Positions 1-64,000 of a stretch of 64,000 bases of DNA are shown here, one piece after another. Under the pieces are notes generated by a model. The model was not told where the DNA came from and did not search any database. It saw only the letters and a program-made list of their open reading frames with translations. Numbering within the stretch: the stretch's first letter is position 1; each line of letters opens with the position of its first letter. The stretch spans positions 4,324-68,323 of the forward strand of contig JAHDKI010000012.1 of NCBI GenBank assembly GCA_018436925.1. The letters are read 5' to 3'. The DNA is from Syntrophaceae bacterium (GTDB lineage Bacteria > Desulfobacterota > Syntrophia > Syntrophales > Smithellaceae). The position numbers and the translations under genes are program-made.

Positions 1-216
1 GGTAAACTTCACCAATCGGACAATATCCTCTTCCTTGCGGACATCGCACACGAGCGCCGAGCCGTTCACTTTTGAGGCAACCTCCCGGATGCCCGCCTCG
101 TTGATGTCGGCGGCGACAACGGCTTTGGCGCCTTCTCTGGCAAACCGGTAACACAACTCCCGGCCGATGCCGGAGGCCGCGCCTGTGACCACGACCACTT
201 TCCCTTTAACTTCCAT
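1..216 (-). CDS. short-chain dehydrogenase/reductase, N-terminal part (gene runs off the window edge)
   Basis: Manual minus-strand translation gives MEVKGKVVVVTGAASGIGRELCYRFAREGAKAVVAADINEAG... The TGxxxGIG Rossmann motif is present. ATG at 216-214. Confidence 0.75.
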   Translation of the reverse strand, partial: MEVKGKVVVVTGAASGIGRELCYRFAREGAKAVVAADINEAGIREVASKVNGSALVCDVRKEEDIVRLVKFT

Positions 217-243
217 TTGCGAAATCTCCTTAAACAAAATTGT

Positions 244-278
244 CCCCGCGCTCCTTTTTTTAAAAAAGCAGCGCGGGG
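244..278 (-). terminator. hairpin downstream of the esterase gene (putative terminator)
   Basis: ccccgcgct ... agcgcgggg stem enclosing a T7/A6 palindromic centre, 15 nt past the stop at 293. The T-run lies inside rather than after the stem. Confidence 0.35.
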
Positions 279-292
279 TTACATCCGAAAAA

Positions 293-2050
293 TCAATGCC
301 TGCGGTAGGGCGAGCCGTCCCAGAAAGGCTTCAACTCGTTGTAGCGCGCCTCTTCCTTCAGCGCCGCCTCAACGGCTTCCTGGGTGAGTTCGCTGCGCGA
401 CATGCTGATTTTGGCGTTCTCCAGATCGGCATCCAAAAGCAGCGTTTTGGGGAATACTGAAATATTAGACCAGGGGCTCCATTTGGGCAGGCCCGAGCCC
501 TGGCGGTTCGGATTGCCGGTGCGGGCGAATGTGGACCAGTAATCCATCATCGCATTGGACAGCGCCACCCGGCCCGGCTTGTTCTTCTCGTTGAACACCA
601 CCGCCCCCAGCGAGGCTTTCTCGGTTCCGAAAACGAAATCGATTTCCATCGCATGGCAGGCGCCGAGAATGAAATTCAAAGGCGGGTTCATCACATTATT
701 TTTAAAGCCGCCGGCGCCCCACAAAAACTGATAGGCATAAACAAATGGCTGGCCGGGATTGTCGCGCAGAAGACGCGCCGGATAATCCACCGCCATCACC
801 TTCCATCCGTCGCTTTGGTATTTGTTGACCAGATCGTAAAATTCAATTTTGGCCGGGTCTTTAAATAAGGATCCGTCTTTGCGCCAGCCGTCGAAAAGCG
901 GAAGCGATCGCACAAAGAGCTTTGTTTCTTCTTTGTTGGTGCCCAAGAGGGTCGGCACTTTGTTGTACTGGCCGGTCTGAAAAGCCTGATAGAAGTCCAG
1001 CGGCAGAACCGTCCCGTCGATGAAGCAGGTGGGAATGCGGATCATGCCGGCGGCCGGCCCTTCCGGATAAGCCGAAAGAAATTCCGCTGCGCTTTTGGAC
1101 CGCATATAGGCGTTGATTTCCTTGGCGGACAGGCTTTTGAGTTTTTCGGCCGCCGCCTTCTCATCGGCCGCCGTCTGATCGGCAACCATCATCTTGACCA
1201 AAATGCTGTTGACGTGCGCGGCGCCCACCTCAGGCGAAAAATGGCGAACGACGCCGCTTTGCGAAATCGCTTTGGAAAATAGACCTTTGGCCATAGGCGA
1301 GGTCAGCAAGGCGAACACATTCTGGCCGCCTGCGGATTCCCCCGCGATGGTGACATTGCCGGGGTTGCCGCCGAAATTGCGAATGTTGGCCTGAACCCAT
1401 TTGAGCGCGGCCATCATATCCAGAAGCGCAAAGTTGCCGGAATCGGCCTCAGCATTCCCGGTTTTCAAGACGGGATGATTCCAGAACCCCATGGGCCCCA
1501 GACGATAGTTGAACGTCACGACGATCATTTTTCCTTTATCAGCAAGAATGCCGCCATCCAGCCTCGACAACAGAGGCCACTGAATGCTGTTGCCGCCGCC
1601 GTGGATCCAAAAGAATACCGGCAAATCGGCCGCGCCGCCTTTGGGCGCCCAGATGTTCAGGGTCAGGCAATCTTCATCGCCTACTATCGTCTGCGGGGTT
1701 GCCGGATTCATGTCGTGATCGATATACTGAGGACAGATTTTGCCGAACATTTCCGTCTTGAGCGGTTCGGCGCGTTTGTCCAGCGGCTGCGGTTTTTTCC
1801 ATCTCAGATCGCCCACCGGGGCTTTGGCGTAAGGAATGCCTTTCCAGGAAACGGTATTCGTCGCGGCATTTTCCGTGCCTAAAACGAGGCCGTCCGCGGT
1901 TTCAACAGGACTATATTTGCCGTCCTCGGTAATCGACTTCATACTCGGAGCGCAGCCCGAAAGAGCGGCAAGCATCGCAACCCCGACCACCAGCGCTAAA
2001 AATCCGACTGCATTCGACTTTGAAAAAACCTTTTTCATCTTCAGCATCAT
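293..2050 (-). CDS. carboxylesterase/lipase type B family, probable lipoprotein
   Basis: 585-aa ORF with a GESAGG nucleophile elbow and FWIHGGG oxyanion-type motif. The N-terminal signal has lipobox LSGC. The true start may be an internal Met (MKKVF). Confidence 0.85.
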   Translation of the reverse strand: MMLKMKKVFSKSNAVGFLALVVGVAMLAALSGCAPSMKSITEDGKYSPVETADGLVLGTENAATNTVSWKGIPYAKAPVGDLRWKKPQPLDKRAEPLKTEMFGKICPQYIDHDMNPATPQTIVGDEDCLTLNIWAPKGGAADLPVFFWIHGGGNSIQWPLLSRLDGGILADKGKMIVVTFNYRLGPMGFWNHPVLKTGNAEADSGNFALLDMMAALKWVQANIRNFGGNPGNVTIAGESAGGQNVFALLTSPMAKGLFSKAISQSGVVRHFSPEVGAAHVNSILVKMMVADQTAADEKAAAEKLKSLSAKEINAYMRSKSAAEFLSAYPEGPAAGMIRIPTCFIDGTVLPLDFYQAFQTGQYNKVPTLLGTNKEETKLFVRSLPLFDGWRKDGSLFKDPAKIEFYDLVNKYQSDGWKVMAVDYPARLLRDNPGQPFVYAYQFLWGAGGFKNNVMNPPLNFILGACHAMEIDFVFGTEKASLGAVVFNEKNKPGRVALSNAMMDYWSTFARTGNPNRQGSGLPKWSPWSNISVFPKTLLLDADLENAKISMSRSELTQEAVEAALKEEARYNELKPFWDGSPYRRH

Positions 2051-2114
2051 CCCTGACCCTCCTTATATGAATTGATTTTTTTACGGCAAATCCGCATCCT
2101 CCCCCGATCCGGAG

Positions 2115-2933
2115 CTACTTGCCCAAGGCAAGCTCGCCGGCCCGGCGAACCGCCGCCTCCACCGCGCCGATCAACGTGGCGCGGATTTTCCCCTCTTCCA
2201 GAACCTGTAGTCCGGCGGCGGTGGTGCCGCCCGGAGAGGTCACCATGTTTTTAAGCTGTGCCGGGTGCTGATCGGCCACCTGGCAAAGGCGGGCGGACCC
2301 GAGGACGGTTTGAACGGCAAGTTTTTCGGCCAGGTTCCGCGGCAGCCCCAGTTGAACGCCGGCATCGGCCAGCGCTTCAATGATCACGAAACAATAGGCC
2401 GGACCGCTGCCGCTCAAGCCGGTCACGGCATCCATCAGTTTTTCTTCAACTTCCACAGCCAGACCGACGGAGCCTAAAATCGCCAGGGCATAGCGCGCGT
2501 CGTCGGGTTTGGCATTTTTCCCCCGGGAAACGGCCGCGGCGCCTTCTCCGGCCAGCGCGTTGACATTGGGCATCACTCTCAGGACACGCGCGCCTTTAGG
2601 AAGGCCTTTTTCAATCGCCCCGGTGGTGATTCCGGCGGCGATGGACATAAAGAGCTTCGACGCGGTCGCCGCCGGGCGGATGTCCTGCAGGAGGTCGGGA
2701 AAAATCTGAGGTTTCACGGCCAGAATAACGATATCGGCGTTTTTCACGGCTTTTTTGTTGTCGGAAGACACCGAAACGCGAAGCGTTGAAGCCAGCGTTT
2801 GAAGTCGGTCTTTATCAATATCCGTCACGGTGATGCGATCGGGCGACAGAATTTTCTTGTCGATGACGCCCCGAAGCAGGATGCCTCCCATCTTGCCGCC
2901 GCCCAGCACCGCCAGTTTTTTGTTTGTGAACAT
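2115..2933 (-). CDS. proC: pyrroline-5-carboxylate reductase
   Basis: The ORF has an LAVLGGGKMGG dinucleotide fold and the ProC C-terminal dimerisation region (SPGGTT). Start moved to Met14 (MFTNKKLAVLG). Synteny with yggT/yggU. Confidence 0.9.
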   Translation of the reverse strand: MFTNKKLAVLGGGKMGGILLRGVIDKKILSPDRITVTDIDKDRLQTLASTLRVSVSSDNKKAVKNADIVILAVKPQIFPDLLQDIRPAATASKLFMSIAAGITTGAIEKGLPKGARVLRVMPNVNALAGEGAAAVSRGKNAKPDDARYALAILGSVGLAVEVEEKLMDAVTGLSGSGPAYCFVIIEALADAGVQLGLPRNLAEKLAVQTVLGSARLCQVADQHPAQLKNMVTSPGGTTAAGLQVLEEGKIRATLIGAVEAAVRRAGELALGK

Positions 2934-3045
2934 CGAGCCGTCCCTCCCCCGGATAGTGGAAATTACATGCACTTTTTAGCCGCGTCCTGTCAACACAAAA
3001 CATGCCCTCCCTCGCGCTTGCGTCCTTGTATAAACTTTCACTTTT

Positions 3046-3873
3046 ATGGTAGTCAGCCGAAACCATCGGGGTGATGTCGATATGCTGAAAGATTTTTCAA
3101 CAAAGTCAGGCAGGATTTCCTGCTGGATCAATCCGCATGATTTCGGCGCCCGCGGACAAAGCCTGGTCTTGATTCCCGGCTCGGGAAGCAACTCATCGGT
3201 GTGGTCGCGCCAGTACGCCAAACTTCACGGACGCTTCAACATCGCGGCGGTCAATCTGCCGGGGCACGGCCGCTCGCGCGGACCGGGAGCCGCTTCGGTT
3301 TTCGACTACGTTTTATGCCTCGAAAACATCCTCGGCGCGCTTGAACTTGAAAAACCCGTTTTGGTCGGCCATTCCCTGGGCGCGGCCATCGCGCTGCTTT
3401 TTGCCGCCACCTGTCCGGAGGCGCTTTCCGGCGTCGTATCCATCGGCGGCGGGTTGAAGATGCCGGTCAATCCGATGATTCTGGAAGGCTTGTCCGCCAA
3501 TCCGTCCGGCACGAAGGAGCTGATCGCCAAATTCTCCATCGCCCCGGCCAATCGGCCGAAAATGCTGCCCGCCATCCAAAAAAGTCTCGATCAGGTCGCA
3601 GCCGACGTTCTTCTGGGCGACCTGACCGCGTGCAGCCGCCTGGACCTGCGCGGACGTCTGGGGGCCATCCGCGTTCCGATTCTGGCCGTCTGCGGCGCTG
3701 AAGACAAAATGACGCCGGTGGCGTCGTCGCAAGATCTTGTCGCAAACGCGGCCGACGCCGAGTTGCTCGTTGTCGAAAACGCCGGACATATGGCAATGAT
3801 AGAAGAGCCCGCCATCGTCAACAAAGCCATTTGCGCGTTTGCCGCAAAGCTGATAAAGGAAACGCCATCGTGA
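3046..3873 (+). CDS. alpha/beta-fold hydrolase
   Basis: 275-aa ORF with a GHSLGA nucleophile elbow and a C-terminal GHM motif. The start could be Met13 (3082). Confidence 0.75.
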   Translation: MVVSRNHRGDVDMLKDFSTKSGRISCWINPHDFGARGQSLVLIPGSGSNSSVWSRQYAKLHGRFNIAAVNLPGHGRSRGPGAASVFDYVLCLENILGALELEKPVLVGHSLGAAIALLFAATCPEALSGVVSIGGGLKMPVNPMILEGLSANPSGTKELIAKFSIAPANRPKMLPAIQKSLDQVAADVLLGDLTACSRLDLRGRLGAIRVPILAVCGAEDKMTPVASSQDLVANAADAELLVVENAGHMAMIEEPAIVNKAICAFAAKLIKETPS

Positions 3874-3899
3874 AATTTGAGTAAACGGAGGTTTTTTTC

Positions 3900-4202
3900 A
3901 TGCTTGCCGCCGGAGCCGGTAATTTCATCATCGCGGTCGCAAAAATTCTTGATATCGCGCTGACGGTCTATTTCTGGATCATTATCATCCGGGCGCTGAT
4001 TTCCTGGGTGAATCCCGACCCCTATAATCAGATCGTCATTTTCCTGCACCGGGTCACCGAACCGGTGCTTGCGCCCATCCGTAGGCGGATTCCCCGGCAC
4101 AACCTGCCGATCGATTTTTCCCCGCTCGTCGTCTTGCTGGTCATCCTCTTTCTGCAGTACTTTCTGGTCCAGACGCTGATCGACCTGGCCCGCAGCCTGT
4201 AG
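3900..4202 (+). CDS. yggT: YggT family membrane protein
   Basis: 100-aa hydrophobic ORF with a WVNPDPYN-type YggT signature, adjacent to proC and DUF167. Confidence 0.8.
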   Translation: MLAAGAGNFIIAVAKILDIALTVYFWIIIIRALISWVNPDPYNQIVIFLHRVTEPVLAPIRRRIPRHNLPIDFSPLVVLLVILFLQYFLVQTLIDLARSL

Positions 4203-4214
4203 GGCGGAAAGGCT

Positions 4215-4568
4215 TTGCAGTTGACAACCTCGCTTGCCATCCGAAGCACGAAAAAAGGCCTTTGCTTTGACATCCACGTCAACCCGCACGCCTCCCGCGC
4301 GGAGATTTCAGGCGTCGCCGACGGCGCGCTGAAAGTGCGCGTCACCGTGCCGCCGGTTGAAGGCGCGGCCAATCAAGCGGTCATCGCGCTTCTGGCAAAG
4401 ACTCTGGGATTGAAAAAAAGCCAGCTTGCGCTCGCGGCAGGCGCCCAGAGCCGCAGGAAAACCATTCTGGCGAGCGGCCTTAGCGCGGCGGAGCTGGAAA
4501 ACAAAGTGAAAAAACTGACGCAGCCCGAAACCCGCCCGGCGGCCAAACCGGGAACGGATCAACGATGA
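4215..4568 (+). CDS. yggU: DUF167 (YggU) family protein
   Basis: Contains HVNPHASRAEI...LKVRVTVPPVEGAAN, typical of DUF167. Conserved proC-yggT-yggU neighbourhood. Confidence 0.75.
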   Translation: MQLTTSLAIRSTKKGLCFDIHVNPHASRAEISGVADGALKVRVTVPPVEGAANQAVIALLAKTLGLKKSQLALAAGAQSRRKTILASGLSAAELENKVKKLTQPETRPAAKPGTDQR

Positions 4569-6157
4569 TGCAGACGCCGGAACAAACCCCATCGGAAAAC
4601 ACCCGCGTCGCCCGGGCCGCGGGCATCGTCAGCGCCGCCACGATGATCAGCCGCGTCACGGGTCTGGCGCGCGACACGGTCATTGCCGCTTTTTTCGGCG
4701 CGGGCTGGATCACTGACGCCTTCTGGGTCGCCTACCGGATACCCAACCTGCTTCGGCGTTTTCTGGCGGAAGGCGCTCTAACCATTTCTTTTGTCCCCAT
4801 CTTTACGCAATATCTGGAAACAAAAGGCCGCAAGGACGCGCTCGAACTGGCCTACAATGTTTTCACCCTTTTATCGATCGTGGCCGCGGGCGTCTGCGTT
4901 TTGGGGATTGTCTTTTCCCCGGTGATTGTCTCGCTGATCGGACCGGGTTTTGAACGCGGCTCGGAAAGCTTCGCCCTGGCGGTTTTCTTAAACCGCCTCA
5001 TGTTTCCGTATCTGTTTTTCATCTCTTTGTCCGCCTTGTCCATGGGCATTCTGAACGCTTTCCGGCATTTCACCACGCCGGCGCTGTCGCCGGTTTTGCT
5101 CAACGCCGCCATTATCGCCTGTTCATTTTTCCTGAAAGATCTTTTCCCTCAACCGATCACCGCCCTGGCCATCGGCGTGGTGATCGGCGGCGTTTTGCAG
5201 CTGGCCATCCAATACCCTTACTTGTTGCGATTCGGCGTGCGGCTTCAGTTCCGGTTTAACTGGACGCATCCCGGCATGAAACAGATTGGCCTGCTTTTCC
5301 TTCCGGCGGTCTTCAGCGGCGCGATCAACACCATCAACGTCTTTGTGGGCACGGTTCTGGCAACCCTGCAGCCCGCGGGCTCCGTCACGTATCTTTTTTA
5401 CGCCGACCGGATCATGGAGCTCCCGCTGGGCGTTTTTGCCATCGCTGTGGGCACGGCGACGCTGCCGAGTTTTTCCAGACATGCGGCCACGGGGAATATC
5501 GCCGAACTCAAATCCAGCATCGCTTTTTCCCTGAGAATCACCCTGTTTTTAATTATTCCGGCGATGGCCGCGCTTCTGGCGCTGAGTCTGCCGATTATTT
5601 CAGTCATCTTTCAGCGCGGCGCTTTTGATGTGCGCGCCACAGTGCTGACCGCTCAGGCGCTGTTTTGCTATTCGGTCGGACTTTGGGCTTTTTCCATTGC
5701 GCGGGTCTTTATTTCCACATTTTATTCCCTCCAGGATTCCAAGTGGCCGATGCGGGGGGCGCTTGTCGCTTTTGCGGTCAATCTGGCGGCCAGCCTGATT
5801 CTGATGGGCCCTCTCAAACACAACGGCCTGGCGCTGGCCAATTCGCTTTCCGCAATGATCCATGTCGCCGTGCTCGTCTTCGTCCTCAGAAGAAAAATCG
5901 GCTCTTTTGTCGATCGGGCCTTTTGGCGCTCGGTGGCCAAAATGATCGCTGCAGCTCTGGCCATGCTTGCGTCGATCGGCCTGGTTCATTGGCGCTTCCC
6001 CTGGAATACCGAGGCGGATTTTGCGGCGCGTCTGGCCTTCCTGCTCGTCGCTGTCACACTGGGCGCCGTCGTTTATTTTCTGAGCGCCTATCTGCTGAAA
6101 AGTTCGGAAATTCACGCTCTCGTCAACCTGGTCAAAAAGCGTTTAAACCGTGCCTGA
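4565..6157 (+). CDS. murJ: lipid II flippase MurJ/MviN
   Basis: 530-aa polytopic ORF with the N-terminus AAGIVSAATMISRVTGLARD..AFFGAG characteristic of MurJ. ATGA overlap with the preceding gene. Confidence 0.9.
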   Translation: MMQTPEQTPSENTRVARAAGIVSAATMISRVTGLARDTVIAAFFGAGWITDAFWVAYRIPNLLRRFLAEGALTISFVPIFTQYLETKGRKDALELAYNVFTLLSIVAAGVCVLGIVFSPVIVSLIGPGFERGSESFALAVFLNRLMFPYLFFISLSALSMGILNAFRHFTTPALSPVLLNAAIIACSFFLKDLFPQPITALAIGVVIGGVLQLAIQYPYLLRFGVRLQFRFNWTHPGMKQIGLLFLPAVFSGAINTINVFVGTVLATLQPAGSVTYLFYADRIMELPLGVFAIAVGTATLPSFSRHAATGNIAELKSSIAFSLRITLFLIIPAMAALLALSLPIISVIFQRGAFDVRATVLTAQALFCYSVGLWAFSIARVFISTFYSLQDSKWPMRGALVAFAVNLAASLILMGPLKHNGLALANSLSAMIHVAVLVFVLRRKIGSFVDRAFWRSVAKMIAAALAMLASIGLVHWRFPWNTEADFAARLAFLLVAVTLGAVVYFLSAYLLKSSEIHALVNLVKKRLNRA

Positions 6158-6259
6158 ACGGACTTTGCCGGACATTCCCATTGACTTCACCCGTCCAAAA
6201 TGATAGGAACGTCCAACTTTTAAGTGTTGAAGAAAACACGGATTGCCGGGTTTGCAAAC

Positions 6260-7534
6260 ATGCTGGACATCAAATTTCTAAGACAAAACATTGATTTTGT
6301 GCGAGTCAAAATGGACGAACGGGGCCAGAAGATCGATTTCGACCGGTTTTTGGCCCTCGACGCGAAAAGACGGGATCTTCTTCAAGCTGTGGAAACCTTG
6401 CGCAACGAGCGCAACAGCGTGTCCAAACAGGTGGGGGAACTCAAAAAGAAAAAAGAAGACGCCTCCGAACTCATTGCCAAAATGGGCGATGTCTCGGCCA
6501 AGATCAAGGAATACGACGACACGCTGCGTGTTACCGAAGAAGAACTAAACGCCTTTGTCATGATCGTGCCGAATGTTCAGCACGAATCCGTGCCGCAAGG
6601 AACGGGATCCGAAGACAATCCGGTGGTGCGCACCTGGGGCGAAAAACCGGCCTTCACCTTTGAGCCCAAACAGCATTTCGACCTGGGAGAAGCTCTGGGC
6701 ATCCTCGATTTCGCGCGCGGCGCGAAGATCACCGGCGCGCGCTTTACGCTCTATCGCGGCGCGGGGGCCGCTCTTGAGCGGGCGATTTTCAATTTCATGC
6801 TGGATCTGCACACCACCGAGCACGGCTACACGGAAGTCCTCACGCCGTTTATGGTCAATGCCGACAGCATGACCGGCACCGGTCAGCTGCCGAAATTCAA
6901 GGAAGACCTTTTCAAAATCGAGGGTCTGGAATACTACCTGATCCCAACGGCGGAAGTTCCGGTCACCAACATTTACCGGGATGAAATTCTCGATGAAGAG
7001 ATGCTGCCGGTGTATTATGTGGCCTATTCCCCGTGTTTCCGGGCGGAAGCCGGCTCCTACGGCAAGGACACGCGCGGCCTGATTCGCCAGCATCAGTTCA
7101 ACAAAGTTGAAATGGTCAAGTTCGCCAGGCCGGAAACCTCTTACGACGAACTGGAAAAACTTACCGCCAATGCGGAAGAAGTGCTCAAACGACTGGGCAT
7201 TCCCTTCCGCACGGTCTGTCTGTGTTCGGGAGACCTGGGGTTTTCGTCCGCCAAAACTTACGACGTGGAAGCCTGGATGCCCGGTCAGGATACGTACCGG
7301 GAAATTTCCTCGTGCAGCAACTTCGAGGACTTTCAGGCCAGGCGCGCCGCGATCCGATTCCGGCGCAAAGACACAGGCAAAACCGAATTCGTGCACACAC
7401 TCAACGGCTCCGGCCTCGCAGTCGGCCGAACCGTGGTGGCGGTCCTTGAAAATTATCAGCAGGCCGACGGCAGCGTGATCATTCCGGAGGCGCTGCGACC
7501 GTACATGAGAGGCCTTGAACGGATTACGCCGTAG
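6260..7534 (+). CDS. serS: serine--tRNA ligase
   Basis: Starts [10 protein letters not shown], with a coiled-coil arm and class II motifs ([33 protein letters not shown]). Start moved to Met13 of the ORF. Confidence 0.95.
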
Positions 7535-7726
7535 AACTTTCCCTGTCTTGCCGGATGACATCCGGCCTCCAGGCATCTACCCTGCATCCCATAGGCAGAT
7601 TGAAAAGCCTGCGGGGAACCCGTTTTTAGAATGCCCGATTCGGGCTGGACGCTTTTCCCGGAAAAGCGGAGCCTAAATGACAAACACGGAATCATTTTCC
7701 GCTTTGAGATAAGCTGCGGAAAAACC

Positions 7727-7813
7727 GGCGGGATGGCCGAGTGGTCGAAGGCGGCGGTCTTGACCCGGCATACGCCGGGCGCCCGAAAAACAGGGCGAAA
7801 CCGTTTATTGGTC
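7727..7813 (+). pseudogene. interrupted and truncated tRNA-Ser(TGA)-like copy
   Basis: 7727-7763 matches 8091-8127 of the intact tRNA at 36/37 positions and ends at the anticodon. A 34-nt double-hairpin insert (7764-7797) follows, then aaaccgtt..ggtc, which resembles the anticodon-stem 3' strand and variable arm. There is no T arm or acceptor 3' strand. Confidence 0.75.
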
Positions 7814-7820
7814 TTTGAAA

Positions 7821-8075
7821 ATGCATTATGTTTACATATTGCAAAGCGAGCTGGATAAGGAACTATACGTCGGCATGACGGGAGACCTGAAGCGGCGTTA
7901 CCTGGAACATCAGAGGGGAAATGTTGAAGCGACAAAACGTCGTTTACCCATGAAACTTCTCTGCTATGAAGCATATTTAACAAAAGCGGAAGCAATGCGT
8001 CGGGAAAAATTCCTCAAAAGCAGCGACGGAAGGAAAGATATTCGGAAAAGAATCATCGAAAGCATGATTCAGTAA
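7821..8075 (+). CDS. GIY-YIG (URI-domain) nuclease family protein, YhbQ/COG2827-like
   Basis: The sequence MHYVYILQS...LYVGMTGDLKRRYLEHQRG carries GIY-(10 aa)-YVG and an RR..EH motif. It is visibly AT-richer than its surroundings. The ATG at 7821 lies 6 nt inside the TTG-initiated ORF of the track. Confidence 0.8.
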   Translation: MHYVYILQSELDKELYVGMTGDLKRRYLEHQRGNVEATKRRLPMKLLCYEAYLTKAEAMRREKFLKSSDGRKDIRKRIIESMIQ

Positions 8076-8090
8076 AATTGTAAAGTATCA

Positions 8091-8176
8091 GGAGGGATGG
8101 CCGAGTGGTCGAAGGCGGCGGTCTTGAAAACCGTTGACCGAAAGGTCCGCGGGTTCGAATCCTGCTCCCTCCGCCA
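8091..8176 (+). tRNA. tRNA-Ser (anticodon TGA)
   Basis: Hand-folded cloverleaf with acceptor ggaggga/tccctcc, anticodon loop cttgaaa, a 14-nt variable arm, T arm gcggg-ttcgaat-cctgc and an encoded CCA. Confidence 0.9.
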
Positions 8177-8268
8177 AAAAACTACCCGTGGTTCATAGAA
8201 AGACCGCGGGTTTGGAGGGCAAAGCCCGAAACCCGGCGCATGCCGGGCGAATCCTGCTCCCTCCGCCA
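8177..8268 (+). pseudogene. tRNA-Ser(TGA) 3'-half copy 1 with 35-nt T-loop insert
   Basis: Starts right after the CCA of the tRNA. Order is aaaac.., diverged variable region, ccgcgggtt, 35-nt insert (8213-8247), then cgaatcctgctccctccgcca, which is identical to the tRNA 3' end. Confidence 0.8.
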
Positions 8269-8362
8269 AAAAAAACTACCCGTGGTTCATAGAAAGACCG
8301 CGGGTTTGGAGGGCAAAGCCCGAAACCCGGCGCATGCCGGGCGAATCCTTCTCCCTCCGCCA
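8269..8362 (+). pseudogene. tRNA-Ser(TGA) 3'-half copy 2 with 35-nt T-loop insert
   Basis: Tandem repeat of the previous unit, with two extra A at the start and one G-to-T change in the T stem. Insert at 8307-8341. Confidence 0.8.
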
Positions 8363-8431
8363 GATAATTTTGACTTACGTCTTGAATTATCGGACGTCTT
8401 GTTTTAAAGATACAAGCCTTAACCGGCAAGC

Positions 8432-8526
8432 GGAGAGATGGCTGAGTGGCCGAAAGCGATCGCCTGCTAAGCGATTGTACGCCCTTTAAAGGTGTACCGC
8501 GGGTTCGAATCCCGCTCTCTCCGCCA
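8432..8526 (+). tRNA. tRNA-Ser (anticodon GCT)
   Basis: Hand-folded cloverleaf with acceptor ggagaga/tctctcc, anticodon loop ctgctaa, a 23-nt variable arm, T arm gcggg-ttcgaat-cccgc and an encoded CCA. Confidence 0.9.
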
Positions 8527-8624
8527 TTTAGCGTCAACTGAACCGTGGCGAACTGCAAACCGCGGGTTTGGAGGGCAAAGCCCGAAACCCGGCGCATGCC
8601 GGGCGAATCCCGCTCTCTCCGCCA
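8527..8624 (+). pseudogene. tRNA-Ser(GCT) 3'-half copy with 35-nt T-loop insert
   Basis: Follows the CCA directly. Order is tagcg.., diverged variable region, ccgcgggtt, the same 35-nt insert (8569-8603), then cgaatcccgctctctccgcca, which is identical to the GCT tRNA 3' end. Confidence 0.8.
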
Positions 8625-8668
8625 TTTGAAACACTCTAAACTTATCCCATCCCAAACAACGCCGCCCG

Positions 8669-10420
8669 ATGACCGATTTTTCTGAAAACTTTGTTTTGCT
8701 TGAAACGCTGCGGCGCGATCGCGGAAAAAAAAGAACCCTTTTCTTTGCCGATCCCCTCGACATCATCGAGTGCCGATGCCCGTCCCAGGTCAGCCGATGT
8801 TTCCGGAAAATGGAAACCGCGCGCCGAGACGGCTTCCACCTGGCCGGATTTTTTTCTTATGAATTGGGCTACCTTCTGGAAGAAAGCCTGGCTGCGCTTT
8901 TGCCCCCCGGCGACTTTCCGCTTTTTTGGTTCGGCGTCTACGACAAACCGCAAAGCGCCTCATGCGCACCCAGAGGGGCGGATTTTTATCTTTCCGAGCC
9001 TGCACTCGTTCAGACCCGCGCAAAATACAGCCGGGCCGTGGGCAAAATCAGGGATTTGATCGCAGCCGGCGATACCTACCAGATCAACTACACCACCCGG
9101 GTTCAGTTTCAGTTCGCAGGCGATGTCGCGGCATTCTACGACCGGCTTAAAAAAAACCAGAAAGTATCCTATTCGGCGCTGGTGCGATATTGCGGCAACG
9201 CTCTCGTCTCGCTGTCGCCGGAACTGTTCTTCCGGACCGATCGAAACGGCCGCATCACCGTCAAACCCATGAAGGGAACGGCGCCTTTGCACACACCGGC
9301 CGACTGGCTGAAGAAAGACCCCAAAAACACCAGCGAAAATGTCATGATCGTCGATCTGCTGCGCAATGACCTGGGCAGAATCTGCCTGCCCGGTTCGGTG
9401 CAAGTCCGCAAGCTGTTCGACATCGAAAACTACGAAACCCTCCGCCAGATGACTTCCACCGTGACCGGCAAACTTCACCCCGGCCTGACCATCGAAACCC
9501 TGGTGAAAAGCCTTTTCCCCTGCGGCTCGGTGACGGGAGCGCCCAAAATCCGCAGCATGGGAATCATTCATGACCTGGAAGACGCCCCGCGCCGCATCTA
9601 TACCGGCGCCATCGGCTATTTCGCCCCGAGCGGCGAAGCGGTTTTCAACGTCGCCATCCGGACGCTTGATCTGCGGCGGAAAGAATCCGGACGGTATGAT
9701 GCGACGATGGGTGTCGGAAGCGGAATCGTCTTCGATTCCCGGGCGGATGAGGAGTATGACGAGTGTCTGCTTAAGGCGAGGTTTCTCCAAAACGCCATGC
9801 CGTCCTTCGGGCTTATCGAAACGCTGCGGGTTGAAACGGGGCGCGTTCGTAGGCTTTCGGATCATCTGCGCCGTCTTCGGGCCTCCGCCGACTTTTTCGG
9901 CATTCCCTGCCCGGCGGGCGCGATCAGAAATGCGATCCGGCTTTATAGCGCGACACTTCCGGACATTGCGAAGCTTCGCCTGATTCTGTCCGCCGACGGA
10001 ACCTTCAGGCTCGAATCAGGCCGCCTGCCGGAGACCCCGTCGGACATTCCAACGATCGCCTTGTCCTCTGTCCGGATGTCGTCTGCCGATCCGTTTATCC
10101 GCCATAAAACGACTTTCCGCAAGGCGTACGACGACGAGTTCGCTAAATACTCGGCGAAAGGGTTTTTCGACGTCATTTTTTTAAACGAAAAAGGACAGGT
10201 CACCGAAGGGGCGATTTCCAACCTCTTTGTCCGGATTCGCGGGCGCTGGTATACGCCGCCGGTTTCCTGCGGCTTGTTGCCGGGGATTCAGCGGCGGACC
10301 CTGATGAAAAAATGGTCTGTCCGGGAAAGAATTTTGTCCCCGGACGACCTTCGCCTTGCCGATCAAATCGTGCTGTCCAACGCGGTCCGGGGCATAACCG
10401 AAGTAAGATTGAGAGGATGA
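8669..10420 (+). CDS. pabB: bifunctional chorismate-binding enzyme (aminodeoxychorismate synthase component I-like) / class IV aminotransferase (ADC lyase-like)
   Basis: The N-terminal two-thirds carries chorismate-utilising motifs (SPELFF, PMKGT, GSVTGAPK, GVGSGIV). The C-terminal ~200 aa look like the PabC/class IV fold (HKTT..Y, EGAISNLF). Confidence 0.8.
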   Translation: MTDFSENFVLLETLRRDRGKKRTLFFADPLDIIECRCPSQVSRCFRKMETARRDGFHLAGFFSYELGYLLEESLAALLPPGDFPLFWFGVYDKPQSASCAPRGADFYLSEPALVQTRAKYSRAVGKIRDLIAAGDTYQINYTTRVQFQFAGDVAAFYDRLKKNQKVSYSALVRYCGNALVSLSPELFFRTDRNGRITVKPMKGTAPLHTPADWLKKDPKNTSENVMIVDLLRNDLGRICLPGSVQVRKLFDIENYETLRQMTSTVTGKLHPGLTIETLVKSLFPCGSVTGAPKIRSMGIIHDLEDAPRRIYTGAIGYFAPSGEAVFNVAIRTLDLRRKESGRYDATMGVGSGIVFDSRADEEYDECLLKARFLQNAMPSFGLIETLRVETGRVRRLSDHLRRLRASADFFGIPCPAGAIRNAIRLYSATLPDIAKLRLILSADGTFRLESGRLPETPSDIPTIALSSVRMSSADPFIRHKTTFRKAYDDEFAKYSAKGFFDVIFLNEKGQVTEGAISNLFVRIRGRWYTPPVSCGLLPGIQRRTLMKKWSVRERILSPDDLRLADQIVLSNAVRGITEVRLRG

Positions 10421-10489
10421 TCTTTTTATTTTGCATCGGCCCGATAATATGCTATAGGGCTCCTTCGTTCATTCCAGGAGATTTTTCAT

Positions 10490-10566
10490 GCGCCTGTAGC
10501 TCAGCTGGATAGAGCATCAGACTACGAATCTGGGGGCCGTAGGTTCGAATCCTACCAGGCGCGCCA
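10490..10566 (+). tRNA. tRNA-Arg (anticodon ACG)
   Basis: Hand-folded cloverleaf with acceptor gcgcctg/caggcgc, D arm gctc-agctggata-gagc, anticodon loop ctacgaa, T arm gtagg-ttcgaat-cctac and CCA. Confidence 0.9.
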
Positions 10567-10575
10567 TCCGGTTTA

Positions 10576-10608
10576 AAAGCCGGCTTTGAAAAAAAAGCCG
10601 GCTTTTTT
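10576..10608 (+). terminator. rho-independent terminator after tRNA-Arg
   Basis: aaagccggcttt - gaaaaa - aaagccggcttt stem followed by a T6 run. Confidence 0.7.
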
Positions 10609-10633
10609 CATTTTTCAGCCTCTTGAAATTCCC

Positions 10634-10675
10634 TTGACTTCATCGACCGGTTTATTTATTTTGCATACTAAATAA
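10634..10675 (+). promoter_or_regulatory. candidate sigma70 promoter with overlapping palindromic operator upstream of the MarR gene
   Basis: TTGACT (10634-10639), 17-nt spacer, TATTTT (10657-10662). A perfect 7-bp inverted repeat TTATTTA-N10-TAAATAA (10652-10675) overlaps the -10 element. Confidence 0.4.
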
Positions 10676-10693
10676 TCAGGTCGGGAAGGATCC

Positions 10694-11122
10694 ATGCGAA
10701 GTTACCAGGACGTGATTTTATTCATCCTCAGCAAAGCCTACCAGAAAGTTTACGCCACTTTCAAAGCCAAGACGCAACTTTACGGAATGACGCCGATACA
10801 GGCGCTAGTGTTGCACGCCCTGTATGAAGAGGAAGGGCTTTCCGCCGGAGAACTCGGCAAAAGGCTGGTTTTGGACGGCGCGACCTTGTCCGGCGTTTTA
10901 GACCGGATGGCCGACGGCGGATGGATTACAAAAAATGCAGCCAAAGACGATCGTCGCGTTTTAAACATTCAACTGACGGAAAAATCCCGTCTTTACCGGG
11001 ATACGTTTCTCAAAGATACTGAAAAACTGCATTCGGACGTGCTGTCTTCTCTTTCGGCAGAGGAAAAACGATTGCTCATCCGCATGCTCAAGGATCTGCG
11101 CAAGGAATCCGACGCCGGATGA
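10694..11122 (+). CDS. MarR family transcriptional regulator
   Basis: 142-aa winged-helix pattern (LTPIQALVLHALYEEEGLSAGELGKRL..DRR). ATGA overlap with the next gene. Confidence 0.85.
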   Translation: MRSYQDVILFILSKAYQKVYATFKAKTQLYGMTPIQALVLHALYEEEGLSAGELGKRLVLDGATLSGVLDRMADGGWITKNAAKDDRRVLNIQLTEKSRLYRDTFLKDTEKLHSDVLSSLSAEEKRLLIRMLKDLRKESDAG

Positions 11123-12648
11123 CAGATTCAGATAGGGAGGCCCCGATAATGCCAGAGACTCGCTCATCAAACGCCCGAAAACCAAAGCGGCGCCGGGCCG
11201 CCGCGGATTATGAACGCATCTTTCATCCCAGAGCCATCGCCATTTTAGGTGTTTCCACCGAAGACGGCTTCGGCTTCGGAGCGGGAATGTTTCGGGCCAT
11301 TTCAGCAATGGGATTTGAAGGCGGGATTTACCCCGTCAATCCCCGGGGTGGCGCCTTCGACGGCCGGGAGATCTATCGCAGCGTGGAAGAGCTTCCCGAT
11401 CCGGTGGACTTTGCCGTCATCGCCGTCGCTGCGCGTCATGTACCGGCGGCGCTTGAGGCCTGCCTGAAAAAGGGCATCGCCGGCGCGGAGATTCTGTCGT
11501 CGGGCTTCAGCGAGCTGGGCACCGACGAAGGACGGCGCCTGGAAAACGAAATTTCGCGCATTGCCGACAGGGGCATTTGTGTGGTGGGCCCCAATTGCTT
11601 CGGCATTTATTGTCCGAAAAGCGGTTTGACGCTGCTTCCGGGGCCGGATCTGTCCCGGGAAACCGGCCCGGTGGGCTTTGTGGCCCAAAGCGGCGGGATT
11701 TCCATTGATTTTGCGCATGCCGGAAAATGGATGGGCGTCAAATTCAGCAAGATGGTGAGCTTCGGCAACGGCGCCGATCTGCGCGAGGCGGAACTGCTTC
11801 ATTATTTCGCCGACGATCCGGAAACACAAGTCGTCTCGCTTTATATTGAAGGCATCAAAGACGGCGACGCATTTTTTCGCGAACTGGCGAAAACGGCTGC
11901 CAAAAAACCCGTCATTGTGCTCAAAGGCGGCCTGTCCCGGGCCGGAGCGCGATCCGTGGCCAGCCACACCGCGTCGATGGGCGGCAGTCGTGAAATCTGG
12001 TCGTCCATTTTGAAACAGGCCCGCGCCGTCGAAGTGCATGACACCGAAGAACTGGCTCAGACGACGCTTGCCTTCGCCGGGCTTCCGGGCAGAGCTTTTC
12101 GGAATATCTCCATCGTCGGCGGAGGCGGCGCGATCGGCGTGACGGCCTGCGACACGGCCGAATCCTACGGCATCGAGATTCCGCCTTTGTCGGCCGACCT
12201 GCGGACGCGCATTGAAGGGATGCTGCCCCGGCCGGGCTCCAGCGCGACGAATCCCATTGATGTGGCCAATCCGTTCGTCGCGCCGGCAATCCTCAAAGAG
12301 GTCTTGCTGGCCGCCGCAGCGGATCCGCAGATCGATTTGCAGATTCTCGTGTCGCTTTTGTTTCATTATAAAACCATCGCCCGCTTCATGGGCCGGCCCA
12401 TCGCCGAGGTCACGCCTTTTCGCGAACTTGCAACGGCCGTCCGGGATGTTGTAGAACAAACCGGCAAACCGGTCGTGGCCGTTTTGTCCAGCGCCAGGAG
12501 AGATGCCGACAGCCTCGACGTTATTGAGATGACGGCTCTGGCCAGACAGGAATATCTCCGGTGCGGCATTCCCGTTTTTGATGAATTGCACGACGCTCTC
12601 CGCGCCGTTTCGCACATGAATGATTATTATGAAGGGAGAATAAAATGA
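11119..12648 (+). CDS. ADP-forming acyl/acetyl-CoA synthetase, alpha-like subunit (CoA-binding + ligase-CoA domains)
   Basis: Shows a CoA-binding N-terminus (IAILGVS...YPVNP), a succinyl-CoA-synthetase-like flavodoxin domain and an SHTASMGG phosphohistidine-type segment. The start may be Met11 (11149). Confidence 0.8.
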   Translation: MTDSDREAPIMPETRSSNARKPKRRRAAADYERIFHPRAIAILGVSTEDGFGFGAGMFRAISAMGFEGGIYPVNPRGGAFDGREIYRSVEELPDPVDFAVIAVAARHVPAALEACLKKGIAGAEILSSGFSELGTDEGRRLENEISRIADRGICVVGPNCFGIYCPKSGLTLLPGPDLSRETGPVGFVAQSGGISIDFAHAGKWMGVKFSKMVSFGNGADLREAELLHYFADDPETQVVSLYIEGIKDGDAFFRELAKTAAKKPVIVLKGGLSRAGARSVASHTASMGGSREIWSSILKQARAVEVHDTEELAQTTLAFAGLPGRAFRNISIVGGGGAIGVTACDTAESYGIEIPPLSADLRTRIEGMLPRPGSSATNPIDVANPFVAPAILKEVLLAAAADPQIDLQILVSLLFHYKTIARFMGRPIAEVTPFRELATAVRDVVEQTGKPVVAVLSSARRDADSLDVIEMTALARQEYLRCGIPVFDELHDALRAVSHMNDYYEGRIK

Positions 12649-13334
12649 AAAAGGACAAAGCCGTAAAAATTATACAGGCCGCCCTGCGCAAAGGGCGCAA
12701 GACCCTCTCCGAGTATGAAGCCAAGCAGGTGCTGGCCGCCTACGACATTCCCGTCAGCCGGGAAGTGCTCGTCAAAGACAAAGCCCGGCTTGACGCGGCG
12801 CTCGGAAAAATCGGATTCCCGCTGGTCATGAAAGGCTGTTCGGCGGACATCGCCCACAAGACGGAAAAAGGGCTGATCCACGTCGATATCCGCACCGTCA
12901 CCGAAGCCAGAAAAGCCTTCCGCGACATTATGGCCGGCCTTGAGGGATTTGACGGCGGCGCACTGATTCAGGAAATGATTAAAGGCCGCCGCGAGCTGGT
13001 CATGGGCCTCACGCGCGATCCGCAGTTCGGCCCCTGCGTGATGTTCGGTCTGGGCGGCATCTTTACGGAAATTCTGCGCGATGTTTCTTTCCGCCGCGCC
13101 CCGCTGACTCTGCGCGACGCCCGGGAAATGATGCAGGACATCAAAGGCCGAAAAATTCTCGACGCCGTCCGGGGCATGGAGGCGGCGGATGCCGACACGC
13201 TTGCCCAAATGCTTATAAACCTCGGACAGATCGGGCTGGATTTCGACAGCGTCATGGAAATCGACCTCAACCCGGTGATTCTCTCCGGCGCCAAACCGGT
13301 GGTGGTCGATGCGCTGATGGTGGTGGCCGGATAG
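12645..13334 (+). CDS. ADP-forming acyl-CoA synthetase, ATP-grasp (beta-like) subunit
   Basis: 229-aa ATP-grasp_5-type sequence (LSEYEAKQVLAAYDIPV...VMKGCS..HKTEKGL). Translationally coupled (ATGA) to the alpha-like subunit. Confidence 0.8.
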   Translation: MKKDKAVKIIQAALRKGRKTLSEYEAKQVLAAYDIPVSREVLVKDKARLDAALGKIGFPLVMKGCSADIAHKTEKGLIHVDIRTVTEARKAFRDIMAGLEGFDGGALIQEMIKGRRELVMGLTRDPQFGPCVMFGLGGIFTEILRDVSFRRAPLTLRDAREMMQDIKGRKILDAVRGMEAADADTLAQMLINLGQIGLDFDSVMEIDLNPVILSGAKPVVVDALMVVAG

Positions 13335-13361
13335 ATTGCCGGTTGTCCCTAGGCGAAGCGG

Positions 13362-14393
13362 TCAGACGTTGAAACGGAAGGTGATGATGTCGCCGTCGGC
13401 CACGACGTATTCTTTGCCTTCCAGGCGCAGACGGCCGGCGGCTTTGACCTGCGCCTGCGACCCGCCATGGGCGGTGAAATCGTCATAGGACATCACTTCG
13501 GCCTTGATGAAGCCGCGCTCAAAATCGTTGTGAATCGCGCCTGCGGCCTTGGGCGCCTTGGTGCCCGTGGGAATGACCCAGGCTTTCACTTCATCTTCGC
13601 CGACCGTGAAAAAGGACATCCGCCCCAGAAGCGAAAACGCCGCGCGGATGATCCGCCCGAAAGCGGGCTCGGCAATGCCCATAGAGGAAAGAAATTCCTT
13701 CTGCTCGGCGGGTTCAAGCCCGGCAAGCTCGGCTTCGATTTTGCAGCAGATGCCCATGACGGGATCGTTTAGCTTTGCTTCGGACGCAAACGCATCGGCA
13801 AACGCCGGATTATCCTCCGCAACATTGATCACCACCAGCTCCGGCTTGATCGTCCAGAAGGAAAAACTCCGCAGCGTAAAAATGTCCGAAGCCGAAAGCC
13901 CGGCCCGGCGCAGGGGATCGCCGGCCTCCAGGCAGTCTTTCAGACGCGGCAGAAGGTCGTTTTGCGCCGCCTCCTGCGCGGAAATCGCTTTTTTGGACAT
14001 CTTGGACAGACGTTCGAGTTTCTTTTCAATGATGAGCAGGTCGGATAAAACCAATTCATCTTCAAGCTTCCGGTAGGCATCCAAAGCCAGCGGAATGTCG
14101 GGCAGGGAAAACCCGTCAATCACATGCAGAAGCCCGTCGGTTCCGCTCAAGTTCTGGCGGATGGCGTCCCAGGGGTGCTCGCCCACGGCGTGAACGTCGA
14201 CAAACGGCACCTTGGCGGGAGAGACTTTCGCCGGTTTGTAGATTTCAACCAGTTTATCGAAGCGGTCATCCGGAACAGAGGCCTGCCCCCGCACCACGGT
14301 TTCCGCATGCGAAAGCCCGCCTTTGACCCCGGTCATGATTTCAAACAGCGTGCTCTTCCCGCTCGCGGGAAGACCGATAATGCCCATTTCCAT
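13362..14393 (-). CDS. ychF: redox-regulated ATPase YchF-like (Obg-family P-loop protein with TGS-like C-terminus)
   Basis: P-loop GLPASGKSTLF and a C-terminal DFERGFIKAEV...GDIITFRFNV typical of YchF. Somewhat shorter than canonical YchF. Confidence 0.8.
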   Translation of the reverse strand: MEMGIIGLPASGKSTLFEIMTGVKGGLSHAETVVRGQASVPDDRFDKLVEIYKPAKVSPAKVPFVDVHAVGEHPWDAIRQNLSGTDGLLHVIDGFSLPDIPLALDAYRKLEDELVLSDLLIIEKKLERLSKMSKKAISAQEAAQNDLLPRLKDCLEAGDPLRRAGLSASDIFTLRSFSFWTIKPELVVINVAEDNPAFADAFASEAKLNDPVMGICCKIEAELAGLEPAEQKEFLSSMGIAEPAFGRIIRAAFSLLGRMSFFTVGEDEVKAWVIPTGTKAPKAAGAIHNDFERGFIKAEVMSYDDFTAHGGSQAQVKAAGRLRLEGKEYVVADGDIITFRFNV

Positions 14394-15560
14394 TTACTTA
14401 AACTCTTTCTCGATTCTTGCCATCGCCTCTTTCAGACGGTCATCCGGCACGGTCAGAGAGATGCGCACGAAGCCTTCGCCGTATTGGCCGTAGGCGGTTC
14501 CCGCGGCGACAACCACGGCGGTCTTGTCGAAAAGCCGGTTGGTGAAGTCCAGCGACGTCATGCCTTTGGGCGCCGGCACCCACAGATAAAAGGTGCCCTT
14601 CGGCGGATCGAAGTCTATGCCGATTTTCTTAAGCGTCGCTAAAACCAATTCGCGGCGGCGGCCGTAAACGGACAGCATCTCATCGATAAACCCCGCCTGG
14701 CCCGCGAGCGCCGCAATGCCCGCATACTGCACGGCGTTAAAGATGCCCGAATCGGTGTTTTCTTTGACCTTGCTGATCGCCGCGATGAGATCCGGATTTC
14801 CGCAGGCCATGCCCAGACGCCAGCCGCACATGTTAAAGGGCTTGGACAGCGAATTGAGCTCGATGCCGACTTCTTTGGCGCCTTCGGCCTGAAGAAAACT
14901 GATGCGTTCCTGGCCGGAAAAGACGATCTCCGCGTAAGGATTGTCGTAGCAGATCGCGATGTCATAGACGCGGGCGAAATCAACCAGTTTGTTTAAGAAC
15001 TCGGGCGTGGCGCAGGCACCGGTCGGATTGTTCGGATAATTCAAAAACATGGCGGATGCCTTTTTCGCCACCTCGGAGGGGATGTCTTCAAATACCGGCA
15101 AATACTGATTTTCGGGCAAAATGGGCACATTGTAAGGCACGCCCTGGCCGATCAGGATGCTGGAACGGTAGGCGGGATACCCCGGGTCCGTCATCAGCAC
15201 CGTCTCTCCCGGATTGACGCGGGCCAGGACGAAGTGGTGACAGCCTTCCTTCGAGCCGATGAGCCCCAGAATTTCCTTTTCCGGGTCCAGCGACACGCCG
15301 TAGCGGGCGGCGTACCAGCGGGCGACCTCGCGGCGGAACGCCAGCATGCCTTTTTCCTCGTCCGTGGGATAGCGGTGATTGAGGGGATCTTTCGCGGTCC
15401 GGCACAGTTCGTCAATCACCGGCGCGGGCGTCGCCTCAACCGGATCGCCGATCGCCAGCGAAATCACATCCACGCCGTCGGCCTTGGCCTTGTTGATCTT
15501 TTTGCGCAGCTCCATGAAAAGGTAGGGGGGGATCTTCTTGAGTCGTTCGGCCGTCTGCAC
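14394..15560 (-). CDS. class I/II PLP aminotransferase, probable LL-diaminopimelate aminotransferase
   Basis: N-terminus IPPYLFMEL and PLP-lysine segment SLSKPFNMCGWR. Located directly downstream of dapF, which is the basis for the DapL suggestion. Confidence 0.65.
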   Translation of the reverse strand: MQTAERLKKIPPYLFMELRKKINKAKADGVDVISLAIGDPVEATPAPVIDELCRTAKDPLNHRYPTDEEKGMLAFRREVARWYAARYGVSLDPEKEILGLIGSKEGCHHFVLARVNPGETVLMTDPGYPAYRSSILIGQGVPYNVPILPENQYLPVFEDIPSEVAKKASAMFLNYPNNPTGACATPEFLNKLVDFARVYDIAICYDNPYAEIVFSGQERISFLQAEGAKEVGIELNSLSKPFNMCGWRLGMACGNPDLIAAISKVKENTDSGIFNAVQYAGIAALAGQAGFIDEMLSVYGRRRELVLATLKKIGIDFDPPKGTFYLWVPAPKGMTSLDFTNRLFDKTAVVVAAGTAYGQYGEGFVRISLTVPDDRLKEAMARIEKEFK

Positions 15561-15574
15561 GCTTGAAACCTCCT

Positions 15575-16414
15575 TTATTTGTAAGCTTCTTCGAAAAGAA
15601 GTCCCTGATAGACCATTTTCACTTTCCCTTCAAGATAAATTTCCCCGAAGCGGCCGTCGCCTTGGCGCAGAAAGTAGACACGCAGCCTTTCGCCGCTTTG
15701 CACATCGACTTCCACGGGGGAATCCACCAGATCGTGGAATGAGGCGGCCAGCACCGAAGCCACCACGCCGGTGCCGCACGCAAGCGTCTCATCTTCGACG
15801 CCCCGCTCGTAGGTGCGGACTTTCATGGTCTGACGGTCGAGAACCTGGGCGAAATCCGCGTTGGCCCCCTTGGGCTGGAATTCTTCAGCAAAGCGGATCT
15901 GGCGCCCCAGGCCGACCACGTCGCTGTCGGCAACGGAGGTCTCAAACAGCACGGCGTGCGGCACGCCCGTATCGATAAAATCCACCGCCACCATCCGCCT
16001 CTGTGTGGTGATTTTCACGCCCGGCTGCAGCGCAGACGGATCCGTCAGGCGAATTTTCACGCTGTCGTCGCAGACCGAAGCGGCGATCACGCCCGCTTGC
16101 GTCTCGAAAGTAACCGACGGACCGGCAATTCCCTGATCGGCGGCCCAGCGCGCCACGCAGCGCGCGGCATTGCCGCACATCTCGGCTGCGGAGCCGTCGG
16201 CGTTGAAAAACCGCCATTTGAAATCCGCCGTGGCGGACGGCTCGACCAAAAGCAGGCCGTCGGCGCCGACCGATACCTTCCTTTGACAGACGCGCCGGAC
16301 AAACAAAGGCAGATCGACGATCTGAAGCGATAAATCCCGGTTGTCGATAATGATAAAATCGTTGCCGTGGCCGCTCATCTTATAAAAACTGATCAATGTC
16401 GATTTTTCGGTCAT
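15575..16414 (-). CDS. dapF: diaminopimelate epimerase
   Basis: Contains MSGHGNDFIIIDN, a catalytic Cys context (EMCGNAARC, ACGTG) and is 279 aa long. Confidence 0.9.
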   Translation of the reverse strand: MTEKSTLISFYKMSGHGNDFIIIDNRDLSLQIVDLPLFVRRVCQRKVSVGADGLLLVEPSATADFKWRFFNADGSAAEMCGNAARCVARWAADQGIAGPSVTFETQAGVIAASVCDDSVKIRLTDPSALQPGVKITTQRRMVAVDFIDTGVPHAVLFETSVADSDVVGLGRQIRFAEEFQPKGANADFAQVLDRQTMKVRTYERGVEDETLACGTGVVASVLAASFHDLVDSPVEVDVQSGERLRVYFLRQGDGRFGEIYLEGKVKMVYQGLLFEEAYK

Positions 16415-16456
16415 GAAGGATCCCCTTTAAGGCATGTCGGAAAGCCGCCGCAAACG

Positions 16457-17044
16457 CTAAAAATCGGACGGCTTGCAGATGATTTCCCGGATTTTCATAT
16501 CCAGAAGCGAGCTGGCGTTGACCGGACGCAAAACGAGCGCCGTATCGAGGCCGGAGGACGACCCGCCTGCGGCGATGACATCCTCATCCGTTCGCACCGC
16601 GCCCGCGTCCGCCGCCATGAGCGCGGCCTCGACGGCCACTTTCGTTCCCTGTCCGAAAAGGCGCAGCGTGTAGGCGATGATTTCATCGACCTGATAGGTG
16701 CCGAGCTTGCGGCGCACCGCCCGTCCCACGCCGCCTAAGGCGTGCGTTCCCGTGACGATGGCCGCGCCCGCCTCTTCGAGCTTTCGCCGGACGGATTCCT
16801 TCATCCCCTGCGTGTCGGGCTTCTCAAGGCCGAACGCCGTGCGGACGACGACGATCTGCTGCGGGGCAAAAAGCCGCAAAGCCGCCAGCGCGCTTTTCCC
16901 CGTGTAGCTCGGAAGAATGATTTTTTCGACGCCGAGCTGCGAGGCGCGGCGTCTGACCGCCTCGAGCACCGCGGTGGTGTTGGCCTCTCCCGGCTTTTCA
17001 AAATACCGGCAAAGGTGCTCTTCATACCCGTGGTTCTTTTTCAT
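16457..17044 (-). CDS. pyruvate kinase C-terminal (alpha/beta) domain-like protein
   Basis: 195-aa ORF that I recognise only by general resemblance to stand-alone PK_C-domain proteins. No catalytic motif checked. Confidence 0.45.
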   Translation of the reverse strand: MKKNHGYEEHLCRYFEKPGEANTTAVLEAVRRRASQLGVEKIILPSYTGKSALAALRLFAPQQIVVVRTAFGLEKPDTQGMKESVRRKLEEAGAAIVTGTHALGGVGRAVRRKLGTYQVDEIIAYTLRLFGQGTKVAVEAALMAADAGAVRTDEDVIAAGGSSSGLDTALVLRPVNASSLLDMKIREIICKPSDF

Positions 17045-17068
17045 TCCAATTGCCCCTGTGAAAAAAAA

Positions 17069-18859
17069 TCAGGCTTCCTGAACGATGTCGTCCTTGCGGC
17101 CCAGCGAGCGGGTCACGCGCAGCACTTCTTCAGTGGTGGTGAGGCCGGCCAGAACCTTCTGAATGCCGTCCTGCTGGAGCGTGATCATCCCGCGCCGGAT
17201 CGCCAGCTCGTTTAACTGATTCGAATCCGAGGTCGTAAGCACCAGCTTTTTGATAGGATCGTCCACCACCAGAATTTCAAAAATCGCCGTCCGGCCCCTG
17301 AAACCGGTCTGCATGCACAGATTGCAGCCTCTTTTGCGGTAAAACGTGTTGTCGCCGAGCACGGAGTGATCCAGGCCCAAATTGGCGAGCGTCTCGTCAT
17401 CGGGCGTGTACACTTCCTTGCAATGCGGGCACAACAGGCGCACCAAACGCTGGGCGATGATGGCCACCACCGACGAGGTCACCAAAAACGGTTCGATGCC
17501 CATGTCGATGAGCCGCGTGACGGCGCTGGCCGCATCGTTGGTGTGCAGCGTCGAGAAAACCAGATGGCCGGTCAGAGATGACTGGATGGCGATTTCCGCC
17601 GTTTCGCGGTCGCGGATTTCGCCCACCAGAATCACATCCGGGTCCTGGCGGACGATAGAGCGCAGCCCCGCGGCAAACGTCAGATCGATTTTAGGATTGA
17701 CCTGGATCTGGCCCACGCCGTCGATCTGATATTCAATCGGGTCTTCGATGGTAATAATGTTGATCTCCGGGCGGTTGATCGTGGAGAGCGCCGCATAAAG
17801 CGTCGTGGTCTTGCCGCTGCCGGTGGGACCGGTCACCAGGATGATGCCGTAAGGCGACTTGATCAGACGGTCTAAAAGCCGGATCCGCTCGTCATGCATC
17901 CCCAGATCCCGAAGCTTTAAAATATCGGAGGATTTGTCCAGAAGTCTTAGCACCACGCGTTCGCCGAACGCCGTCGGAAGCACGGAGACGCGCACATCAA
18001 TCAGGCGGTCGCCGATTTTCAGCTCAATGCGCCCGTCCTGCGGCAGGCGCTTTTCGGCGATATTGAGCTTGGCCATGATCTTGATGCGGCTCACCAGAGG
18101 CGATTGAATTTTGCGCGGCAGGCTCAGAATGTCGTAGAGAATGCCGTCGATGCGGTAGCGGATCTTGAGCGCGCCGGAATACGGTTCGACGTGAATATCG
18201 CTGGCCCGGTCCTTGATGGCGCCGGAAACAAGCAGGTTGACGAGCTTGATGATCGGCGCGTCGCTCGTTTCGTCGAGCAGATCGGCCGTCTCGCTGATCT
18301 CCGAGATGAGGTCGTCGGCCGTCTCCTCGCTGATCTCGTTATAATAATCCTTCGCAGTGGCGCGGCTGGTGTCGTAGGCCAGGTTGATCGCCGCAAGAAT
18401 CGCTTCCTGAGGCGCAAGGACCGTTTGCAGGTCGTCGCGGCGCAGCAGATGCCGCAGATCGTCGGCGGGCTGAAAGTGGGTCGGATCTGAAATCGCGATC
18501 GCGGCGGCCTGGGCCGTGATGATCGGAACCATCTTATATTTCTTGAGGTAAGCGATGGTCGCCAGCCGCGTGAAATCGACGTCGATGCTTTCCATCGGCA
18601 GCTCGCGCCAGACGGGAAGTCCGTAGTGGTCGGAAAGGATTTGAAGCAGGCGCTTTTCATCCAGCGCTTTTTTGCGCAAAAGCGTTTCAAAAAACCCGCC
18701 GCCCGATTTGGCGCGCGCCTCGCGGGCTTCGTCAAGCAGCTGGGCCGACACGCCCGCCGCAAGAAGCTTTTCTTCCAGAGGCGTCCGCCCCCGGGAAGGC
18801 GCCTGCGCCTGCGTCTTTGCGGACGCGGTGGATTTCAGAGCGGATAAAATCGTGGACAT
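17069..18859 (-). CDS. gspE: type II secretion ATPase GspE
   Basis: Walker A GPTGSGKTT, Asp/His boxes, a tetracysteine CPHC...CNLC and a T2SSE N-terminal domain. Confidence 0.9.
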   Translation of the reverse strand: MSTILSALKSTASAKTQAQAPSRGRTPLEEKLLAAGVSAQLLDEAREARAKSGGGFFETLLRKKALDEKRLLQILSDHYGLPVWRELPMESIDVDFTRLATIAYLKKYKMVPIITAQAAAIAISDPTHFQPADDLRHLLRRDDLQTVLAPQEAILAAINLAYDTSRATAKDYYNEISEETADDLISEISETADLLDETSDAPIIKLVNLLVSGAIKDRASDIHVEPYSGALKIRYRIDGILYDILSLPRKIQSPLVSRIKIMAKLNIAEKRLPQDGRIELKIGDRLIDVRVSVLPTAFGERVVLRLLDKSSDILKLRDLGMHDERIRLLDRLIKSPYGIILVTGPTGSGKTTTLYAALSTINRPEINIITIEDPIEYQIDGVGQIQVNPKIDLTFAAGLRSIVRQDPDVILVGEIRDRETAEIAIQSSLTGHLVFSTLHTNDAASAVTRLIDMGIEPFLVTSSVVAIIAQRLVRLLCPHCKEVYTPDDETLANLGLDHSVLGDNTFYRKRGCNLCMQTGFRGRTAIFEILVVDDPIKKLVLTTSDSNQLNELAIRRGMITLQQDGIQKVLAGLTTTEEVLRVTRSLGRKDDIVQEA

Positions 18860-18880
18860 CTGAACGACTCGTCCTTTCTT

Positions 18881-21154
18881 TCAGGGCTTTTCCGGCTTGG
18901 ACACTTCAGGCTTTTGTTCTTCCTTCGGCTGCGGCATCTCCTCCTGCGGCCCATCCGGCTGCGCGGTTTCCGGCTGAGCGCCTTCTGCGCGCGGCCGCCT
19001 TTCATTGAGCCGGATCACACCGTCGACCACTTCGCCCATGCTTTCGCGTTTTTGCGAAAAAATCGCCTCCGCGTCCTGTTGCGTCCGGACGATCTGCGGC
19101 GTCAGAAAAACATAGAGGTTCGTTTTTTCGCGCGTCTGGCTTTTGGATTTGAACAGCCAGCCCAGAAGCGGAATTTCGCCCAGAAGCGGCACTTTGCTGA
19201 CATTGTCGTCGGTGCTGTCGCCGATCAGCCCGCCGATCACGATCGTTTCCTTGTCTTTAATGACAACCGTGGTTTTGACCGTTCTTTTAAGCGTGGTGGG
19301 CGTGGCCTTGTCCGCCCCGGAGGTCACTTTCGTCACTTCCTGGGAGATTTTCAGACGGATCAGATTCTCTTCGTTGATGTTGGGCGTGATGTTGAGGACG
19401 ACGCCGACATCTTTATACTCGTAAGTGTTGTAGTTCACCAGCGTGCTGGTTGTGGTCGATTCCTGCCTCGTGATGTAGGGCACGTTGGAGCCGACGTTGA
19501 TTTCCGCTTCTTCGTTGTCGAGCGTCATCAGCTGCGGCGTGGACAGAATCGACACGTCCTTGTCGTGTTTGTACGCCTGGACCATCGCACCGATCGTTGG
19601 AAAAACGACTTCGCCGATCTTGATGCCCGCGCCGATGATGCCCATGGAAAAACCCGAAGGAAAAGCCAGCGCGGAAAGCGTCGTATCGGCAATGGCCGTC
19701 GCGGAGGGAAGCAGGCCGGTCCCGGACCCGATAAAGCCCGCCGAACGCGCGTTGTCGAAGCCGGTAATGGAGCCGGTGTCTTTCACGCCCCGCCATTCCA
19801 CGCCGAGGTTGAAATCCTTGGTAGCGTTGACTTCCATAATCAGCGCCTCGATATAGACCATCGCGCGCGGCACGTCGAGCTGCTTGATGATGTTTTCCAT
19901 GATCTTGTAGTCTTCGCGCTCGGCCATGATGACCAGCGTGTTGGTGGCCTTGTCGGGCACGATCTGCACGTTGCGCGACACCACCGGCGCGCTGCGAACC
20001 GGAGAGGGCGCGCCCGGCGCCGCCGCGGTTGCGGACCCGGCGGACGACGATGATTCCCGGACAATGCTGGTGAGCACCTTGGCCAAATCCTCGGCCACGG
20101 CGTTTTGGAGCCGGTAGACCTGAATGTTGGATTCGCCGCGCGGCACATCCTTATCCATCAGCGCAATCAGTCTTCGAACACCTTCCGTGTCTGAAACGCT
20201 GGCGAAAATGATGACGGAATTCGTCCGGGTATCGGCCACCAGCCGGATGCTGCGGACATTGGGACGCCGCTGCTGAAAAATGCCGGACAGCGATTTGACC
20301 ACTTCCGAGGCGGACGCGTTTTGCAGGGCCACGTAAGTGATCTGATCTCCGGCTTCCTCGACGTCGAGAGCGCGGATGATCTCCTCGATTCTGCGGACAT
20401 TGGACAGATAGTCGGTAATGATGAGCACGCCGGCCGGCGGATAGGACAGAACCGAACTCGTGCGCGGCACGATGGGGTCCAAAACGCGCTTGACTTCGTC
20501 GGGGTTGGCGCGGTCCAGCGCGATGATCTGCGTGACGATCCGGTCGTCGGTCTCGACGCCGTCGCGGACGATTCTCGTCTCGACGCTCTTTTCCCGCGCG
20601 GTGGCCGCCGGCACGATCTTGACCATGTCGCCCACCGGCACCGTGGCGAACCCGTTCATCTCCAGAACGGACAAAAAGACCTTGTAAACGTCGGACAGCG
20701 GAATCTTGTTGGGCGAGATGATGGTGACCTTGCCCCGCACCTTGTCGTCGATGATGAAATTCTTGCCGACCAGTTCGCTGACGAATTTCACGAAGGTTTC
20801 AATGTTCACGTTGTCGAAATCGAGCGTGACATACTTTTCTTCCTGTTTTTGCTTCCGGGGCTGGACGCGCTTTTTGGGCCGGTCCTTTTTCGGCGCCAAA
20901 GCGGAATCGCCTCCGGCTTCGGCGGCGCCTAAGGCTTCCGGTTGATCCGCCTTTGCGGCCGGCGCGGGCTCGGCGGCCGCGTCCGTTCGGCTCGAAGCGG
21001 ACGTCTCGTCGGCGGATGCGGCCGAAGGCGGGCTTTGTCCCGTGTCGAGGCGCGCGGCCGACAAGGGCGCCGACAAAAACAGGATCGTCAGACAGCCGGC
21101 GGCAAAGACGGCCAGTCCGATGAAAAAGGGTTGCATGACGGATTTCAGCTTCAT
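18881..21154 (-). CDS. gspD: type II secretion secretin GspD
   Basis: 757 aa with a signal peptide, repeated N domains and a C-terminal secretin core (VPLLGEIPLLGWLFK). Confidence 0.9.
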   Translation of the reverse strand: MKLKSVMQPFFIGLAVFAAGCLTILFLSAPLSAARLDTGQSPPSAASADETSASSRTDAAAEPAPAAKADQPEALGAAEAGGDSALAPKKDRPKKRVQPRKQKQEEKYVTLDFDNVNIETFVKFVSELVGKNFIIDDKVRGKVTIISPNKIPLSDVYKVFLSVLEMNGFATVPVGDMVKIVPAATAREKSVETRIVRDGVETDDRIVTQIIALDRANPDEVKRVLDPIVPRTSSVLSYPPAGVLIITDYLSNVRRIEEIIRALDVEEAGDQITYVALQNASASEVVKSLSGIFQQRRPNVRSIRLVADTRTNSVIIFASVSDTEGVRRLIALMDKDVPRGESNIQVYRLQNAVAEDLAKVLTSIVRESSSSAGSATAAAPGAPSPVRSAPVVSRNVQIVPDKATNTLVIMAEREDYKIMENIIKQLDVPRAMVYIEALIMEVNATKDFNLGVEWRGVKDTGSITGFDNARSAGFIGSGTGLLPSATAIADTTLSALAFPSGFSMGIIGAGIKIGEVVFPTIGAMVQAYKHDKDVSILSTPQLMTLDNEEAEINVGSNVPYITRQESTTTSTLVNYNTYEYKDVGVVLNITPNINEENLIRLKISQEVTKVTSGADKATPTTLKRTVKTTVVIKDKETIVIGGLIGDSTDDNVSKVPLLGEIPLLGWLFKSKSQTREKTNLYVFLTPQIVRTQQDAEAIFSQKRESMGEVVDGVIRLNERRPRAEGAQPETAQPDGPQEEMPQPKEEQKPEVSKPEKP

Positions 21155-21993
21155 TCGTTTCTTCCCTCTGACATTTGTTTGTATTCCGGCAAGGCCGCCA
21201 CGGCTTTAAGGTCCTGATCATCAGCCACCCAAAGGCGGACATCCGGATTGAAGTCCATCGCATTTTTCAGATAAAAGAGACTGCGGGAGACATCGTTTTG
21301 TCTGGCGTAAACACAGGCCAGATTGTAGTGCGCTTTGACGTAGTCGTGACGAATGGCGAGCGCGTCCTCAAAATAGCCGATCGCCTGCGGATACTTTTTG
21401 CGGGTCATGCAGATCACTCCCAAATTGTTAATCGCCGCCAGATGGCGCGGATCGGTTTGCAGAATTTGCTTGTAGAGCCGCTCCGCGTCGTCATACTTCC
21501 TGTTCTGATGAAGCCCGAGAGCTTTGGCATAGAGCGTCTCCGCATCAGGTTGTCTCGCCTTTGGGGCTGCGGAGGAAAGCGTTCGCGCCGGCGCAGGCGG
21601 CGCGGCTTTCCTGTCCGCCGGTGGGCGCGCCGCGGTTTGCGCAGGCGGAGCGGCCGACTCCGCCGATTCGGCCGCGGCCGGCTTTTCCGGCGCGGAAAGC
21701 CCAGGTTCAGACAAGGCCGCTTGCGGCAAAGAGGAATCCGCCGATGCGGCGGCGGGCGCTTCCGCCCCGGCGACGACCGCCGCAGGCGTTTTTGCCGGCT
21801 CGGCCCAAGGCCAGTACATCAAGGCGATCATGCCGGCCGCAAACACGAGCACCAGTAAAATGCCTGCGATGGACAAAACTGGGGAGTAGGTCTTCGGGGG
21901 CTCGACCGGAGCCGCCACCACAGGACCAAACACGCTGTAAGACGGCTTGCTTTCCTGCTGCGCCTTGCGCAATGCGTCGTTTATGTAGCTCAT
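21151..21993 (-). CDS. GspB-like N-terminus / TPR-repeat secretion accessory protein
   Basis: Start moved to MSYINDALRKAQQE (GspB-type N-terminus). One TM segment, an Ala/Pro-rich linker and C-terminal TPR repeats. Partner of the ExeA-like ATPase. Confidence 0.55.
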   Translation of the reverse strand: MSYINDALRKAQQESKPSYSVFGPVVAAPVEPPKTYSPVLSIAGILLVLVFAAGMIALMYWPWAEPAKTPAAVVAGAEAPAAASADSSLPQAALSEPGLSAPEKPAAAESAESAAPPAQTAARPPADRKAAPPAPARTLSSAAPKARQPDAETLYAKALGLHQNRKYDDAERLYKQILQTDPRHLAAINNLGVICMTRKKYPQAIGYFEDALAIRHDYVKAHYNLACVYARQNDVSRSLFYLKNAMDFNPDVRLWVADDQDLKAVAALPEYKQMSEGRNE

Positions 21994-22028
21994 AATCCCC
22001 CTCGGGTCAAGCCTCCGGCGGCTTTCAT

Positions 22029-22892
22029 TCAGGCCGTCAGTCGCGCCCAGAGTTTCCTGGAAAAACTGATGGTTTTCTGAAAATACGCATCGCCGATATC
22101 CCGCGCCGCCCGGCGAACGATCCAGCGGTTGATTTTCGTCGCGTTGCGCGTATAGGCCACCAGAAACGCGCGGTCGCATATCGCATTGATCCGCCTGGGG
22201 ATGCCTTCGGAATAGGCATAGATCAGTCTGTAGGCCCCCCGCGTCAACCGAACCTTTCCCGGTCCGCCGGCCACTTTGAGCCGATGCGCGATGTAGCGCT
22301 CCATATCGGCCGACAAAAGCGGCCTAAGCTCGTGGCGGACGGTGATGCGTTCGTTCAGCTGTCTGAGCGCCGGCAAAGTCAGCGTGTCTTTGAGCTCCGG
22401 CTGTCCGACCAGCACGATTTGCAAAAGCTTTTCTTTCTCCGTCTCCAGATTGGACAGCATCCGGATCTGTTCGAGAACCCCGTGAGACAGGTTTTGCGCC
22501 TCGTCAACCAACAGAAGCGCGTTGCGCCCTTTCGCGAAAGTTTCAAGCAGAAAGACATTGAGCTTATCCACATAGCTTTTCCGCGACCGCACCGCTCCCG
22601 GGTCGACGCCGAATTCCGTAAGGATCGTCTCGAGCAGATCGAGTTCGGAAATCGAGGTGTTGAAGATCAGCGCCGTTTCGATGAGTCCGTCCATCACCGC
22701 CAGAAGCGACCGGCAGATCGTGGTCTTGCCGGTGCCGATATCGCCGGAGATCATCATGAAGCCTTTCTTTTCCACGATGCCGTAAATCAGATAGTTAAGA
22801 GCGTCCCGATGCTGTTCGCTCAGGTATAAATACCCCGGCTCCGGCGACAGCCTGAAGGGATTTTCCTTAAACCCGAAATACGCCTCGTACAT
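22029..22892 (-). CDS. ExeA/GspA-like AAA ATPase
   Basis: Starts MYEAYFGFKENPF. Walker A GDIGTGKTT and Walker B LLVDEAQ. Confidence 0.8.
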   Translation of the reverse strand: MYEAYFGFKENPFRLSPEPGYLYLSEQHRDALNYLIYGIVEKKGFMMISGDIGTGKTTICRSLLAVMDGLIETALIFNTSISELDLLETILTEFGVDPGAVRSRKSYVDKLNVFLLETFAKGRNALLLVDEAQNLSHGVLEQIRMLSNLETEKEKLLQIVLVGQPELKDTLTLPALRQLNERITVRHELRPLLSADMERYIAHRLKVAGGPGKVRLTRGAYRLIYAYSEGIPRRINAICDRAFLVAYTRNATKINRWIVRRAARDIGDAYFQKTISFSRKLWARLTA

Positions 22893-22910
22893 GAATCCAA
22901 CTCCTTTGGT

Positions 22911-23846
22911 TCAGTGAAAAGAATAGTTGAGGGTTTCCGTATTGCCGTTGCGGATCAGGTTGACGGAGATGCCGCCGCCCGACTGCATCGTGCCCACCAG
23001 ATCCATCAGGTCGTCCGCACCCGACAAGGCTTTGCCGTTGACATCGACGATCACATCGCCGTTTTGGAGTCCCAGTTTTTCATAGAGGCTGCCCGGCACA
23101 ATGTTTGAAATCATGAAGCCCTCCTGGACGCCGTCTTTCAGGGACGGGCGCACCACCGCCTGACTCATGATCGATTTCAGGTCGGCCAGGCTCCGGTTGA
23201 CCTCCTCGCGGCTGATGGCGATGCCCGAGGGCGCGTGGCTTGCGTCGGATCGCCCGGAGCGCGTCATCAGCGATCCGCCCTCGGCCGTGTCTTTAATGCG
23301 CATGACGAGCTCGCGGCCGCCGCTGGTCAGCATGGCGGCGTTTCTGGTAATGCGAACCAGCCTGGCCGAGCCGATCATGTCGCCGATCCGGTAGATCTTC
23401 TGCTTGCCCTTGCCTTTTTCTTCGACCACCGCGAACCCGAACGCATCGTCCGACGCGATGGTGCCTTTGAGGTCGTAGGCCGTGTATTCCTCTCCGGTGA
23501 TGTAAGCATTGCCGCCTTGCGGCAACCCGTCGTCCACCGCGCTTTGCGCGGTGGCGAAAAGATTGCGCCGCACCACAATGTCGAAATCAGCGATCGTCCG
23601 CGGTTTCTCCGGCGGCGCCGACTCCTGGGAGACCGGCTGCAAGACGGCCGAAGGTTCAGTAAATGCGAGCGCCGCCGCCTTGTAGACGATGCCCACGCTC
23701 AGATACGAGATGAGCGTGATGCTCGCGACGGCGAGCGCGGGAAGAAGCATCCGGGCGGCCGACGCCGGATCGCCCAGAAGGCCGGCGGCGCGCTCGCCCG
23801 ATTTTTTCATCCCCCGCATGAACTTCGCTGCGATGTCTTCCAACAT
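22911..23846 (-). CDS. gspC: type II secretion protein GspC (PDZ domain)
   Basis: N-terminal TM segment and a C-terminal PDZ-like segment (NIVPGSLYEKLGLQNGDVIVDVNGKAL). Position in the gsp cluster. Confidence 0.65.
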   Translation of the reverse strand: MLEDIAAKFMRGMKKSGERAAGLLGDPASAARMLLPALAVASITLISYLSVGIVYKAAALAFTEPSAVLQPVSQESAPPEKPRTIADFDIVVRRNLFATAQSAVDDGLPQGGNAYITGEEYTAYDLKGTIASDDAFGFAVVEEKGKGKQKIYRIGDMIGSARLVRITRNAAMLTSGGRELVMRIKDTAEGGSLMTRSGRSDASHAPSGIAISREEVNRSLADLKSIMSQAVVRPSLKDGVQEGFMISNIVPGSLYEKLGLQNGDVIVDVNGKALSGADDLMDLVGTMQSGGGISVNLIRNGNTETLNYSFH

Positions 23847-23865
23847 AAGTGGTTGCCCATTTATC

Positions 23866-24699
23866 CTAGATATAGCGAATTATCGGGTTTTGCAGCGTTC
23901 CGCCGAGCGTGACGTTCATCTTCATTTTGTTTTGCCCGGTGAGCTCAAAAACCCCTTTAAGATTAAGCGCGCTTTGGGAGACATCCGGCGCAAGCGTCAT
24001 CTGGCCGGTTAGAAAACAGTTAAGCGTCGTCCCGTATAATTCCAGTTTTTCAAGCGTGACCACCCCGCCCTGGAGTCGCGCCTGTAATTCTCCCCGGTCG
24101 AACTCCAGCCGGTCGATGCCCACAAACGGCTCCGGCAGCACATAGACTCCGCGGGTCAGATGCAACGAAACCTCGCCGTCGGGATAGGCCCCCCGCCCGG
24201 AAACACCATTGTATGCCACATTGCCGCTTAGAAAACCGCTCGCGCCCCGGACAGGAAGAATCGCCGCGAGCGGCAGTCGGGCCAGATCGATTTTCTCAAA
24301 ACGCATCCGGACCTCCTCCGGCGGCCGGTTCACAGCCAGGGAGGCAAAGCCGACGATTCCGTCAAACCCGCCGCCGTAGGCCCGACCCTGGACGGCAGTC
24401 TGCTTAAGTCGAGAAAACGCCGTCCACCAGCGCGGCTGCAAACGGATTCTGTCCGCCTGAATGTCGCGGGCGCCCGGCGCGTTAAATACCGCAAGCGAAA
24501 CCTCTTGCAGTGTCACCCCCCAGGGAAGCGACGGCGCCACGGACGCCACCTGAAAGCGCCAACCCGACTTCTGCGCGGCGTTTTCCATGAGCCTTGCGGC
24601 AGGCTCCGCCGGAAAGAGCGCATACAGAAAAACCCCGGTGATCGCCACGGCGTAAAGCGAATACCAAAACCCCTTTTTCCTCAAAAATCGCATGCTCAC
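23866..24699 (-). CDS. gspN: type II secretion protein GspN-like
   Basis: 277 aa with a single N-terminal TM segment, located directly after gspM. Call is based mainly on position. Confidence 0.45.
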   Translation of the reverse strand: MSMRFLRKKGFWYSLYAVAITGVFLYALFPAEPAARLMENAAQKSGWRFQVASVAPSLPWGVTLQEVSLAVFNAPGARDIQADRIRLQPRWWTAFSRLKQTAVQGRAYGGGFDGIVGFASLAVNRPPEEVRMRFEKIDLARLPLAAILPVRGASGFLSGNVAYNGVSGRGAYPDGEVSLHLTRGVYVLPEPFVGIDRLEFDRGELQARLQGGVVTLEKLELYGTTLNCFLTGQMTLAPDVSQSALNLKGVFELTGQNKMKMNVTLGGTLQNPIIRYI

Positions 24700-25250
24700 G
24701 GACCTCCGGGGCTTGCCGGCTGATAGGAGGCAACCAGCAAAGAAACACTCAGATACTCGGGCGACTCTTTCATCCGGGTCACCTGAAGCCTTTTTACCCG
24801 GACCATCTCTCCGGGCGCTTCCACGTAAAACAGAAATTCCGCCAGTTGTTTCATCGTCAGTTTATCGAGCTTCACGTCCACGATCGTCTCTTCCAGCGAG
24901 GACGTTTTCGCGCCGGCGACGGACTGCATCTGCCGGATGCGGCCTTTGACGCCCGCGGCCACCGCTTTTTGATCCAGATAAGAAAAGAGCGTGAAATTCG
25001 CCCGGCGACCGGCAAGCGTTTTGCGGATTTCCGAAAGCTTCGCGTCCTGACGGGAGAAAAGATCGTCGAGGCGGATCATCTCCGCAAGACTGGCCCGGTT
25101 GGCCACGATCGACCGCCGGGCTTTGGCCGCCGATTCACGATATGGCGACCAGGCGAATTCAAACAAAAGCAGCAACAGCGCAAGGCCCGCTCCAACCGAA
25201 ACGAAAAGGCGCTGCCTGGTGTCGAGTTTCTCCCAAAACGCGCGAATCAT
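24696..25250 (-). CDS. gspM: type II secretion protein GspM
   Basis: 184 aa, bitopic, with overlapping stop/start with gspL and gspN. Confidence 0.55.
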   Translation of the reverse strand: MIRAFWEKLDTRQRLFVSVGAGLALLLLLFEFAWSPYRESAAKARRSIVANRASLAEMIRLDDLFSRQDAKLSEIRKTLAGRRANFTLFSYLDQKAVAAGVKGRIRQMQSVAGAKTSSLEETIVDVKLDKLTMKQLAEFLFYVEAPGEMVRVKRLQVTRMKESPEYLSVSLLVASYQPASPGGP

Positions 25251-26755
25251 TTCATCTCCAGTCTTAAATCAAAATTGACCTTGGTTTTGTCCGACGACAT
25301 GCTTGTGGACCCGGGCGTGACGGCGGCAAAGGACGGAGATTTGGCCAGCTCGGCGGCCGCCGCGGCCACAACGTCCATCGAGGCCGCCTGGCCTTTGATG
25401 AGCACGCTCTTGTTTTCGCAGTAGAGGTCCGAAAGCGTCAGATCCGCCTCCGGCGGAATCCGCAAGGAAAGCTCGCGCAGAAGCCCCGCCATCGTGAGGT
25501 CGGCGGCGCCGGAAGACAGGCCGTAGGCCTTTTCGTTTTCGGCAAGCTTCGCCTTGAGCTGGCCCGGCGGATCCACCATGACCGCCGCAGCCCCCATGTT
25601 CTTTTTAAACAAGGCGCTGATCCTCGTTTTAAGCGCGTCGGCCTCGGCCTGCCGGACGCGATGGCTCAAATAGATATTGCCGGCCGCAAGCCCGACGATC
25701 ACCGCCGCGGCTATGGCAAACCGCCGGAGCCTTCCTCTGAAAACCGCAAACGGATTTAAAGACGCGGCCTCGTCGCGATAGAAGTTGAAAGAACGGCGCG
25801 TTCCGAATGCGCGCGTGGCGGCGGCAAACGCCGTATTCATCCGTTGCGGCAAAAACGCCCCCGGCAATTTGGCCGCGCTTTGCGCGCCTTTGGCCCCCGG
25901 CAGATCGAGCATGTCCGGAGAAACGCCGAACGCGCGGGCGAGCTCGTCTTGAAGGGGCAGGAAAAGCGATCCTCCGCCCGACAGCAGAATCTGCTGCGGT
26001 TTGAGGGTTTCGTCCCCGGAGAGATTCAAGGATTCAATAGTGCTTTCCAGTTCCGCGCAAAACTCGCGGCAGGCCGCCTGGACCTGCCCGTCGCTTTGCG
26101 GAAACCGGCCGCCGATTTTATGCGCTTCGGCTTCCTCTTCGCCGCAGGTCAGGTCTTCGGCCAAAGCCTGGGTGATCCGGCGGCCGCCGAATGCGAGGGT
26201 TCGCATCGCCACCGGCAAACCGGCCTCGAAAAAGACAACGGCCGTCGATTGCCGGCCGACATCCAGAAGCATCCCGAAGGGCTTGAGCTCCAGCATCCGG
26301 CCGGCCGCGGCAAGCTCAAGCGCGCCGGCCACGTCCACCGCCATGACCGGCCCAAAGACCTTGCGGGCGCTTTGGGTCCAGTCCGCAAGCCTCTTTCTGT
26401 CCACGGCCGCCACCAGAAGATCGCCTTGGGGCAGACGCAGGTAGTCGAAGGCGACTTCCTCGATCGGCATCGGCAAGAGGGGCTCCAGGGCAAAAGGCAG
26501 AGCTTTCTTGATCCGTCCTTCGTCGCGAAACGGCAGCGCCACCCGACGGAGCATCACCTCGGTGAGGGGAAGCGACAGGACGACACGAAAGGACGACGCG
26601 GTGATCCGGCCGGCCAGAGTTTGCAGCGCCGCGTCCGGGGCCTCCGCGTCCGTCCACTCGACGGTTTCGGCGGCCGTCACGCGCATGCCGGATGCGACCG
26701 ACACCGCCTTGAGGGCATCGCGCCCGATATCCAGTCCGAGGATTGCCTGCGTCAT
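25247..26755 (-). CDS. gspL: type II secretion protein GspL (PilM/actin-like N-domain)
   Basis: 502 aa with N-terminus ILGLDIGRDALKAVSV (actin-like ATPase fold), a central TM segment and a periplasmic C-domain. Confidence 0.6.
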   Translation of the reverse strand: MTQAILGLDIGRDALKAVSVASGMRVTAAETVEWTDAEAPDAALQTLAGRITASSFRVVLSLPLTEVMLRRVALPFRDEGRIKKALPFALEPLLPMPIEEVAFDYLRLPQGDLLVAAVDRKRLADWTQSARKVFGPVMAVDVAGALELAAAGRMLELKPFGMLLDVGRQSTAVVFFEAGLPVAMRTLAFGGRRITQALAEDLTCGEEEAEAHKIGGRFPQSDGQVQAACREFCAELESTIESLNLSGDETLKPQQILLSGGGSLFLPLQDELARAFGVSPDMLDLPGAKGAQSAAKLPGAFLPQRMNTAFAAATRAFGTRRSFNFYRDEAASLNPFAVFRGRLRRFAIAAAVIVGLAAGNIYLSHRVRQAEADALKTRISALFKKNMGAAAVMVDPPGQLKAKLAENEKAYGLSSGAADLTMAGLLRELSLRIPPEADLTLSDLYCENKSVLIKGQAASMDVVAAAAAELAKSPSFAAVTPGSTSMSSDKTKVNFDLRLEMK

Positions 26756-27729
26756 CCGTCGATCCTCCAGGTCAGAATGCGAAACGGCGAACGTTGAATG
26801 ACGCCGGTGACGGTCCGCTCCATTTGGCCGGCCATACCCGTAGAGACGATGCGAAAGGCGTTGCTCTTTTGATTTTCAATCATTTCCGCTTTGATCTCAA
26901 TGTTGCCCAACCCCGAAATCTTTTTGTACCAGTCGGTGCCCGACAGATCGTTGCCGTCGGCACGGCGGTAGAGGTCCATCTTTTCGGCCGCCTCCTGGGT
27001 GATGCCGTCCGACAGGGCCATGAGAACCATTTTCGGCGCGGTATTGATATTGAGCGCGCCCGTTCCATGGAGCGTCAGAAGGTCCGCGAGTCCCGGTCTT
27101 TCTTCCGTCGGGGCAAAAATTTCTCCGGTCATTCCTTTTATCATAAGCAATTCTTCAATGCAATCCAGCGGCCCGTTTTTGGCCGCGTAGGGAAAGGCCT
27201 GCGCGGCGTAATAGGCGCTTTCCGCGCCCGCGCCGGTGACCTCCTCGTCTTCGTCCATCCAATCGATGATCGCATCGACGATTTCGCCGGCCTGCTTCGG
27301 GTTCAGATCGAATCCGGGAAGCCCCAAAAGCCGCACGAGCATCTCGCGAATATCGGCGTTGACGGTGTTTCCCGTCACCAGCTTGTTGAGCGGAATCTTG
27401 CCGTGCTCATCGGACACCCGAACGACGAACCGGGCGTCGGAAAAAAGCGAGGCGGATTGCGCAGACAAGGCTTCCGCATTGGCCCAGGGCTCGCGCAGCG
27501 TGTCGTAATCGCCCCGCGCGTTGCCCACCAGCGCAGCCGCGCCGTGGAAGCCCGATTTGGCGACATAGGTCAGACGAATGCCGTCGGACAGATTGGCCGC
27601 GTCATAAATATCAACGCGCGTGGAGCGGTTGAGCTCCAGGGCGACCGGAATCAGCACGCTCACGATCAGGATGACGATGATGAGCGCGGCGCCGCGGTTA
27701 TTGCGAAACGGATTTAAAAAAGTCTTCAT
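26752..27729 (-). CDS. gspK: type II secretion minor pseudopilin GspK
   Basis: Start moved to MKTFLNPFRNNRGAALIIVILIV, which gives an ATGA overlap with the gspJ stop. GspK-like helix-hairpin-helix region. Confidence 0.7.
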   Translation of the reverse strand: MKTFLNPFRNNRGAALIIVILIVSVLIPVALELNRSTRVDIYDAANLSDGIRLTYVAKSGFHGAAALVGNARGDYDTLREPWANAEALSAQSASLFSDARFVVRVSDEHGKIPLNKLVTGNTVNADIREMLVRLLGLPGFDLNPKQAGEIVDAIIDWMDEDEEVTGAGAESAYYAAQAFPYAAKNGPLDCIEELLMIKGMTGEIFAPTEERPGLADLLTLHGTGALNINTAPKMVLMALSDGITQEAAEKMDLYRRADGNDLSGTDWYKKISGLGNIEIKAEMIENQKSNAFRIVSTGMAGQMERTVTGVIQRSPFRILTWRIDG

Positions 27730-28376
27730 CGTTTCTCCGGCAGATAGACCGACGTGGTAAAACGCAGAGGCGACTCCGGCCTTCGGGCATTGGCCAAAAC
27801 CAGTTCGATGAGCACTCTGTGCGGCGCCCGGCCCTGATTGATGTAGCGCGTCGAATCCCATGTTTCATGCTCTCTTCCGTTCTCATCAAAAAACGTGAAG
27901 GCCAACGCCGTAATATCCGGGCAGATAATCACCCCGCCCGAAGGGGTTCTTCCGGGCTGCGGCCGCACACCGGCCGTGTCGGACCGCCACAGGGAAAAGC
28001 CCTGCCCGCCGGGATTCTCGCGGACAAAATAGCGGATCGACGCAGGGCTTCCGGAAACCTCATCCTCGCCGAACGCCAGATGCGCCGCCGACCAAACGGT
28101 CAGGTTTCCGAAGCGATCATTGCGGAAAAAATCCCGGTCCGCCACAAAAACATACTCCCCCGCATAGGGCAGCACGGCCGATAAATCACGCGTCATCCGG
28201 TCGAGCGCCACCCGGGCGGTTTTGTAGGACCGGGCGTCTTCGTCGATGTCGCGGGCGGTCGACAGCGTGGAGCTGTAGGCGCCGTAGATGCTGGCAAACA
28301 CCAGGCCGGAAATAAAAACGGCCAACAAAAGCTCCAAAAGCGTAAAGCCGGCTTTCCCGGCCGCGTGTTTCATCAT
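27726..28376 (-). CDS. gspJ: type II secretion minor pseudopilin GspJ
   Basis: Prepilin leader ending in G|FTLLELLLAVFISG. 216 aa. Confidence 0.7.
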   Translation of the reverse strand: MMKHAAGKAGFTLLELLLAVFISGLVFASIYGAYSSTLSTARDIDEDARSYKTARVALDRMTRDLSAVLPYAGEYVFVADRDFFRNDRFGNLTVWSAAHLAFGEDEVSGSPASIRYFVRENPGGQGFSLWRSDTAGVRPQPGRTPSGGVIICPDITALAFTFFDENGREHETWDSTRYINQGRAPHRVLIELVLANARRPESPLRFTTSVYLPEKR

Positions 28377-28382
28377 GATGCC

Positions 28383-28778
28383 TCACCTCGCAGCCGTCTT
28401 GTACAGCACCAGGGAATACACGCCCCCGCGGGCCATCACCGGATTGAAAACCGTGACCTCGATGCGTTTGAAGCCGGGAATCTGGGTGTCGCTGACGGCC
28501 AGACGCCAGGCATACTGCGGATAGTCGGGCCCGAAATCGCCCTGATCGGCTCGGCTGACCAGCGACGTCGAGGCTTCCATTTCGGCCATTTTGCTTTGCG
28601 CCAGCAGAGAAGCGGTCGTTTTGAACCTGACTTCAGAGGCCGTTGAAACGCTTTGCGACTGCAACTGAAAAACCGCCACGAGGGACGTCGCCAAAATGGC
28701 CATGGCGACCATGACCTCGATGAGCGTGAAGCCGTTTGACTTGTCGCGCCTTCGGGCGCCTTTATTTGGTCGGGTCAT
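28383..28778 (-). CDS. gspI: type II secretion minor pseudopilin GspI
   Basis: Prepilin signature NG|FTLIEVMVAMAIL. Start chosen at Met15 of the ORF. Confidence 0.65.
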   Translation of the reverse strand: MTRPNKGARRRDKSNGFTLIEVMVAMAILATSLVAVFQLQSQSVSTASEVRFKTTASLLAQSKMAEMEASTSLVSRADQGDFGPDYPQYAWRLAVSDTQIPGFKRIEVTVFNPVMARGGVYSLVLYKTAAR

Positions 28779-29310
28779 ACCCCAGTCCGTCGTCAAGCGA
28801 AATATCGGCATAGCGGTCATACACGCCCGTCACACCCAGAAACGGATTGACCGTGATCGTCATGAAGCGCTCCCCTTCGGCCAGATGCAGAACAAACGGC
28901 GGGCAGACATGGTTTTTGGAAAAGCGGAGCCGGACGAGGCCATCCTTAATTTTCTCATTTTTTCCGGTGACGATATCGGCCACGGAAACACCCGTCCCCA
29001 GTCCGCGGGCTTTTTTCTTCACCTCATCGACTTTTTCCGGCGTCATGTCGGCGCTCTCCACCCAGTAAAGGGATTGGCGCACATCAAGGCACAGGATCTG
29101 ATCAATCCCGTCGCGGACGGCATCCACCCGAAGCTGGCGCTCCAGGCCGACGATGCGCCTGGTCGCTTTCTTCAGATCATCGACGGTGATCGCGTCGCGA
29201 GTGGTCGGCACCGCCAGCGCGAAGACCACGCCGATCACCGCGATGACGACAACCAGTTCAATGAGCGTAAATCCCCGCTCACTCAATCTCCCAGTTGTTG
29301 ATGTCCGCAT
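28762..29310 (-). CDS. gspH: type II secretion minor pseudopilin GspH
   Basis: Prepilin signature RG|FTLIELVVVIAVIG. Start chosen at Met31 (MRTSTTG), which overlaps the gspG 3' end. The start is uncertain. Confidence 0.6.
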   Translation of the reverse strand: MRTSTTGRLSERGFTLIELVVVIAVIGVVFALAVPTTRDAITVDDLKKATRRIVGLERQLRVDAVRDGIDQILCLDVRQSLYWVESADMTPEKVDEVKKKARGLGTGVSVADIVTGKNEKIKDGLVRLRFSKNHVCPPFVLHLAEGERFMTITVNPFLGVTGVYDRYADISLDDGLGYDPTK

Positions 29311-29731
29311 CGAATCCCTCTCCGCCCGGCTCTCCGTCGGCCCCCAGGGAAACCAGATCAAAATCGCCGTGCGCGCCCGGGCTGATATAGACGAATTCAT
29401 TCTTCCAGGGATCCTTGGGCACCTTTCCTTTTTCCAGATAGCCCCCCGAACGCCAGCTTTTGGGCAGATTGCCGACCGTGGGCTGCTCGACGAGCGCCTT
29501 GAGGCCCTGCTCGGTGGACGGATACTGGGCGTTGTCGAGCTTGTACATTTTCAGCGCCGTCTCGAGACTCACGATCTGCGTCTTGGCCGTGCCCACCCGG
29601 GCTTTGTCCGACTCGCCGATAAAGCGCGGAATCGTAAGGCCGGCCAGAAGGCCCAGAATCACGATCACCACCATCAGCTCAATGAGCGTAAACCCGGCCT
29701 GCGGGTTTCTTTTCATTTTCTTCTGTTTCAT
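29279..29731 (-). CDS. gspG: type II secretion major pseudopilin GspG
   Basis: Starts MKQKKMKRNPQAG|FTLIELMVVIVILGLLA, with GspG core motifs (LDNAQYPSTEQGL, DPWKNEFVY). Confidence 0.9.
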   Translation of the reverse strand: MKQKKMKRNPQAGFTLIELMVVIVILGLLAGLTIPRFIGESDKARVGTAKTQIVSLETALKMYKLDNAQYPSTEQGLKALVEQPTVGNLPKSWRSGGYLEKGKVPKDPWKNEFVYISPGAHGDFDLVSLGADGEPGGEGFDADINNWEIE

Positions 29732-29759
29732 GTTTAACCCCTTTAAAGATATTGCGCGT

Positions 29760-30986
29760 TTACCGAACCAGCTGGTTCATTTCAAAAATCGGCAGCAGAA
29801 TCGAAAAAACGATAAAAGCCACCAAAAGGCCCATGACCAGAATCATGAGCGGCTCCAGAAGCGAGGTCATGATCATCACATCCGACTGGGCTTCCGTTTC
29901 ATAGGTTGTGGCGATGCGGTTGAGCATTTTTTCGAGCGATCCGGTCTGCTCTCCCACGGCGATCATTTCCGTAACCATCGGCGGGAAAAGGCCGCTTTGC
30001 GCCAGAGGCGCCGACAGGCTTTGCCCCTCTTCCACGTCTTTGGCCGCCTGCGCGATCACTTCGCCGATAAAGACGTTGTTGACGACATTGCGCACGATGT
30101 CCATCGCCGCCAGAAGCGGCACGCCGCTTTGCAAAAGCGTCGCCAGCGTCCGGGTAAAGCGCGCAATGGCGATTTTGCGGTTGACGCCGCCCCACACCGG
30201 CGCGCGCAGCCGCACGGCGTCCCAAAAACGGCGGCCGGATTGCGTTGCGGAAATAAAGTATTTGAAAGCGGCCGCACCCGCCGCCGCAACAAACAGAATC
30301 AGCCACCAAAACGACTTTAGAAACGAACTCACCCCGATCAGAATGAGGGTGATGACAGGCAGGGTTTGTTTCATGTCGGAAAAGATTTCGGTGATTCTCG
30401 GCACGACGAACGTCATCAACAGAAAGATAACCAGGGTTCCGACCAGGCCCATGACGAGCGGATAGGCCAAAGCGGAACGGATTTTGCTCAAAAGCGCCTG
30501 CTGTCCTTCGCTGAAATCCGCCAGCCGCTCCAAAACCAGGTTGAGCGTTCCGGAGGCTTCGCCGGCTTTGACCATATTGATGTAAAAAGGCGGAAACACG
30601 CGCGGAAAGGCTTCCAGACTGGCCGTCAGGCTCTTGCCTTCGTTGATGTCGCTGCGGACTTGGGCGAGGATTTTCGTTAAAACGGGATTTTTGGTCTGCG
30701 TCAGCAAAACGCCGAAAGACGGCACCAGCGGAATGCCGGCGCCCAAAAGCGTGGCCAACTGCCTTGTGAAAACGGCCACATCGGCGGGCGAAACATTGCG
30801 TCCCAGCGGCAGATCCGTCGCGACGGCCAGCGCCGATTCTTTCTTTTCGCGCGCCGGCGCGATGTCTACCGGATAGATCCCCCGTTCCCGGAGCATCTGC
30901 CTGGCAGCCTGCGCGCCGGTGGCATCCACAAATCCTTTGCGTTCGCGGCCTTTTTCATCCAGGGCCACGTATTCATAGACACTCAT
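29760..30986 (-). CDS. gspF: type II secretion inner-membrane platform protein GspF
   Basis: Start moved to MSVYEYVALDEKGRERKG. Two GspF repeats and three TM segments. Confidence 0.85.
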   Translation of the reverse strand: MSVYEYVALDEKGRERKGFVDATGAQAARQMLRERGIYPVDIAPAREKKESALAVATDLPLGRNVSPADVAVFTRQLATLLGAGIPLVPSFGVLLTQTKNPVLTKILAQVRSDINEGKSLTASLEAFPRVFPPFYINMVKAGEASGTLNLVLERLADFSEGQQALLSKIRSALAYPLVMGLVGTLVIFLLMTFVVPRITEIFSDMKQTLPVITLILIGVSSFLKSFWWLILFVAAAGAAAFKYFISATQSGRRFWDAVRLRAPVWGGVNRKIAIARFTRTLATLLQSGVPLLAAMDIVRNVVNNVFIGEVIAQAAKDVEEGQSLSAPLAQSGLFPPMVTEMIAVGEQTGSLEKMLNRIATTYETEAQSDVMIMTSLLEPLMILVMGLLVAFIVFSILLPIFEMNQLVR

Positions 30987-31128
30987 GCGTCTGGCTCCGT
31001 TTGACAAAGTTTTCCAACACGTCATCCCGATGGATGATGGCTTAACACACTTTGTCTCAGGATTCAATTCGTACCCGATCCCCTAAAAGAGGCGGGAAAT
31101 CCCCCTCCCCGGCGCAGGAAAACGGCGG

Positions 31129-31944
31129 CTATTTCAAATCCCTGATGCGGACGTCGATATCCTTTTCACCGGCTAAAAGCGAAACAAGCCGCGACGGGTC
31201 CGTTTCCCCGTAGTGATAAGGATACAGAATCTTCGGGCGGACGCTTCGGGCCGCATCGGCCGCCATCTCGGGGGTCATGGTGTAGGGCAGATTCATCGGC
31301 AGAAACGCGATGTCAATCTCTTTGATCTGTTTCATTTCCGGAATGTTTTCGGTGTCGCCGGCAATATAGACGCGCGTGTCGCCGAAGGTCACGATGTAGC
31401 CGTTGCCCACGCCTTTGGGATGAAAAGGCTTCCCCGGTTCCATCATGTGCTTGATGTTGTATGCCGGAACCGCTTCGATGGACAGGCCGTCCACCATCTT
31501 GCTCTCGCCGTTTTTCATGACCACGGCGCCGGGAAGCTGCCTGGACGCCGCCGAATTGCACACGATTTTCGTCGCTGGGGTTTTGACGGCGTCAACCGCC
31601 TTCAGATCCAGATGATCGTAGTGCTCGTGCGTAATCAGGACCAGATCCGCCTTGGGCATTTTGGCATAGTCCGCCTCGACGGAGACGGGATCAATATGGA
31701 TGGTCTTGCCCTTGAACGTCATCATCAGCGATCCATGGCCGACGAAGGTCATCACCAGGTCGCCTTCGGCCGTTTTAATGGTATCGGACTGCATGTTGCC
31801 CTCCTTCGCGCCCGCCGCCTGAGACAGAACCCCTGCCGCCAGCATCGCCAGGGCGATGAGCCGCAGACGTGTTTTGCCGGAGACGACCGCGCATTCGTGA
31901 TGGTTTTTTGGTTTAACGGTTTCGACATGCCCCGGCCGGTTCAT
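31129..31944 (-). CDS. secreted MBL-fold metallo-hydrolase
   Basis: HEHYDH (HxHxDH) motif and an N-terminal signal-like hydrophobic region. Confidence 0.7.
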   Translation of the reverse strand: MNRPGHVETVKPKNHHECAVVSGKTRLRLIALAMLAAGVLSQAAGAKEGNMQSDTIKTAEGDLVMTFVGHGSLMMTFKGKTIHIDPVSVEADYAKMPKADLVLITHEHYDHLDLKAVDAVKTPATKIVCNSAASRQLPGAVVMKNGESKMVDGLSIEAVPAYNIKHMMEPGKPFHPKGVGNGYIVTFGDTRVYIAGDTENIPEMKQIKEIDIAFLPMNLPYTMTPEMAADAARSVRPKILYPYHYGETDPSRLVSLLAGEKDIDVRIRDLK

Positions 31945-31961
31945 GACACTCTCCGCAACTT

Positions 31962-32609
31962 TCAGCGCGCGATGGCGTTCATCACCTTGGCGCTCATTTC
32001 CTCAACCTGCTCAAATCCCAGGTATTTCAGGTAGGCCTTGACGAATCCCTTGAGAAACACCGGCGCGGGCAGCCTGTCTTTGTCCGACGATTCGATCGCA
32101 TGCAGATAGTCGCTGCGCACTTTCGTTTCCGCCGCAATCTGTTCGACTTCCACGCAAAGCTCGCAACGGATCTCCTGAAGGTCCGCGCCGGTGATATCGG
32201 ACTGAGCCACGATCTGGGCAATGCGCGGGTTTTGCGCGATTTTGGCGCGCAGATCGCCGGACCGCTGCGTGGCCGGCCTGGGAGGGCCGCCGCGTCCGAT
32301 ATCAAACACCGAAACCGGTTTTTTCTGGGCCGGGCTGCCCGCGCCCGGCCGGGGCAAAAGCCCCCGCCGGATGAGTTCCGCGTCATAGGCCTGGCGCTTC
32401 TGATCGCTCGACAGCGTCAGATAGGCCTCTTCAATTCTGGCGAGAATGTCCTTTCTTTCCTCTTCGGAAAAGAAGGAATAACTCACCATCGATCCGGATT
32501 CGTACATCGCCAGCGCGTTTTGATAGGCGTGCCGGATTTCGAACAGGACGGCCTGCGGCTTGACGTCAAGCATTTCGTAATAGGTGAGCTCGGAAAATTT
32601 TCTATCCAT
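31962..32609 (-). CDS. J-like domain (no HPD) + RodZ-type helix-turn-helix protein
   Basis: Start moved to MDRKFSELTYYEMLDV with GGAGG 6 nt upstream. The J-domain-like helices (YYEMLDV...EEAYLTLSSDQKRQAYD) lack the HPD tripeptide. The C-terminal HTH is RodZ-like (LQEIRCELCVEVEQIAAETKVR..YL.AIE). Confidence 0.6.
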   Translation of the reverse strand: MDRKFSELTYYEMLDVKPQAVLFEIRHAYQNALAMYESGSMVSYSFFSEEERKDILARIEEAYLTLSSDQKRQAYDAELIRRGLLPRPGAGSPAQKKPVSVFDIGRGGPPRPATQRSGDLRAKIAQNPRIAQIVAQSDITGADLQEIRCELCVEVEQIAAETKVRSDYLHAIESSDKDRLPAPVFLKGFVKAYLKYLGFEQVEEMSAKVMNAIAR

Positions 32610-32646
32610 GCGTTCCTCCGATCGGCCGCCCGCGGGGCTTTTTGAC

Positions 32647-33627
32647 TTAAGAATAATGAATCTGCAGCTGCTGTCCGGATGTTTGCACGATGGACTTGCC
32701 CAACTGCCGCAGATCGACGGCGGTCTTGGTGTAGGGATAGCGATCCAGAAACGAAACGCGCGCGCAGATCGCATCATGAACGTGATCGTCAAAGGCGATA
32801 TTGCCGGCAAAATCGACCTGCAGCGCCAGATGCTTTTCGATGATCCGGCAGATCTGGCGGCCCAGATCCGGAGAGTCGTGCTTGCGCAGCTGATTGACCG
32901 CCAGCCTGAAGCGGAAGCGCTTAAAATCATCGGCCAGGCGCGCATACACATCGGCATAGCGGTCGCGGATCACCCGCATCATGCATTCGGGCTTATTGAG
33001 CGATCCGCCGCCGAAGGTCTCGTCCACCCGCTGCTCCAGCGTTTTGAAGTCCGTCACGGTGAAATACTGCCGCATCCGGCGGAAATAGATCGAACGGATC
33101 AGGCGGTAGACGTTTTCAATGGACGTGGGCTCCGGCGTGGTCACGAAAATGCCGTTTTCCGAAATCAGGAAAAAATCGAGCGTATTGAACGATGTGCCGG
33201 CCCCCAGATCCAGCAGGATATGATCGTAATCCAGACGGGATATGGCTTTGAGCGTTTTGATTTTCTGTTCGTAGGGAAGGTTGGCGATGTCCAGATTGTC
33301 GTGCGCGCCGCTGATGAGATAGAGATTTTCCACGGGCGTTTCGATGACCGTGTCTTCCAGAAGCGGAATCTTTTTGCGGATGAAATCCGAAAAGCACTTT
33401 TTCGGATACGGCACATCCACCAGGGTATGCAGATTCGCCGCCCCCAGATCCAGGTCGATCAGCAGCGTCCTTTTCCCCATCGCCGCCGACAGACGTCCGA
33501 GCGAACTGGTCAGGAAACTTTTACCGGACCCTCCCTTGCCTCCACCGATTGGCCAGACATGCCCCATAAGCTCCATCCGCCGGCTGATTTTTCCCCGTGT
33601 CATACACGACAAATCCCGAATATTCAA
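32647..33627 (-). CDS. MinD/ParA-family P-loop ATPase
   Basis: Deviant Walker A GGGKGGSGKS followed by LLIDLDLGAANLH. The start is uncertain: Met9, Met18 and Met21 are all possible, and full ORF limits are given. Confidence 0.7.
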   Translation of the reverse strand: MNIRDLSCMTRGKISRRMELMGHVWPIGGGKGGSGKSFLTSSLGRLSAAMGKRTLLIDLDLGAANLHTLVDVPYPKKCFSDFIRKKIPLLEDTVIETPVENLYLISGAHDNLDIANLPYEQKIKTLKAISRLDYDHILLDLGAGTSFNTLDFFLISENGIFVTTPEPTSIENVYRLIRSIYFRRMRQYFTVTDFKTLEQRVDETFGGGSLNKPECMMRVIRDRYADVYARLADDFKRFRFRLAVNQLRKHDSPDLGRQICRIIEKHLALQVDFAGNIAFDDHVHDAICARVSFLDRYPYTKTAVDLRQLGKSIVQTSGQQLQIHYS

Positions 33628-33688
33628 GCCATAAATGCATTTTTACCATCGCCGGCAAAGCGATTTGGTCCCCGGCGGGACATGCCCC

Positions 33689-33717
33689 TTGACTTTGCGG
33701 CACAGACCCTTTACAAA
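33689..33717 (+). promoter_or_regulatory. candidate sigma70 promoter for the spoIID-ampG-murU-amgK block
   Basis: TTGACT (33689-33694), 17-nt spacer, TACAAA (33712-33717), 40 nt upstream of the ATG at 33757. Confidence 0.35.
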
Positions 33718-33756
33718 CACGGCCGATATCAAATCTTGCGGCGCGGATGAGACGTC

Positions 33757-35079
33757 ATGATCGACAGCGAACCTCAGATTCTGGTGGCTCTCGCCTCCCG
33801 GATGACCAGGGCCTTTCCGGCCCTGAAGGGCGTTTTCCGTCTGCCCGACGGCCGACCCGTTTCGGGAGAGCTTTGCGCGTCGTCCAACGGACAAGCCGTC
33901 GTGCTTGCCGACGCGGCCGGAAAACCCGTTGCCGAGGGCTTGGAGATCCTCCTGACACCGGACGATCCCCGATCCTCTTATTTCACCGTCGCCGACGTCG
34001 CCATCGGCATCGACTTTCACTGGCAGCGAACCGAGTCCCAATCCTTTCGGGGCGACGCCCTTTTGCGCGCAGACAAAGACGGCACGATTTCGGTGTTAAA
34101 CCGGATCGGCCTGGAAGCGTATCTGGCCTCGGTCATCTCCTCGGAAATGTCCGCCCAGGCGCCGCCGGAATTTCTCAAAGCCCAGGCGGTTGCGGCCCGA
34201 AGCTGGCTTTGCGCGATGCTGGAAAAGAAAAAAACCCCGCGAAAAGCCTCTTCCTGCAGCGAGGGGGAAATCCTCCGCTGGCAGGACGTCAACGACCATG
34301 AAGGCTTCGATGTCTGCGCCGACGACCACTGCCAGCGATACCAGGGCATCACCAAAATCATCTCCGACAATGTCGCCCGCGCCGTCGGCGCCACGCACGG
34401 CGCCTTTCTGGTCCATCAGGATACAATCTGCGACGCCCGCTACTATAAATGCTGCGGCGGACGCACGGACGTTTTTGCCACGGCCTGGGAAGACGCAGAC
34501 TTCCCGTATCTGGCCTCGATTGCCGATTCCGACATCCCGCATCCGCCGATGACGTCCGAAGACGGCTGGGCCGCGTGGCTGGGCTCTTCTCCGGAGGCAT
34601 ACTGCAACACAAAAGATACGGACCTTCTGGCGCGTGTTCTGCCCGCGTTCGATCTGGAGACGCTTCATTTCTACCGCTGGCGCGTCGCCTACGACAAAGA
34701 TGAGCTCGAAGAGATCCTGCGCCGGAAATCGGGAATCGATTTCGGCGAGCTTCAGCATCTAAAGCCGCTTTCGCGCGGCCCGTCCGGCAGGATTTTCAAA
34801 CTTCAAATCGTCGGGACAAAGCGCACCGTGACCGTCGGCAAGGAGCTCGAAATCCGCAGGTGGCTTTCGCCCACGCACCTGTTGTCGAGCGCCTTTGTCG
34901 CGGCGACCGAGCATGACCCGAAAGGCAGGCTCACCCGATTCATCCTGCACGGCGGCGGCTGGGGACACGGGGTGGGCCTGTGCCAGATCGGCGCGGCGGT
35001 GATGGCGGAAAAAGGCTTCTCATCTGATAAGATTTTAGCGCATTATTTTCCCGGCGCCGAATTGAGGAAACTCTATTGA
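33757..35079 (+). CDS. SpoIID/LytB domain protein (peptidoglycan-cleaving / amidase-enhancer family)
   Basis: 440 aa with SpoIID-type segments (KAQAVAARSW, FDVCADDHCQRYQG, GGGWGHGVGLCQIGA). Confidence 0.8.
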   Translation: MIDSEPQILVALASRMTRAFPALKGVFRLPDGRPVSGELCASSNGQAVVLADAAGKPVAEGLEILLTPDDPRSSYFTVADVAIGIDFHWQRTESQSFRGDALLRADKDGTISVLNRIGLEAYLASVISSEMSAQAPPEFLKAQAVAARSWLCAMLEKKKTPRKASSCSEGEILRWQDVNDHEGFDVCADDHCQRYQGITKIISDNVARAVGATHGAFLVHQDTICDARYYKCCGGRTDVFATAWEDADFPYLASIADSDIPHPPMTSEDGWAAWLGSSPEAYCNTKDTDLLARVLPAFDLETLHFYRWRVAYDKDELEEILRRKSGIDFGELQHLKPLSRGPSGRIFKLQIVGTKRTVTVGKELEIRRWLSPTHLLSSAFVAATEHDPKGRLTRFILHGGGWGHGVGLCQIGAAVMAEKGFSSDKILAHYFPGAELRKLY

Positions 35080-36383
35080 ATAAAGAAGAATCCAGCGGCC
35101 TGACGGCGGAGGCCGGCAAAACGAGAAATCCCTGGCTGTGGGTGCCGTCCGTCTATCTGGCTGAAGGCGTTCCCTACATGATCGCCATGGCGGTGAGCGT
35201 CGTCCTGTACAAGAACCTGGGGCTATCCAACACTGAAATCGCCCTGTACACAAGCTGGCTGTACCTGCCCTGGGTCATCAAGCCGCTTTGGAGCCCGTTT
35301 GTCGATTTGCTGCGCACCAAGCGCTTCTGGATTGTCCTCACGCAGCTTTGCATCGGCGCCGCTTTCGCGGGCGTCGCGCTCACCCTTCCCGCTTCCGATT
35401 TCGTCCGCTATTCGCTGGCCATGTTCTGGATCATGGCCTTTTCGTCGGCCACGCACGACATCGCCGCCGACGGCTTTTACATGCTGGGGTTATCGACTCC
35501 ACAGCAGGCCGCGTTTGTGGGCGTCCGCACGGTTTTCTACCGCGTCGCCACCATCGCCTCCAAAGGCGGGCTGGTCATCCTCGCGGGTTTTTTAAAAGAA
35601 AGCGGCCATTCGGCGAGCGCCGCCTGGTCGATCACCTTTCTGGCCGCGGCGGCCGTTTTTCTGGCTTTGTGCCTGTATCATTTTTTCGTGCTGCCTTACC
35701 CCGCCGCCGATCACAGCGCGCCTTTGGCCAGGGGCCGGGGCGTCGTTCGGGAATATTTCCGCATTCTGACGCTTTTTTTCCGTCAAAAGGACATCGTCCT
35801 GATCATCGCGTTTCTGCTGTTTTACCGGTTTGCCGAAGCGCAGCTCGTCAAGATGGTCGCGCCGTTTTTACTCGACGCACGGGAAAAAGGCGGCCTGGGG
35901 CTTCTCACCTCGGAGGTCGGCCTGATCTACGGCACGATCGGCGTCGTCGCGCTCATGCTGGGCGGACTTCTGGGCGGCTGGGCCATCTACCGCAACGGAT
36001 TGAAATTCTGGCTGTGGCCGATGGTGATCGTCATGAATGTGCCGGATCTGATTTTTGTGTATCTTTCACACGCGCAGCCCGAAAGCGTCTGGCTTATCGG
36101 CGCGGCCCTCGCGGTGGAACAATTCGGCTACGGCTTCGGCTTCACCGCCTACACGATGTTCATGATCATGGTGTCGCAAGGCCAATACAAAACGGTTTTC
36201 TACGCGGTGGGCACCGGGATCATGGCGCTGGGCATGATGCTGCCGGCGATGGCCAGCGGCTGGATTCAGGAGCAGTTGGGCTATATCCATTTCTACTATT
36301 GGATTCTGCTGACGACGATTCCGGGATTTATCGTGGCGGCGCTGGTGAAGATTGATCCGGCGTTCGGAAAGAAAGAAGGGTAA
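35076..36383 (+). CDS. ampG: AmpG-family MFS muropeptide permease
   Basis: 435-aa polytopic MFS protein with an AmpG-like N-terminal region (GVPYMIA...LYLPWVIKPLWSPFVD). ATGA-type overlap with the upstream gene. Confidence 0.75.
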   Translation: MNKEESSGLTAEAGKTRNPWLWVPSVYLAEGVPYMIAMAVSVVLYKNLGLSNTEIALYTSWLYLPWVIKPLWSPFVDLLRTKRFWIVLTQLCIGAAFAGVALTLPASDFVRYSLAMFWIMAFSSATHDIAADGFYMLGLSTPQQAAFVGVRTVFYRVATIASKGGLVILAGFLKESGHSASAAWSITFLAAAAVFLALCLYHFFVLPYPAADHSAPLARGRGVVREYFRILTLFFRQKDIVLIIAFLLFYRFAEAQLVKMVAPFLLDAREKGGLGLLTSEVGLIYGTIGVVALMLGGLLGGWAIYRNGLKFWLWPMVIVMNVPDLIFVYLSHAQPESVWLIGAALAVEQFGYGFGFTAYTMFMIMVSQGQYKTVFYAVGTGIMALGMMLPAMASGWIQEQLGYIHFYYWILLTTIPGFIVAALVKIDPAFGKKEG

Positions 36384-36385
36384 GA

Positions 36386-36420
36386 GTTTCAAGTTTCAAG
36401 TTTCAAGTTTCACGTTTTCT
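36386..36420. repeat. 7-nt tandem array, 5 units (GTTTCAA x3, GTTTCAC, GTTTTCT)
   Basis: Read directly from the sequence. It fills almost the whole ampG-murU intergenic gap. Confidence 0.9.
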
Positions 36421-36440
36421 CAATGGCGGGAAAGGCGGGC

Positions 36441-37160
36441 ATGAAAACACCTCTCATTACAACGGCGTTTATTCTGGGGGCGGGACTGGGCACAAGGCTT
36501 CGGCCGCTGACGGAGTCGCTGCCCAAACCGCTATTGCCCGTGGGAGGCCGCCCTTTGATCACGTATGCGATGGACCATTTGCGGCAAGCCGGCGCGCGCC
36601 GATTCATCGTCAACACGCACCACCTGGCGCATTGTTATGCGGAGGCCTTCCCGGAGAAAACCTGGAAGGGCATTCCCATCACCTTCCGGCACGAACCGGT
36701 GCTGCTCGACACGGCCGGTGGCCTGAAGAACATTGAAGACCTGCTCGAAGACGAGGAGCGGATTTGGATCTATAACGGCGATATTCTCACCAATCTGCCG
36801 CTTGCGCCGCTTCTGGAGCGGCATATCGAGAAGCGCCCTCTTGCGACGCTGGCCCTGCGCTCCACCGGTCCGCTCGTCAATGTCGATATTGACTCGGACG
36901 GCTTTATCTGCGATATGAGAGGCGCGCTTGGCGCTCCGGGGGTCAGGCGCTGTCTGTTTGCCGGCATCGGCATTGTGGAAAAAAGCTTTTGGCAAAGACT
37001 GTCTCCGGGGCGCATCGAATCGGTGGTTTTGCCGCTGATTGAAAGCATCCGCCGCGATCCCCGCGCGGTGGCGGGGCTTGTCCTTGACGACGGCTTTTGG
37101 CACGACCTCGGAACACGCGAGGCCTACGATGAGATACAGACGTTTTTTCCGGGATCTTAA
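36441..37160 (+). CDS. murU: sugar-1-phosphate nucleotidyltransferase, MurU-like (MurNAc-1-P uridylyltransferase)
   Basis: GAGLGTRLRPLT nucleotidyltransferase motif, ~240 aa, adjacent to the AmgK-like kinase. Start chosen at the second Met (MKTPLITTAFILGAG); 36423 is also possible. Confidence 0.7.
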   Translation: MKTPLITTAFILGAGLGTRLRPLTESLPKPLLPVGGRPLITYAMDHLRQAGARRFIVNTHHLAHCYAEAFPEKTWKGIPITFRHEPVLLDTAGGLKNIEDLLEDEERIWIYNGDILTNLPLAPLLERHIEKRPLATLALRSTGPLVNVDIDSDGFICDMRGALGAPGVRRCLFAGIGIVEKSFWQRLSPGRIESVVLPLIESIRRDPRAVAGLVLDDGFWHDLGTREAYDEIQTFFPGS

Positions 37161-37166
37161 TCAGCC

Positions 37167-38162
37167 ATGACGATCATCACCTCAGAAATCCGGACCTTCC
37201 TCAACCAGCATCTGGGGCACGTGGACTATCGTCTTGTTCCCATCGAAAAAGGCGGCTCCGACCGCCATTTCTTCCGGGTCATTTTGATGGACGCCCGCAG
37301 CTTCATCTTCATGCGCTACGGCACGGAGGTCGAGGAAAACGCTTACTGGACGGCCATCAACCGGTTTTTAAACGACCTGCATCTCCCCGTCCCGCTGATT
37401 ATCGCCTTTGACGCCGGCAAGCGCTTCGTGCTGACCGAAGACCTGGGCGACGACGATCTGTTTTCCCAAAAGGGGCTCCCCTGGAGCAAACGAAGGCACT
37501 ACTACCTTGCGGCGCTTTCGGAAATTCACCGCCTGCACCGTCATCCGCCGGATCAGATTCCGCCGGGGCTCAAGCTTTGCCGGGGCTACGACCGCGATCT
37601 GTACGTCTGGGAGCACAACTATTTTCTGGACCATTTCGTGGGCGCCGTATGCAATCTCAGCCTGCCGGACCCCGCGCTTCACGCCTGGCAGGCGGAAGCC
37701 GATACGCTCATCGCGCGGCTTTTGCGGACTGCACCCTGCCTGATTCACCGCGACTTTCAATCGCAAAACATTCTAATCCGGGACGAAAGGCCCGTTTTCA
37801 TCGACTTTCAGGGCCTGCGGCAAGGCTCTCTCTATTACGACCTGGGGTCGCTCATCTGCGATCCTTATGTCGTCCTCACCGGCGACGAGCGGCGGGAACT
37901 CAAGGCGTTTTACTATCGGATTTTCGAGCCGGACTACAGCCTGGCCGAATTCACCACCCGCTTCTGGGAGGGGGCCGCCCAACGGCTGATGCAGGCTCTG
38001 GGCGCTTACGGTTTTCTGGGTCTCACGAAGAACAAGCCCGGCTTTCTCCAGCATATCGAAAACGGGCTTGTTAACCTGATTGCCGCCGCCGAGAAAGCCG
38101 CCTTACCGGTCTTGTCTGATATCGCCAACCAGTGTTGCGAGATTCTCAAACGCCGCAGATAA
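37167..38162 (+). CDS. amgK: APH-family sugar kinase, AmgK-like (MurNAc/GlcNAc anomeric kinase)
   Basis: Brenner motif IHRDFQSQNILI and DFQG. Size and pairing with murU match the AmgK-MurU recycling pair known from Pseudomonas. Confidence 0.7.
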   Translation: MTIITSEIRTFLNQHLGHVDYRLVPIEKGGSDRHFFRVILMDARSFIFMRYGTEVEENAYWTAINRFLNDLHLPVPLIIAFDAGKRFVLTEDLGDDDLFSQKGLPWSKRRHYYLAALSEIHRLHRHPPDQIPPGLKLCRGYDRDLYVWEHNYFLDHFVGAVCNLSLPDPALHAWQAEADTLIARLLRTAPCLIHRDFQSQNILIRDERPVFIDFQGLRQGSLYYDLGSLICDPYVVLTGDERRELKAFYYRIFEPDYSLAEFTTRFWEGAAQRLMQALGAYGFLGLTKNKPGFLQHIENGLVNLIAAAEKAALPVLSDIANQCCEILKRRR

Positions 38163-38285
38163 CCCCTGCCCGGATATCTTCAAAGAAACACCTCTCCTGA
38201 CCCATAGCTCATGATTCATTGCTCCTTAAAAGCGCGGTCGGATGCCATCGGGCCGGGCTTTCTTGCCCCCCACCGCTTTTCACAA

Positions 38286-38369
38286 CCTACGCCTCAATCC
38301 TTTCGCCTTTATCCTTTATCCTTTATCCTTTGTCCTTTGGCCTTCATCCTTCGGCCCCATTCCTTTTTC
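38286..38369. repeat. 7-nt tandem array, ~12 units (CTTTATC x3 core, degenerate flanks)
   Basis: cctacgc ctcaatc ctttcgc ctttatc ctttatc ctttatc ctttgtc ctttggc cttcatc cttcggc cccattc cttttt. Located 73 nt upstream of the leuS ATG. Confidence 0.9.
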
Positions 38370-38441
38370 CAATTGCGCCGGCAAGTCCGATGTGTTAGAC
38401 AACTGGCCGATTATTGCACGATTTCGGGAGCGCACCAAACC

Positions 38442-41018
38442 ATGAAATACAATCCGACCGCCATCGAAGAAAAATGGCAAAAAAAGTGGGAAGACGAAAA
38501 AACATTCAAAGCCACCGAAGACCCGGCGAAACCCAAGTATTATCTTTTGGAAATGTTTCCCTACCCGTCGGGGAAAATCCATATCGGCCATGTCCGCAAT
38601 TACACCATCGGCGACGTGGTCGCGCGTTACAAGCGCATGAGAGGCTTCAACGTTCTGCATCCGATCGGATGGGACGCCTTCGGGATGCCCGCCGAAAACG
38701 CGGCCATTGAAAACAAGATTCATCCGGCCAAATGGACGCACGAAAACATCTCCCACATGAAAAAACAGCTCAAGCGCATGGGCTTCAGCTACGACTGGGA
38801 CCGCGAAGTGGCCACCTGCGAAGCCGACTATTACCGCTGGGAGCAGCTCTTTTTTATCTGGATGTTTGAAAAAGGCCTGGCCTATAAAAAACGCTCCAGC
38901 GTCAACTTCTGCGTCAAATGCGACACGGTGCTGGCCAACGAACAGGTCGAAAGCGGACTTTGCTGGCGCTGCGGAACGGACGTGACGGAAAAAGTGCTCG
39001 ATCAGTGGTTTTTCAAAATCACCGCCTACATTGACGAGCTTCTGGCATACTGCGACAAACTTCCCGGCTGGCCGGAACGCGTGATGACGATGCAGAAAAA
39101 CTGGATCGGTAAAAGCACCGGCTGCCTGGTCGATTTCCCCCGAGACGACGGACAAGGCGCCATTTCGGTCTTCACCACCCGTCAGGATACGCTCTTCGGC
39201 GCGACCTTCATGCTGGTGGCGGCCGAGCATCCGCTGGTCACACAACTCGCCTCCGGCAAACCCTGCGAAAAGGACGTGGCGGCGTTTGTCGACAAAGTCA
39301 AAAAGCAAGACAAGCTCATGCGCACCTCCGAGTATTACGAAAAAGAGGGCCTGTTTCTCGACGCCTACTGCATCAACCCTCTCACCGGCTGGAAGATGCC
39401 GATTTATGCGGCCAACTTCGTTTTGGCCGACTACGGCACCGGCTGCGTGATGGCCGTGCCCACGCACGATCAGCGCGACTTCGAATTCGCGCAAAAGTTC
39501 AACCTGCAGCGGGTCGTCGTCATTTCCCCCAAAGACCGGACGCTTGATCCCGCAACCATGACCGAGGCGTATGTCGATGAAGGCGTGCTGGTCAACTCGG
39601 GCCCCTTCAACGGGATGATTAATACGAAGGCGCTCGAAGACATCGCCGATTATCTGGAGGCCGAAGGCAAAGGCAAACGGACGATTCAGTACCGCCTGCG
39701 CGACTGGGGCATTTCCCGCCAGCGCTACTGGGGCGCGCCCATTCCGATGATCAACTGCGATCAATGCGGCATCGTCGCGGTTCCCGAAAAAGACCTGCCG
39801 GTGGTGCTGCCCGAAAATGTCACCTTCAGCCCCGAAGGCGGCTCGCCTCTGGCTTCGCTTGCCGAATTCGTCAATACGTCCTGCCCGAAATGCGGGGGAT
39901 CCGCCCGGCGCGAAACCGACACGATGGACACGTTTGTGGAATCGTCTTGGTACTTCGAACGCTACTGCTCTCCCAAACACGGCATCAAACCGGGGCTTGA
40001 CCGCAAGGCGCTCGACTACTGGATGCCGGTGGATCAGTACATCGGCGGCATCGAACACGCGATTCTGCATCTGCTCTACGCGCGCTTTTACACGAAAGTC
40101 CTGCGCGATATGGGCGTGGTGGGCGTGGATGAGCCTTTCACCAATCTGCTCACGCAGGGCATGGTATGCAAGGAAACGATGAAATGCCCCGAGCATGGCT
40201 ATCTCTTCCCCGAGCAGGGCGCGGGCGGCAAATGCGCGATTTGCGGCAAGGACGTGATTCTCGGCAAAACTGAAAAAATGTCCAAATCGCTTAAAAACGT
40301 CATCGACCCCGATTTTCTGGTGAAAACCTACGGCGCGGATACGGCGCGCATGTTCTGCCTGTTTGCGGCGCCGCCGGAAAAAGATCTGGAATGGAGCGAA
40401 CAGGGCGTGGACGGCTCTTTCCGTTTTCTGGGCCGCCTGTGGCGGATCTTTGACGAGTATCTCGAAGACATCAAGCCGATTGCGCCCGTATCGGGCCACC
40501 CTGCCCTGGCCGACGACCTCAAGACGCTTCGCCGCAAAACGCATCAGACGATCGCCAAGGTGACCCAGGACATCGAAGACCGGTTCCACTTCAACACGGC
40601 CATCAGCGCGGTCATGGAGCTGGTCAATGCGCTCTACGGCGTCAAGCGGCCGGATCAAACCGACCAACTGGCCCTGTCGGTCATTCGCGAAGCCCTCGAA
40701 GCGGCGATCCTGCTTCTCACGCCCATCGTCCCGCACATGACCGAAGAGCTCTGGCAGATCCTGGGGCATGAAAAATGCGCCTCCGACATGTCCTGGCCGG
40801 TTTGCGATTCCGCCATCGCCAGCGAAGACGAAATGACCATCGTCATTCAGATCAACGGAAAACTCCGCAGCCGGCTGACCGTTCCGGTGGATGAACCGGA
40901 GGAAAAAATCAAAGCCTGCGCGCTGGCCGACGAAAAAATTCTTTCCTTCCTGGCGGGCGCCAACGTAATGAAGGTGATTTATGTGCCCAAAAAGCTCGTC
41001 AACATCGTGGCCAAATAA
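38442..41018 (+). CDS. leuS: leucine--tRNA ligase
   Basis: Starts [16 protein letters not shown], with HIGH (KIHIGH) and KMSKS motifs and a CP1 editing domain. Start moved to Met78 of the ORF. Confidence 0.95.
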
Positions 41019-41027
41019 GGTGACCCG

Positions 41028-41555
41028 ATGACCCGCAGACTTCTGAAACGGCTGGCGGCAACCGCCGCGCTTTGCGTCGTCCTGTCGGGATGCGGCTACA
41101 CTTTCGCCCCTCAGGGGGAACACATCGACTCAAGCCTCCGCAGAATCTATGTGGAGCCTTTTGTCAACCAGACCGCCCAGTCCGATCTGGACAACCTGGT
41201 GCGCGCCGCCTTTATCGATCAATTCCTCCAGACAAGCCGCTTCACAGTGGTTCAAAGCCTGGCCGAGGCGGACGCCTCCGTCAGCGGCGCCGTGACCAAT
41301 CTCAACACCGCCCCTTTGTCCTATCGGCGCAGCATGCTGGCCGCCGAAGAGCGCGCCGTGATGGTGATTCAGGTGAGCTTTATCGACCGAAAAAGCGGAA
41401 AAACGATCTGGTCGTCAAGGCAGGTCAGAAACACCATCGACTATGAACTGGAAGACGATATCAACTCGATTGTCAACACGCGCAAGGCGGCCTATGAAAA
41501 GCTCGCCCAGGACACCGTCGAGCGCGCCTTCAATTTAATGATGTCCAACTTTTAG
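41028..41555 (+). CDS. lptE: LPS-assembly lipoprotein LptE (RlpB)
   Basis: Lipobox LSGC, 175 aa, in the conserved position immediately after leuS. Confidence 0.7.
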   Translation: MTRRLLKRLAATAALCVVLSGCGYTFAPQGEHIDSSLRRIYVEPFVNQTAQSDLDNLVRAAFIDQFLQTSRFTVVQSLAEADASVSGAVTNLNTAPLSYRRSMLAAEERAVMVIQVSFIDRKSGKTIWSSRQVRNTIDYELEDDINSIVNTRKAAYEKLAQDTVERAFNLMMSNF

Positions 41556-41569
41556 CGCCGAAAGCCGTT

Positions 41570-43966
41570 ATGAAAAACGCGATTTTCAAACTGGGCCGCT
41601 TCCTGTTTTTTCCTCCGGGCGCGGCCTTGCCGGAGGCGTCCTGCACCGCAAACGACATCCATCGGCCCACGGCGTTTTTTTTAAACCGGGCCCAGGACTT
41701 TCTTGGGGTTGCCGACACGGAAGCGCGCGTGTCTTGCAGTCCGGAGAGCCTGCGCAGGCTGCTGACCACGGCTCGCGAAACCAAAGCCGGTCTTGTCTAT
41801 TCCGACTATTTCACCGCAACCGCAGGAAAGCTCAACCCCCGGCCGCTCATCGACTACCAGGACGGGTCGATCCGCGACGATTTCCATTTCGGGCCGCTGT
41901 TCGTCCTGTCGAGCGCCGCCGCGAAAGCCGCCATTGAGAAATACGGTCCCCTGCCCGCCGATCCGGATCTGGCGTTTTATGATCTTAGGCTGAAAATCGG
42001 CGCGGATTCCCCGATTGTGCGCATCCCCGAATGTCTCTACCGAGTCGAGCGGACGGACGAAGGCGGCAAAAAAAGCGGACGGACCGAAACGCACTTTGCC
42101 TACGCCGTGGCCGACCAGGCGGCCCGGCAGAAAAAACTCGAAAAAATCGCCACGGCGCATCTTCAACGCATCGGCGCCTGGCTGCCTGCGCCAGCGGGCC
42201 GACCCAAGCCCGCGGCTGCGGCTTTCCCAGTCGTGGCCAGCGTCGTGATCCCCGTGCTCAACCGGAAAAAAACGATCGCCCAGGCGATCGGCAGCGCGCT
42301 TTCACAAAAAACCGATTTTGCCTTCAACATCCTGGTCGTGGACAATCATTCCACGGACGGAACCACCGCCGTCATCAAAAAACTTGCCGCCTCCTCCGGC
42401 CGCGTCATCCACATGATTCCGTCCCGGTGCGATCTGGGCATCGGCGGCTGCTGGAACGAGGCCCTGCACTCGCCTTCCTGCGGGCGCTTCGCGGTTCAGC
42501 TCGATTCCGACGATCTGTATGCGTCGCCCGGCGCCCTGCAAAAAATCGTCGACACGCTTCGGCGGGGAGGCTATGCCATGGTCGCCGGGTCCTACACACT
42601 GGTCGACAAAAGGCTGCGACCGATTCCGCCGGGGCTTATCGATCACCGCGAATGGTCGAGGCGAAACGGCCACAATAACCTGTTGCGCGTGGGCGGCGTC
42701 GGCGCCCCGCGCGCTTTCGACACGGCGCTTGCGCGGGAGATCGGTTTTCCCAATGTCAGCTTCGGAGAGGATTACGCCGTCGCCCTGCGATTTTCACGCG
42801 ACTATCCGATCGGCCGGATTTACGAAAGCCTCTATCTGTGCCGACGCTGGGAAGACAACACCGACGCGGCGCTGCCGGTTGAAAAGCAAAACCAAAACGA
42901 CTTTTACAAAGACCGGCTTAGATCCATCGAAATTCAGGCCCGCAGGATTTTGCAGGCAAAGCGGCGGGAATCGGCAAAGGCGCAGGACCCTTTGTCGCCC
43001 CGCGTGTTCAGTGTTTTCCCCGACCGCAACGCCTCGGCTCTGCCCCAGGCGTGCAGACGGCTGCTTTCCGCGCAGAAAAAAGACTGGCCCGCGCTGGCCG
43101 AAGCCTATCGGAATCTGGATGCGGTTCAAGAAAGAACGCTGGAGTGCGGACATTACTCGGTTCGCCTGCAGTTCAATCCGGGAAGGCAAATAAGCTCCGG
43201 CGCGGCCGTGGATCCGGCGTCGGTGCGCAAAAGACCCTGCTTTTTGTGCCTCTCCTCTCTGCCCTCGGAGCAAAAAGGCCTTGTCTACCGCAACGACTAC
43301 CTGATCTTATGCAATCCGGCTCCGATATTCGATGCGCATTTCACGGTATCGAGCCTGGAGCATCGGCCTCAGACGATTGAATCGGCCGTCCCGACCCTGC
43401 TTGCGCTGGCACGCGACGCCTCGCCCGACTTTGCCGTGTTTTACAACGGACCGGCCGCAGGCGCCTCCGCGCCCGATCACCTTCACTTTCAAATGACGCC
43501 GGCCGATAAGCTGCCCTTTTTGGCTTTGCTGTCGTCGATGCCGGATTTTGGCCGCAGCGCGCCCATGCGCGTCAGCCGGGGCTTCGACCGCTCTATAATC
43601 GTTTTGGAATCCGCCGACGAAAAAGCGCTTTCCGACCGGTTTTTCCGCCTGCTGGCAGCCGTCGGTCGGATTCTTCAAACCCCTTCCGAACCGATGCTCA
43701 ATGTGATTTCGGTGTTCACCGGCCGCGCCTGGAGGCTGATTATTTTTTTGCGCGGCAAGCACCGGCCCGACGCCTATTTTTTAAACGGCGCAGACCGGGT
43801 TTTCGTTTCGCCCGGAACCATCGACATGGCGGGCTGCGTGATTACGCCGCTTTCGCGGGATTTCAAGCGCCTTGACGCCGACGCCGTCAAAAGCATTTAT
43901 CGGGAGGTCTCGCTCAATGAAGCGACCCTCGACCGGATCGTGAAGCAACTAAAGGGAAAAGGATGA
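41570..43966 (+). CDS. three-domain protein: degenerate GT-A-like N-region + family 2 glycosyltransferase + GalT-branch HIT-like (DUF4922 / GDP-L-galactose-phosphorylase-like) C-domain
   Basis: The central GT2 has VVIPVLNRKKTIAQAIGSALSQ and DSDD. The C-terminal ~300 aa carry APDHLHFQ (an HxHxQ nucleotidyl-transfer motif). The N-terminal ~220 aa has GLVYSDY and an overall GT-A-like feel. Confidence 0.65.
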   Translation: MKNAIFKLGRFLFFPPGAALPEASCTANDIHRPTAFFLNRAQDFLGVADTEARVSCSPESLRRLLTTARETKAGLVYSDYFTATAGKLNPRPLIDYQDGSIRDDFHFGPLFVLSSAAAKAAIEKYGPLPADPDLAFYDLRLKIGADSPIVRIPECLYRVERTDEGGKKSGRTETHFAYAVADQAARQKKLEKIATAHLQRIGAWLPAPAGRPKPAAAAFPVVASVVIPVLNRKKTIAQAIGSALSQKTDFAFNILVVDNHSTDGTTAVIKKLAASSGRVIHMIPSRCDLGIGGCWNEALHSPSCGRFAVQLDSDDLYASPGALQKIVDTLRRGGYAMVAGSYTLVDKRLRPIPPGLIDHREWSRRNGHNNLLRVGGVGAPRAFDTALAREIGFPNVSFGEDYAVALRFSRDYPIGRIYESLYLCRRWEDNTDAALPVEKQNQNDFYKDRLRSIEIQARRILQAKRRESAKAQDPLSPRVFSVFPDRNASALPQACRRLLSAQKKDWPALAEAYRNLDAVQERTLECGHYSVRLQFNPGRQISSGAAVDPASVRKRPCFLCLSSLPSEQKGLVYRNDYLILCNPAPIFDAHFTVSSLEHRPQTIESAVPTLLALARDASPDFAVFYNGPAAGASAPDHLHFQMTPADKLPFLALLSSMPDFGRSAPMRVSRGFDRSIIVLESADEKALSDRFFRLLAAVGRILQTPSEPMLNVISVFTGRAWRLIIFLRGKHRPDAYFLNGADRVFVSPGTIDMAGCVITPLSRDFKRLDADAVKSIYREVSLNEATLDRIVKQLKGKG

Positions 43967-44514
43967 GCGATCAAAACACCATTGTGGACAGCGACATGAC
44001 TTTCGCCGAAGCCGTCTTCGGCTCTCCGGCGCCGGTGTCGATTATCGATACGCTTTCTTTGGTCGATGTCGTGTATTATTCGTTTGACTCAGTGCGGCAT
44101 GCAGGTCAGATCGTCGCCTGCGCGGAGCTCGAAGACGATCTTTATGAGATCTTCGCCTTTCTGGAGGACATCCGGTTTCCCGTGGGCAAAGCGATTCCGA
44201 TTGCCGCCTATTCCTGGAACGACGACGCCTCGATGGCCGACAATAACGCCTCGTCTTTTAATTTTCGGTTCATCGCAAACACCGGCAAACTGTCGCTGCA
44301 TGCGCTGGGCCGCGCCTTCGATCTCAATCCTGTTCAGAATCCCGTGATCTACTCCGCGGGCCTTGTCGCGCCTCCGGGCGCGCGCTATAACCCGTCGGCA
44401 TCCGGCGCGCTTTCGGAGCACTCCCCCGTTGTCCGGGAATTTCTCAAGCGCGGCTGGCGATGGGGCGGACACTTCGACGAGCCCAAGGATTACCACCACT
44501 TCGAAAAACCCTGA
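43963..44514 (+). CDS. M15-family (LAS) peptidoglycan metallopeptidase
   Basis: HALGRAFDL (Hx6D) and a C-terminal HHFE (HxH-type) zinc ligand pattern. ATGA overlap with the upstream gene. Confidence 0.7.
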   Translation: MSDQNTIVDSDMTFAEAVFGSPAPVSIIDTLSLVDVVYYSFDSVRHAGQIVACAELEDDLYEIFAFLEDIRFPVGKAIPIAAYSWNDDASMADNNASSFNFRFIANTGKLSLHALGRAFDLNPVQNPVIYSAGLVAPPGARYNPSASGALSEHSPVVREFLKRGWRWGGHFDEPKDYHHFEKP

Positions 44515-44570
44515 AGCCCGCCCGGCGGACATTTTCCGCTCACCCTTATCGGATTTTAAAGTGGGTTGCG

Positions 44571-45323
44571 TTACCGGCCTGCGGTTTTCCAGGCGCCGCC
44601 GGGAAGCGGCCGGGCGATGATGACGCCCGCGAGGGATCGGCGGGCCTTGACGTAAGCCGAAAGGGTCTGGCCGGAGATCGCGACCTTGCCTTCTTTGCGC
44701 GACGCGTGCATAAGCCGCAAGGCTCTTCCTTCTTTCACGGCAAAGCCGACATGCGCCACGTCGAGACCTTCAGCATTCGTAACGAAAGCCACAATGTCTC
44801 CGGGGAAAATGCGGTCCGCCGCCGAAAGCAAGTCGGACCGGCCGAACATCCGGATCGCTTTTCGGGAAAGGCGCTTCTCCGCCTCCTGCATCCTTTGAAA
44901 TTCCGTTTCCTGTTTCAAGGCGGGATAGGCGTCGCGATGCGATGTCATAAAAGAGATTTTCTTCCGAAGCGGCGCGCCGCCTTGGCCTTTCGACACGCCG
45001 GCGACGACCCGTTTTTTTTCGTTGTCGGAAATCCAGTCGCTGAAATAGTGCAAGCGTGAAGCGAAGCCTTCGATTTTGCCGCCGCGATAGCGGATCTCCT
45101 GCAGGTTTTTGCGAAACTGCGTTTGAGAAATCTTCCCCTGATCCGCGCAGGCCGAAAGCGCTAAAACGGTTTCCACATAAGTCACGCAGTCGAAGGCCGA
45201 AAGCTCCACCCTCAGCCGCTCCGGACCGGGTTTTTCCAGCGTCGCCGCCCGGTAGGGCGCCCCCAGAAAAATTCGCGCCACCGAAATCAGCCACTCCCCG
45301 TAAGCGCCGCGTTCAATCATCAT
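44571..45323 (-). CDS. DUF1460 (N-acetylmuramoyl-L-alanine amidase-like) protein
   Basis: Has FLGAPYRAATLE...FDCVTYVETVLAL typical of DUF1460. Start chosen at MMIERG (purine-rich stretch upstream); upstream Mets of the ORF are possible. Confidence 0.6.
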   Translation of the reverse strand: MMIERGAYGEWLISVARIFLGAPYRAATLEKPGPERLRVELSAFDCVTYVETVLALSACADQGKISQTQFRKNLQEIRYRGGKIEGFASRLHYFSDWISDNEKKRVVAGVSKGQGGAPLRKKISFMTSHRDAYPALKQETEFQRMQEAEKRLSRKAIRMFGRSDLLSAADRIFPGDIVAFVTNAEGLDVAHVGFAVKEGRALRLMHASRKEGKVAISGQTLSAYVKARRSLAGVIIARPLPGGAWKTAGR

Positions 45324-45420
45324 GATTCCATCCTCACCATCATGCTCAAGGACCATAAAAAATTGCCGGCAAGGAATCAAGCGTAAAAACGCGCCTGGCC
45401 GACTGGGTTTTGCAGACACA

Positions 45421-45456
45421 AAAAAAGGCCGGGCGCCGCGAAAACGGGCGCCCGGC
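45421..45456 (-). terminator. rho-independent terminator of rpsT
   Basis: On the minus strand: gccgggcgcc - 9-nt loop - ggcgcccggc, followed by a T6 run. Confidence 0.7.
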
Positions 45457-45478
45457 GGATATTGTAAGCGGTGGGGAT

Positions 45479-45745
45479 TTATCCCTGAAGCGCGTTGACT
45501 TTCCGGGTCAGACGGGAGATTTTGCGGGAAGCGTTTTTCTTGTGAATGAGCCCCTTGGACGCGGCTTTGGCCAAGGCCGGCGCCGCGGCTTTCAAGCCCT
45601 GGACGGATTGTTCCTTATTTTTCGCGTCGATGCTCGCCACAACAGCTTTCACTTTGGTTCGAATCGCGGATTTGGCCGCCACATTGCGCTCGCGGCGCAA
45701 TTTGCTCTGACGGTCGCGTTTTTCTGCTGATTTATGATTTGCCAA
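45479..45745 (-). CDS. rpsT: 30S ribosomal protein S20
   Basis: Starts MANHKSAEKRDRQ. 88 aa and basic. TTG start codon with AGGAGG upstream. Confidence 0.95.
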   Translation of the reverse strand: MANHKSAEKRDRQSKLRRERNVAAKSAIRTKVKAVVASIDAKNKEQSVQGLKAAAPALAKAASKGLIHKKNASRKISRLTRKVNALQG

Positions 45746-45975
45746 ACCTCATATCCTCCTGATTATTCATTTCATCGGGTCAAGCTGTCTAACCCAATAA
45801 TTCATGACTGTCAAGTTCAAAATTCCGCCGCACGGTCGACGAACGCCCGTTCCGTCTGTTTTGATTGACAGGATTATTCATTTCGCTTAAGGTGCTCGCG
45901 CAGCCTCAATGAAAATGATTTGCGACCGACAGTTTCGCGGGACGCGACAAAAATCCTTTGTGAAAGGCATTTCTC

Positions 45976-46632
45976 ATGGACGCAACAGGACGCCTGCCTA
46001 TCGCCATTCTGGGAGCGGGAGGCTTTGCGGAAGAAATCGCGGATCTTCTCGAAGATCTTTCCGAGCTGGAATTGATTGCCTTTGTGGAGAGCGCAGACAA
46101 GAATCGCTGCGGGAAAACGCTTCTGGGGCGGCCGGTGATCTGGATTGATGAAACCCCGGCGCTGGGGCCAGACTGCCGCTACATCTGCTCGGTGGGCTCG
46201 CCCGCCCAGCGAAAATCTTTTGTGGCGGACGCCTTATCCAGAGGGTTGAAATTCACGACGATCATTCATCCCAAAGCGCATGTCGCGCCGAGCTCGACCA
46301 TCGGGGAAGGGTGCGTACTTCATCCGGGCGTCATCGTCGCCGCCCGGACCGTCGTCGGCCGCCATACGCTTGTCAACCGCGGCTGCCTGATCGGCCACCA
46401 CGCGGAAATCGGCGAGTATGTCACCGTGTCTCCCGGCGCCAATATCGCCGGGCGAACGCGGATCGGCGAACTCGCCTATATCGGCATGGGATCGCTGGTT
46501 TTAGACGGTCTTCACGTGGGGGAACGATCGGTCGTGGGCTCAGGCGCGTTTGTCACCAAAGACGTCGCCGCCCGCACCCAGGTGATGGGCATGCCGGCTC
46601 GCGTCACGAAAGAAAACATTGAGGGAAAATAA
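45976..46632 (+). CDS. hexapeptide-repeat sugar acetyltransferase (NeuD/PglD family)
   Basis: N-terminal Rossmann-like IAILGAGGFAEE and a C-terminal left-handed beta-helix with hexapeptide repeats. Confidence 0.75.
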   Translation: MDATGRLPIAILGAGGFAEEIADLLEDLSELELIAFVESADKNRCGKTLLGRPVIWIDETPALGPDCRYICSVGSPAQRKSFVADALSRGLKFTTIIHPKAHVAPSSTIGEGCVLHPGVIVAARTVVGRHTLVNRGCLIGHHAEIGEYVTVSPGANIAGRTRIGELAYIGMGSLVLDGLHVGERSVVGSGAFVTKDVAARTQVMGMPARVTKENIEGK

Positions 46633-46641
46633 AACCGTCCT

Positions 46642-47412
46642 TCAGGCAAACTTGGTGAAATCCGGTTTACGGCGCTCGAAAAACGCCGAAAACGCCTCTT
46701 TGGCCTCCGGCGATAAAAGCATCCGGCTGAAATAGGCGTTTTCCTCCAGAATCTTTTCCCGCACCCTTTCTAAGTGAGCGTTTTTAATCAACCCCTTGGT
46801 CGTGCGCAAAGAGGAAGCAGGCAGCGCGGCCAATTTCGCGGCCCGCTCATAGACAAAGTCCGCAAGCTCGGCATCCGGCAGCACCCGATTGACCAGACCC
46901 ATCTCGCAGGCCTCCTGCGCGGAAAAAGGCTCTCCGAAAAACAGTTTTTCAGCCGCTTTCTGATAGCCCACCGTCTCAGGCAGAAGCCTGCTCGAGCCGA
47001 ATTCCGGACACAGACCCAGTTGTGCAAACGGCATTGCAAAGGTCGCATTTTCAGAGGCGTAAATCAAATCGCAGTGCAAAAGCATCGTCGTGCCGATGCC
47101 GATGGCCGCGCCCGTCACACAGGCGATCACCGGCTTGGTCAGCGTCACCAGATTGAGCATGAAAGCCGCCACCGGCCGTTCGCTTAAATTTTCGTCCTGC
47201 GTATGGTTCATGAAATCGACCAGGTCGTTTCCCGCCGAAAAAATATCGGGCTTCCCCAGAAACACCACGACGCGGGTGGCCGGGTCATTCTGGCCGTCCG
47301 CAAGCGCGTCGGCGATCATCCGGTACATTTCGGACGTAATCGAATTTTTCTTGTCCGGACGGTTAAATTCAATCGTCAGAATGCCTTTTTCTTTACGTGT
47401 CAGAATGTGCAT
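46642..47412 (-). CDS. enoyl-CoA hydratase/isomerase family protein
   Basis: Crotonase fold segments (GILTIEFNRPDKKN, FSAGNDL, ACVTGAAIGIGTT). Start moved to Met13. Confidence 0.85.
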   Translation of the reverse strand: MHILTRKEKGILTIEFNRPDKKNSITSEMYRMIADALADGQNDPATRVVVFLGKPDIFSAGNDLVDFMNHTQDENLSERPVAAFMLNLVTLTKPVIACVTGAAIGIGTTMLLHCDLIYASENATFAMPFAQLGLCPEFGSSRLLPETVGYQKAAEKLFFGEPFSAQEACEMGLVNRVLPDAELADFVYERAAKLAALPASSLRTTKGLIKNAHLERVREKILEENAYFSRMLLSPEAKEAFSAFFERRKPDFTKFA

Positions 47413-47471
47413 AACGCCTCGACATTGAAAACCGGCCGGGCGCGACACCGCGCCCGGCCGGTTTAAAAGGA

Positions 47472-49280
47472 TTAATCTTCAAAATACTCGTTTTTCATTG
47501 TCACGGTGAGGCCGTCGTTGTTGAGCAATCGTTCGGCCAAAGCCTGAATCTTGGGCAGTTCATAGCCGAAGAAGTATCGGTTGGCGGCAAGTTTTCCCGA
47601 ATAGAAGTTCGCGTCGTTCTCGCCGGGGTTTTTAGCCAGCGCTTTGGTGGCCGCCGTCGCCTGACGCAGCCACTGCCAGGCAATCGCGATGATCCCGAAA
47701 AACTCCAGATACACGGTGGCATCCGACAAAAACATTTCGGGGCCCTGGGAGGCTGCCGTTTCAAACTGTTTGGCCGTCACTTTTTCCAGAAGCGCCACCG
47801 CCTCGGTGAGTTTACCGGCGAACGGCTTCAACTCGGCGATGCCTTCGGCTTCCTTGATCGCTTTGCGCACTTCCGCCAGATACAGTTGCGCGGCCTTGCC
47901 TTTTTTCATCGACATTTTGCGGCCCAGAAGGTCCATGCCCTGAATGCCGGTGGTGCCTTCGTGAATCGGGTGAATGCGGATGTCTCGGTAGAGCTGCTCG
48001 AGCGGAAATTCTTCGCAGAAGCCGTAGCCGCCCAGAATCTGCAAACCGGCCGAGCAGGACAAAATGCCCATTTCCGCCGGATAGGTTTTGGCCACCGGCG
48101 TGAGCAGCTCCAAAAGCAGATTGCAATTTTCTTTTTCTTCGCCTTCGGTAACATGTTCCAGATCTTCATAAAGACCGCATTGGTACAGAAGCGACAGCGA
48201 TCCTTCCACGATGGCTTTCTGGAACAAAAGCATCCGCTTGATGTCCGGGTGCTCGATGATCGGCACCTGGGGCGCCAGGGGATCTTTTCCGGAGAGCTTG
48301 CGGCCCTGCGGTCTTTCCTTGGCGTATTCCAAAGAGGCGTAGTAGGCGGCCGACGAGATCACCGCGGCGGCCAATCCCACGTCGATGCGCGCGCCGTTCA
48401 TCATCTGGAACATATAACCCAGGCCCTTGTTGGCCTCGCCCACCAGCCAGCCCCGGCAGTCTTCGTTTTCGCCGAAAGCCAGCTGCGTGATCGGCGTTCC
48501 TTTGTAACCCAGCTTGTGGTAGATGCCCGCGCAGTTCACATCGTTGGGCTCAAGCGATCCGTCCTCCTTGATGCGCAGCTTGGGAATAATGAAAAGGGAA
48601 ATGCCTTTGATGCCGGGAGGCGCGTCCTTGACGCGGCCCAGCGCCAGATGAATGACGTTGTCGCAGCCGTCGTGGTCGCCCGCGGAGATGAAAAGCTTCT
48701 GGCCTTTCATCAGATAGTAGCCTTTGTCGGTGGGCGTGCCGGTGGTGGTAAGATCCGTGAGCGACGAACCGGCCTGCGGTTCGGTAAGGGCCATCGTGCC
48801 CTGCCATTCACCGGTGATCATCTTGGGCAGATAGGTGTCCTTCATATCCTGCGTGCCGTAGGAAACGATCAGTCCCGCCGCGCCGTGGGTCAGGCCCTGA
48901 TAGGCCACCGCGGAGTAGTTGGCCGCGCCGAAGATGGCCGTCGGCAGGAAAACGCCGACGGAAAAAGGCAGCTGCTGGCCGCCCAGATCATAAGGAAAGG
49001 TCGAGGCGATCCAGCCGCCCTCGCCCGCCGAACGCAGCACGTCGCGCACTTTCGGATGAACCTTGACTTCGCCGTTTACATACTGGGGTTCCTCCCGGTC
49101 CATTTCCTCAAACAGCGGCTTATAGATATCCTTGCCCATCTTCATGGCCGTTTCCAGGATCATATCGAAGACGTCCTTGCTGTGATCGGCAAAACGCGGA
49201 TATTTAAGGAGAGCCTCCGTGTCGTTTAATTCATACATCAAAAACTTCAAGTTGCGGTCGGAAATAAATTTTTCAGCCAT
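47472..49280 (-). CDS. long-form acyl-CoA dehydrogenase with extra C-terminal domain
   Basis: 602 aa with ACAD middle and C-terminal domains (ALTEPQAGS, IHEGTTGIQ) plus a ~150-aa C-terminal extension. Confidence 0.85.
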   Translation of the reverse strand: MAEKFISDRNLKFLMYELNDTEALLKYPRFADHSKDVFDMILETAMKMGKDIYKPLFEEMDREEPQYVNGEVKVHPKVRDVLRSAGEGGWIASTFPYDLGGQQLPFSVGVFLPTAIFGAANYSAVAYQGLTHGAAGLIVSYGTQDMKDTYLPKMITGEWQGTMALTEPQAGSSLTDLTTTGTPTDKGYYLMKGQKLFISAGDHDGCDNVIHLALGRVKDAPPGIKGISLFIIPKLRIKEDGSLEPNDVNCAGIYHKLGYKGTPITQLAFGENEDCRGWLVGEANKGLGYMFQMMNGARIDVGLAAAVISSAAYYASLEYAKERPQGRKLSGKDPLAPQVPIIEHPDIKRMLLFQKAIVEGSLSLLYQCGLYEDLEHVTEGEEKENCNLLLELLTPVAKTYPAEMGILSCSAGLQILGGYGFCEEFPLEQLYRDIRIHPIHEGTTGIQGMDLLGRKMSMKKGKAAQLYLAEVRKAIKEAEGIAELKPFAGKLTEAVALLEKVTAKQFETAASQGPEMFLSDATVYLEFFGIIAIAWQWLRQATAATKALAKNPGENDANFYSGKLAANRYFFGYELPKIQALAERLLNNDGLTVTMKNEYFED

Positions 49281-49339
49281 AGTCGTTCCTCATTTCTTGG
49301 CGGCGGCAGGCCGCCGCATTATTTTGTGCGGGTTTGCGT

Positions 49340-49380
49340 AAAAAAAATGCCGCCAGGCTTGTCGTAAAAACCCGGCGGCA
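49340..49380 (-). terminator. rho-independent terminator of the thiolase gene
   Basis: On the minus strand: tgccgccggg - loop - cctggcggca (9/10 paired), followed by a T8 run. Confidence 0.65.
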
Positions 49381-49423
49381 CTTCGAAAAATTCAGAGTTC
49401 CTTGTTATTCCACTCGCGGTCGA

Positions 49424-50632
49424 TTAGACCATCAGGTTTTCGATAATCGCCGCAACGCCCAGTCCGCCGCCGCAGCAGGAGCTGAAGCAGCCGTATTTGC
49501 CGCCGGTTTTGATCAGCTGGCGCATGGTGAAAATGCAGATACGCGAGCCGGAGGCGCCGTTGGGATGGCCGTAGGAAATGGCGCCGCCGTTGGGATTCCA
49601 TTTTTCCCAATCGACCTTGTCGCCGGTCTGTTTTTCCAGTTCCGCCGCCACCGCGAGATTCTGAACCGCAAAGGCTTCGTTGCATTCCATGACGTCCATC
49701 TGGCTCATCTTCAAACCGGCCATTTTGAGGGCCTTGGGCACCGCGTAAGCCGGAGCAATCCCCATGATCGTGGGATCAACGCCCGCATCGCCGCCCGCCA
49801 GCCACTTGGCCATCGGTTTGAAGCCCAACTGCTGGGCTTTTTCTTTGGTCATCATCAAGACGAAGGCCGCGCCGTCGTTGCGGCCCGAGGAGTTTCCGGC
49901 GGTGACGGTGCCGTCTTTGATGAACGCGGGCGGAAGTTTCTGCAGACCTTCCATCGTCGTTTCGGGGCGGGGGAATTCATCCACCTTGAACTCCAGCGGG
50001 GGTTTTTTGCCCTGCGGAACCATGATGGGCACGATGTCCTGCGCGCAGAAGCCGGATTCGATGGCGGCTTTCGTGCGCATCTGGCTGCGGTAGGCGAACT
50101 CATCTTGCGCTTCGCGCGGAATGTTGTACATCTTCTGAAGCTTTTCCGCGGTAAGACCCATGTTCATCGTGGCCGCGTCGCGGGAAGGCGCCTGAGAAAG
50201 CGGAATCGGCATGGGCGGAATCAGACGGTAGGGTTCGGTGTTCATCGGGAAACGGGCCGGGGCGTTCGAGTAGGATTCATAACCGCCGGCGATGATGATA
50301 TCGGCCTGGCCGGCCAGGATTTTCCACGCGGCATGGTTGATCGAGTCAATCGCGGAGCCGCACTGCATTTCCACGTAAGAGGCCGAAGTGGTGTCCGGAA
50401 GCCCGGAGGCCAGAACCGGCCAACGCGCGCCGTTGATCGCGGTCGCCGGACCGATGGCGGAACCCATGAAACAACAGTCCACCACGCCGCCTTTTTCAAT
50501 AATTTTTGATCTTTCGACAAGCGCCTTGATGGCCGTGCCGGCGAATTCCTCGCCCAGAATACCGCGCAGGGTTTTCCCCAGCGTGCCGAAGGCTGTTCTA
50601 ACACAATCCACAAATACGACTTCTCTGCTCAT
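49424..50632 (-). CDS. acetyl-CoA C-acyltransferase (thiolase)
   Basis: 402 aa with thiolase motifs, including a C-terminal CCGGGLG-type segment and NPNGGAISYGHP. Confidence 0.9.
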   Translation of the reverse strand: MSREVVFVDCVRTAFGTLGKTLRGILGEEFAGTAIKALVERSKIIEKGGVVDCCFMGSAIGPATAINGARWPVLASGLPDTTSASYVEMQCGSAIDSINHAAWKILAGQADIIIAGGYESYSNAPARFPMNTEPYRLIPPMPIPLSQAPSRDAATMNMGLTAEKLQKMYNIPREAQDEFAYRSQMRTKAAIESGFCAQDIVPIMVPQGKKPPLEFKVDEFPRPETTMEGLQKLPPAFIKDGTVTAGNSSGRNDGAAFVLMMTKEKAQQLGFKPMAKWLAGGDAGVDPTIMGIAPAYAVPKALKMAGLKMSQMDVMECNEAFAVQNLAVAAELEKQTGDKVDWEKWNPNGGAISYGHPNGASGSRICIFTMRQLIKTGGKYGCFSSCCGGGLGVAAIIENLMV

Positions 50633-50790
50633 ACAAACTCCTCCTCATGTTTTTATTGGTCTTTTACGATAAAAATCGTTTTTTATTCGAGATTTCGAGA
50701 AAGATCCACGCATCTTGGCGACCGTGCTCAAAACCGGATAGAAGCCGTTATCACACCCATCCCGAGACGTCAAGCAGGATATGAAAAAAC

Positions 50791-50867
50791 GTGAGGCGCG
50801 AAGAGTAAAGAGTCAGGTGTGAGGAGTTAGGAGATAAGCCCCCCCCCTCACGCCTCACGCCTCACGC
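50791..50867. repeat. inverted pair of 7-nt arrays around a C7 tract
   Basis: The left arm is in complement orientation (gtgaggc gcgaaga gtaaaga gtcaggt gtgagga gttagga gataag). It is followed by ccccccc and a right arm ctcacgc x3. Confidence 0.85.
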
Positions 50868-50901
50868 AAAAAGCCCGGCGGGTTGCGCCCCGCCGGGCTT
50901 T
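50868..50901 (-). terminator. symmetric (bidirectional-type) terminator hairpin after the OMP gene
   Basis: aaagcccggcgg - 8-nt loop - ccgccgggcttt, with an A-run before and a T-run after. Confidence 0.65.
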
Positions 50902-50935
50902 AAATTTGTAAAACCGACTTTCTAAACGATAAAGA

Positions 50936-52360
50936 TTAGAAGGTCAGGGTCAGCTTGTTGATGACCATGTAGTCGTTTTCAACTTCCTGAGCGAGGAACG
51001 GATTCACACCGCCGCCATCGTTGCCTCTGAAGTAGTCACCCGTGAACAGGTAACCGGCACCCAGCATGTAGGACAGATTGTTGGTGATCTTGTAGGTCGC
51101 GGTCGCGTCCACTTCGATCCCGTATTCTCTGCCCGCCCAGTGACCGATAACCGGATGACGTTCGGCTTTCGCCCAGGAAAGCGCGAGGCCCAGATCCAGT
51201 TTTTCAACCGGACGGACGCCGCCGCGAACCTGCGCGAAGAAGGCGTTGGTCATACCGCCGGCCGTCGAGGTGTTGTTCCAGCCGGTGATGCCGCCCTGCC
51301 AGTAGGTCAGGTCGTTGTTGAACATAATGAGACAGGGATTCCAGTCGATGCCGCCGGAAAAATTACCTTCACGTCGGGGGGTGTCAGGCTTGTCACCCGA
51401 CAGATAAGCCAGGGTGCCGCCGGCATAGAACATGCCGAAATCGGCCGTCGCGTCGATCCATGCGGATAACTGGCTGACACTGATTTCATCTTCGCCCCAC
51501 AATGCACTGTAAAATCTTCTCGTTTCTTCTTCGGCTTCAATCTTGCCGTAGGTGTAAATGATTTCGCCCTGCATAGCCACCGGGCCCAACTGCGCTTTGA
51601 AGTAAGGCAGAGACGACAACGTTCTGGTCGACGTCATCGGGAAGGTTGCACCAAGGCCGGCTCGGTCGGTTTTATTGACAATATATTTCGCCAGGAAACC
51701 AGCCTCGCCACCCTTCCATTTGTATTTCACGAAAGCGGTGTAGAAGCTAGAATCGCGGTCGGCGCCGATGTTGGCCTGGTTGTTTGCAACAGCGGTACGA
51801 GTGTAGCTGTTTTCAATGTTCTTGCCCATCTGAACGCCGAGGACGAACTTGCCGATCGGCAGCGCATAGGCGACCTTGCCGGTGGGAAGCGAATTGTCGC
51901 CGAACACCGTACCCCAGACATTGTCGATCTGATAACCGGCGGAGATGATGCCGTAGGGGGAAATGTAGGTCAGGTAAGCCAGGTCGATTGCGATGTTCTC
52001 GTTTTCAGCGCGGGTTCCGGCCGAAAGCGTGTCCAGCGTGGAAGCCAGAGGCACGTCGGATCTCTGGGCGCCCCAGGCTCTTTCCATCGCGTCCATCCGG
52101 GTGATGAAAAACAGGCCCGGAGCGACGATGAACGTCGAGGTCAGCCGCAGTCTCTGGAAATAGAAAGCGGTGCTCTGATCATTCAGATTATTCGCCGCCG
52201 AAGGGTTATTAATCGAAACATCCCGGACGCCGATTCTGTCCAGATACAGGCCGCCGGCATAAAATTCGCCGCTGAATCTTACGGTAACCTGCGCAAAGGA
52301 CACCGTGGCCGTGGCTGCGATGAGCCCCAGCGCCAACAACACTAACCAAAATCTCTTCAT
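50936..52360 (-). CDS. outer-membrane beta-barrel protein (porin-like)
   Basis: Start moved to MKRFWLVLLALGLIAATATVSFAQ (Sec signal; GGAGG-containing RBS upstream). Alternating beta-strand pattern and a C-terminal ...LTLTF. Confidence 0.7.
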   Translation of the reverse strand: MKRFWLVLLALGLIAATATVSFAQVTVRFSGEFYAGGLYLDRIGVRDVSINNPSAANNLNDQSTAFYFQRLRLTSTFIVAPGLFFITRMDAMERAWGAQRSDVPLASTLDTLSAGTRAENENIAIDLAYLTYISPYGIISAGYQIDNVWGTVFGDNSLPTGKVAYALPIGKFVLGVQMGKNIENSYTRTAVANNQANIGADRDSSFYTAFVKYKWKGGEAGFLAKYIVNKTDRAGLGATFPMTSTRTLSSLPYFKAQLGPVAMQGEIIYTYGKIEAEEETRRFYSALWGEDEISVSQLSAWIDATADFGMFYAGGTLAYLSGDKPDTPRREGNFSGGIDWNPCLIMFNNDLTYWQGGITGWNNTSTAGGMTNAFFAQVRGGVRPVEKLDLGLALSWAKAERHPVIGHWAGREYGIEVDATATYKITNNLSYMLGAGYLFTGDYFRGNDGGGVNPFLAQEVENDYMVINKLTLTF

Positions 52361-52509
52361 TGTTTCCTCCTTAAGGAATGGTTGAAAGAGTGAAACAGGG
52401 TTTCCGGCTCCGGCGCCGAAACGGGCATTTCGGGTGATTCGGAACCGCTTCTGCCTTCTTCCGGCCGCTCGGCGCAAACGCTTGGCGCGACCGGATACTT
52501 AATGAGGGA

Positions 52510-52538
52510 AACTAGCACTGCTTTTGCCGGAGTGTCAA
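52510..52538 (-). promoter_or_regulatory. candidate sigma70 promoter of the OMP gene
   Basis: On the minus strand: TTGACA (52538-52533), 17-nt spacer, CTAGTT (52515-52510). The -10 element is weak. Confidence 0.3.
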
Positions 52539-52961
52539 TATTTTTTTCCCGGCAAATGACTATTTTCCCGCCTGCCCGGCAATTTTAGCAAGACCGATGC
52601 CAGAAGCGCGACTGATCTGACGAAAGCCTGGCGAAAGCACCTGCCCCGGAAAGGACCGCGCGGAGGACGCCCTGCCCGTAATGCCTCTATCCATTTGGAT
52701 TATTATTATTTTTTAAAATTCCGGCAAAGGCAAGCCGATTATTTCAAGAGGCAAATCCGCCCCGGAAAAAAGCTTTTTTTCATCGCCTCTATGCGGCAAT
52801 CACAGATCGAGAATAAACCAGATCCGTCAAAGTGTGTTTTTTTGAACACACTTCCCCTTCCCGGATTCGCAATTTTCTATATTTGTGCAAAAAAAGACAC
52901 AAAAAATATTTTAAGCGGAACCAGGAACAGGCGCTTTTATATGAAACCGGGCACCCGTTCT

Positions 52962-53052
52962 CTCACACCTCACACCTCACGCCTTACGCCTTACGCCTTA
53001 CTCCTCACGCCTTACGCCTCACGCCTTACGCCTTACGCCTTACTCCTGACGC
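52962..53052. repeat. 7-nt tandem array, 13 units (CTCACAC/CTCACGC/CTTACGC/CTTACTC/CTGACGC)
   Basis: Read directly from the sequence. Contains a higher-order repeat (ctcacgc cttacgc cttacgc cttactc). Confidence 0.95.
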
Positions 53053-53250
53053 TTTAACCTGTTCCCGCAGCGCGTCCAGATCCGATCCGATCCCGGCCAA
53101 AGCCGCAAGCAGCTCTTCCTGGCGGCCGTCAGGAAGATTTTCAAGGCGGTCAAGATCCGAAAGCGCCGCGCCCAGCTTTTGCCGGAATCCGCCGATCGCT
53201 TCCCGCGCGGCAAGCCGGGCGTCCACTCGCGCGGGCTTAAAGGTTTCCAT
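53026..53250 (-). CDS. hypothetical 74-aa protein (helical, acidic)
   Basis: The ORF starts 13 nt after the stop of the beta-CASP gene. GC-rich third positions resemble neighbouring genes. The last ~8 codons and the stop lie inside the heptamer array. No recognisable family. Confidence 0.4.
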   Translation of the reverse strand: METFKPARVDARLAAREAIGGFRQKLGAALSDLDRLENLPDGRQEELLAALAGIGSDLDALREQVKASGVRRKA

Positions 53251-53262
53251 CGGCAGATCGGG

Positions 53263-54660
53263 TTAAAGCTGCAGAACGTCCAGATAATCCGGAATTTCGA
53301 CATCGAAGTGGAATTTCTCCCGAATTTGCGACGCCAGGATCTTTTGGGCCGAGTTCTCCCCGTGCACTAAAAAAACGTCCATTTTCTTGTTTTTGAAAGA
53401 ACTCAGCCACTCCAGAAGCTGGCTTTGGCCGGCGTGCGCCGAAAAGCCGTTGATCGTGAAGACGCGGGCCCCGACGGCGATATCCTCGTTGAAAATGCGG
53501 ATTTTCTGCGCGCCGTCCACAATCTTCCTTCCGCTGGTCCCTTGCGCCTGAAACCCCACAAAGACGACGCTCGCGCCGGTTCGCCAGAGGTTGTGGCGCA
53601 GATGATGGAGAATCCGCCCGGCGTTGGCCATGCCGCTTGCCGAAATCACAATCGCCGGCTCGCGCCGCTCGTTGATCGCGATGGATTCTTCGGTGGTCGC
53701 CGTGAATCGCAGCTGCGCCAGATTCAGGGGATCTTCCCCCTTGCGCAAAAGCGCCTGGGTTTCCGCGTCGAGATAGCCCTGATGCCGCCGGAAGATTTCG
53801 GTGGCCTTGATCGCCAGGGGGCTGTCGAGATACACCGGCATGTCCGAAGGGAGACGCCCGTCCATCATTAAAAGATGCAGGGAATAGAGAATTTCCTGGG
53901 TCCGTTCAACGGCAAAGGCTGGAATGATGACTTTTTCGCCCCGGCTGTAGCTGTAGGCAATGGCCTCCCCCAGTTCGTCGAGGCTTTCGAGTTCGCCTTT
54001 ATGATTGCGGTTGCCGTAGGTGGATTCCATAAACAGGTAATCCGCGTCGGAAAGCGACGTCGGATCTTTCATCAAAAGCTGATTGGGACGACCGATGTCG
54101 CCGGAGAAAACAAGCTTTTGAGAACTTCCCCCGTCTTCGATGAAAAGCTCCACGACGGCCGCGCCGAGAATGTGGCCCGCGTCCTGAAAGCGCACCGTGA
54201 GGCCGGGAGCGGGACTGAAGGCTTCGCCGTATTTTTGGCGGCGGATACGGGGCAAAACGGCGCGCGCGTCTTTCTGGGTGTACAGCGCGACGGCATCTCC
54301 TTTTTGACCGCTGCGCAACAAACGCTTGTTGCGGCCCGCCGCCTCCGTCTCCTGAATGTGAGCGCTGTCGAGAAGCAGAATTTCCAGCAAATCCCCGGTG
54401 GGTTCGGTGGCATAAACCGGCCCGGCAAAGCCATGGCGGACGACGCGGGGCAGAAGGCCCGAATGATCGATGTGCGCGTGCGTGATGAGTATGAAGTCGA
54501 TTCGCGCCGGATCATAAGGCGTCATGTCCCGGTTGCGCTTTTCAATGGCATCGGAGCCCTGATGCATGCCGCAGTCCACCGCAAAGCGCGCCCGATCCGT
54601 CTCCACGATAAAACACGACCCGGTCACGGTCCGCGCGGCTCCCAGAAATTGAATTTTCAT
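53263..54660 (-). CDS. beta-CASP family MBL ribonuclease (CPSF73/RNase J-like)
   Basis: Starts MKIQFLGAARTVTGSC, with HAHIDHSG (HxHxDH), beta-CASP motifs and a C-terminal RNA-metabolising MBL segment (SAHAG). Confidence 0.85.
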   Translation of the reverse strand: MKIQFLGAARTVTGSCFIVETDRARFAVDCGMHQGSDAIEKRNRDMTPYDPARIDFILITHAHIDHSGLLPRVVRHGFAGPVYATEPTGDLLEILLLDSAHIQETEAAGRNKRLLRSGQKGDAVALYTQKDARAVLPRIRRQKYGEAFSPAPGLTVRFQDAGHILGAAVVELFIEDGGSSQKLVFSGDIGRPNQLLMKDPTSLSDADYLFMESTYGNRNHKGELESLDELGEAIAYSYSRGEKVIIPAFAVERTQEILYSLHLLMMDGRLPSDMPVYLDSPLAIKATEIFRRHQGYLDAETQALLRKGEDPLNLAQLRFTATTEESIAINERREPAIVISASGMANAGRILHHLRHNLWRTGASVVFVGFQAQGTSGRKIVDGAQKIRIFNEDIAVGARVFTINGFSAHAGQSQLLEWLSSFKNKKMDVFLVHGENSAQKILASQIREKFHFDVEIPDYLDVLQL

Positions 54661-54682
54661 GAACGTTTGATCTCCCTTCCGT

Positions 54683-54745
54683 CTTTACACTTTACGCCTG
54701 ACACTTTACTCTTTACTCCTCACGCCTGACGCTTCACGCCTCACC
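54683..54745. repeat. 7-nt tandem array, 9 units (CTTTACA CTTTACG CCTGACA CTTTACT x2 CCTCACG CCTGACG CTTCACG CCTCACC)
   Basis: Read directly from the sequence. It lies between the small Lys-rich ORF and the beta-CASP start codon. Confidence 0.9.
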
Positions 54746-54839
54746 CGTTCTTTTTCAGGCGCTTGGCTTCTTTTTTCTCTTTGACTGATTTGGATGGCTT
54801 CTTTTTGGCATCTTTTTTGACGTCTTTGGATTTGGACAT
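54741..54839 (-). CDS. small lysine-rich protein, 32 aa (below the ORF-track cutoff)
   Basis: Manual translation gives MSKSKDVKKDAKKKPSKSVKEKKEAKRLKKNG. AAGGAGG lies 5 nt upstream of the ATG. The stop codon lies in the last heptamer unit. Confidence 0.5.
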   Translation of the reverse strand: MSKSKDVKKDAKKKPSKSVKEKKEAKRLKKNG

Positions 54840-54959
54840 ATCGCCTCCTTAAAAAGTGATCAAGACTTGCCGTTTGTTCTTCGCACGATCAATCCTGCCT
54901 GCCTTTCCGGCAAAGATTCGGTCGCGCCTTCTTTGAAAAACGCCCGCCCCTGCGGCCGC

Positions 54960-55640
54960 CTAGAGCTTCCCGTCGGACAGGAGCGCTCTTTCAATCTCCA
55001 GGATTGCGCGGCCCAACGCGGTCTCCATTTTCGAGTCCCGCTCCATGAACTCGACACTGACAAACTGAAAGGTTTTGGCGGCCGAATCGATAGGCGGGTT
55101 GTGAATGTTGCGCACCCGGGCGTCAACCCGGAAAATTCTCCCATCGACCAGCAGGCTCGTTTCGAGCGCCTGGCCGGGCTGAACCGAAACCGTCTTCGGA
55201 CAGGAAAACTTCGCCCCGCCCAGCGATATATCCAGCAAACTGACTTTCTGCTCCTGGCAAAACAGACAGATATCTGAATTCTCAGGCGGTTTCACGCGGA
55301 AATACATGCGAAAATCGGACGACTCCACACGGCCCGTTTTTTTCACCACAAGCGCCTCGACGGCGGCACCCGACGACATGGCATAATCGGATAGAATGTC
55401 GACAAAAACGGCCGGAAAACCGAAGCGCACGATCCGGTTTTCCAGCCGGACCAGATAGGTGATCCGCATCCGGCGGTTGAGATAGCGGCGATTGAGCGGG
55501 GGCGTGGTCTGCGAAATGGTCAGCAGGCCGCCTTCGACATCATAAACGGTCGCCTTGAGCACATGGGCCCCGGCTTCCTGCATTTCTTTTTCGAAAACGA
55601 GGTCAAGACGCTGCCCGGCCTTGATATCCGAATTCTTCAT
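54960..55640 (-). CDS. PilZ domain protein (YcgR-like N-domain + PilZ)
   Basis: Contains c-di-GMP binding motifs of the RxxxR type (DFRMYFR) and the D/NxSxxG type (DISLGGAKF). Confidence 0.7.
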   Translation of the reverse strand: MKNSDIKAGQRLDLVFEKEMQEAGAHVLKATVYDVEGGLLTISQTTPPLNRRYLNRRMRITYLVRLENRIVRFGFPAVFVDILSDYAMSSGAAVEALVVKKTGRVESSDFRMYFRVKPPENSDICLFCQEQKVSLLDISLGGAKFSCPKTVSVQPGQALETSLLVDGRIFRVDARVRNIHNPPIDSAAKTFQFVSVEFMERDSKMETALGRAILEIERALLSDGKL

Positions 55641-55779
55641 CCTTTACCTGTTTAGGGGCCGTATCGGTTCTTGCGACGTTCTTCTTATCAGAAACCTCCG
55701 GTCTTTCCCATACAAAATGTAAAAATGGCGGGAAGGCAGGTCCGCCGATACCGTGACGCCGGCCGTTTTTCGCCGGTCG

Positions 55780-57348
55780 TCAGACTTCCCTGGGCGCCCA
55801 ATACGCTTCGTCCACCGCGCCTTCCCGATCCTCTTTTAAAGCCTGCGGCAGGCACTCGAGAATGTCGGTCGCGGTGATGCCGTCTTGCCCTTTGAGGCGC
55901 GCGGCGATGTCGCCGGCAAGCCCGTGCAGAAAAACGCCCTTGCGGGTGGCGGCTTCGGCGGAAAGCCCCAGGCCCAGCATGGCCGCGATGCAGCCGGCCA
56001 GCACATCTCCGCTGCCGGCGGTGGCCATGCCGGGATTGCCGGTTAAATTCACATAGACCCGCCCGTCGGGGCAGCCGATGAGCGAATGCGCCCCTTTGAA
56101 AACGATCAGGGCTTTGAGTTTGGCGGCCGTCTCTCTCAACGCGCCGATTTTATCGGCATTCACCTCCGATACGGTTTTTTTCGAAAGCTTCGCCATCTCG
56201 CCCGCATGCGGCGTGAGAATCGTCGGAGCTTTTCTTTTCAGGAGCACCTCGGGCCGCTCGGCCACCGCGGTGATGCCGTCTCCGTCGATCAAAAGCGGCC
56301 TGGCGATGGCGCCGCAAAGTTCCCGGATGAGTTTTTCGGTTTCATCGTGCAGAGAAAGCCCCGGCCCCAAAACGGTCATGTCGGATTTTTCGGCCAGCGC
56401 CAGAATCTCGGGCTTGGCTTTGAGCGAAAGCGAAAAAGCCGCCGTCTCCCGCTGCGGCAGATAAACGATCTCGCGGCCGGATTGCGCGATAAACGGGATC
56501 ACCGACGCGGGCGCGGCAAGCCTCGCATAGCCGCCTCCTGATTTCAGATGCGCCATGGCGGAAAAATACGGCGCGCCGAAATAGTTGCCCGAGCCGGCCA
56601 CGAACAGCACATCGCCCACCGACCCCTTGTAGGCTTCGGCCCGGCGCGTCGGCAGCGCAATGCGTCCGTTGGTCGCGACGGTCAGGCTTTCATCCTCAAT
56701 CAACCCGGGTGGAAACGAAATGTGCGAAACAAACAAACGCCCGCCGCGCTCATAGCCGGGGTACAAAAGATTCCCGATCTTCGGCAGGCCGAAGGCGACG
56801 GTTCGATCCGCCCGGACGGCCGCACCCATCACCCGGCCCGAATTGCCGCATATTCCTGACGGGATATCGAGGCTCAGCACCGGCTTTCCCGCGGCATTGA
56901 TCAATTCGATGACCTCGGCCGCCAGCCCCTTCACGTCGCGCGCAAGCCCCGTGCCGAAAATCGCGTCCACAACGGCATCGGCATGCAGAATGTCTTGTCT
57001 GGCTTCGGAGGCGCGGGAAAGAAGCTGCACGTCGAGCGACAGATTGCAAACGATCTCGTAGTTGGTTTTAGCGGCGCCGGTGTATTTCTTGGGAGAGGCG
57101 GTCAAAAAAACCTTCACCGACCCGCCTTTGGAGTGGATCAGTCTGGCCAGGGCCAGGCCGTCGCCGCCGTTGTTGCCGGCGCCGCTGAACACAAGAATTT
57201 TCCGGCCGGCCAAGGCGCCGATCTGATTTTCCAAAACCTTCAACGCCGCATGCGCCGCGTTTTCCATCAGGATCGCCTCGGCAATGCCGTAATCCTCGAT
57301 CGCCCGCCGGTCCATCTCCCGCATTTGCTCCACCGTGGCCAGTTTCAT
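55780..57348 (-). CDS. nnr: bifunctional NAD(P)H-hydrate epimerase / ADP-dependent dehydratase
   Basis: 522 aa with an N-terminal YjeF_N domain (GAGNNGGDG) and a C-terminal carbohydrate-kinase-like domain (GSGDVLAG). Confidence 0.9.
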   Translation of the reverse strand: MKLATVEQMREMDRRAIEDYGIAEAILMENAAHAALKVLENQIGALAGRKILVFSGAGNNGGDGLALARLIHSKGGSVKVFLTASPKKYTGAAKTNYEIVCNLSLDVQLLSRASEARQDILHADAVVDAIFGTGLARDVKGLAAEVIELINAAGKPVLSLDIPSGICGNSGRVMGAAVRADRTVAFGLPKIGNLLYPGYERGGRLFVSHISFPPGLIEDESLTVATNGRIALPTRRAEAYKGSVGDVLFVAGSGNYFGAPYFSAMAHLKSGGGYARLAAPASVIPFIAQSGREIVYLPQRETAAFSLSLKAKPEILALAEKSDMTVLGPGLSLHDETEKLIRELCGAIARPLLIDGDGITAVAERPEVLLKRKAPTILTPHAGEMAKLSKKTVSEVNADKIGALRETAAKLKALIVFKGAHSLIGCPDGRVYVNLTGNPGMATAGSGDVLAGCIAAMLGLGLSAEAATRKGVFLHGLAGDIAARLKGQDGITATDILECLPQALKEDREGAVDEAYWAPREV

Positions 57349-57469
57349 ACTTGTCTCTCCCGGGGATTTTCACAATTTCTTGTGAAAAAGAATTTTGGCT
57401 AGTATAAGACTCTCCGGATGATTTGCAATATGAAATAATTTTTCACGGAAGATTTTTCAAGGACATCCC

Positions 57470-58315
57470 ATGACCTCGATTTCCAAAATCATCAGCGCAC
57501 GATACTCATGCCGGTCGTTTACCGGCACCCCGGTTGACAAAGAGACGCTTGACGCCCTGGCCGATCGGGTCGCAAGCCCGCAGCGCGGGCCTTTCGGAAA
57601 CATGCCGCGCTTTTCGCTTTTGTCGATGGACTCTGTGTCCCGGGATGAATGGCGGCGGCTGGGCACTTACGGCGTCGTCAAAAACGCCCGGATGTATCTG
57701 GCGGGGATGATCCGGCCCGCGCCGCAAGCCGCCTGCGATTTCGGCTACTGTATGGAAAAACTCATCCTGGAGGCGACACGCCTGTCGATTTCGACCTGCT
57801 GGCTGGGCGGCACGTTTTCCGTCGGCGCCTTTGCCGCCGCCGCGGGTCTTCGCGACGGGGAAGACCTGCCGTGCGTCAGTCCGATAGGCTACAGCGCAAA
57901 CCAAAAAAGTCTGACCGAAAGGCTGCTTCGGCGGATCGCGGGGTCCGACGCCCGCAAACCGTGGCGGGAGCTTTTCTTTATCGATCGTCCCGGCACGCCG
58001 CTTTCTTCCGCCGACGCCGGCCCTTACGCCGAAGCGCTCGAAAACGTAAGGCTCGCGCCTTCCGCCTCCAACAAGCAGCCATGGCGAATCGTCCGCCACG
58101 AAGACAGACAGGCCTTCACTTTCTATCTGTCTCCCGCTTTCGGCTACCGGCGGATCAAGAAGATCGCTTTGCAGGAAATCGACCTGGGAATCGCCATGAG
58201 CCACTTCGATCTGACGGTCAAGGAACTGGGACTTCAAGGAACCTGGCTGCAGGAAAACGACGCGCGGGTCATTGAGTCGTGGGACTATATCGCGACCTGG
58301 CAGGCCGCAGACTAA
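57470..58315 (+). CDS. nitroreductase family protein
   Basis: N-terminus RYSCRSFTGTPV and SASNKQPW, typical of FMN nitroreductases. Confidence 0.75.
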   Translation: MTSISKIISARYSCRSFTGTPVDKETLDALADRVASPQRGPFGNMPRFSLLSMDSVSRDEWRRLGTYGVVKNARMYLAGMIRPAPQAACDFGYCMEKLILEATRLSISTCWLGGTFSVGAFAAAAGLRDGEDLPCVSPIGYSANQKSLTERLLRRIAGSDARKPWRELFFIDRPGTPLSSADAGPYAEALENVRLAPSASNKQPWRIVRHEDRQAFTFYLSPAFGYRRIKKIALQEIDLGIAMSHFDLTVKELGLQGTWLQENDARVIESWDYIATWQAAD

Positions 58316-58320
58316 AGGCG

Positions 58321-58355
58321 CCTTCCGCCTTCCGCCTTACACCTCACCCCCTACA
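58321..58355. repeat. 7-nt tandem array, 5 units (CCTTCCG x2, CCTTACA, CCTCACC, CCCTACA)
   Basis: Read directly from the sequence. It occupies the gap between the convergent nitroreductase and ADH genes and overlaps the ADH stop. Confidence 0.8.
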
Positions 58356-59376
58356 TGATCAGCACTTTCGCACCCCGGTTTTGGCCCGCCTTTAAGTCCG
58401 CAAGCGCCCGGTTGGCCTCGGCAAAAGGATATTCCTGCACCTCGGGCACAATCGGGATCCGGTCGGCAAGAGCCAGAAATTCTTCAATGTCCCGGCTTGC
58501 GACGTTGGCCACGCTTTTGATCTCTTTTTCCCGCCACAGATGTTCGGCATAGTCCAGGCGGGCCAGTTCGTGTTTATCCGCCTGTTCCTTGCGGATGGCG
58601 TTCACCACCAGCCTGCCTCCGGGCGCAAGATTCGCCAGCGCCGCCACCATGGGCTTCCAGGCGGGCGTCGTGTCGATGATGGCCGCAGGACGCCGGGGCG
58701 GCGTATCGCCTGTCTCCCCGACCCAATCCGCTCCGAGGAACCCGGCAAAGCGCCTTTGCGCCTCCGAACGGGCAAAAACATAACATTTTGACGAGGGGTA
58801 CAGATGGCGGGCCAGTTGTAAAACCAGGTGCGCCGAAGCGCCGAATCCGGTCATCCCCAGCACGTCGCCGTCTTTGAGGCCGCAAAGCCGAAGCGAGCGC
58901 CAGCCGATCGCGCCGGCGCATAAAAGCGGCGCGGCCTGCGCGTCGGTAAAGTTCCCGGGAATCGTAAAGGCGAAACGCTCCGAAACGACAACATACTGCG
59001 CGTAGCCGCCCGGCAGGTCCCGGCCGGTGGCCTGAAAGTCCGGGCAGAGGTTATCGTCACCTGCAATGCAGGCCGGACACGATCCGCAGGCGTAACCGAT
59101 CCATCCGATGCCCACCCGGGCGCCGATCGGATGGACGCTTGCGCCCGGCCCCGGGGCTTCGACGCGGCCGACAATCTGGTGGCCTAAAATAAAGGGAAAG
59201 GAGACGGGCGGGGTGCGCCCTTCGATTTCGTCAAGTTCGGTGTGGCACACGCCGCAGGCCGACACCCGGACCAGGATCTGCCCCGGACCGGGAGCCGGTG
59301 TTGGAAGCTCGACAAAAGAAAGCGGCCGGGGATTGTCCCGAATGGTCGCAACAGCTTCCAGGACGGCCGCTTTCAT
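58351..59376 (-). CDS. zinc-dependent alcohol dehydrogenase family protein
   Basis: Contains CGVCHTELDE, structural-zinc cysteines (CGSCPAC..C) and a GFGASAH Rossmann segment. Confidence 0.85.
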   Translation of the reverse strand: MKAAVLEAVATIRDNPRPLSFVELPTPAPGPGQILVRVSACGVCHTELDEIEGRTPPVSFPFILGHQIVGRVEAPGPGASVHPIGARVGIGWIGYACGSCPACIAGDDNLCPDFQATGRDLPGGYAQYVVVSERFAFTIPGNFTDAQAAPLLCAGAIGWRSLRLCGLKDGDVLGMTGFGASAHLVLQLARHLYPSSKCYVFARSEAQRRFAGFLGADWVGETGDTPPRRPAAIIDTTPAWKPMVAALANLAPGGRLVVNAIRKEQADKHELARLDYAEHLWREKEIKSVANVASRDIEEFLALADRIPIVPEVQEYPFAEANRALADLKAGQNRGAKVLIM

Positions 59377-59380
59377 GGTT

Positions 59381-60772
59381 TTATTTCAGCGCCGCGGGCG
59401 CTTTTTGCGGCACATCGACCGTCTGGATGTAACGGTCCATCACCTCGCGCGTGTCGTTGACGCGAAGTTTGTCGAACAAAAACGCGAACTGTTTTTCCAG
59501 CTCGTCGCAAATGCCGCCGCGGATTTCCGCCGGCAAATGCCACAGATCGAGTTTGAAGGGACCGAATCCTTTTTTGCGGGTTTTGTAGATAAACTGCTCT
59601 TCGGTATCTTTTTCCTTCCATTCATTCTTCATGTTGATTTTAAGATGATCGTAGATTTTGGCCCGCAAATCGGCTGGAAATTTTTTGCTGTCGTAAATCA
59701 TGTTCTGGAACCCGGTGGCCAGGTGAATTTCAGCGGTTCCGGTGGCGGGAAAACGGTCGAAGGCCTCATCCGGCAGTGTGGACGCGCCATGCTGAACCGC
59801 GCCGGAAAGGCCGTACTGCGAGCGGGCCGTCTCGGAGAGTTTTTCTAAAACATCAAAGTCGATCTTCACTTTGGCGACCGTCCCGTCGGCCAGCGGAACG
59901 CCGCCGTGCGTCGTTCCGGTCTGAACGCTGATCTTGCTGATGCCCTTGAAGGCGTCGCCCCGCTTTTTCAATTCCTCGAGATAACCGTCCATGAACGCCT
60001 GCAATTCCTCAACCGTGCTGTTCTTGCCGCCGACCTCCCCGATTTCACCGCCTACGGAGACAGTCACTCCTTCCGGTTCCAGATCGCGGATCATCATGGT
60101 GAGCTCCGCCGCAAGCGTATAGTTGGTTTCCTGCTGAAGGCTCACGGTGGAACGCGATAGATCGACCAGCGTCGAGGTGTCGATGTCGATATTGTAAAAC
60201 CCCGCCTCGATGCCTTCCCAGATGAGATTTTTGACTGTTTGCGTCTCCTTGTCCGCGTCGGCGGCGAACTTTTTAGCATTGATCTGAAAGTGGTCCCCCT
60301 GCAGAAACACGGGGCCCCTCCACCCGGCTTTCACGGCCGCCGCCAAAACGGCGCAGGTATATTCGCGCGGACGTTGCAGGGTGTAGTCGATTTCGGAGCG
60401 GGCGATCTCGAAGATGACGGGACCGACCTTTCCCTTCATCGCGGCGCGAAACACGGCCTGGGCGACATCGTAGGTGATGCCGCGGAGGTTGATCGCCGGA
60501 ACGGTAAAACCGCCGATTTCCTTTCGCCCCATCGCCTCATACAGCGACTGGATCGACGCGGAGAAAATGCCCAGCGCCGCCGCGCCGCGCCGGATCAGAA
60601 AGCAGGCCGCATCCGAGACGGCCGCATCGGGACTGAAGACGACCGTATAGATCAAGTCGTCAATCAACTTCGACTGAAACGACGCTTCATCGATCAGACG
60701 CACATCGTCGCCGTCTGCTTCAATGATCGTTTCACAGGCTTTCTTCAATTGATCTTTGTTTTCGTAAATCAT
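59381..60772 (-). CDS. fba: class II fructose-bisphosphate aldolase (long form)
   Basis: Has aldolase class II-like segments (FLQGDHF, VQHGASTLP). Adjacent to fbp. Start chosen at MIYENK, which has AAGGAG 6 nt upstream. Confidence 0.65.
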   Translation of the reverse strand: MIYENKDQLKKACETIIEADGDDVRLIDEASFQSKLIDDLIYTVVFSPDAAVSDAACFLIRRGAAALGIFSASIQSLYEAMGRKEIGGFTVPAINLRGITYDVAQAVFRAAMKGKVGPVIFEIARSEIDYTLQRPREYTCAVLAAAVKAGWRGPVFLQGDHFQINAKKFAADADKETQTVKNLIWEGIEAGFYNIDIDTSTLVDLSRSTVSLQQETNYTLAAELTMMIRDLEPEGVTVSVGGEIGEVGGKNSTVEELQAFMDGYLEELKKRGDAFKGISKISVQTGTTHGGVPLADGTVAKVKIDFDVLEKLSETARSQYGLSGAVQHGASTLPDEAFDRFPATGTAEIHLATGFQNMIYDSKKFPADLRAKIYDHLKINMKNEWKEKDTEEQFIYKTRKKGFGPFKLDLWHLPAEIRGGICDELEKQFAFLFDKLRVNDTREVMDRYIQTVDVPQKAPAALK

Positions 60773-60804
60773 GCGTGGCTCCTTCATGTTTGACTCTGTT
60801 GGGT

Positions 60805-61743
60805 TTACGCAGACAGGAAGTTTCCCGCCAGGGTGACCTCGGAGGCCGACCCGATGTAAACCGGGGAACATTGATTGACCTGGGTCACCTTCACATCCAG
60901 AATGTCCTTCCTTCCGTCGGTGGCCCGACCGCCGGCCTGCTCCATGATAAATGCCATCGGCTGGAGTTCGAACAAAAGCCGGAGCTTGCCCTGGGGCGAT
61001 TTCTTCAAGGCGGGATAGGTAAACAGACCGCCGCGTTTAATGATGACCTGATTGATGTCGGGCACGAACCCGCCGCTGTAGCGCAGTTTGTAGCCGTCGT
61101 GTTCGAGTTTTTCGATGAATTGCAGGTGCGCGTCCGGCCAGTCTTTGCGCAAACCGCCCGGAGAAAAAATCGACCCCTTGTCCTTGAGTTTGATGTTTTC
61201 TTCGGACAGAACATATTCGCCTTCGCGGTCCAGCACGAATTCGTGCGCGCCTTTGCCCGCCGCGTAGATCATCGTGATGAGCGGGCCGTAGGTCATGTAC
61301 AGCGCCGCGACCATGGAGTTGCGGCCGCAATCGAAAACGGATGACTTGTGGATGCCGATGATCGTGCCGATCGCGAGGTTGGTGTCCACCAGCGACGAGC
61401 CGTCGAGCGGATCGGCGGTGACAATGTATTGTTCTTTCCCCTGGCCGACATTGACGACGGATTCGCGCTCCTCGGAGGCGTATTCTTTGACGAAACCCGA
61501 CTGCTGGAGTTTGTTTTTCAGAATCTCGTCGGCAATCCGGTCCAGCGCCAGCTGCTCTTCGCCGTAAACGTTCTTAAACCCGGCAAGTTTGCGGTTGGAT
61601 TCCTGAATTTTCGCCGAGATATACTTGCCCATCACGGCGATCTGCCAGATGAGTCGCCTTAACTCCACTTCGATGCCCGCCATCCACATGTGACGTCTGA
61701 GATCGACGAGATGCCTGGTGTAATCCTGCTCGGATTCGCTCAT
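60805..61743 (-). CDS. fbp: fructose-1,6-bisphosphatase class 1
   Basis: 312 aa with FBPase signature regions (TADPLDGSS, YSGGFVPD). Confidence 0.85.
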   Translation of the reverse strand: MSESEQDYTRHLVDLRRHMWMAGIEVELRRLIWQIAVMGKYISAKIQESNRKLAGFKNVYGEEQLALDRIADEILKNKLQQSGFVKEYASEERESVVNVGQGKEQYIVTADPLDGSSLVDTNLAIGTIIGIHKSSVFDCGRNSMVAALYMTYGPLITMIYAAGKGAHEFVLDREGEYVLSEENIKLKDKGSIFSPGGLRKDWPDAHLQFIEKLEHDGYKLRYSGGFVPDINQVIIKRGGLFTYPALKKSPQGKLRLLFELQPMAFIMEQAGGRATDGRKDILDVKVTQVNQCSPVYIGSASEVTLAGNFLSA

Positions 61744-61798
61744 GCGTTTTGCTCCTTCCCGACCGGTTGGCGTCCTGGCCGATGTTCCGGCCCTTGCG

Positions 61799-63817
61799 TC
61801 AATTATTTTTTCCCGCCAGAATTTTTTCCAGCGTGCTTTTTAATTCATTGAGCGAATACGGCTTTACCATGGCGCCGACAAAACCGTATTTCCAGTATTC
61901 CTCGATCACCGGATCGTTCATGTAACCGCTGGAAATCAGCGCTTTGACGCCGGGATACGCAGCCAGCCAACGGCGGATCGCCGTTTCGCCGCCTTCGTCG
62001 CCGCGCATGGTCAGATCCATAATGATGAGCGAAAAGGGTTTGTCGGCCCGCATGGCCTCGCCGTAGAGATCCATCGCCTCGTCGTGCGACGACGCCGTGG
62101 CGACGTCGTATCCCAAATGCTTGAGCATGCTGCCGGTGACGTCCAGAAGAATCTGCTCGTCATCGACGAGCAGCACCCGGTGACGGCCCGCGGCATCGGA
62201 TACTTGTTCGGGCGCCGGTTTGTCCTCCTGCTTGTGGCCGTTGGAGGCGGGAATGTAAACCGTGAAGGTCGTTCCCTCGCCGGGGGTCGATTCGACAAAA
62301 ATCATGCCTTCGTGGCTTTTCACAATGGTGTAGCAGATCGCCAGCCCCAGCCCCATTCCCTTGATGCTGCCCATCTGTTTGGTTGTAAAGTAAGGATCGA
62401 ATAACTTTTTGAGATGATCCGGAGAAATCCCCACGCCGTGATCGCGAACATACCAGCGGATGTAGTTGCCCGCCGCAAGCGGCGGAAGGTCGCGGTCGCG
62501 CAGGCTGACGTTGGCCGCGCCGATCTCAATGCTGCCGCCTTGCGGCATGGCTTCCACCGCGTTGGTCACCAGCGAGTGAACCACCTGATGCATCTGACCT
62601 TCGTCGATTTGCGCCGCCCAGAGCTCATCGGAAAGATCATACACGCAGCGGATGTTCTTGCCGCTGAGCGTAAACCCGACCGCTTCGCGCAGCACCGACG
62701 CAATGGAGGCGGTCTTGCGCATCGGGGAGCCGCCCCGGGAGTAGGCCAGAAGCTTCCGGGTCAGATTCTTGGCCCGGACACAATGCTCTTCGGCCGCGGT
62801 CAGGCGCTCGTAAACCGGGCTTTGGGCCGACACGTCCATTTTGGCCAGCGCCAGGGATCCGAAAACGCTGGTGAGAATGTTGTTGAAATCGTGCGCAATT
62901 CCGCCTGCCAGCAGACCGATGGATTCCAGCTTCTGCGCCTTGGCCAGTTCGGCCTCCATATAGCGGCGCACGGTGATATCCCGGCCCAGCATTTCAAAAT
63001 ACACAATCCGGCCGTCCGGGTCGCGAACCGCAATGGCGGTAAATTCCATGATGACCGTTCGACCGTCGCTCGCCGTGCATTCCACGACGATGTTTTTCAG
63101 GACATCCTTGCCTGAAGACACGTCTCCGGCGGCGGACAGCCACTCGCGCACATAGTTTTTGTTAAACATGCGAAGCGCCACAGAGGGATCCGACAGGTAG
63201 TCTTCCAGACGGTACCCCAAAATTTTTTCCGCGGCTTCATTTTGATAGGAAATCCGGCCGTCGGGCCAAATGCGCAGGATCGCCTCATCGGCATATTGAG
63301 TGATCCGGCGATAAACGTCTTTCATCTCCTGATGTTCTTCGGAAAGCCGCGACTGCGCCGTGATGTCCCGGATAAGGGCGGCGATGGCGATCATCTTTCC
63401 TGCGGCGTCAAAAAGGGGGGCCGCGTCGATGGAGAAAGATTTCTTGCGAACCGAATCGAAATCCATCACGCAGGTCTTTTCCGCAATCGGCCGGCCGGCC
63501 TGCAGGATCCATCCGAAAACCGGGTCGTCTTCCACGCCCTGCTCTGAAACACAACGGATTTTCCAGCGGGGATCGGCATAATCTCCGCCGACCATCTCGT
63601 CTTTCGTGTACCCGGTTATTTTTTCCATGCCGGGGTTGATGTAAAGAATTTTGCCGCCGCAATCGACAATCATCAGACCGTCGGAAACCATGCCCAAAAG
63701 TTGAAGCCCCAACTCCCGTTCCCGTTCCAATCGGGCGTTTTTTTCTTCAAGATTCTTGACCCGCAGCCGAAGCGCGTCAGCCGAGAGGGTGTCCGCCATG
63801 TTCCCCAAACCTTTCAA
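61799..63817 (-). CDS. hybrid sensor histidine kinase (coiled coil + 2 PAS + HisKA + HATPase + receiver)
   Basis: H-box IAHDFNNILT, G-boxes (GMGLGLA, GEGTTF) and a C-terminal REC domain (VLLVDDEQ...IMDLTM). The start may be Met7 (63799). Confidence 0.85.
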   Translation of the reverse strand: MKGLGNMADTLSADALRLRVKNLEEKNARLERERELGLQLLGMVSDGLMIVDCGGKILYINPGMEKITGYTKDEMVGGDYADPRWKIRCVSEQGVEDDPVFGWILQAGRPIAEKTCVMDFDSVRKKSFSIDAAPLFDAAGKMIAIAALIRDITAQSRLSEEHQEMKDVYRRITQYADEAILRIWPDGRISYQNEAAEKILGYRLEDYLSDPSVALRMFNKNYVREWLSAAGDVSSGKDVLKNIVVECTASDGRTVIMEFTAIAVRDPDGRIVYFEMLGRDITVRRYMEAELAKAQKLESIGLLAGGIAHDFNNILTSVFGSLALAKMDVSAQSPVYERLTAAEEHCVRAKNLTRKLLAYSRGGSPMRKTASIASVLREAVGFTLSGKNIRCVYDLSDELWAAQIDEGQMHQVVHSLVTNAVEAMPQGGSIEIGAANVSLRDRDLPPLAAGNYIRWYVRDHGVGISPDHLKKLFDPYFTTKQMGSIKGMGLGLAICYTIVKSHEGMIFVESTPGEGTTFTVYIPASNGHKQEDKPAPEQVSDAAGRHRVLLVDDEQILLDVTGSMLKHLGYDVATASSHDEAMDLYGEAMRADKPFSLIIMDLTMRGDEGGETAIRRWLAAYPGVKALISSGYMNDPVIEEYWKYGFVGAMVKPYSLNELKSTLEKILAGKNN

Positions 63818-64000
63818 ATCCGCCGGGACTCGACCCGGCTAGACGATGAAATCGTACCCGCAAAACCGGTTTTTATTAACCAATAATGGCCGCATTGACA
63901 AGCAAATATTTCAAAAAACCTTCTCACAACGCACATCTGCAATATCGATGCCGACCGGACGTCCATGCCGGAGGCGTCTTTGCGCGCCCAGGATAAATCC

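Follow-up and report, generated by a model that had tools for sequence, protein, structure and literature searches.

Why should a bacterial chromosome carry a broken copy of a tRNA gene, a very small nuclease gene and an intact copy of the same tRNA gene in direct succession? This arrangement lies downstream of the seryl-tRNA synthetase gene serS, its conserved left neighbour (6260-7534, + strand), in the 64,000-nucleotide stretch of DNA analysed here (the window). On balance, we think it somewhat probable that a tRNA-Ser(TGA) gene has been invaded by a tiny mobile cassette that targets tRNA loops, encodes a minimal nuclease of the Slx1/UPF0213 type, and is accompanied by non-autonomous derivatives consisting of hairpins only.

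Anatomy of the interrupted tRNA-Ser locus

The broken copy (7727-7763, + strand) comprises nucleotides 1-37 of tRNA-Ser(TGA) and matches the start of the intact gene (8091-8127) at 36/37 positions, the sole mismatch being C for A at tRNA position 3. It breaks off at the third anticodon base and is followed by a 34-nt insert (7764-7797) made of two hairpins: hp1 (7764-7779, CCCGGC-ATAC-GCCGGG), a CG, a variant of hp2 (7782-7795, CCC-GAAAAACA-GGG, with CG on both sides) and the closing CG. The tRNA sequence then resumes on the + strand (7798-7820), with aaaccgtt (7798-7805) corresponding to tRNA nucleotides 38-45, followed by what is left of a decayed variable arm (tattggtc) and by 7 nt of leader. 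Related cassettes have a leader homologous to this stretch (tcaWttggYctttgatg-ATG). The ORF (7821-8075, + strand) encodes an 84-residue GIY-YIG domain, is AT-richer than its flanks (GC 0.41-0.44 against 0.53-0.61), and stops 15 nt (8076-8090) short of the intact tRNA-Ser(TGA) gene (8091-8176, + strand), a spacer that is usually 0-8 nt in the family. The features that an initial annotation had read from the bare sequence were all recovered here, at the coordinates it gave. ARAGORN and Rfam called this tRNA and an intact tRNA-Ser(GCT) (8432-8526, + strand) only, with no tRNA at 7727. A scan of 7450-8750 found no sigma-70 promoter-like site and no + strand terminator, which is uninformative on expression. 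The same layout is found again in dozens of independent loci, and chance is therefore excluded.

Other machinery that might account for the insertion was searched for at several levels. As the initial annotation had stated, there is no integrase or transposase among the ORFs of 5000-11000, and Rfam detects no intron core. The 84-residue ORF is the only one between the 5' fragment and the intact tRNA; no tyrosine or serine recombinase is encoded there, and related loci are alike in this; no HUH/Y1 transposase, TnpA or RAYT ORF is found in the element. A known RNA family, intron or ribozyme was rejected as a candidate: Rfam matches at E <= 10 over 7400-8800 comprise the two tRNAs, the rest being artefacts (antisense-tRNA matches to models of plastid UTRs, and a CRISPR-DR28 match of 19.6 bits, where the gathering score is 35), and a gathering-threshold search of 20 related loci returned tRNA and rRNA only. 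PADLOC gave no match to a defence system. In IMG/VR there were 0 matches to the hairpin pattern and the protein profile found no relative, while tblastn against phage and plasmid records gave only matches below 45% identity, and no vector was found.

These results bear on the possibility that the arrangement is resolved at the RNA level, with the hairpin insert acting as a small intron or the fragments as split-tRNA halves joined after transcription. The inserts do lie in tRNA loops (anticodon, T and sometimes D), as archaeal introns do, Patescibacteria tRNAs carry group I introns at position 35/36 (PMC13011429), and the 5' fragment and 3' units of the window jointly hold all parts of a tRNA. 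We nonetheless consider such a solution very improbable: neither the window nor the 20 related loci match an intron or ribozyme family, 3' units occur without a 5' fragment (as at tRNA-Ser(GCT) in the window), and hp1 and hp2 show an inverted symmetry that belongs to DNA, not to RNA. No copy that bears hairpins has both halves of the acceptor stem, and an intact tRNA always lies alongside, which also separates the locus from an archaeal-type BHB (bulge-helix-bulge) intron or split tRNA. The Patescibacteria introns and the insertions in CPR rRNA genes (PMC11270868) share a host phylum with the cassette and, like it, interrupt the loops of stable RNAs; those CPR rRNA-gene insertions that encode GIY-YIG proteins are not introns (PMC11270868). 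Unlike the introns, the cassette has no ribozyme core, and its interrupted copy is not spliced, a second intact copy being supplied in the DNA.

Twin hairpins and ORF-less units

The initial annotation was right that the cassette is real, but overlooked three ORF-less mirror units further downstream (8177-8362 and 8527-8624). The first (8177-8268, + strand) carries a canonical hairpin at 8232-8247 and a CGAATCC..CCA end copied from tRNA-Ser(TGA); the second (8269-8362, + strand) is a tandem copy, 98% identical to the first, and abuts the native downstream flank; the third (8527-8624, + strand) carries the 3' end of tRNA-Ser(GCT). A 51-nt core, at 8560-8610 in the third unit, is identical across all three, with 0 such matches expected by chance. 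Each 3'-type unit runs from a spacer through the 5' strand of the T stem plus TT and a 35-nt hairpin insert to CGAATCC and the remaining 3' end of its own tRNA, so that the hairpins sit in the T loop of a tRNA 3' end. The displaced 5' part of the resident gene stays upstream with the hairpins as its cap, and resident 3' parts stay downstream with hairpins in the T loop.

Folded as single-stranded DNA, the insert of the window forms two hairpins at -13.8 kcal/mol (z = -3.8), and 0/200 shuffles fold as well. The family module can be written as "CG-hairpin-CG-inverted hairpin-CG", the hp1 core being the reverse complement of the hp2 core. Its stems covary across the family (98.3% of cells paired, 104 double-sided changes, all 8 free pairs), a level reached by 0/500 shuffles. 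A single long 16-bp helix, in which hp1 pairs with hp2 and which could be an RNase III or perfect-palindrome site, was rejected in favour of two separate hairpins: only 77% of its cells are paired, and its score is worse than that of every shuffle. The family also includes bulged and large-loop hairpins, which are invisible to a strict hairpin finder.

The hairpins are tied to the tRNA junction. The insert always starts immediately 3' of TCG, whether in the anticodon loop or in the T loop, and about 5-6 nt of target sequence resume beyond the CG-delimited module; both hairpins stand at this one junction and not at two ends of the element. Their position relative to the ORF depends on the unit, being upstream in the 5' type and downstream in the 3' type, and a role as leader or regulator of the ORF was rejected on this ground. 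We surveyed 80 genome loci encoding relatives of the ORF in Smithellaceae/Syntrophia and in Patescibacteria; a hairpin core was present in 71/80 (no farther than 170 nt before or 200 nt after the ORF, and in both of the unrelated phyla), and its sequence class tracks the ORF clade. A census of metagenomes gave 59 hairpin instances, 40 of them without an ORF against about 14 with one, and the ORF-less instances adjoin tRNAs of 12 isotypes. The constant hallmark of the family is not the ORF but a tRNA loop bearing the twin hairpin.

Empty sites and recurrence across genomes

If the cassette was inserted, relatives with an empty site should be found, and they were. In four relatives (L138-L141) whose SerRS is 88-91% identical and whose YggT/MurJ/serS synteny is the same, serS is followed after 23-48 nt by a single, uninterrupted tRNA-Ser(TGA), then by tRNA-Ser(GCT) and tRNA-Arg, with no fragment, hairpins, ORF or 3' units. 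The proposed insertion into tDNA-Ser is thereby upheld. A paralogous cassette between rpmG and tRNA-Trp is likewise present in L018 and L019 and absent from L017 and L020, so that presence and absence vary at a conserved site between close relatives.

The pair L003/L139 allows resident and imported DNA to be told apart. The flank downstream of the L139 tRNA is 100% identical to the sequence after the L003 3' unit, and the L003 5' fragment matches the uninterrupted L139 tRNA, the resident allele, at 37/37 positions. The intact tRNA of L003 differs from that of L139 at 6/86 positions, in the D loop and by compensatory changes in the variable arm. As far as this one near-isogenic pair goes, the comparison shows the fragments to be the split resident gene and points to an intact tRNA imported with the cassette. 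By analogy with L003, at least the 5' two-thirds of the window's intact tRNA-Ser(TGA) would be borne by the cassette.

More than 130 loci share this architecture; they come from independent assemblies, among them long-read contigs several Mb in length, and 5' parts of tRNAs are duplicated as often as 3' parts. At 63/80 of the ORF loci the stop codon lies -48 to +38 nt from a tRNA on the same strand, which makes the link between this GIY-YIG subfamily and tRNA genes or tRNA fragments overwhelming. The neighbour is tRNA-Ser in 54 of these cases and tRNA-Tyr in 5, with Arg, Gln, Asp and Val making up the rest; tDNA-Ser, originally named as the target, is therefore the commonest and not the only one. 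Within Smithella tRNA-Ser(TGA), the same leader and ORF stand behind an insertion in the anticodon loop (the window, L001, L003) or in the T loop (L090, L135). Tandem arrays occur at L013, L041, L051 and L107. From the comparison of sequences, we conclude that the candidate cassette design recurs next to tRNA genes in two bacterial lineages that are very far apart. The architecture, which the initial annotation could not assign to a described element type, was not found in the literature by a full-text search made largely outside subscription journals.

Partial duplication of a tRNA gene is the classical signature of integrative elements (bioRxiv 10.1101/2022.07.05.498093), and the loci could in principle be att-site scars of deleted integrase islands or prophages, or else an assembly artefact. 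We regard this as hardly tenable and already contradicted by the data, given the absence of a recombinase gene, a whole insert of about 0.36 kb, the equal duplication of 5' parts, the conserved twin hairpin at every junction, and the repetition of one architecture in so many independent assemblies and multi-Mb long-read contigs. Integrase islands and prophages do resemble the cassette in targeting tRNA genes, restoring a portion of the tRNA and leaving a displaced partial copy as a direct repeat. Islands in tRNA genes are, however, 9-121 kb long and encode a tyrosine or serine recombinase (bioRxiv 10.1101/2022.07.05.498093); the cassette is about 0.36-0.45 kb, encodes a nuclease only, duplicates either the 5' or the 3' part, and has hairpins at its junctions.

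The insertion inferred by the initial annotation stands, but not as a passive scar. A near-perfect copy of the 5' part of the neighbouring tRNA usually lies upstream of the ORF: over 1971 nt in 36 loci these copies are 97.7% identical to their own tRNA (26/36 have no mismatch), an identity to be read from base counts within each genome, as divergence between genomes mixes distant taxa. Fragments that stay about 98% identical to their own tRNA are not a decaying scar. The ORF, too, is conserved, with pN of 0.06-0.20 against a saturated pS of 0.7-0.95, and dN/dS of 0.03-0.06 where it is computable, which for many pairs it is not owing to synonymous saturation (L090, moreover, being one codon out of register). 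On these substitution patterns, the ORF is under strong purifying selection and would be a functional gene. In several Smithellaceae (the window, L001, L003, L005) the cassette has been retained at one locus while synonymous sites became saturated.

Such long retention, together with the purifying selection and the conserved, undecayed 5' fragment and hairpins, could mean that the cassette, although inserted at some time in the past, is now a domesticated part of the tRNA operon that benefits the host. It might act in repair or defence as a nuclease expressed from the tRNA promoter, or protect tRNA genes from integrating elements, with the fragment and hairpins serving as leader, processing or stabilising signals; an ORF that ends a few nucleotides before the tRNA does suggest co-transcription and processing by RNase P. 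The long retention is atypical of the gain-decay-loss cycle of homing endonuclease genes and compatible with domestication. We nevertheless judge domestication quite unlikely as the general explanation, because close relatives differ in whether they have the element, which also occurs in multiple targets, tandem arrays and ORF-less copies. Hairpins found on either side of the ORF are no leader to it, their reverse-complement cores point to symmetric recognition of DNA and not to an RNA signal, and known defence-system models are not matched.

Two situations that the initial annotation had named as refuting its reading both occur: half-tRNAs with hairpins but without the ORF, and ORFs without fragments (at L008, L045 and L046 the ORF lies between two intact tRNAs and is preceded by neither a 5' fragment nor hairpins). 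Both cases are best read as non-autonomous or variant copies, but they loosen the link between ORF and fragment. They also raise the possibility that what actually moves is the twin hairpin together with its few flanking T-loop bases, as a REP/MITE-like palindromic element mobilised by another enzyme encoded elsewhere in the genome, while the GIY-YIG gene hitch-hikes in the safe niche of a tRNA gene. The 40/59 hairpin instances without an ORF beside tRNAs of 12 isotypes are in keeping with this, as are L008, L045 and L046; hairpins on either side of the ORF imply a tie to the tRNA junction and not to the ORF; and a relative in the suf operon of Azospirillum implies that the wider family hitch-hikes in other conserved operons too. 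Yet hairpins accompany the ORF at 71/80 loci in two unrelated phyla, their class co-varies with the ORF clade, no other candidate enzyme gene is present at any locus, and the ORF of L117, decaying in place, explains how ORF-less units originate. An independent hairpin agent consequently seems to us unlikely. We retain the nuclease-bearing cassette as the mobile unit: presence and absence at one site, insertion into different tRNAs and loops, tandem arrays and ORF-less derivatives at many tRNAs together show, by genome comparison, that the element moves.

The GIY-YIG protein and a candidate mechanism

The 84-residue protein matches Pfam PF01541 at E = 4.8e-15, the only other Pfam match of the element being a weak one to T5orf172. 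Among 34 sequences Y5, Y16, G18, H30, E62 and R61 are invariant and R26 nearly so, and the catalytic GIY-YIG residues are kept. Its AlphaFold model (pLDDT 91) matches 1zg2, Slx1 (7cq2, 7cq3, 6sei, 4xm5; TM-score ~0.65) and the catalytic domain of I-TevI (1ln0) in Foldseek, and a PDB profile search returned 1zg2 at 4.4e-13 and also 1ywl. These matches assign the protein to the GIY-YIG superfamily, in the UPF0213/YhbQ/Slx1 branch, as a predicted nuclease. Homing-endonuclease models of NCBIfam and PHROG cover only its first 30-40 residues (E ~0.004-0.07). All 84 residues are taken up by the catalytic domain and one C-terminal helix, without a DNA-binding domain. The subfamily profile recovers 5,462 cluster representatives at E <= 1e-10, and a distant GIY-YIG relative lies between sufB and sufC in Azospirillum.

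UPF0213/YhbQ proteins (COG2827) have the same minimal size as the cassette protein and, with the Slx1 domain, are its best matches in sequence and fold. Slx1 cuts branched or hairpin DNA, which fits an enzyme associated with hairpins, and requires Slx4 and a RING/PHD domain. We know of no reported association of YhbQ-type proteins with tRNA genes or hairpins.

From these features we infer the role of the nuclease and a mechanism of spread. The cassette, of about 0.36-0.45 kb, consists of the twin hairpin, about 5 nt of loop sequence, a short leader, the ORF and the tRNA portion that rebuilds a working gene. Its enzyme, a Slx1-related catalytic domain probably acting as a dimer, would break tRNA-loop DNA either at TCG^AA (the centre of the TTCGAA palindrome of the T loop) or immediately next to it, or else alongside extruded hairpins. 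Host repair of the break would then copy the cassette from an occupied copy in a homing-like manner, which is formally equal to a small circle integrating into the loop. Since the segment copied would carry the complementary part of the tRNA, one intact tRNA would always survive and the insertion would be tolerated. The fragments would be kept identical to the intact tRNA next to them by being cut again and again and repaired from it. Transcription probably proceeds from the resident tRNA promoter, with RNase P freeing the tRNA a few nucleotides after the stop codon. Since the presumed target sequences are still present in the rebuilt tRNA, the element would need some way to avoid cutting itself, and the regular 5-6-nt target remnant beside the hairpins is not explained by simple homing.

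The closest parallel is SegB of the phage T4 tRNA cluster (PMC2330249), which has a GIY-YIG catalytic domain encoded by an intron-less gene among tRNA genes, is present or absent between relatives, and is presumed to spread by break repair that co-converts flanking tRNA sequence. SegB has, however, 221 residues with a DNA-binding domain (PMC2330249), where the cassette protein is an 84-residue catalytic domain only. It lies between genes in a phage, whereas cassettes split a gene in cellular chromosomes, and it lacks the twin hairpin, the partial target duplication and the ORF-less derivatives with conserved ends, all of which the cassette has. REP/BIME-RAYT and IS200/IS605 elements resemble the cassette in part: short, GC-rich, covarying hairpins, in inverted pairs as in BIMEs; insertion 3' of a short specific sequence with no obvious long target duplication; and many protein-less copies for few that encode a protein. 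Unlike them, the cassette has no HUH/Y1 transposase, its sole protein being a predicted hydrolytic GIY-YIG nuclease, is confined to the loops of tRNA genes, and couples insertion to partial duplication of the target gene.

A bolder proposal, which we advance tentatively and place somewhat short of probable, is that these cassettes form a new class of prokaryotic transposable element, the smallest autonomous one known (about 0.4 kb), with a bare GIY-YIG domain as sole protein. The enzyme would recognise the CG-delimited inverted hairpin pair, as a cruciform or single-stranded DNA, together with tRNA loops of the TTCGAA type. Partial target duplication would be built in, such that an essential single-copy tRNA is never lost, hairpin-only copies could arise at any tRNA, and the element would have passed between Patescibacteria and Syntrophia. 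If true, this would supply a missing type of mobile DNA: with no more than a nuclease of about 80 residues and two hairpins it would colonise tRNA loops, the most conserved short sequences in biology, and it would make insertion into an essential gene harmless by restoring that gene. The element would further be a marker of genes passing between ultra-small Patescibacteria and Deltaproteobacteria-like syntrophic hosts, which occupy the same anaerobic habitats. Were its specificity for hairpins or TCG^AA defined, the minimal enzyme could become a tool, and a model for studying how DNA structure is read by nucleases of the Slx1 type.

There are also consequences for annotation. With 5,462 representatives the phenomenon may be widespread, hidden under the label "GIY-YIG nuclease family protein". 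Many homologues lie on contigs of 0.5-1 kb, and metagenome assemblies are therefore probably broken at tRNA loci. The units probably also cause mis-called N-terminal extensions of ORFs, and they yield pseudo-tRNA calls, with those at L025, L090, L107 and L119 called as tRNAs.

The interrupted tRNA-Ser copy and its empty counterparts

The first 37 nt of tRNA-Ser(TGA) occur twice on the forward strand of the window, within the intact gene (8091-8176) and as an upstream fragment (7727-7763, 36/37 positions) that ends at the third anticodon base. The fragment's sole mismatch is at 7729, where a C replaces the A of tRNA position 3; this C would disrupt acceptor-stem pairing with the 3' strand, and the 3' units described below carry no compensating change. 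A 34-nt insert (7764-7797) follows, which as single-stranded DNA forms a pair of hairpins (-13.8 kcal/mol, z = -3.8, 0/200 shuffles as good), then 8 nt of tRNA sequence (aaaccgtt) and a decayed variable-arm remnant. The 84-aa GIY-YIG ORF (forward strand, start 7821, Pfam E = 4.8e-15) has no Shine-Dalgarno sequence before its ATG, a GC content of 0.41-0.44 against 0.53-0.61 in its surroundings, and ends 15 nt before the intact tRNA. The initial annotation had described this succession accurately. It had also reported no integrase, and our ORF and RNA-family searches at the locus found neither an integrase nor a known RNA family or other notable ORF. The cassette is not an intron; an RNA-level intron or split tRNA is very improbable, and integrase scars or an assembly artefact are hardly credible. 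The spacer between serS and the fragment spans 192 nt (7535-7726), compared with 23-48 nt in the relatives considered next, and contains several GC hairpins, including gcccgattcgggc at 7633-7645 and cgcttttcccggaaaagcg at 7650-7668.

An empty site, with serS directly followed by tRNA-Ser as the initial annotation had proposed to look for, is present in four relatives whose SerRS is 88-91% identical and whose YggT/PF1765/MurJ/serS synteny is kept. The order there is serS, 23-48 nt, tRNA-Ser(TGA), 55-80 nt and tRNA-Ser(GCT), then tRNA-Arg(ACG) in L139-L141; none of the four carries fragments, hairpins, ORF or 3' units at the serS-tRNA-Ser site. Empty locus L139 and occupied locus L003 form a near-isogenic pair: downstream of its tRNA, L139 has a flank 100% identical to the sequence after the L003 3' unit, and the L003 5' fragment matches the L139 tRNA at 37/37 positions. 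The intact L003 tRNA differs from it at 6/86 positions, including compensatory variable-arm changes. On this sequence comparison, the fragments are the split resident gene, with at least the 5' two-thirds of the intact tRNA imported with the cassette. The proposed insertion into tDNA-Ser is thus supported by both the empty sites and this pair. More generally, loops of tRNA genes are where the cassette has inserted, and the gene is rebuilt by the complementary tRNA part that it brings along.

Other sites show the same mobility. Loci L018 and L019 carry a paralogous cassette at tRNA-Trp, and rpmG-tRNA-Trp is uninterrupted in the related L017 and L020. Within Smithellaceae, tRNA-Ser(TGA) has been entered at two points, with the same leader and ORF behind each: the anticodon loop (window, L001, L003) and the T loop (L090, L135). 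Two copies occur within single genomes (JAIGNE01, L001 and L011; JBAXOD01, L028 and L030), and the ORF has decayed in L117. Tandem arrays comprise whole units with two identical ORFs (L013, 2380-3400), one full and one internally deleted ORF (L041, 2830-3680), three 62-nt hairpin units (L051, 3355-3520) or three hairpin copies (L107, 69-912); L034 repeats a tRNA 5' fragment with a different hairpin (3250-3420).

Mirror-image, ORF-less units, overlooked in the initial annotation, lie downstream of both tRNA-Ser genes in the window: two in tandem (92-94 nt; 8177-8268 and 8269-8362) after tRNA-Ser(TGA) and a third (8527-8624) after tRNA-Ser(GCT). Each runs from a spacer through the T-stem 5' strand with TT and a hairpin insert of 35 nt to CGAATCC and the remaining 3' end with CCA; this 3' end agrees with that of the unit's own tRNA. 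Over a 51-nt core the three do not differ (0 matches expected by chance). Their left hairpin is a variant (TGG-AGGGC-AAA-GCCC-GAAA) and their left junction lacks CG. CRISPR-DR28 Rfam matches at 8218-8250, 8312-8344 and 8574-8606 are artefacts of the canonical hairpin, and sub-gathering matches to plastid UTR models (Plastid-psbl-rps4, Plastid-ycf2; 8126-8173, 8467-8523 and 8538-8621, reverse strand) reflect antisense tRNA. Between tRNA-Ser(GCT) and tRNA-Arg(ACG, 10490-10566) lies a gene for a 583-aa fusion of chorismate-binding and aminotransferase class IV domains (PabB-PabC-like, 8669-10420). The gap between these tRNAs is only 70-190 nt in L003, L005 and L139-L141, which raises the possibility that the fusion gene, too, was inserted into the tRNA cluster.

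Linkage of the ORF family to tRNA genes

The finding holds up, and it extends far beyond what the window alone could show. The association of ORF relatives with tRNA genes, suggested initially as a check, emerged clearly from an ORF-centred census of 80 genome loci (L001-L080): in 63, a same-strand tRNA starts between 48 nt before and 38 nt after the ORF stop, mostly at 1-8 nt, and another six loci run to a contig edge. By our own estimate from ~45 tRNA genes per 1-4-Mb genome, chance would produce such adjacency in well under 1% of cases. ORF-bearing units favour class II tRNAs (Ser or Tyr in 59/63): tRNA-Ser accounts for 54 of the adjoining genes, with all four isoacceptors represented, and tRNA-Tyr for 5, while Arg, Gln, Asp and Val each occur once.

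Most of the 63 tRNA-linked loci carry a 5'-part copy of the adjoining tRNA 60-130 nt upstream of the ATG. In the T-loop form this covers nt 1-~57 in standard numbering (1-69/71 of long-arm tRNAs), to GGTTCG, and in the anticodon-loop form nt 1-32/37. Over 1971 nt these copies show 97.7% identity to their own intact tRNA and, at sites differing between genomes, have the own-genome base at 317/319, 489/492 and 459/465 positions in the three of five tRNA groups for which counts are given; either they are made anew or they undergo continual conversion against the tRNA next to them. Among Smithellaceae loci, nonsynonymous differences amount to 0.06-0.20 per site and synonymous differences to a saturated 0.7-0.95, giving a dN/dS of 0.03-0.06 for the computable pairs. 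The initial annotation had envisaged an insertion or repair scar; the cassette is not a decaying one, since the ORF is under strong purifying selection and the copies closely match their own tRNAs.

Hairpin module and ORF-less units

The tRNA copy is broken directly after TCG (GGTTCG^ in the T loop; ACTCG^, TTTCG^ or TCTCG^ in the anticodon loop), save in the window, L001 and L003, which have CTTGA^. The insert consists of a first hairpin (hp1), CG, a second hairpin (hp2) and CG, followed by ~5 nt of target (AATCC, AAATC or AAACC), a 2-35-nt leader and the ATG. Because the hp1 core (GC-ATNC-GC) is the reverse complement of the hp2 core (GC-GNAT-GC), the module is an inverted pair, sitting at the centre of the T-loop palindrome TTCGAA. 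The two-hairpin structure reaches 98.3% pairing over 58 distinct modules, with double-sided changes in 8/8 unconstrained pairs (104 cells), which 0/500 shuffles reach; mutual pairing of hp1 and hp2 scored below chance. The outer stems of the two hairpins are the same in only 3/63 modules. In a second sequence class, and in rarer third forms, the CG-delimited inverted-pair design is retained, and class follows ORF clade. In the displaced tRNA copy, the D-loop region also harbours single hairpins of the same kind, and a third class (TCAGCC-NNN-GGCTGA with TCCGCC-NNN-GGCGGA) lies either in the D-arm region or a short way upstream of a tRNA gene; the loci concerned are L038, L048, L051 and L059 (upstream pseudo-tRNA) and L043, L062, L065 and L067.

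Scanning metagenomes for the module yielded 57 loci (L081-L137; 59 hairpin instances), and an IMG/VR scan gave no match. A tRNA gene lies within 350 nt, with at most an ORF between, for 51/59 instances; four of the others are on short contigs without a called tRNA and four are >650 nt from the nearest tRNA, some in tandem arrays. Only ~14/59 instances have the ORF. The remainder are of two mirror types: 5'-type units run from tRNA 1-57 through hairpins and AATCC plus 15-55 nt to the intact tRNA, and 3'-type units from the intact tRNA through 6-50 nt, GGTTCG and hairpins to AATCC and the 3' end. Unlike the ORF-bearing units of L001-L080, which are nearly confined to class II tRNAs, these metagenomic ORF-less units occur at 12 isotypes (Ser, Val, Arg, Pro, Thr, Lys, Gln, Gly, Asn, Met, Leu and Tyr). 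In L027, L080, L093 and L105 the ORF follows the tRNA and precedes the hairpins; found in either unit type, it is not what the hairpins mark, which is the junction of the incomplete tRNA copy. Descriptively, each type is a tandem duplication in which one edge always lies 5-6 nt from the hairpins and the other shifts from case to case, as expected from small-circle integration at a loop site.

Two rival explanations still stand, mainly through the ORF-less majority and stable inheritance in Smithellaceae. The former would suit a module moved by another enzyme with the ORF as hitch-hiker, which we consider unlikely, and the latter a domesticated cassette beneficial to its host, which appears slightly less likely still.

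The nuclease, its possible mechanism and known elements

An identical protein is recorded in a Smithellaceae MAG, and 122 homologues were found (73-82% identity in Smithella/Syntrophaceae, 55-68% in Patescibacteria such as Moranbacteria); the family profile retrieves 5,462 cluster representatives with E <= 1e-10. In the homologue alignment, the catalytic GIY-YIG residues are invariant. A profile search of solved structures ranks the UPF0213 proteins 1zg2 and 1ywl first, then Slx1 and I-TevI, the set on which the predicted structure (pLDDT 91) superposes best. NCBIfam and PHROGs homing-endonuclease models match the N-terminal motif alone, and PADLOC gave no match. Judged by sequence and predicted fold, with every tested feature present, it belongs to the UPF0213/Slx1 branch of the GIY-YIG superfamily.

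On balance, we lean towards a mechanism of nuclease break and host repair. Slx1 is a structure-specific nuclease; the related bare GIY-YIG domain would break DNA at or beside TCG^AA or extruded hairpins, and host repair would then copy the unit. The rebuilt tRNA would in that case have to escape cutting. The target remnant beside the hairpins is constant at 5-6 nt. GIY-YIG enzymes typically leave 2-nt 3' overhangs. T4 SegB is a documented case (PMC2330249). Speculatively, the CG bounding every hairpin and the TTCGAA centre would fit such overhangs.

SegB, a free-standing homing endonuclease gene, is functionally most alike; unlike the SegB family, the cassette lacks a DNA-binding domain, and it adds hairpins, target splitting and rebuilding, and non-autonomous copies. 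With tRNA-targeting islands it shares gene restoration, but it has no recombinase and is 20-300 times smaller; with REP/BIME and IS200/IS605 it shares hairpins, but has no HUH enzyme. Recent work on Patescibacteria tRNA introns (PMC13011429) and CPR rRNA-gene insertions (PMC11270868) does not mention it, and surveys ascribe partial tRNA genes to integrative elements or CRISPR (bioRxiv 10.1101/2022.07.05.498093). We found no description of this architecture within the searchable literature, where the initial impression of an undescribed element type holds. We file the cassette as nuclease-driven selfish DNA; the chance that it represents a transposable element of a new class is considerable, though somewhat short of even.

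Hairpin-interrupted copies also give rise to spurious tRNA annotations, being called as tRNA by ARAGORN or at the Rfam tRNA gathering score in L025 (2864-2939), L090 (2962-3041), L107 (824-880) and L119 (8508-8584). Many database homologues are 95-140 aa long with the match beginning at residue 25-35, probably through start codons mis-called within hairpins or pseudo-tRNA; many others are on 0.5-1-kb contigs, which suggests assemblies broken by repeats. On Azospirillum lipoferum 4B plasmid AZO_p3 (L142, 255506-255799), the gene between sufB and sufC encodes a distant relative of 42% identity that carries the annotation GIY-YIG nuclease family protein, so the wider family may hitch-hike in further conserved operons as well.

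Follow-up and report, generated by a model that had tools for sequence, protein, structure and literature searches.

A double-hairpin module in truncated tRNA genes and its possible place in small GIY-YIG nuclease cassettes

A 64-kb stretch of Syntrophaceae DNA (hereafter the window) carries four copies of a GC-rich double hairpin of 34 or 35 nt, each at a tRNA loop position. What is so short an element doing there, and how does it come to sit in tRNA sequence? A first-pass annotation, made from the window's sequence, described it as a tiny orientation-independent insert with a preference for the loops of tRNA-Ser. Comparison with relatives retains much of that description but changes what the insert appears to be part of.

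Anatomy of the tRNA-Ser locus

An exact search found the 35-mer TGGAGGGCAAAGCCCGAAACCCGGCGCATGCCGGG on the + strand at 8213, 8307 and 8569 and nowhere else in the 64-kb window, while the 34-nt version, CCCGGCATACGCCGGGCGCCCGAAAAACAGGGCG, occupies 7764-7797. The 16-nt hairpin of the 34-nt copy agrees with the T-loop hairpin at 15/16 positions in reverse complement and at 13/16 in the same orientation. When up to one mismatch was allowed, CCCGGCNNNNGCCGGG matched five times against 0.99 expected, a count reached in 0/100 shuffles; four of these matches are the double-hairpin sites and the fifth is a one-mismatch match at 159. A covariance model (R1), trained on relatives alone with the window copies left out, reported only the four sites at E<0.05 in 64 kb, the next match having E>1, so the earlier statement that there is no fifth copy held. 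Under R1 the 7764 copy scored 29.2 bits (E=3e-4) on the + strand and 28.1 bits on the - strand (7763-7796), and the T-loop copy at 8213-8247 scored 19 bits on either strand. Folding prediction formed both small hairpins as originally described. 

The first-pass annotation had not remarked that every copy lies within a truncated tRNA-Ser piece beside an intact tRNA-Ser gene. None is inside an intact tRNA, and the four are grouped at two tRNA-Ser genes. All of the features below are on the + strand. The first piece is a displaced 5' fragment of tRNA-Ser(UGA), nt 1-36 (7727-7763), which agrees at 36/37 positions with the opening stretch of the intact gene at 8091. It spans the acceptor 5' strand, the D arm, the anticodon stem 5' strand and the loop up to the anticodon, and local alignment places its junction in the anticodon loop. 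It reads GGCGGG in the window and GGAGGG in strain contig L008. The module copy at 7764-7797 follows, with a canonical first hairpin (CCCGGC-ATAC-GCCGGG) and a diverged second one (CGCCC-GAAAAACA-GGGCG) that has an 8-nt loop; in the ortholog of this copy in L022, hairpin 2 is kept by compensatory changes (CGACCG...CGGTCG). After the module come tRNA nt 37-44 (AAACCGTT; 7798-7805), the 3' side of the anticodon loop and stem, and there tRNA similarity stops. Relatives retain 6-15 nt, typically 6-9, of tRNA on this near side of the module. The interval from the 5' fragment to the intact tRNA-Ser(UGA) (8091-8176; ARAGORN; Rfam tRNA, 59.3 bits) contains an 84-aa GIY-YIG nuclease gene of UPF0213/YhbQ type (7821-8075; Pfam PF01541), also new to this analysis, which ends 15 nt before that tRNA.

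The other three copies split the T loop of 3' fragments that follow the intact tRNA-Ser(UGA) and tRNA-Ser(GCU), in units that have no ORF. Unit 1 (8177-8268; module 8213-8247) consists, in order, of a spacer, the T-stem 5' strand (CCGCGGGTT), the module, CGAATCC, the acceptor 3' strand and CCA; its homologs in L076 and L022 have a canonical module at the same position. Unit 2 (8269-8362; module 8307-8341) is a tandem copy, 98% identical to unit 1. Unit 3 (8527-8624; module 8569-8603) comes after the intact tRNA-Ser(GCU) (8432-8526; ARAGORN; Rfam tRNA, 61.9 bits). Sequence comparison with unit 1 revealed a 52-nt block, including the module, that is 100% identical in the two, with differing spacer and acceptor parts, and the flanks of unit 3 that are of tRNA origin match the local tRNA. 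The window holds one full cassette at an anticodon-loop site (7727-8090) and three ORF-less T-loop units, and the locus adjoins serS. Scans of 7500-8700 gave no promoter-like site, and terminator-like sites were not above shuffles. An Rfam 15 search (E<=1) of 7000-11000 left the modules and units unmatched and returned only tRNA matches, apart from 'Plastid' matches that were discarded as antisense tRNA artefacts.

The module family and its target sites

In its canonical form the module is 36 nt long, with two 7-bp GC hairpins and loops of ATRC and GNAT, and the window copies are diverged, partly decayed members of this conserved family. Across 38 distinct copies, 98.7% of cells are paired compared to 85.9% in shuffles, and 8/14 pairs are altered on both sides, which 0/500 shuffles equalled. 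Both hairpins are maintained in evolution, with compensatory changes in both. The module is also dyad-symmetric (self-reverse-complement identity 0.75 vs 0.32 in controls), and its R1 scores are nearly equal on the two strands. It is because of this symmetry that the window appeared to hold two orientations. Both window versions fit the canonical order on the + strand, with the ATRC loop first and the GYAT loop second. Orientation independence consequently stands for the family, where T-loop modules with asymmetric loops are sense to the tRNA strand in seven cases and antisense in seven, but not for the window, in which dyad symmetry bars calling an orientation.

A pattern scan of 185,579 species genomes gave 50 matches. 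Five were dismissed as chance, being in coding DNA of high-GC actinobacteria with imperfect stems, and 45 were taken as real copies. The sites are narrowly defined: 36/50 matches are at GGTTC|GAATCC or its complement, 4/50 are in the anticodon loop of Ser-CGA, and no fewer than two others are beside tRNA genes. The junction is always after loop nt 3, at TTC|GAAT in the T loop and at CTC|GAAA or CTT|GAAA in the anticodon loop of tRNA-Ser(NGA). Together with the location of 42-43 of the 45 real copies in or beside tRNA sequence, these junctions bear out the idea of a discrete insert at tRNA loop-coding positions, and copies in ordinary intergenic DNA were not seen in any number across the genomes scanned; the copies L046 and L061 have no tRNA nearby. 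A preference for tRNA-Ser, on the other hand, did not survive the wider sample. Beside Ser, tRNA genes for Leu, Tyr, Val, Thr, Gln, Pro, Arg, Lys and Ala are carriers, and it is at the anticodon loop alone that the site is confined to Ser, where CUNGAAA is similar to the T loop UUCGAAU and so accounts for the restriction. A 2-bp (CG) target duplication fits the arrangement TTC-G...C-GAAT and two informative non-CG sites (L011b and L046), but does not fit L036 or the window's anticodon copy. Such a duplication is what a GIY-YIG 2-nt staggered cut would be expected to leave.

Hosts of the module belong to several phyla and include Patescibacteria, Smithella/Syntrophaceae and some other MAGs, several of which hold copies at different tRNAs (2 loci each). 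A scan of viral sequences with the canonical pattern gave 0 matches, and a metagenome scan with the window-type variant returned the same locus alone (L081, 99.4% identical) and no new context. Nor is the module an autonomous insert: it is accompanied by partial duplication of a tRNA whose intact gene lies alongside, and usually by the 84-aa GIY-YIG gene.

Close relatives vary at these places. Within the species, the number of units after tRNA-Ser(UGA) is one in L005, two in the window, L001 and L083, and three in L002. A unit present in L011 and L013 but absent in L012 has its limits exactly at 20-nt repeats. At the orthologous serS locus of L076, serS is followed by tRNA-Ser(UGA) without the cassette or the GCU unit, unlike the window and L022, which carry the cassette there; the GCU unit is diverged in L022. 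Tandem cassettes occur in L018-20 and L041, the latter having an anticodon-loop cassette and a T-loop cassette in copies of one tRNA. A look-up with the exact window SerS, seeking a same-species allele without the cassette, returned one contig with the layout of the window. The differences in presence and absence could all be deletions between direct repeats instead of insertions. In addition, cassette and units stand at orthologous places in species with saturated synonymous sites, with ORF and stems conserved, which fits long vertical residence and selection, possibly with a host function, as well as ongoing mobility.

The GIY-YIG gene and readings of the cassette

The window's 84-aa ORF matches PF01541 over residues 1-70 (E=4.8e-15), PDB 1zg2 (UPF0213 protein BH0048; E=1.1e-6) and PDB 1ywl (E=3.5e-3). 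Its protein has 122 homologs, many annotated Smithella or Patescibacteria, and proteins from these two groups are ~65% identical. The ORF is under strong purifying selection (dN/dS 0.02-0.08 where dS was estimable). The product is a bare catalytic domain without an appended DNA-binding domain and has no room for a zinc-finger domain of the Slx1 type. TIGR01453 scored it at 17 bits vs a cut-off of 56, a PHROG search gave no match, NCBIfam gave no useful family, and no curated homing-endonuclease model matched it. At all eight protein-seeded loci a tRNA-Ser gene lies <=65 nt downstream, and a module-bearing tRNA fragment lies upstream wherever upstream sequence existed. The canonical cassette is composed of a 36-bp dyad-symmetric double hairpin, an 84-aa UPF0213/Slx1-type GIY-YIG gene and a duplicated part of the tRNA. 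Since part of the tRNA is duplicated, an intact tRNA gene is rebuilt beside the disrupted piece. The rebuilt tRNA has an intact GGTTCGAATCC and anticodon loop, and only the displaced copy is split by the module.

A precedent for such a gene exists in phage T4, whose GIY-YIG homing endonuclease SegB recognises tRNA genes at their T-loop motif (PMC2330249). The reading we favour, with about even confidence, is that the module is a cis-acting DNA element of small, selfish, SegB-like GIY-YIG cassettes in tRNA genes. From sequence comparison we infer how such a cassette would cut and spread. The nuclease would cut tRNA-gene DNA at the centre of the loop-coding sequence, as SegB does at GGTTCRANTCC, and probably recognises a stem-loop or cruciform, less probably plain duplex. 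Repair would then copy the cassette from a filled allele, the flanking tRNA sequence providing homology on either side. As the target persists in the rebuilt tRNA, the process could recur, and such recurrence, or unequal recombination between the tRNA-derived direct repeats, may produce tandem arrays and copy-number variation. The hairpins would either interrupt the recognition motif of the non-functional copy or be the site at which the nuclease binds and a branch forms. The ORF is presumably expressed from the tRNA promoter, and ORF-less units may have arisen by deletion or be non-autonomous copies that the same process maintains. Dyad symmetry, equal strand scores and the 7:7 orientations speak for this DNA-level logic. 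The variation among relatives in unit number and in the presence of units and cassettes, the tandem cassettes, the copies at different tRNAs of one MAG and the similarity of the proteins between Patescibacteria and Smithella are read as signs of mobility. The bare catalytic domain of the protein, unlike known homing endonucleases, and retention of the target in the rebuilt tRNA, unlike classical homing, count against the cassette reading, as does the partial decay of the window's own copies.

It is also conceivable, though we consider it unlikely, that the hairpins work in the transcript as a stable three-way junction in an arm of the tRNA piece, an alternative already raised in the first-pass annotation. 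In this role they might protect or delimit the nuclease mRNA and tRNA precursor, as an exonuclease block, a processing signal or a terminator without a U tract, or might act as a tRNA mimic. The ORF always shares a transcription unit with the tRNA, at a distance of 2-65 nt, with the module at its far end in both architectures, and the tRNA kept on the near side is enough to pair part of the arm stem. Fragments reaching far enough to close that stem were considered and set aside, as too few stem bases are retained (often just 2-5) and closure is weak. In the lowest-energy fold of the GCU unit the T stem encloses both hairpins, and in the UGA unit the module's GGAGGG pairs with the acceptor 3' strand in a helix ending GCCA (-43 kcal/mol, z -4.5). 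However, for the 65-nt units the predicted folds do not surpass those of shuffled sequence (z -1.0 and -1.2). Hairpin stems are conserved while loops change between the window and L022, and a lean towards G.U among non-Watson-Crick pairs on the tRNA strand (~5 vs 1-2 A.C, counted by eye and too few to decide) hints weakly at RNA. Across the family, the ATRC and GNAT loops are instead conserved as a dyad, which points to recognition of the duplex or of both strands; they are not of stable tetraloop types, and with both orientations equally common the loops in the RNA vary from copy to copy. The module is not followed by a U tract and has no Rfam match. A function in RNA also leaves unexplained why the module is found only in duplicated tRNA pieces, at the loop centre.

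Somewhat less probable, in our estimate, is an independent palindromic mini-element, in the manner of REP sequences or of mitochondrial GC clusters and double-hairpin elements, that enters loop-coding palindromes by host processes, with the GIY-YIG gene merely sharing its niche. An ORF is missing from the neighbourhood of over half of the module sites, including three of the four in the window. Single hairpins occur in the D loop in L026, a hairpin is nested within a hairpin loop in L011, and the two copies away from tRNA would suit such an element. On viral contig L082, a related GIY-YIG gene is flanked by tRNA repeats without a module. On the other side, the module has the same relative position at 8/8 protein-seeded loci, and a GIY-YIG homolog lies within ~300 nt at ~20/50 module-seeded loci, far above chance, and elsewhere in three more. 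ORF-less units are found in lineages that also hold ORF-bearing ones, and L063, a 3'-type unit with the ORF inside, is an intermediate form. Moreover, plain insertion would not produce a partial tRNA duplication.

We give little credence to the possibility that released 3' units are stable tRNA-Ser mimics, or that the 5' fragment and hairpins form an RNA cofactor directing or restraining the nuclease. The helix in which the module's GGAGGG rebuilds an acceptor end finishing in GCCA is encoded next to serS.

Remnants of integrase islands are very improbable. Decayed att sites in the anticodon or T loop, with the hairpin repeat inserted later, would account for an intact tRNA followed by a direct repeat of its 3' part, and tyrosine integrases, which cross over in these loops and leave a duplicated tRNA piece, are known to prefer the same tRNA sublocations, as Williams reportedly described in 2002. 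Yet gene calls covering 6 kb upstream and 3 kb downstream include no integrase, the 'island' would measure only ~70-360 bp (the window's direct repeats bound only ~70 nt), the same module and small ORF occur at many tRNAs in several phyla, and 5' fragments are as regular as 3' fragments. A group I intron was rejected outright, with no ribozyme by Rfam, only 57 + 15 nt of non-coding sequence, and only 8 nt of tRNA after the 5' fragment, hence no complete spliceable tRNA.

Known systems and implications

SegB is a close comparison for the favoured cassette reading. In both cases a GIY-YIG gene lies among tRNA genes and is present or absent between relatives, and the SegB site holds the T-loop motif GGTTCRANTCC, the centre of which carries the module here (PMC2330249). 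However, SegB is a larger phage protein, and its 27-bp site implies a DNA-binding capacity, whereas the cassette encodes a bare 84-aa UPF0213 domain in cellular genomes. SegB is accompanied by neither a double hairpin nor partial duplication of a tRNA, and its homing was shown experimentally, whereas the cassette is known from sequence alone; the target, moreover, is regenerated within the cassette. More generally, the cassette shares with free-standing genes of the I-TevI/SegB type the GIY-YIG domain and presence or absence at a conserved locus, but not an appended DNA-binding domain or target destruction. By sequence, the window's ORF falls among the UPF0213, YhbQ and YazA proteins (PDB 1zg2 and 1ywl), which are grouped in one family with Slx1, a structure-selective nuclease (PMC7017083). 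Slx1's selectivity would fit a putative branched or hairpin DNA substrate for the cassette, although the bacterial UPF0213 members have no established function and the window ORF has no Slx1 zinc finger and no known partner. To our knowledge, E. coli yhbQ does not adjoin a tRNA gene.

Other short elements resemble the module in part. Like palindromic mini-elements, it occurs in either orientation and has two conserved hairpins. REP/BIME sequences with RAYT (REPtrons) are short GC-rich palindromes on which the product of a nuclease-type gene, present in single copy, presumably acts, and here too GC-rich palindromes are dispersed with most copies ORF-less. RAYTs, however, are Y1 HUH transposases, and REPs are intergenic and numerous, with no tRNA-loop specificity and no target duplication. 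Double-hairpin elements (DHEs) are known from chytrid and fission-yeast mitochondria (PMC10085805, citing Paquin et al. 2000), and short GC-rich elements form the GC clusters of yeast mitochondria (PMC4478555). Both are GC-rich, with two adjacent hairpins, potentially mobile, near-identical between species and sometimes in RNA genes, but they are mitochondrial and mostly intergenic, and neither tRNA-loop targeting nor partial target duplication is reported for them. DHEs may in addition be associated with endonuclease ORF junctions. Group I introns interrupt the anticodon loops of bacterial tRNAs, sometimes with a homing endonuclease gene, and are common in Patescibacteria (PMC13011429). The cassette likewise places an intervening sequence, sometimes with a nuclease gene, in a tRNA anticodon loop, but here the interrupted tRNA is truncated and unspliceable, and a duplicate supplies its function. 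The survey of tRNA introns in Patescibacteria does not mention the module or cassette, and our literature search found no prior description of a tRNA-loop double hairpin with a GIY-YIG gene.

If the cassette reading is true, these loci would represent minimal selfish elements of a widespread kind, so far unnoticed, in Patescibacteria, Syntrophales and other lineages. An 84-aa nuclease with a 36-bp palindrome would be able to colonise essential tRNA genes and spare the host, since partial duplication rebuilds the gene. This would give the UPF0213/YhbQ branch of the GIY-YIG/Slx1 superfamily its first biological context, and a very small nuclease with a defined target, between positions 3 and 4 of a 7-nt loop-coding sequence. 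It would also explain one recurrent source of partial tRNA genes and of mistaken tRNA calls in genomes and MAGs, as well as assembly breaks and copy-number variation at tRNA-Ser loci.

tRNA-Ser pieces and modules in the window

Downstream of serS, which ends at 7534, the window carries two intact tRNA-Ser genes, tRNA-Ser(UGA) at 8091–8176 and tRNA-Ser(GCU) at 8432–8526 (ARAGORN, Rfam). The first-pass annotation had placed its double-hairpin modules within tRNA loop positions; this holds for truncated tRNA-Ser copies, but the modules lie outside the intact genes. A 5′ fragment (7727–7763, tRNA nucleotides 1–36) is followed by a module (7764–7797, CCCGGCATACGCCGGGCGCCCGAAAAACAGGGCG, as first described) and by tRNA nucleotides 37–44. 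Between this fragment and the intact tRNA is an 84-aa GIY-YIG ORF (7821–8075; domain E=4.8e-15). Three 3′ units follow the intact genes (8177–8268, 8269–8362, and 8527–8624), each consisting of a spacer, the T-stem 5′ strand, a module set into the T loop and, after CGAATCC, the acceptor 3′ strand with CCA. The sequence details given by the first-pass annotation were reproduced: the 35-mer TGGAGGGCAAAGCCCGAAACCCGGCGCATGCCGGG is exact at 8213, 8307, and 8569, both predicted hairpins fold as stated, and the 16-nt hairpins agree at 15/16 positions in reverse complement (13/16 in the same orientation). A pattern search of the window with CCCGGCNNNNGCCGGG and at most one mismatch returned five matches, including the four reported sites, versus 0.99 expected (0/100 shuffles).

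The tRNA-derived parts of each unit agree with the local tRNA. Because a 52-nt block that includes the module is identical in the UGA and GCU units, recent conversion between them is suggested. Rfam matches to “Plastid-psbl-rps4” and “Plastid-ycf2” below the gathering score (8126–8173, 8467–8523, and 8538–8621, minus strand) are the antisense of the tRNA genes and one 3′ unit, and were not retained as separate features.

Structure and targets of the module family

The module is a conserved, structured, and dyad-symmetric element. Conservation of two hairpins among homologous copies had been proposed as a check, and 38 distinct modules were 98.7% paired versus 85.9% in shuffles, with changes on both sides at 8 of 14 pairs. 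None of 500 shuffles attained these pairing and covariation values, and pairing was lost when partners were slid. Part of the invariance stems from the search pattern, while free positions covary fully. A covariance model built from relatives, with the window left out, found only the four reported sites at E<0.05 (next E>1); the window copies are therefore diverged family members. The anticodon copy has kept hairpin 1 and changed hairpin 2; the T-loop copies have kept hairpin 2 and shortened hairpin 1. A canonical module occupies the corresponding place in L076, the orthologous locus of another Smithella. Compared with the window, locus L022 has conserved stems and different loops, and compensatory changes preserve hairpin 2 in the anticodon copy.

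Self-reverse-complement identity is 0.75 (random hairpin pairs, 0.32), the ATRC of loop 1 complements the GYAT that is frequent in loop 2, and strand scores of the covariance model in the window are nearly equal (29.2/28.1 and 19.0/19.2 bits). The “reverse-complement arrangement” of the first-pass annotation is thus visible in the sequence but accounted for by this symmetry. Both orientations relative to the tRNA do occur in the wider family: where a GAAT loop 2 makes orientation readable, seven modules are sense and seven antisense.

The canonical 36-nt module, defined from relatives' hairpins, is G-YCCSGC-ATRC-GCSGGR-C followed by G-YCCSGC-GNAT-GCSGGR-C. A scan with GGCATRCGCCNNNNGYCCNNCGNNTGNNGGRC of 185,579 species, each represented by one genome, yielded 50 loci, five of which lie in Acidimicrobiia, Nocardia, and Thermoleophilaceae coding DNA, have imperfect stems, and were rejected as chance matches. 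GGTTC|GAATCC or its complement, the T-loop centre, flanks 36 of the remaining 45; GACTC|GAAATC, from the anticodon loop of tRNA-Ser(CGA), flanks four; and other tRNA sequence holds or adjoins two or three more. The many tRNA-unrelated copies considered as a counter-case were not seen, as only two modules (L046 and L061) have no tRNA nearby. Serine is the commonest partner, in line with the preference first noted, but Leu, Tyr, Val, Thr, Gln, Pro, Arg, Lys, and Ala tRNAs are also used. Hosts are labelled as Patescibacteria (several classes), Smithella/Syntrophaceae, and some “uncultured Gammaproteobacteria” MAGs.

The modules occupy the centre of the loop-coding sequence in duplicated tRNA pieces that adjoin intact tRNA genes. 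When fragments were aligned to the neighbouring intact tRNA, the junction in either arm fell between bases 3 and 4 of the 7-nt loop, as TTC|GAAT for the T loop and as CTC|GAAA or CTT|GAAA for the anticodon loop of tRNA-Ser; in the window and L022 it is ambiguous by 1–2 bases, and exact excision gives A36|A37. Because its anticodon loop resembles a T loop, tRNA-Ser(NGA) is the only tRNA hit there.

Some loci carry variants. In a Patescibacteria-like locus (L026, 2380–2830), two tRNA-Ser 5′ fragments carry single GC hairpins (CCCCGGYATGCGCGGGG plus TTGAAA) inserted in the D loop, and the locus also has the double hairpin in the anticodon loop. The anticodon-loop module at L011 2921–2978 (also L012 835–892) is 58 nt long, with an extra hairpin, CCCCG-GCGAATG-CGGGG, nested in the loop of hairpin 2; hairpins can thus insert into hairpin loops. 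ARAGORN calls of a tRNA-Ser with anticodon ACT (L078 334–422) and a second tRNA-Pro (L080 2883–2959, overlapping a module) lie at or beside module-bearing tRNA sequence and look like false predictions caused by such fragments.

The nuclease gene and signs of gain and loss of units

The module is linked to a small GIY-YIG gene under selection. About 20 of the 50 scan loci have a GIY-YIG homolog no more than about 300 nt from the module, and three more have one elsewhere in the locus. Searching at E<=1e-5 gave 122 homologs of the ORF, with 75–82% identity in Smithella-like bacteria and about 60–68% in Patescibacteria. The ORF is under strong purifying selection, with dN/dS of 0.02–0.08 where dS was estimable (synonymous sites are saturated between the window and relatives). 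The protein matches the solved UPF0213 proteins BH0048 and EF2693, from a family to which YhbQ and YazA also belong and which has the structure-selective nuclease Slx1 as a relative (PMC7017083). The protein carries no additional domain, and neither PHROG nor curated homing-endonuclease models gave a match.

Neighbourhoods were examined for seven of the 122 homologs, which were selected for the length of their contigs. A tRNA-Ser gene lies 2–65 nt downstream in all seven, and a tRNA fragment with a double hairpin lies upstream wherever upstream sequence is available. In Smithella relatives this fragment stops within the tRNA-Ser(CGA) or tRNA-Ser(UGA) anticodon loop, and in Patescibacteria it extends to the T loop. 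Cassettes with the ORF are in tandem in L018–20; L041 also has a tandem of two identical ones in copies of a single tRNA, one occupying the anticodon loop and the other the T loop, and in L063 the ORF is within a 3′-type unit. Intact tRNA-Ser genes of relatives often precede ORF-less 3′ units of the window kind (one in L014, two in L016, three in L015).

The module varies by indels and copy number. A 3′ unit behind tRNA-Ser(GGA), whose limits coincide exactly with 20-nt repeats, is present in L011 and L013 and not in L012. In L076, tRNA-Ser(UGA) directly follows serS without a cassette, and tRNA-Ser(GCU) has no unit behind it. Contigs with an identical ORF, from digester metagenomes and one Smithellaceae MAG, share the window's layout around it. 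The tandem unit behind tRNA-Ser(UGA) occurs once in L005, twice in the window, L001, and L083, and three times in L002. In L002 (6560–6794), from the same species, tRNA-Ser(GCU) lacks a 3′ unit, a tRNA-Arg(ACG) unlike the window's tRNA-Arg follows about 40 nt later, and the pabB-like gene (window 8669–10420) is missing, either through strain rearrangement or through chimeric assembly at the tRNA repeat.

The tRNA bases kept after the anticodon-loop module (GAAATC/GAAACC; window 7797–7820) can pair with GATTT/GGTTT just upstream of the ORF's ATG; these hairpins are weak (−1.8 to −6.4 kcal/mol; 6/9 loci, namely the window and equivalents in L011, L014, L018, L064, and L079) and could affect translation start. 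A predicted viral IMG/VR contig (L082, 1450–1830) has a 50% identical GIY-YIG ORF whose flanks are 40-nt direct repeats of the 3′ half of a tRNA (AACCAGAAGGTCGGGAGTTCGAGTCCCCCCGGGCGCACCA); no double hairpin was found there and ARAGORN called no tRNA.

Possible origin of the cassettes

Our leading interpretation, held with roughly even confidence, is that the nuclease cuts tRNA-gene DNA at the loop-coding centre, probably recognizing a stem-loop or cruciform. Repair using tRNA homology would copy the cassette in, the site in the non-functional tRNA copy would be interrupted or marked by the hairpins, and ORF-less units would be derivatives. Functionally, the nearest precedent is SegB of T4, a free-standing GIY-YIG homing endonuclease whose recognition site includes the tRNA T-loop motif GGTTCRANTCC and which leaves 2-nt 3′ overhangs (PMC2330249).

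The main rival, a role at the RNA level as a three-way junction, end protector, or tRNA mimic, seems unlikely: presumed co-transcription and predicted GGAGGG–acceptor pairing in the window favour it, but both orientations are equally used and the dyad loops are conserved. RNA of the UGA unit is predicted to fold into an acceptor-like helix with GCCA at its end (−43 kcal/mol, z −4.5). Diverged hairpin 1 of the T-loop module starts with TGGAGGG, a complement of CCCTCC(G)CCA in the acceptor 3′ strand of its own unit (8213–8268, 8307–8362), and UGA units with this complementarity are at the locus directly after serS. TGGAGGGC is kept in L022 (about 3490–3530) despite differing neighbouring loops. 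In the UGA spacer (8183–8211), ACCCGTGGTT pairs with the following T-stem strand GACCGCGGGT in a predicted 10-bp hairpin, and the L022 and L076 spacers can be aligned to this one (GCGGTTTGATCAGG). It is rather improbable that the module is a palindromic mini-element unrelated to the nuclease, and decayed integrase att sites are very improbable.

The module has no Rfam model, and a recent survey of Patescibacteria tRNA introns mentions neither it nor the cassette; full-text searches of an incomplete body of literature returned no description of the arrangement. Within that coverage, the cassette is classed as joining two known kinds, a free-standing GIY-YIG homing gene and a double-hairpin palindromic element.

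Follow-up and report, generated by a model that had tools for sequence, protein, structure and literature searches.

Partial tRNA-Ser copies split by a double hairpin in a Syntrophaceae bacterium: probable signatures of small selfish GIY-YIG elements

Between serS and pabB (7535-8668), in the 64,000-nucleotide stretch of Syntrophaceae bacterium DNA analysed here and referred to below as the window, two intact tRNA-Ser genes are accompanied by partial copies of tRNA sequence as well as by a small open reading frame (ORF) for a predicted nuclease. Each of the partial copies is interrupted within a tRNA loop by a short double hairpin (DH). In order of position, the features of the region are the following.

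7727-7763, + strand: 5' pseudo-copy of tRNA-Ser(TGA), positions 1-36 (97% identity to 8091-8127)
7764-7797, strand not assigned: left DH, interrupting the pseudo-copy within its anticodon loop (model R1)
7798-7805, + strand: remaining anticodon arm of the pseudo-copy (AA + ACCGTT, tRNA positions 37-44; compared with 8128-8135)
7821-8075, + strand: gene for a predicted 84-aa stand-alone GIY-YIG nuclease of the UPF0213 / bacterial Slx1-like type (Pfam PF01541)
8091-8176, + strand: intact tRNA-Ser(TGA) (ARAGORN; Rfam tRNA model, 59.3 bits)
8177-8268, + strand: unit 1, consisting of a spacer (8177-8203), T-stem 5' strand plus TT (8204-8212), DH (8213-8249) and tail (8250-8268)
8269-8362, + strand: unit 2, repeating unit 1 in tandem (98% identity), with its 35-mer at 8307-8341
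8374-8405, + strand: terminator-like hairpin plus T run in the host 3' flank, 3' of units 1 and 2 (read from the sequence)
8432-8526, + strand: intact tRNA-Ser(GCT) (ARAGORN; Rfam tRNA model, 61.9 bits)
8527-8624, + strand: unit 3, consisting of a spacer (8527-8559), CCGCGGGTT (8560-8568), DH (8569-8605) and a GCT-type tail (8606-8624)

R1 is a covariance model made solely from the DHs of other genomes, and within the 64-kb window it has exactly four matches, with E values of about 1e-10 (the next best has an E of 0.04), all of which fall in tRNA-Ser contexts. The left DH (R1 match 7758-7801, 38.3 bits, E 1.8e-10) is made up of a first hairpin, H1, at 7764-7779 (CCCGGCATACGCCGGG), CG at 7780-81, a degenerate second hairpin, H2, at 7782-7795, and CG at 7796-97; on folding, a junction with two hairpins is formed by either DNA strand. 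The matches in unit 1 (8209-8253, 37.2 bits) and unit 3 (8565-8609) both have an E of 4.4e-10. In unit 1, the DH corresponds to a 35-mer plus CG, and the tail that follows comprises the remainder of the T loop, the 3' strands of the T stem and acceptor stem, and CCA. The 5' pseudo-copy adjoins serS, at the spot that is occupied in relatives by the tRNA itself. Its last bases before the DH are the anticodon TGA, and there is no tRNA similarity beyond 7805; other loci follow the same rule, in that the interrupted arm is retained and the copy is then cut off. The hairpin at 8374-8405 was missed by a simple terminator scan, which gave the terminator reading no support. In relatives, a hairpin and T run are found at the equivalent place, directly 3' of the tRNA, and units 1 and 2 thus seem to separate the tRNA from its probable terminator.

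The first-pass annotation of this DNA had placed the three units directly 3' of an intact tRNA-Ser, and the coordinates and tRNA calls given above agree with it. The identical 35-mer that it described occurs exactly three times in the 64 kb (at 8213, 8307 and 8569; 0 occurrences in 100 shuffles), each time flanked by the GGGTT and the CGAATCC of a T-loop-like sequence, and every 21-nt tail is that of the unit's own neighbouring tRNA, unit 2 having one G-to-T change. Its views that the insert is site-specific, occupying the same T-loop position in all units, and that the units are not the product of random decay are likewise borne out. What must be revised is the extent of the copies. The units had been taken for 3' halves starting immediately past the anticodon and containing a diverged variable arm, but units 1 and 3 are homologous over the last 66 nt only (97%), and in the units of relatives the tRNA sequence before the insert amounts to GGTT(CG) only (4-8 nt), with unrelated AT-rich spacer further upstream. 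What has been duplicated is therefore approximately 26-30 nt of tRNA, covering the T arm and the 3' end. Also in need of revision is the statement that the locus contains neither an element body nor an integrase; no integrase is encoded among the genes neighbouring the units, but the GIY-YIG ORF, the pseudo-copy and the fourth DH, which together constitute a body, lie directly upstream.

The 35-mer is a double hairpin. In its canonical form, the DH reads TT-CG-(hairpin, loop ATNC)-CG-(hairpin, loop GNAT)-CG-AATCC, is approximately 36 nt long and splits the T loop at its CG. The building of a covariance model from homologues had been suggested as a check for conserved structure, and compensatory changes are indeed present at 10 of the 12 stem pairs of the two 6-bp hairpins. 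The covariation score (0.408, compared with 0.101 for shuffled alignments) was reached by 0 of 500 shuffles, although the percentage of paired positions is inflated, the DH sites having been pre-selected for pairing. Based on these comparisons, the two hairpins are under selection. One long palindrome was rejected as the selected structure, as pairing between H1 and H2 is without covariation and scores below shuffles; H1 and H2 also tend to differ at the variable stem position. The loop of H1 is ATNC in 48 of 52 sites and that of H2 is GNAT in 44 of 52, the one being the complement of the other, and the DH is in this sense strand-symmetric, with the model matched by both strands. In the window units, H1 is a divergent Smithellaceae variant (GGGC-loop-GCCC) that is not reverse-complement related to H2. 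At several loci, a second palindrome, of 20 nt, is nested within the DH loops.

The DH is found in Smithellaceae and Patescibacteria, with the 23-mer CCCGGCGCATGCCGGGCGAATCC being the same in the window and in the Patescibacteria-like MAG L041, and no DH was found in viral contigs. Across all loci there are 81 candidate DH sites, 79 of which lie in tRNA or tRNA-like loops, mostly T loops but anticodon or D loops for some, the other two being chance hits. A metagenome scan with a DH-only, context-free pattern returned 33 true DHs, in Ser, Arg, Pro, Lys, Thr, Tyr and Gln contexts, along with three further matches by chance. As all 33 have T-loop flanks, the earlier statement that the insert is tied to tRNA genes holds. 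A generic REP repeat was rejected on this basis and on the basis of the four DHs in the 64 kb, every one of them at tRNA-Ser.

The position of a partial copy relative to the intact gene follows from the part of the tRNA that it retains. DH-bearing copies with the 5' part retained are found upstream of the intact tRNA (34 of 34) and those with the 3' part downstream of it (16 of 16), and copies retaining both parts were not found. When the DH is removed in silico, a full tRNA is restored at only 7 of the 81 sites, and the remaining 74 give none. On the short arm past the DH, 4-7 nt of tRNA sequence are present, representing a stereotyped breakpoint of the partial copies, and no partial tRNA copies devoid of a DH were seen in the loci examined. 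The distance between complete and partial copy is a spacer of 27-33 nt in the window units, approximately 330 nt on the 5' side, where the GIY-YIG ORF intervenes, and 5-330 nt in dozens of independent loci. The duplicated tails extend 3-6 nt beyond the CCA, and in Patescibacteria they are without CCA; judging from these sequences, the duplication appears to occur at the level of DNA. Copying from mature tRNA by reverse transcription was rejected because of the same two features of the tails. A group I intron or intron-like insert in a tRNA gene present as the sole copy was rejected as well: no intron family was matched in 7000-11000 (Rfam, E up to 1), the interrupted copies are truncated, with most sites yielding no tRNA once the DH is removed, and the insert is merely 35-36 nt.

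The 84-aa ORF, which exists as a single copy in the window, matches Pfam PF01541 with an E of 4.5e-14 (53 bits; cutoff 22.6 bits), and a profile of 17 homologues matches PDB 1zg2 (E 3.6e-12) and 1ywl (E 3.4e-7), both UPF0213 proteins and both minimal GIY-YIG domains of the bacterial Slx1 family (PMC1564403). Residues Y1, Y3, Y14, G16, R24, H28 and E48, which include the catalytic Tyr of the GIY motif, the Tyr-x-Gly of the YIG motif, and the Arg, His and Glu, are invariant in the 17 sequences, which are 60-82% identical to the query. The protein is thus a predicted GIY-YIG nuclease of the Slx1-like / UPF0213 branch, and consists of the catalytic domain only, with no evident DNA-binding module; the NCBIfam group I intron endonuclease model gives it 16.6 bits against a cutoff of 56 bits. 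The dN/dS of the ORF is 0.02-0.08, with synonymous sites being saturated even among the Smithellaceae copies compared, and the proteins of the window and L041 are approximately 60% identical. A tRNA on the same strand follows directly after 60 of the 79 homologous ORFs (starting no more than ~120 nt past the ORF), and in 50 cases this is a tRNA-Ser. In 35 loci across phyla, the DH is upstream of the ORF at a median distance of 27 nt, and the DH type with 5-nt loops goes with one protein clade. In an unbiased scan, the nuclease gene was present in 7 of 32 DH loci within the DNA stretches examined. The Slx1-like (UPF0213) family comprises 3,290 clusters at E <= 1e-10, and no assigned function for its stand-alone bacterial members was found in the literature. 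Phage and plasmid records contain GIY-YIG relatives at 35-42% identity only; a phage vector was rejected for this reason and because viral contigs lack the DH, and membership in a defence-system or phage-protein family was rejected in view of there being no PADLOC or PHROGs match.

Among the Ser-tRNA loci of close relatives, the examination of which had also been proposed at the outset, the presence of units varies. The orthologous serS loci exist in four states: empty (seven loci, L002, L003, L004, L117, L118, L120 and L123), ORF plus units (five, i.e. the window, L005, L006, L008 and L009), units only (L121 and L122) and decayed ORF (L078 and L084). A further decayed ORF, identified in the metagenome scan, is that of L104 at a different locus, tRNA-Ser(CGA), and it shows that solo units can arise through internal deletion of the ORF. 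The site of unit 3 is unoccupied in L002-L005, L117, L118, L120 and L123, and the presence or absence of units differs among relatives whose SerS proteins are 88-91% identical. The presence of the ORF is associated with the presence of units (Fisher p = 0.0105), a value that overstates independence, the loci being related. Of the differences from the near-identical strain L001, unit 2 holds three of the 43 substitutions and the sole indel of the aligned serS-to-pabB intergenic region (excess P = 0.016). Taken from the comparative genomics of MAGs and metagenome contigs, in some of which repeats are possibly mis-assembled, this evidence indicates that the element is mobile.

The units, then, are probably partial duplicates of the neighbouring tRNA-Ser gene, cut down to its T arm and 3' end and split by a DH, with the DH being the signature of small selfish GIY-YIG elements. 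The window contains one autonomous copy, composed of pseudo-tRNA positions 1-36, the anticodon-loop DH, the nuclease gene and the intact tRNA-Ser(TGA), as well as gene-less 3' units, two in tandem after tRNA-Ser(TGA) and one after tRNA-Ser(GCT). One alternative listed in the first-pass annotation was a site-specific miniature insertion accompanied by a long duplication of the target, and this comes close to the picture that emerges from the comparative data. A selfish DH/nuclease element that inserts into tRNA loops in Smithellaceae and Patescibacteria is apparently undescribed; literature searches turned up no account of a double hairpin in tRNA loops with a linked GIY-YIG gene, nor is one mentioned in a recent paper about the tRNA introns of Patescibacteria.

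The sequences suggest a mechanism of cutting and copying. The nuclease would recognize folded DNA, either hairpins or an extruded cloverleaf, as opposed to a long sequence, and would cut both at the loop CG and just outside the end of the gene. The DH end of the element would be joined to the loop cut, and gap repair would duplicate the tRNA segment between both cuts, akin to a very long target-site duplication, such that one intact tRNA gene would always survive with a DH-split orphan copy beside it. Solo units might be deletion derivatives or copies mobilized in trans, and tandem units could come from unequal recombination between the repeated tails. Since the intact tRNA beside the element keeps the presumed target loop, the element would need to tolerate or limit re-cutting. 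A broader proposition, which is put forward tentatively and is rather less probable than the reading of the units themselves, is that these loci represent a new class of mobile element, in which a minimal Slx1-like GIY-YIG enzyme finds its target by DNA shape, plants a strand-symmetric DH at the loop CG, makes a long, gene-preserving duplication of its target, and has spread between phyla as distant as Desulfobacterota and Patescibacteria. The shape in question may be that of the palindromic double hairpin or of the hairpin loops that arise when a tRNA gene folds transiently.

Several other explanations deserve consideration. The units and the DH may work as RNA, being co-transcribed as tRNA-like minihelices or double hairpins that serve as processing signals, stabilizers of the nuclease mRNA or decoys, with the GIY-YIG protein being a tRNA- or RNA-directed factor. 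Positioned between the tRNA and the terminator-like hairpin, units 1 and 2 are probably transcribed. Additionally, the RNA of unit 1 folds well (z = -4.5), a minihelix that terminates in CCA is formed by pairing of the acceptor 3' strand with the GGAGGG of its insert, and TGGAGGGC is kept in Smithellaceae 3' units of four isoacceptors. The covariation of the stems is also explicable by RNA structure, and the occasional fusion of bacterial Slx1-like domains to a TrmH-like tRNA methyltransferase (PMC1564403) leaves room for a role at the RNA level. However, a single-strand transcript has no need of the symmetry that the motif displays, the canonical Patescibacteria DH is without the acceptor complementarity, unit 3 has no folding advantage over shuffled sequence (z = -0.24), and an Rfam search of the region matched no family. 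Together with the presence or absence of units among relatives with similar SerS and the changes that unit 2 gathers between near-identical strains, these observations make an RNA role, including the tRNA-like RNAs or decoys entertained in the first-pass annotation, unlikely.

Comparably improbable is that the DH is a small, self-spreading palindrome that moves by short-patch gene conversion through the near-universal T-loop homology (GGTTCG, CGAATCC) or by an unknown host activity and survives only in pre-existing, redundant tRNA fragments, with the GIY-YIG gene not supplying the mobilizing enzyme but riding along or benefiting from the tRNA promoter. Twenty-five of the 32 loci from the unbiased scan are without a nuclease gene in the DNA stretches examined, the three window units combine an identical DH with different spacers, and the 20-nt palindrome nested in DH loops suggests that hairpin loops attract palindromes generally. 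There is also precedent in mitochondrial double-hairpin elements (DHEs) and GC clusters, which spread without a known dedicated enzyme (PMC10085805, PMC2800124). Arguing for a tie to the nuclease, however, are the short DH-to-ORF distance across phyla and the co-variation of DH type with protein clade, and L104 provides a route from ORF-bearing loci to solo units. Moreover, DH-less partial copies, as noted, were not seen in the loci examined, and the stereotyped breakpoints past the DH are unlike what random pre-existing fragments would have.

The T loop and the anticodon loop are the sublocations that are used by tRNA-targeting integrases, and the breakpoints described here fall in both. Although a complete and a partial tRNA copy in direct orientation are the hallmark of such integrations (bioRxiv 10.1101/2022.07.05.498093), it is highly improbable that the units are att-site debris, in the form of displaced 3' parts left by a tyrosine-integrase crossover in one of these loops after loss of the body, and this reading was rejected: no integrase lies in or beside any locus examined, the neighbouring ORF being that of the GIY-YIG nuclease; only 27-330 nt separate complete and partial copies in the window, with similarly tiny spacers at the independent loci; 5' partial copies are as common as 3' ones, in a mirror-image rule; and a conserved DH, shared across phyla, sits inside the duplicated segment. 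The crossover framing of the earlier annotation thus gives way to an element that consists of the DH and the GIY-YIG gene.

That selfish DH/nuclease element has partial likenesses among known systems. SegB of phage T4, encoded in a tRNA gene cluster (PMC2330249), is similar in that a GIY-YIG gene lies among tRNA genes and shows presence/absence polymorphism, and by this likeness the element would be expected to spread when DNA breaks are mended with the element-bearing allele as template and tRNA sequence on the flanks is co-converted. Polymorphism at orthologous sites, as is typical of homing endonucleases, was found here (7 empty, 5 filled, 2 unit-only and 2 decayed loci). However, SegB-type enzymes exceed 200 aa and have a DNA-binding domain, in keeping with the sequence-specific DNA-binding domain (~200 aa or more) of homing endonucleases, whereas the 84-aa protein is a bare Slx1-like catalytic domain. 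Furthermore, and unlike SegB, the DH element is situated inside the tRNA gene, carries a conserved DH and never occurs without a partial duplicate of its target alongside. Fungal mitochondrial DHEs and GC clusters as well as the repetitive hairpin-forming elements of sponge mitochondria (PMC10085805, PMC2800124) are, like the bacterial DH, short, GC-rich and built of two adjacent hairpins; they are also near-identical across species, thought to be mobile, found in tandem or nested, and without a ribozyme or coding capacity of their own. Yet, the mitochondrial elements occupy intergenic and variable rRNA regions and have no known dedicated enzyme, whereas the bacterial DH lies in tRNA loops on bacterial chromosomes, follows a constant CG-hairpin-CG-hairpin-CG arrangement and has a nuclease gene linked to it; hence, the resemblance, which extends to structure and not to location, is one of analogy and not of membership. 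With tRNA-targeting integrative elements (bioRxiv 10.1101/2022.07.05.498093), the DH element shares the tRNA target, the T- and anticodon-loop breakpoints and an intact gene beside a partial direct repeat, but it has no integrase and no kilobase body, its partial copies may be 5' or 3', and a palindromic insert lies inside the partial copy.

By profile match, the protein falls into the same minimal GIY-YIG fold family as SLX1 and UPF0213 (PDB 1zg2, 1ywl; PMC1564403, PMC8287910). SLX1 cuts branched and stem-loop DNA by structure (PMC1564403, PMC8287910), which is the kind of recognition suggested by the DH and by the tRNA-loop targets. SLX1 requires SLX4 and acts in repair, whereas the protein of the DH element is stand-alone. 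To our knowledge, no role in a mobile element has been reported for bacterial Slx1-like proteins. REP and REPIN sequences are short palindromes in inverted pairs, with many non-autonomous copies per autonomous RAYT gene and with hairpins kept by compensatory change, and the DH resembles them in its short palindromes in inverted pairs, its many non-autonomous copies and the compensatory conservation of its hairpins. However, REPs are dispersed by the hundreds in extragenic space and are linked to an HUH (IS200/IS605-like) transposase, whereas the DH is confined to tRNA loops and linked to a GIY-YIG nuclease; in the neighbourhood of the loci, no HUH transposase was observed. The E. coli tyrT gene is followed by tandem repeats of 178 bp, each ending in the last tRNA nucleotides including CCA, which are explained by unequal recombination. 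Unlike the DH units, these repeats have neither a T-loop insert nor an associated nuclease gene.

For the orphan Slx1-like (UPF0213) family, the 1zg2 and 1ywl structures of which were solved before 2006 (PMC1564403), a concrete role with a defined DNA substrate is hereby proposed. If recognition by DNA shape is correct, this would be the first function for bacterial UPF0213 proteins and would provide a candidate enzymology for the mobility of mitochondrial DHEs and GC clusters, to which the DH element would be a bacterial counterpart. If target choice is structural, a compact DNA-insertion tool is also possible. Because an intact copy would always be left, the element could be tolerated in single-copy tRNA genes without death of the host. 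In genome annotations, the element would account for pseudo-tRNA fragments beside tRNA-Ser genes as well as for the false N-terminal extensions of GIY-YIG proteins, which are translated hairpins, and it may also explain why the assemblies of Smithellaceae and Patescibacteria MAGs break at tRNA clusters.

The serS locus of the window carries what we rate as a nuclease-linked miniature mobile element, in which a double hairpin (DH) of about 35–36 nt sits within tRNA loops beside a gene for a stand-alone GIY-YIG nuclease (the ORF). The host belongs to the Smithellaceae; its SerS shares 88–91% identity with proteins from Smithella and Smithellaceae MAGs. The first-pass annotation had described three tRNA-Ser 3'-half copies (units 1–3) that carry one identical insert and have 3' tails matching their own neighbouring tRNAs; the units and their tails are as described, and the insert is an exact 35-mer found three times in the window. 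That annotation missed the nuclease gene, and a 5' pseudo-copy with its own related insert. The locus reads as follows.

6224–7534, serS
7727–7763, 5' pseudo-copy of tRNA-Ser(TGA), 37 nt covering its first 36 positions
7764–7797, two adjoining GC-rich hairpins, the DH of the 5' pseudo-copy
after these hairpins and before the ORF, 8 nt finishing the anticodon arm of the pseudo-copy
7821–8075, GIY-YIG ORF, 84 codons
8091–8176, intact tRNA-Ser(TGA)
between tRNA-Ser(TGA) and tRNA-Ser(GCT), units 1 (8177–8268) and 2 (8269–8362), then a hairpin and T run
8432–8526, intact tRNA-Ser(GCT)
3' of tRNA-Ser(GCT), unit 3 (8527–8624), then a pabB-like gene

In units 1 and 2 (8183–8211 in unit 1) the spacer includes a complement of the T-stem 5' strand (ACCCGTGGTT...GACCGCGGGT), as does that of unit 3 (8541–8568; AACCGTGG...CCGCGGGTT), so that one more hairpin precedes the DH directly; most relatives' units do not have it. 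Minus-strand Rfam matches to 'Plastid-psbl-rps4' at 8126–8173, 8467–8523 and 8538–8621, all under the gathering score, are antisense to unit 3 and to the T and variable arms of tRNA-Ser; they are artefactual, since this plastid model includes a tRNA-Ser in antisense.

The DH has the layout TT CG [6-bp stem, loop ATNC] CG [6-bp stem, loop GNAT] CG AATCC, in which the CG of the T-loop TTCGAA is followed by two units, each a 16-nt hairpin with its CG. The 35-mer follows this layout, with a canonical second hairpin (H2; CCCGGC-GCAT-GCCGGG) and a first hairpin (H1), GGGC-loop-GCCC, that is a Smithellaceae variant seen again in relatives' units of four isoacceptors. A covariance model trained on the DHs of other loci only has exactly four matches in the 64-kb window (7758–7801, 8209–8253, 8303–8347 and 8565–8609; 37–38 bits, E about 1e-10), the next-best having an E of 0.04. 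The non-coding 23-mer CCCGGCGCATGCCGGGCGAATCC is identical in the window and in L041, a MAG of a different phylum, despite the saturation of synonymous sites in the ORF. H1 loops are ATNC in 48/52 cases and H2 loops GNAT in 44/52. Within the local hairpins, 10 of 12 pairs show changes on both sides, and the covariation score, obtained from sites that were chosen for pairing, is 0.408 versus 0.101 for shuffles, with 0/500 reaching it. Pairing between H1 and H2 shows no covariation, its score lying below the shuffles, and one long palindrome formed from both is rejected as the selected structure. Although the two hairpins are kept different, the DH consensus is strand-symmetric; given the ATNC/GNAT loop symmetry, each DNA strand presents the same hairpin pair, both strands match the covariance model, and the symmetry suggests a signal at the DNA rather than the RNA level. 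In Smithellaceae 3' units, the three framing CGs are often TG or CA (L005 5823–5860, where they read TG...CA...CA; L006 2877–2914; L009 620–657; window 8211–8249), which fits deamination of methylated CpG but could equally be lineage drift.

Among 81 DH candidates from the window and all loci fetched, all but two, which are chance matches, lie in tRNA-like sequence. Most occupy the T loop, with flanks GGTTCG | CGAATCC; some occupy the anticodon loop (Ser-CGA at TCG|AA, Ser-TGA at TTGA|AA, and Val), and two the D-arm region (Asp in L052, Ser in L076). A scan of all metagenome contigs, with a pattern from the inner DH part only and no tRNA flank, gave 36 matches, of which three were chance matches without hairpins and 33 were true DHs, in Ser, Arg, Pro, Lys, Thr, Tyr and Gln contexts; viral contigs held no match to the pattern. 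Since 33/33 true DHs in this flank-free scan have T-loop flanks, the 35-mer is not the generic REP-type repeat, indifferent to tRNA contexts, that the first-pass annotation had named as refuting its reading. T-loop sequence by itself is insufficient for occupancy, as the tRNA-Arg(ACG) of the window (10490–10566, tRNA then a clean hairpin and T-run terminator) also has the T loop GGTTCGAATCC yet is free of a DH unit.

The DH-split copies have a stereotyped anatomy. Those retaining the tRNA 5' part always have an intact copy of that tRNA downstream of them (34/34), those retaining the 3' part always have one upstream (16/16), and none retains both parts. In silico removal of the DH restores a full tRNA at only 7/81 sites, so DHs are not intron-like interruptions of working genes. 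The short side beyond the DH is just 4–7 nt, typically AATCC or GGTT, and the long side reaches the gene end, extending in 3' units 3–6 nt beyond CCA (GTTTT follows both CCAs in L006 and L122). These tails, together with Patescibacteria copies in which CCA is absent, indicate that duplication was made at the DNA level. Units of both kinds without the gene occur for many tRNAs, in L104 the ORF between DH and tRNA has lost an internal stretch, a visible path of decay, and L038 is a mirror-image autonomous form (tRNA, ORF, DH-split 3' end). Tandem arrays like units 1 and 2 recur, L051 having three units with a 62-nt period. L039 (2765–2915) has a different type of hairpin in a context of this kind: positions 1–27 of tRNA-Ser(GCT) are present twice in tandem as 5' partial copies, and after each one a single hairpin, TCCCGC-CAAG-GCGGGA, replaces the anticodon arm.

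Four states are represented among the orthologous serS loci of relatives. The near-identical strain L001 is arranged like the window. Seven relatives (L002, L003, L004, L117, L118, L120 and L123) have serS and both tRNA-Ser genes with no extras; L005, L006, L008 and L009 combine the ORF with one or more 3' units, the first three also having the 5' pseudo-copy and the L009 contig starting 19 nt ahead of the ORF; L121 and L122 lack the ORF but carry one unit after tRNA-Ser(GCT); and L078 and L084 retain only a C-terminal remnant of the ORF. Host flank homology adjoins the 5' pseudo-copy on the serS-proximal side and the last CCA on the 3' side. Units accompany the ORF in 5/5 loci versus 2/9 without it (one-sided Fisher p = 0.0105, for phylogenetically non-independent loci). 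Unit 2 holds an excess of the window-versus-L001 substitutions, 3 of 43 in 94 of 7,547 nt (P = 0.016). Of the 43, 25 fall in the pabB-like gene (8669–10420), which adjoins the tRNA cluster on its downstream side, and none in serS; the cluster may be a recombination boundary.

Homologues of the ORF from 79 species genomes are followed in 60/79 cases by a same-strand tRNA starting within about 120 nt; 50 of these are tRNA-Ser, with all four isoacceptors (TGA, CGA, GGA, GCT), and the others Tyr, Arg, Gln, Asp and Val. Most tRNA-linked ORFs have a DH-split, truncated copy of the same tRNA upstream, with a median of 27 nt from DH end to ORF start, and a DH variant with 5-nt loops follows a single protein clade, a pattern that joint evolution of protein and hairpins would produce. 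The ORF has a dN/dS of 0.02–0.08, synonymous sites being saturated even within Smithellaceae, and catalytic residues are invariant among homologues. Its product is a bare GIY-YIG domain, with the UPF0213 proteins BH0048 (1zg2) and EF2693 (1ywl) as nearest solved structures. PADLOC and PHROGs gave no match to it, and phage and plasmid records hold relatives at 35–42% identity only.

Any account has to cover four observations together: exposed loops of the tRNA cloverleaf serve as targets, mostly at a CG; the two hairpins are framed by three CGs; duplication extends from the loop to a point just beyond the gene end; and the linked enzyme belongs to a family of structure-specific nucleases with relatives that leave 2-nt overhangs, as T4 SegB does (PMC2330249). 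Eukaryotic SLX1 recognizes DNA by structure, not sequence (PMC8287910). With the tRNA-gene DNA folded, the nuclease would cut it at the CG of the loop and a second time near the acceptor-stem base, the DH end of the element would be joined at the loop, and the segment between the cuts would be duplicated through repair synthesis, leaving an intact gene and a DH-split orphan; tandem units would arise from unequal exchange between repeated tails. We infer this scheme as the most likely mechanism and the simplest reading of the four observations; its weak points are that no targeting module is evident in the 84-aa protein and that the intact tRNA stays a potential target. The DH might instead spread independently of the nuclease, whose gene is absent from the sequence examined at 25/32 unbiased DH loci, but the constant DH–ORF spacing and stereotyped breakpoints argue for a functional link. 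A role in RNA, as processing signal, mRNA stabilizer or minihelix decoy, is conceivable, given that units 1 and 2 are probably within the tRNA trailer and that unit 1 folds to a CCA-ended minihelix; arguments against it are the strand symmetry, the variation between relatives in whether units are present, and the surplus of changes in unit 2. Integrase debris is excluded by the anatomy of the loci. A literature search found no description of a DH/GIY-YIG tRNA-loop system; the nuclease-linked element has one or two features in common with each of the closest known systems (free-standing GIY-YIG homing endonucleases in tRNA clusters, mitochondrial double-hairpin elements, integrase att duplications and REP/RAYT systems) but fails the defining features of all. 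That it represents a genuinely new, structure-guided insertion mechanism is possible, if less likely than not.

A second, roughly 20-nt palindrome (GTGTGACC-TTTA-GGTCACAC and variants) lies within the loop of one DH hairpin, which differs among loci (L013 ~3040–3075, L016 ~2905–2940, L018 ~2895–2930, L056 ~470–505); further palindromic insertions seem drawn to hairpin loops. A DH, a GIY-YIG gene and a bacterial-type tRNA-Ser(GCT) also occur together in L029 (JALOBP010000002.1), whose bin is that of a methanogenic archaeon (Methanoregula sp. MAG); the contig is probably mis-binned and from Patescibacteria, archaeal carriage being the alternative. The protein family is large (3,290 clusters at 50% identity, E <= 1e-10), and the N-terminal 'extensions' on several representatives are translated DH. 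Gene callers gave many GIY-YIG homologues, including P0138, P0123, P0241, P0243, P0246, P0270 and P0381, false extensions of 20–35 aa that translate pseudo-tRNA plus DH (e.g. MAAVLTRHAPG... and ...RPAHAGRI...), a peptide signature that could allow a census of the element from protein databases alone.
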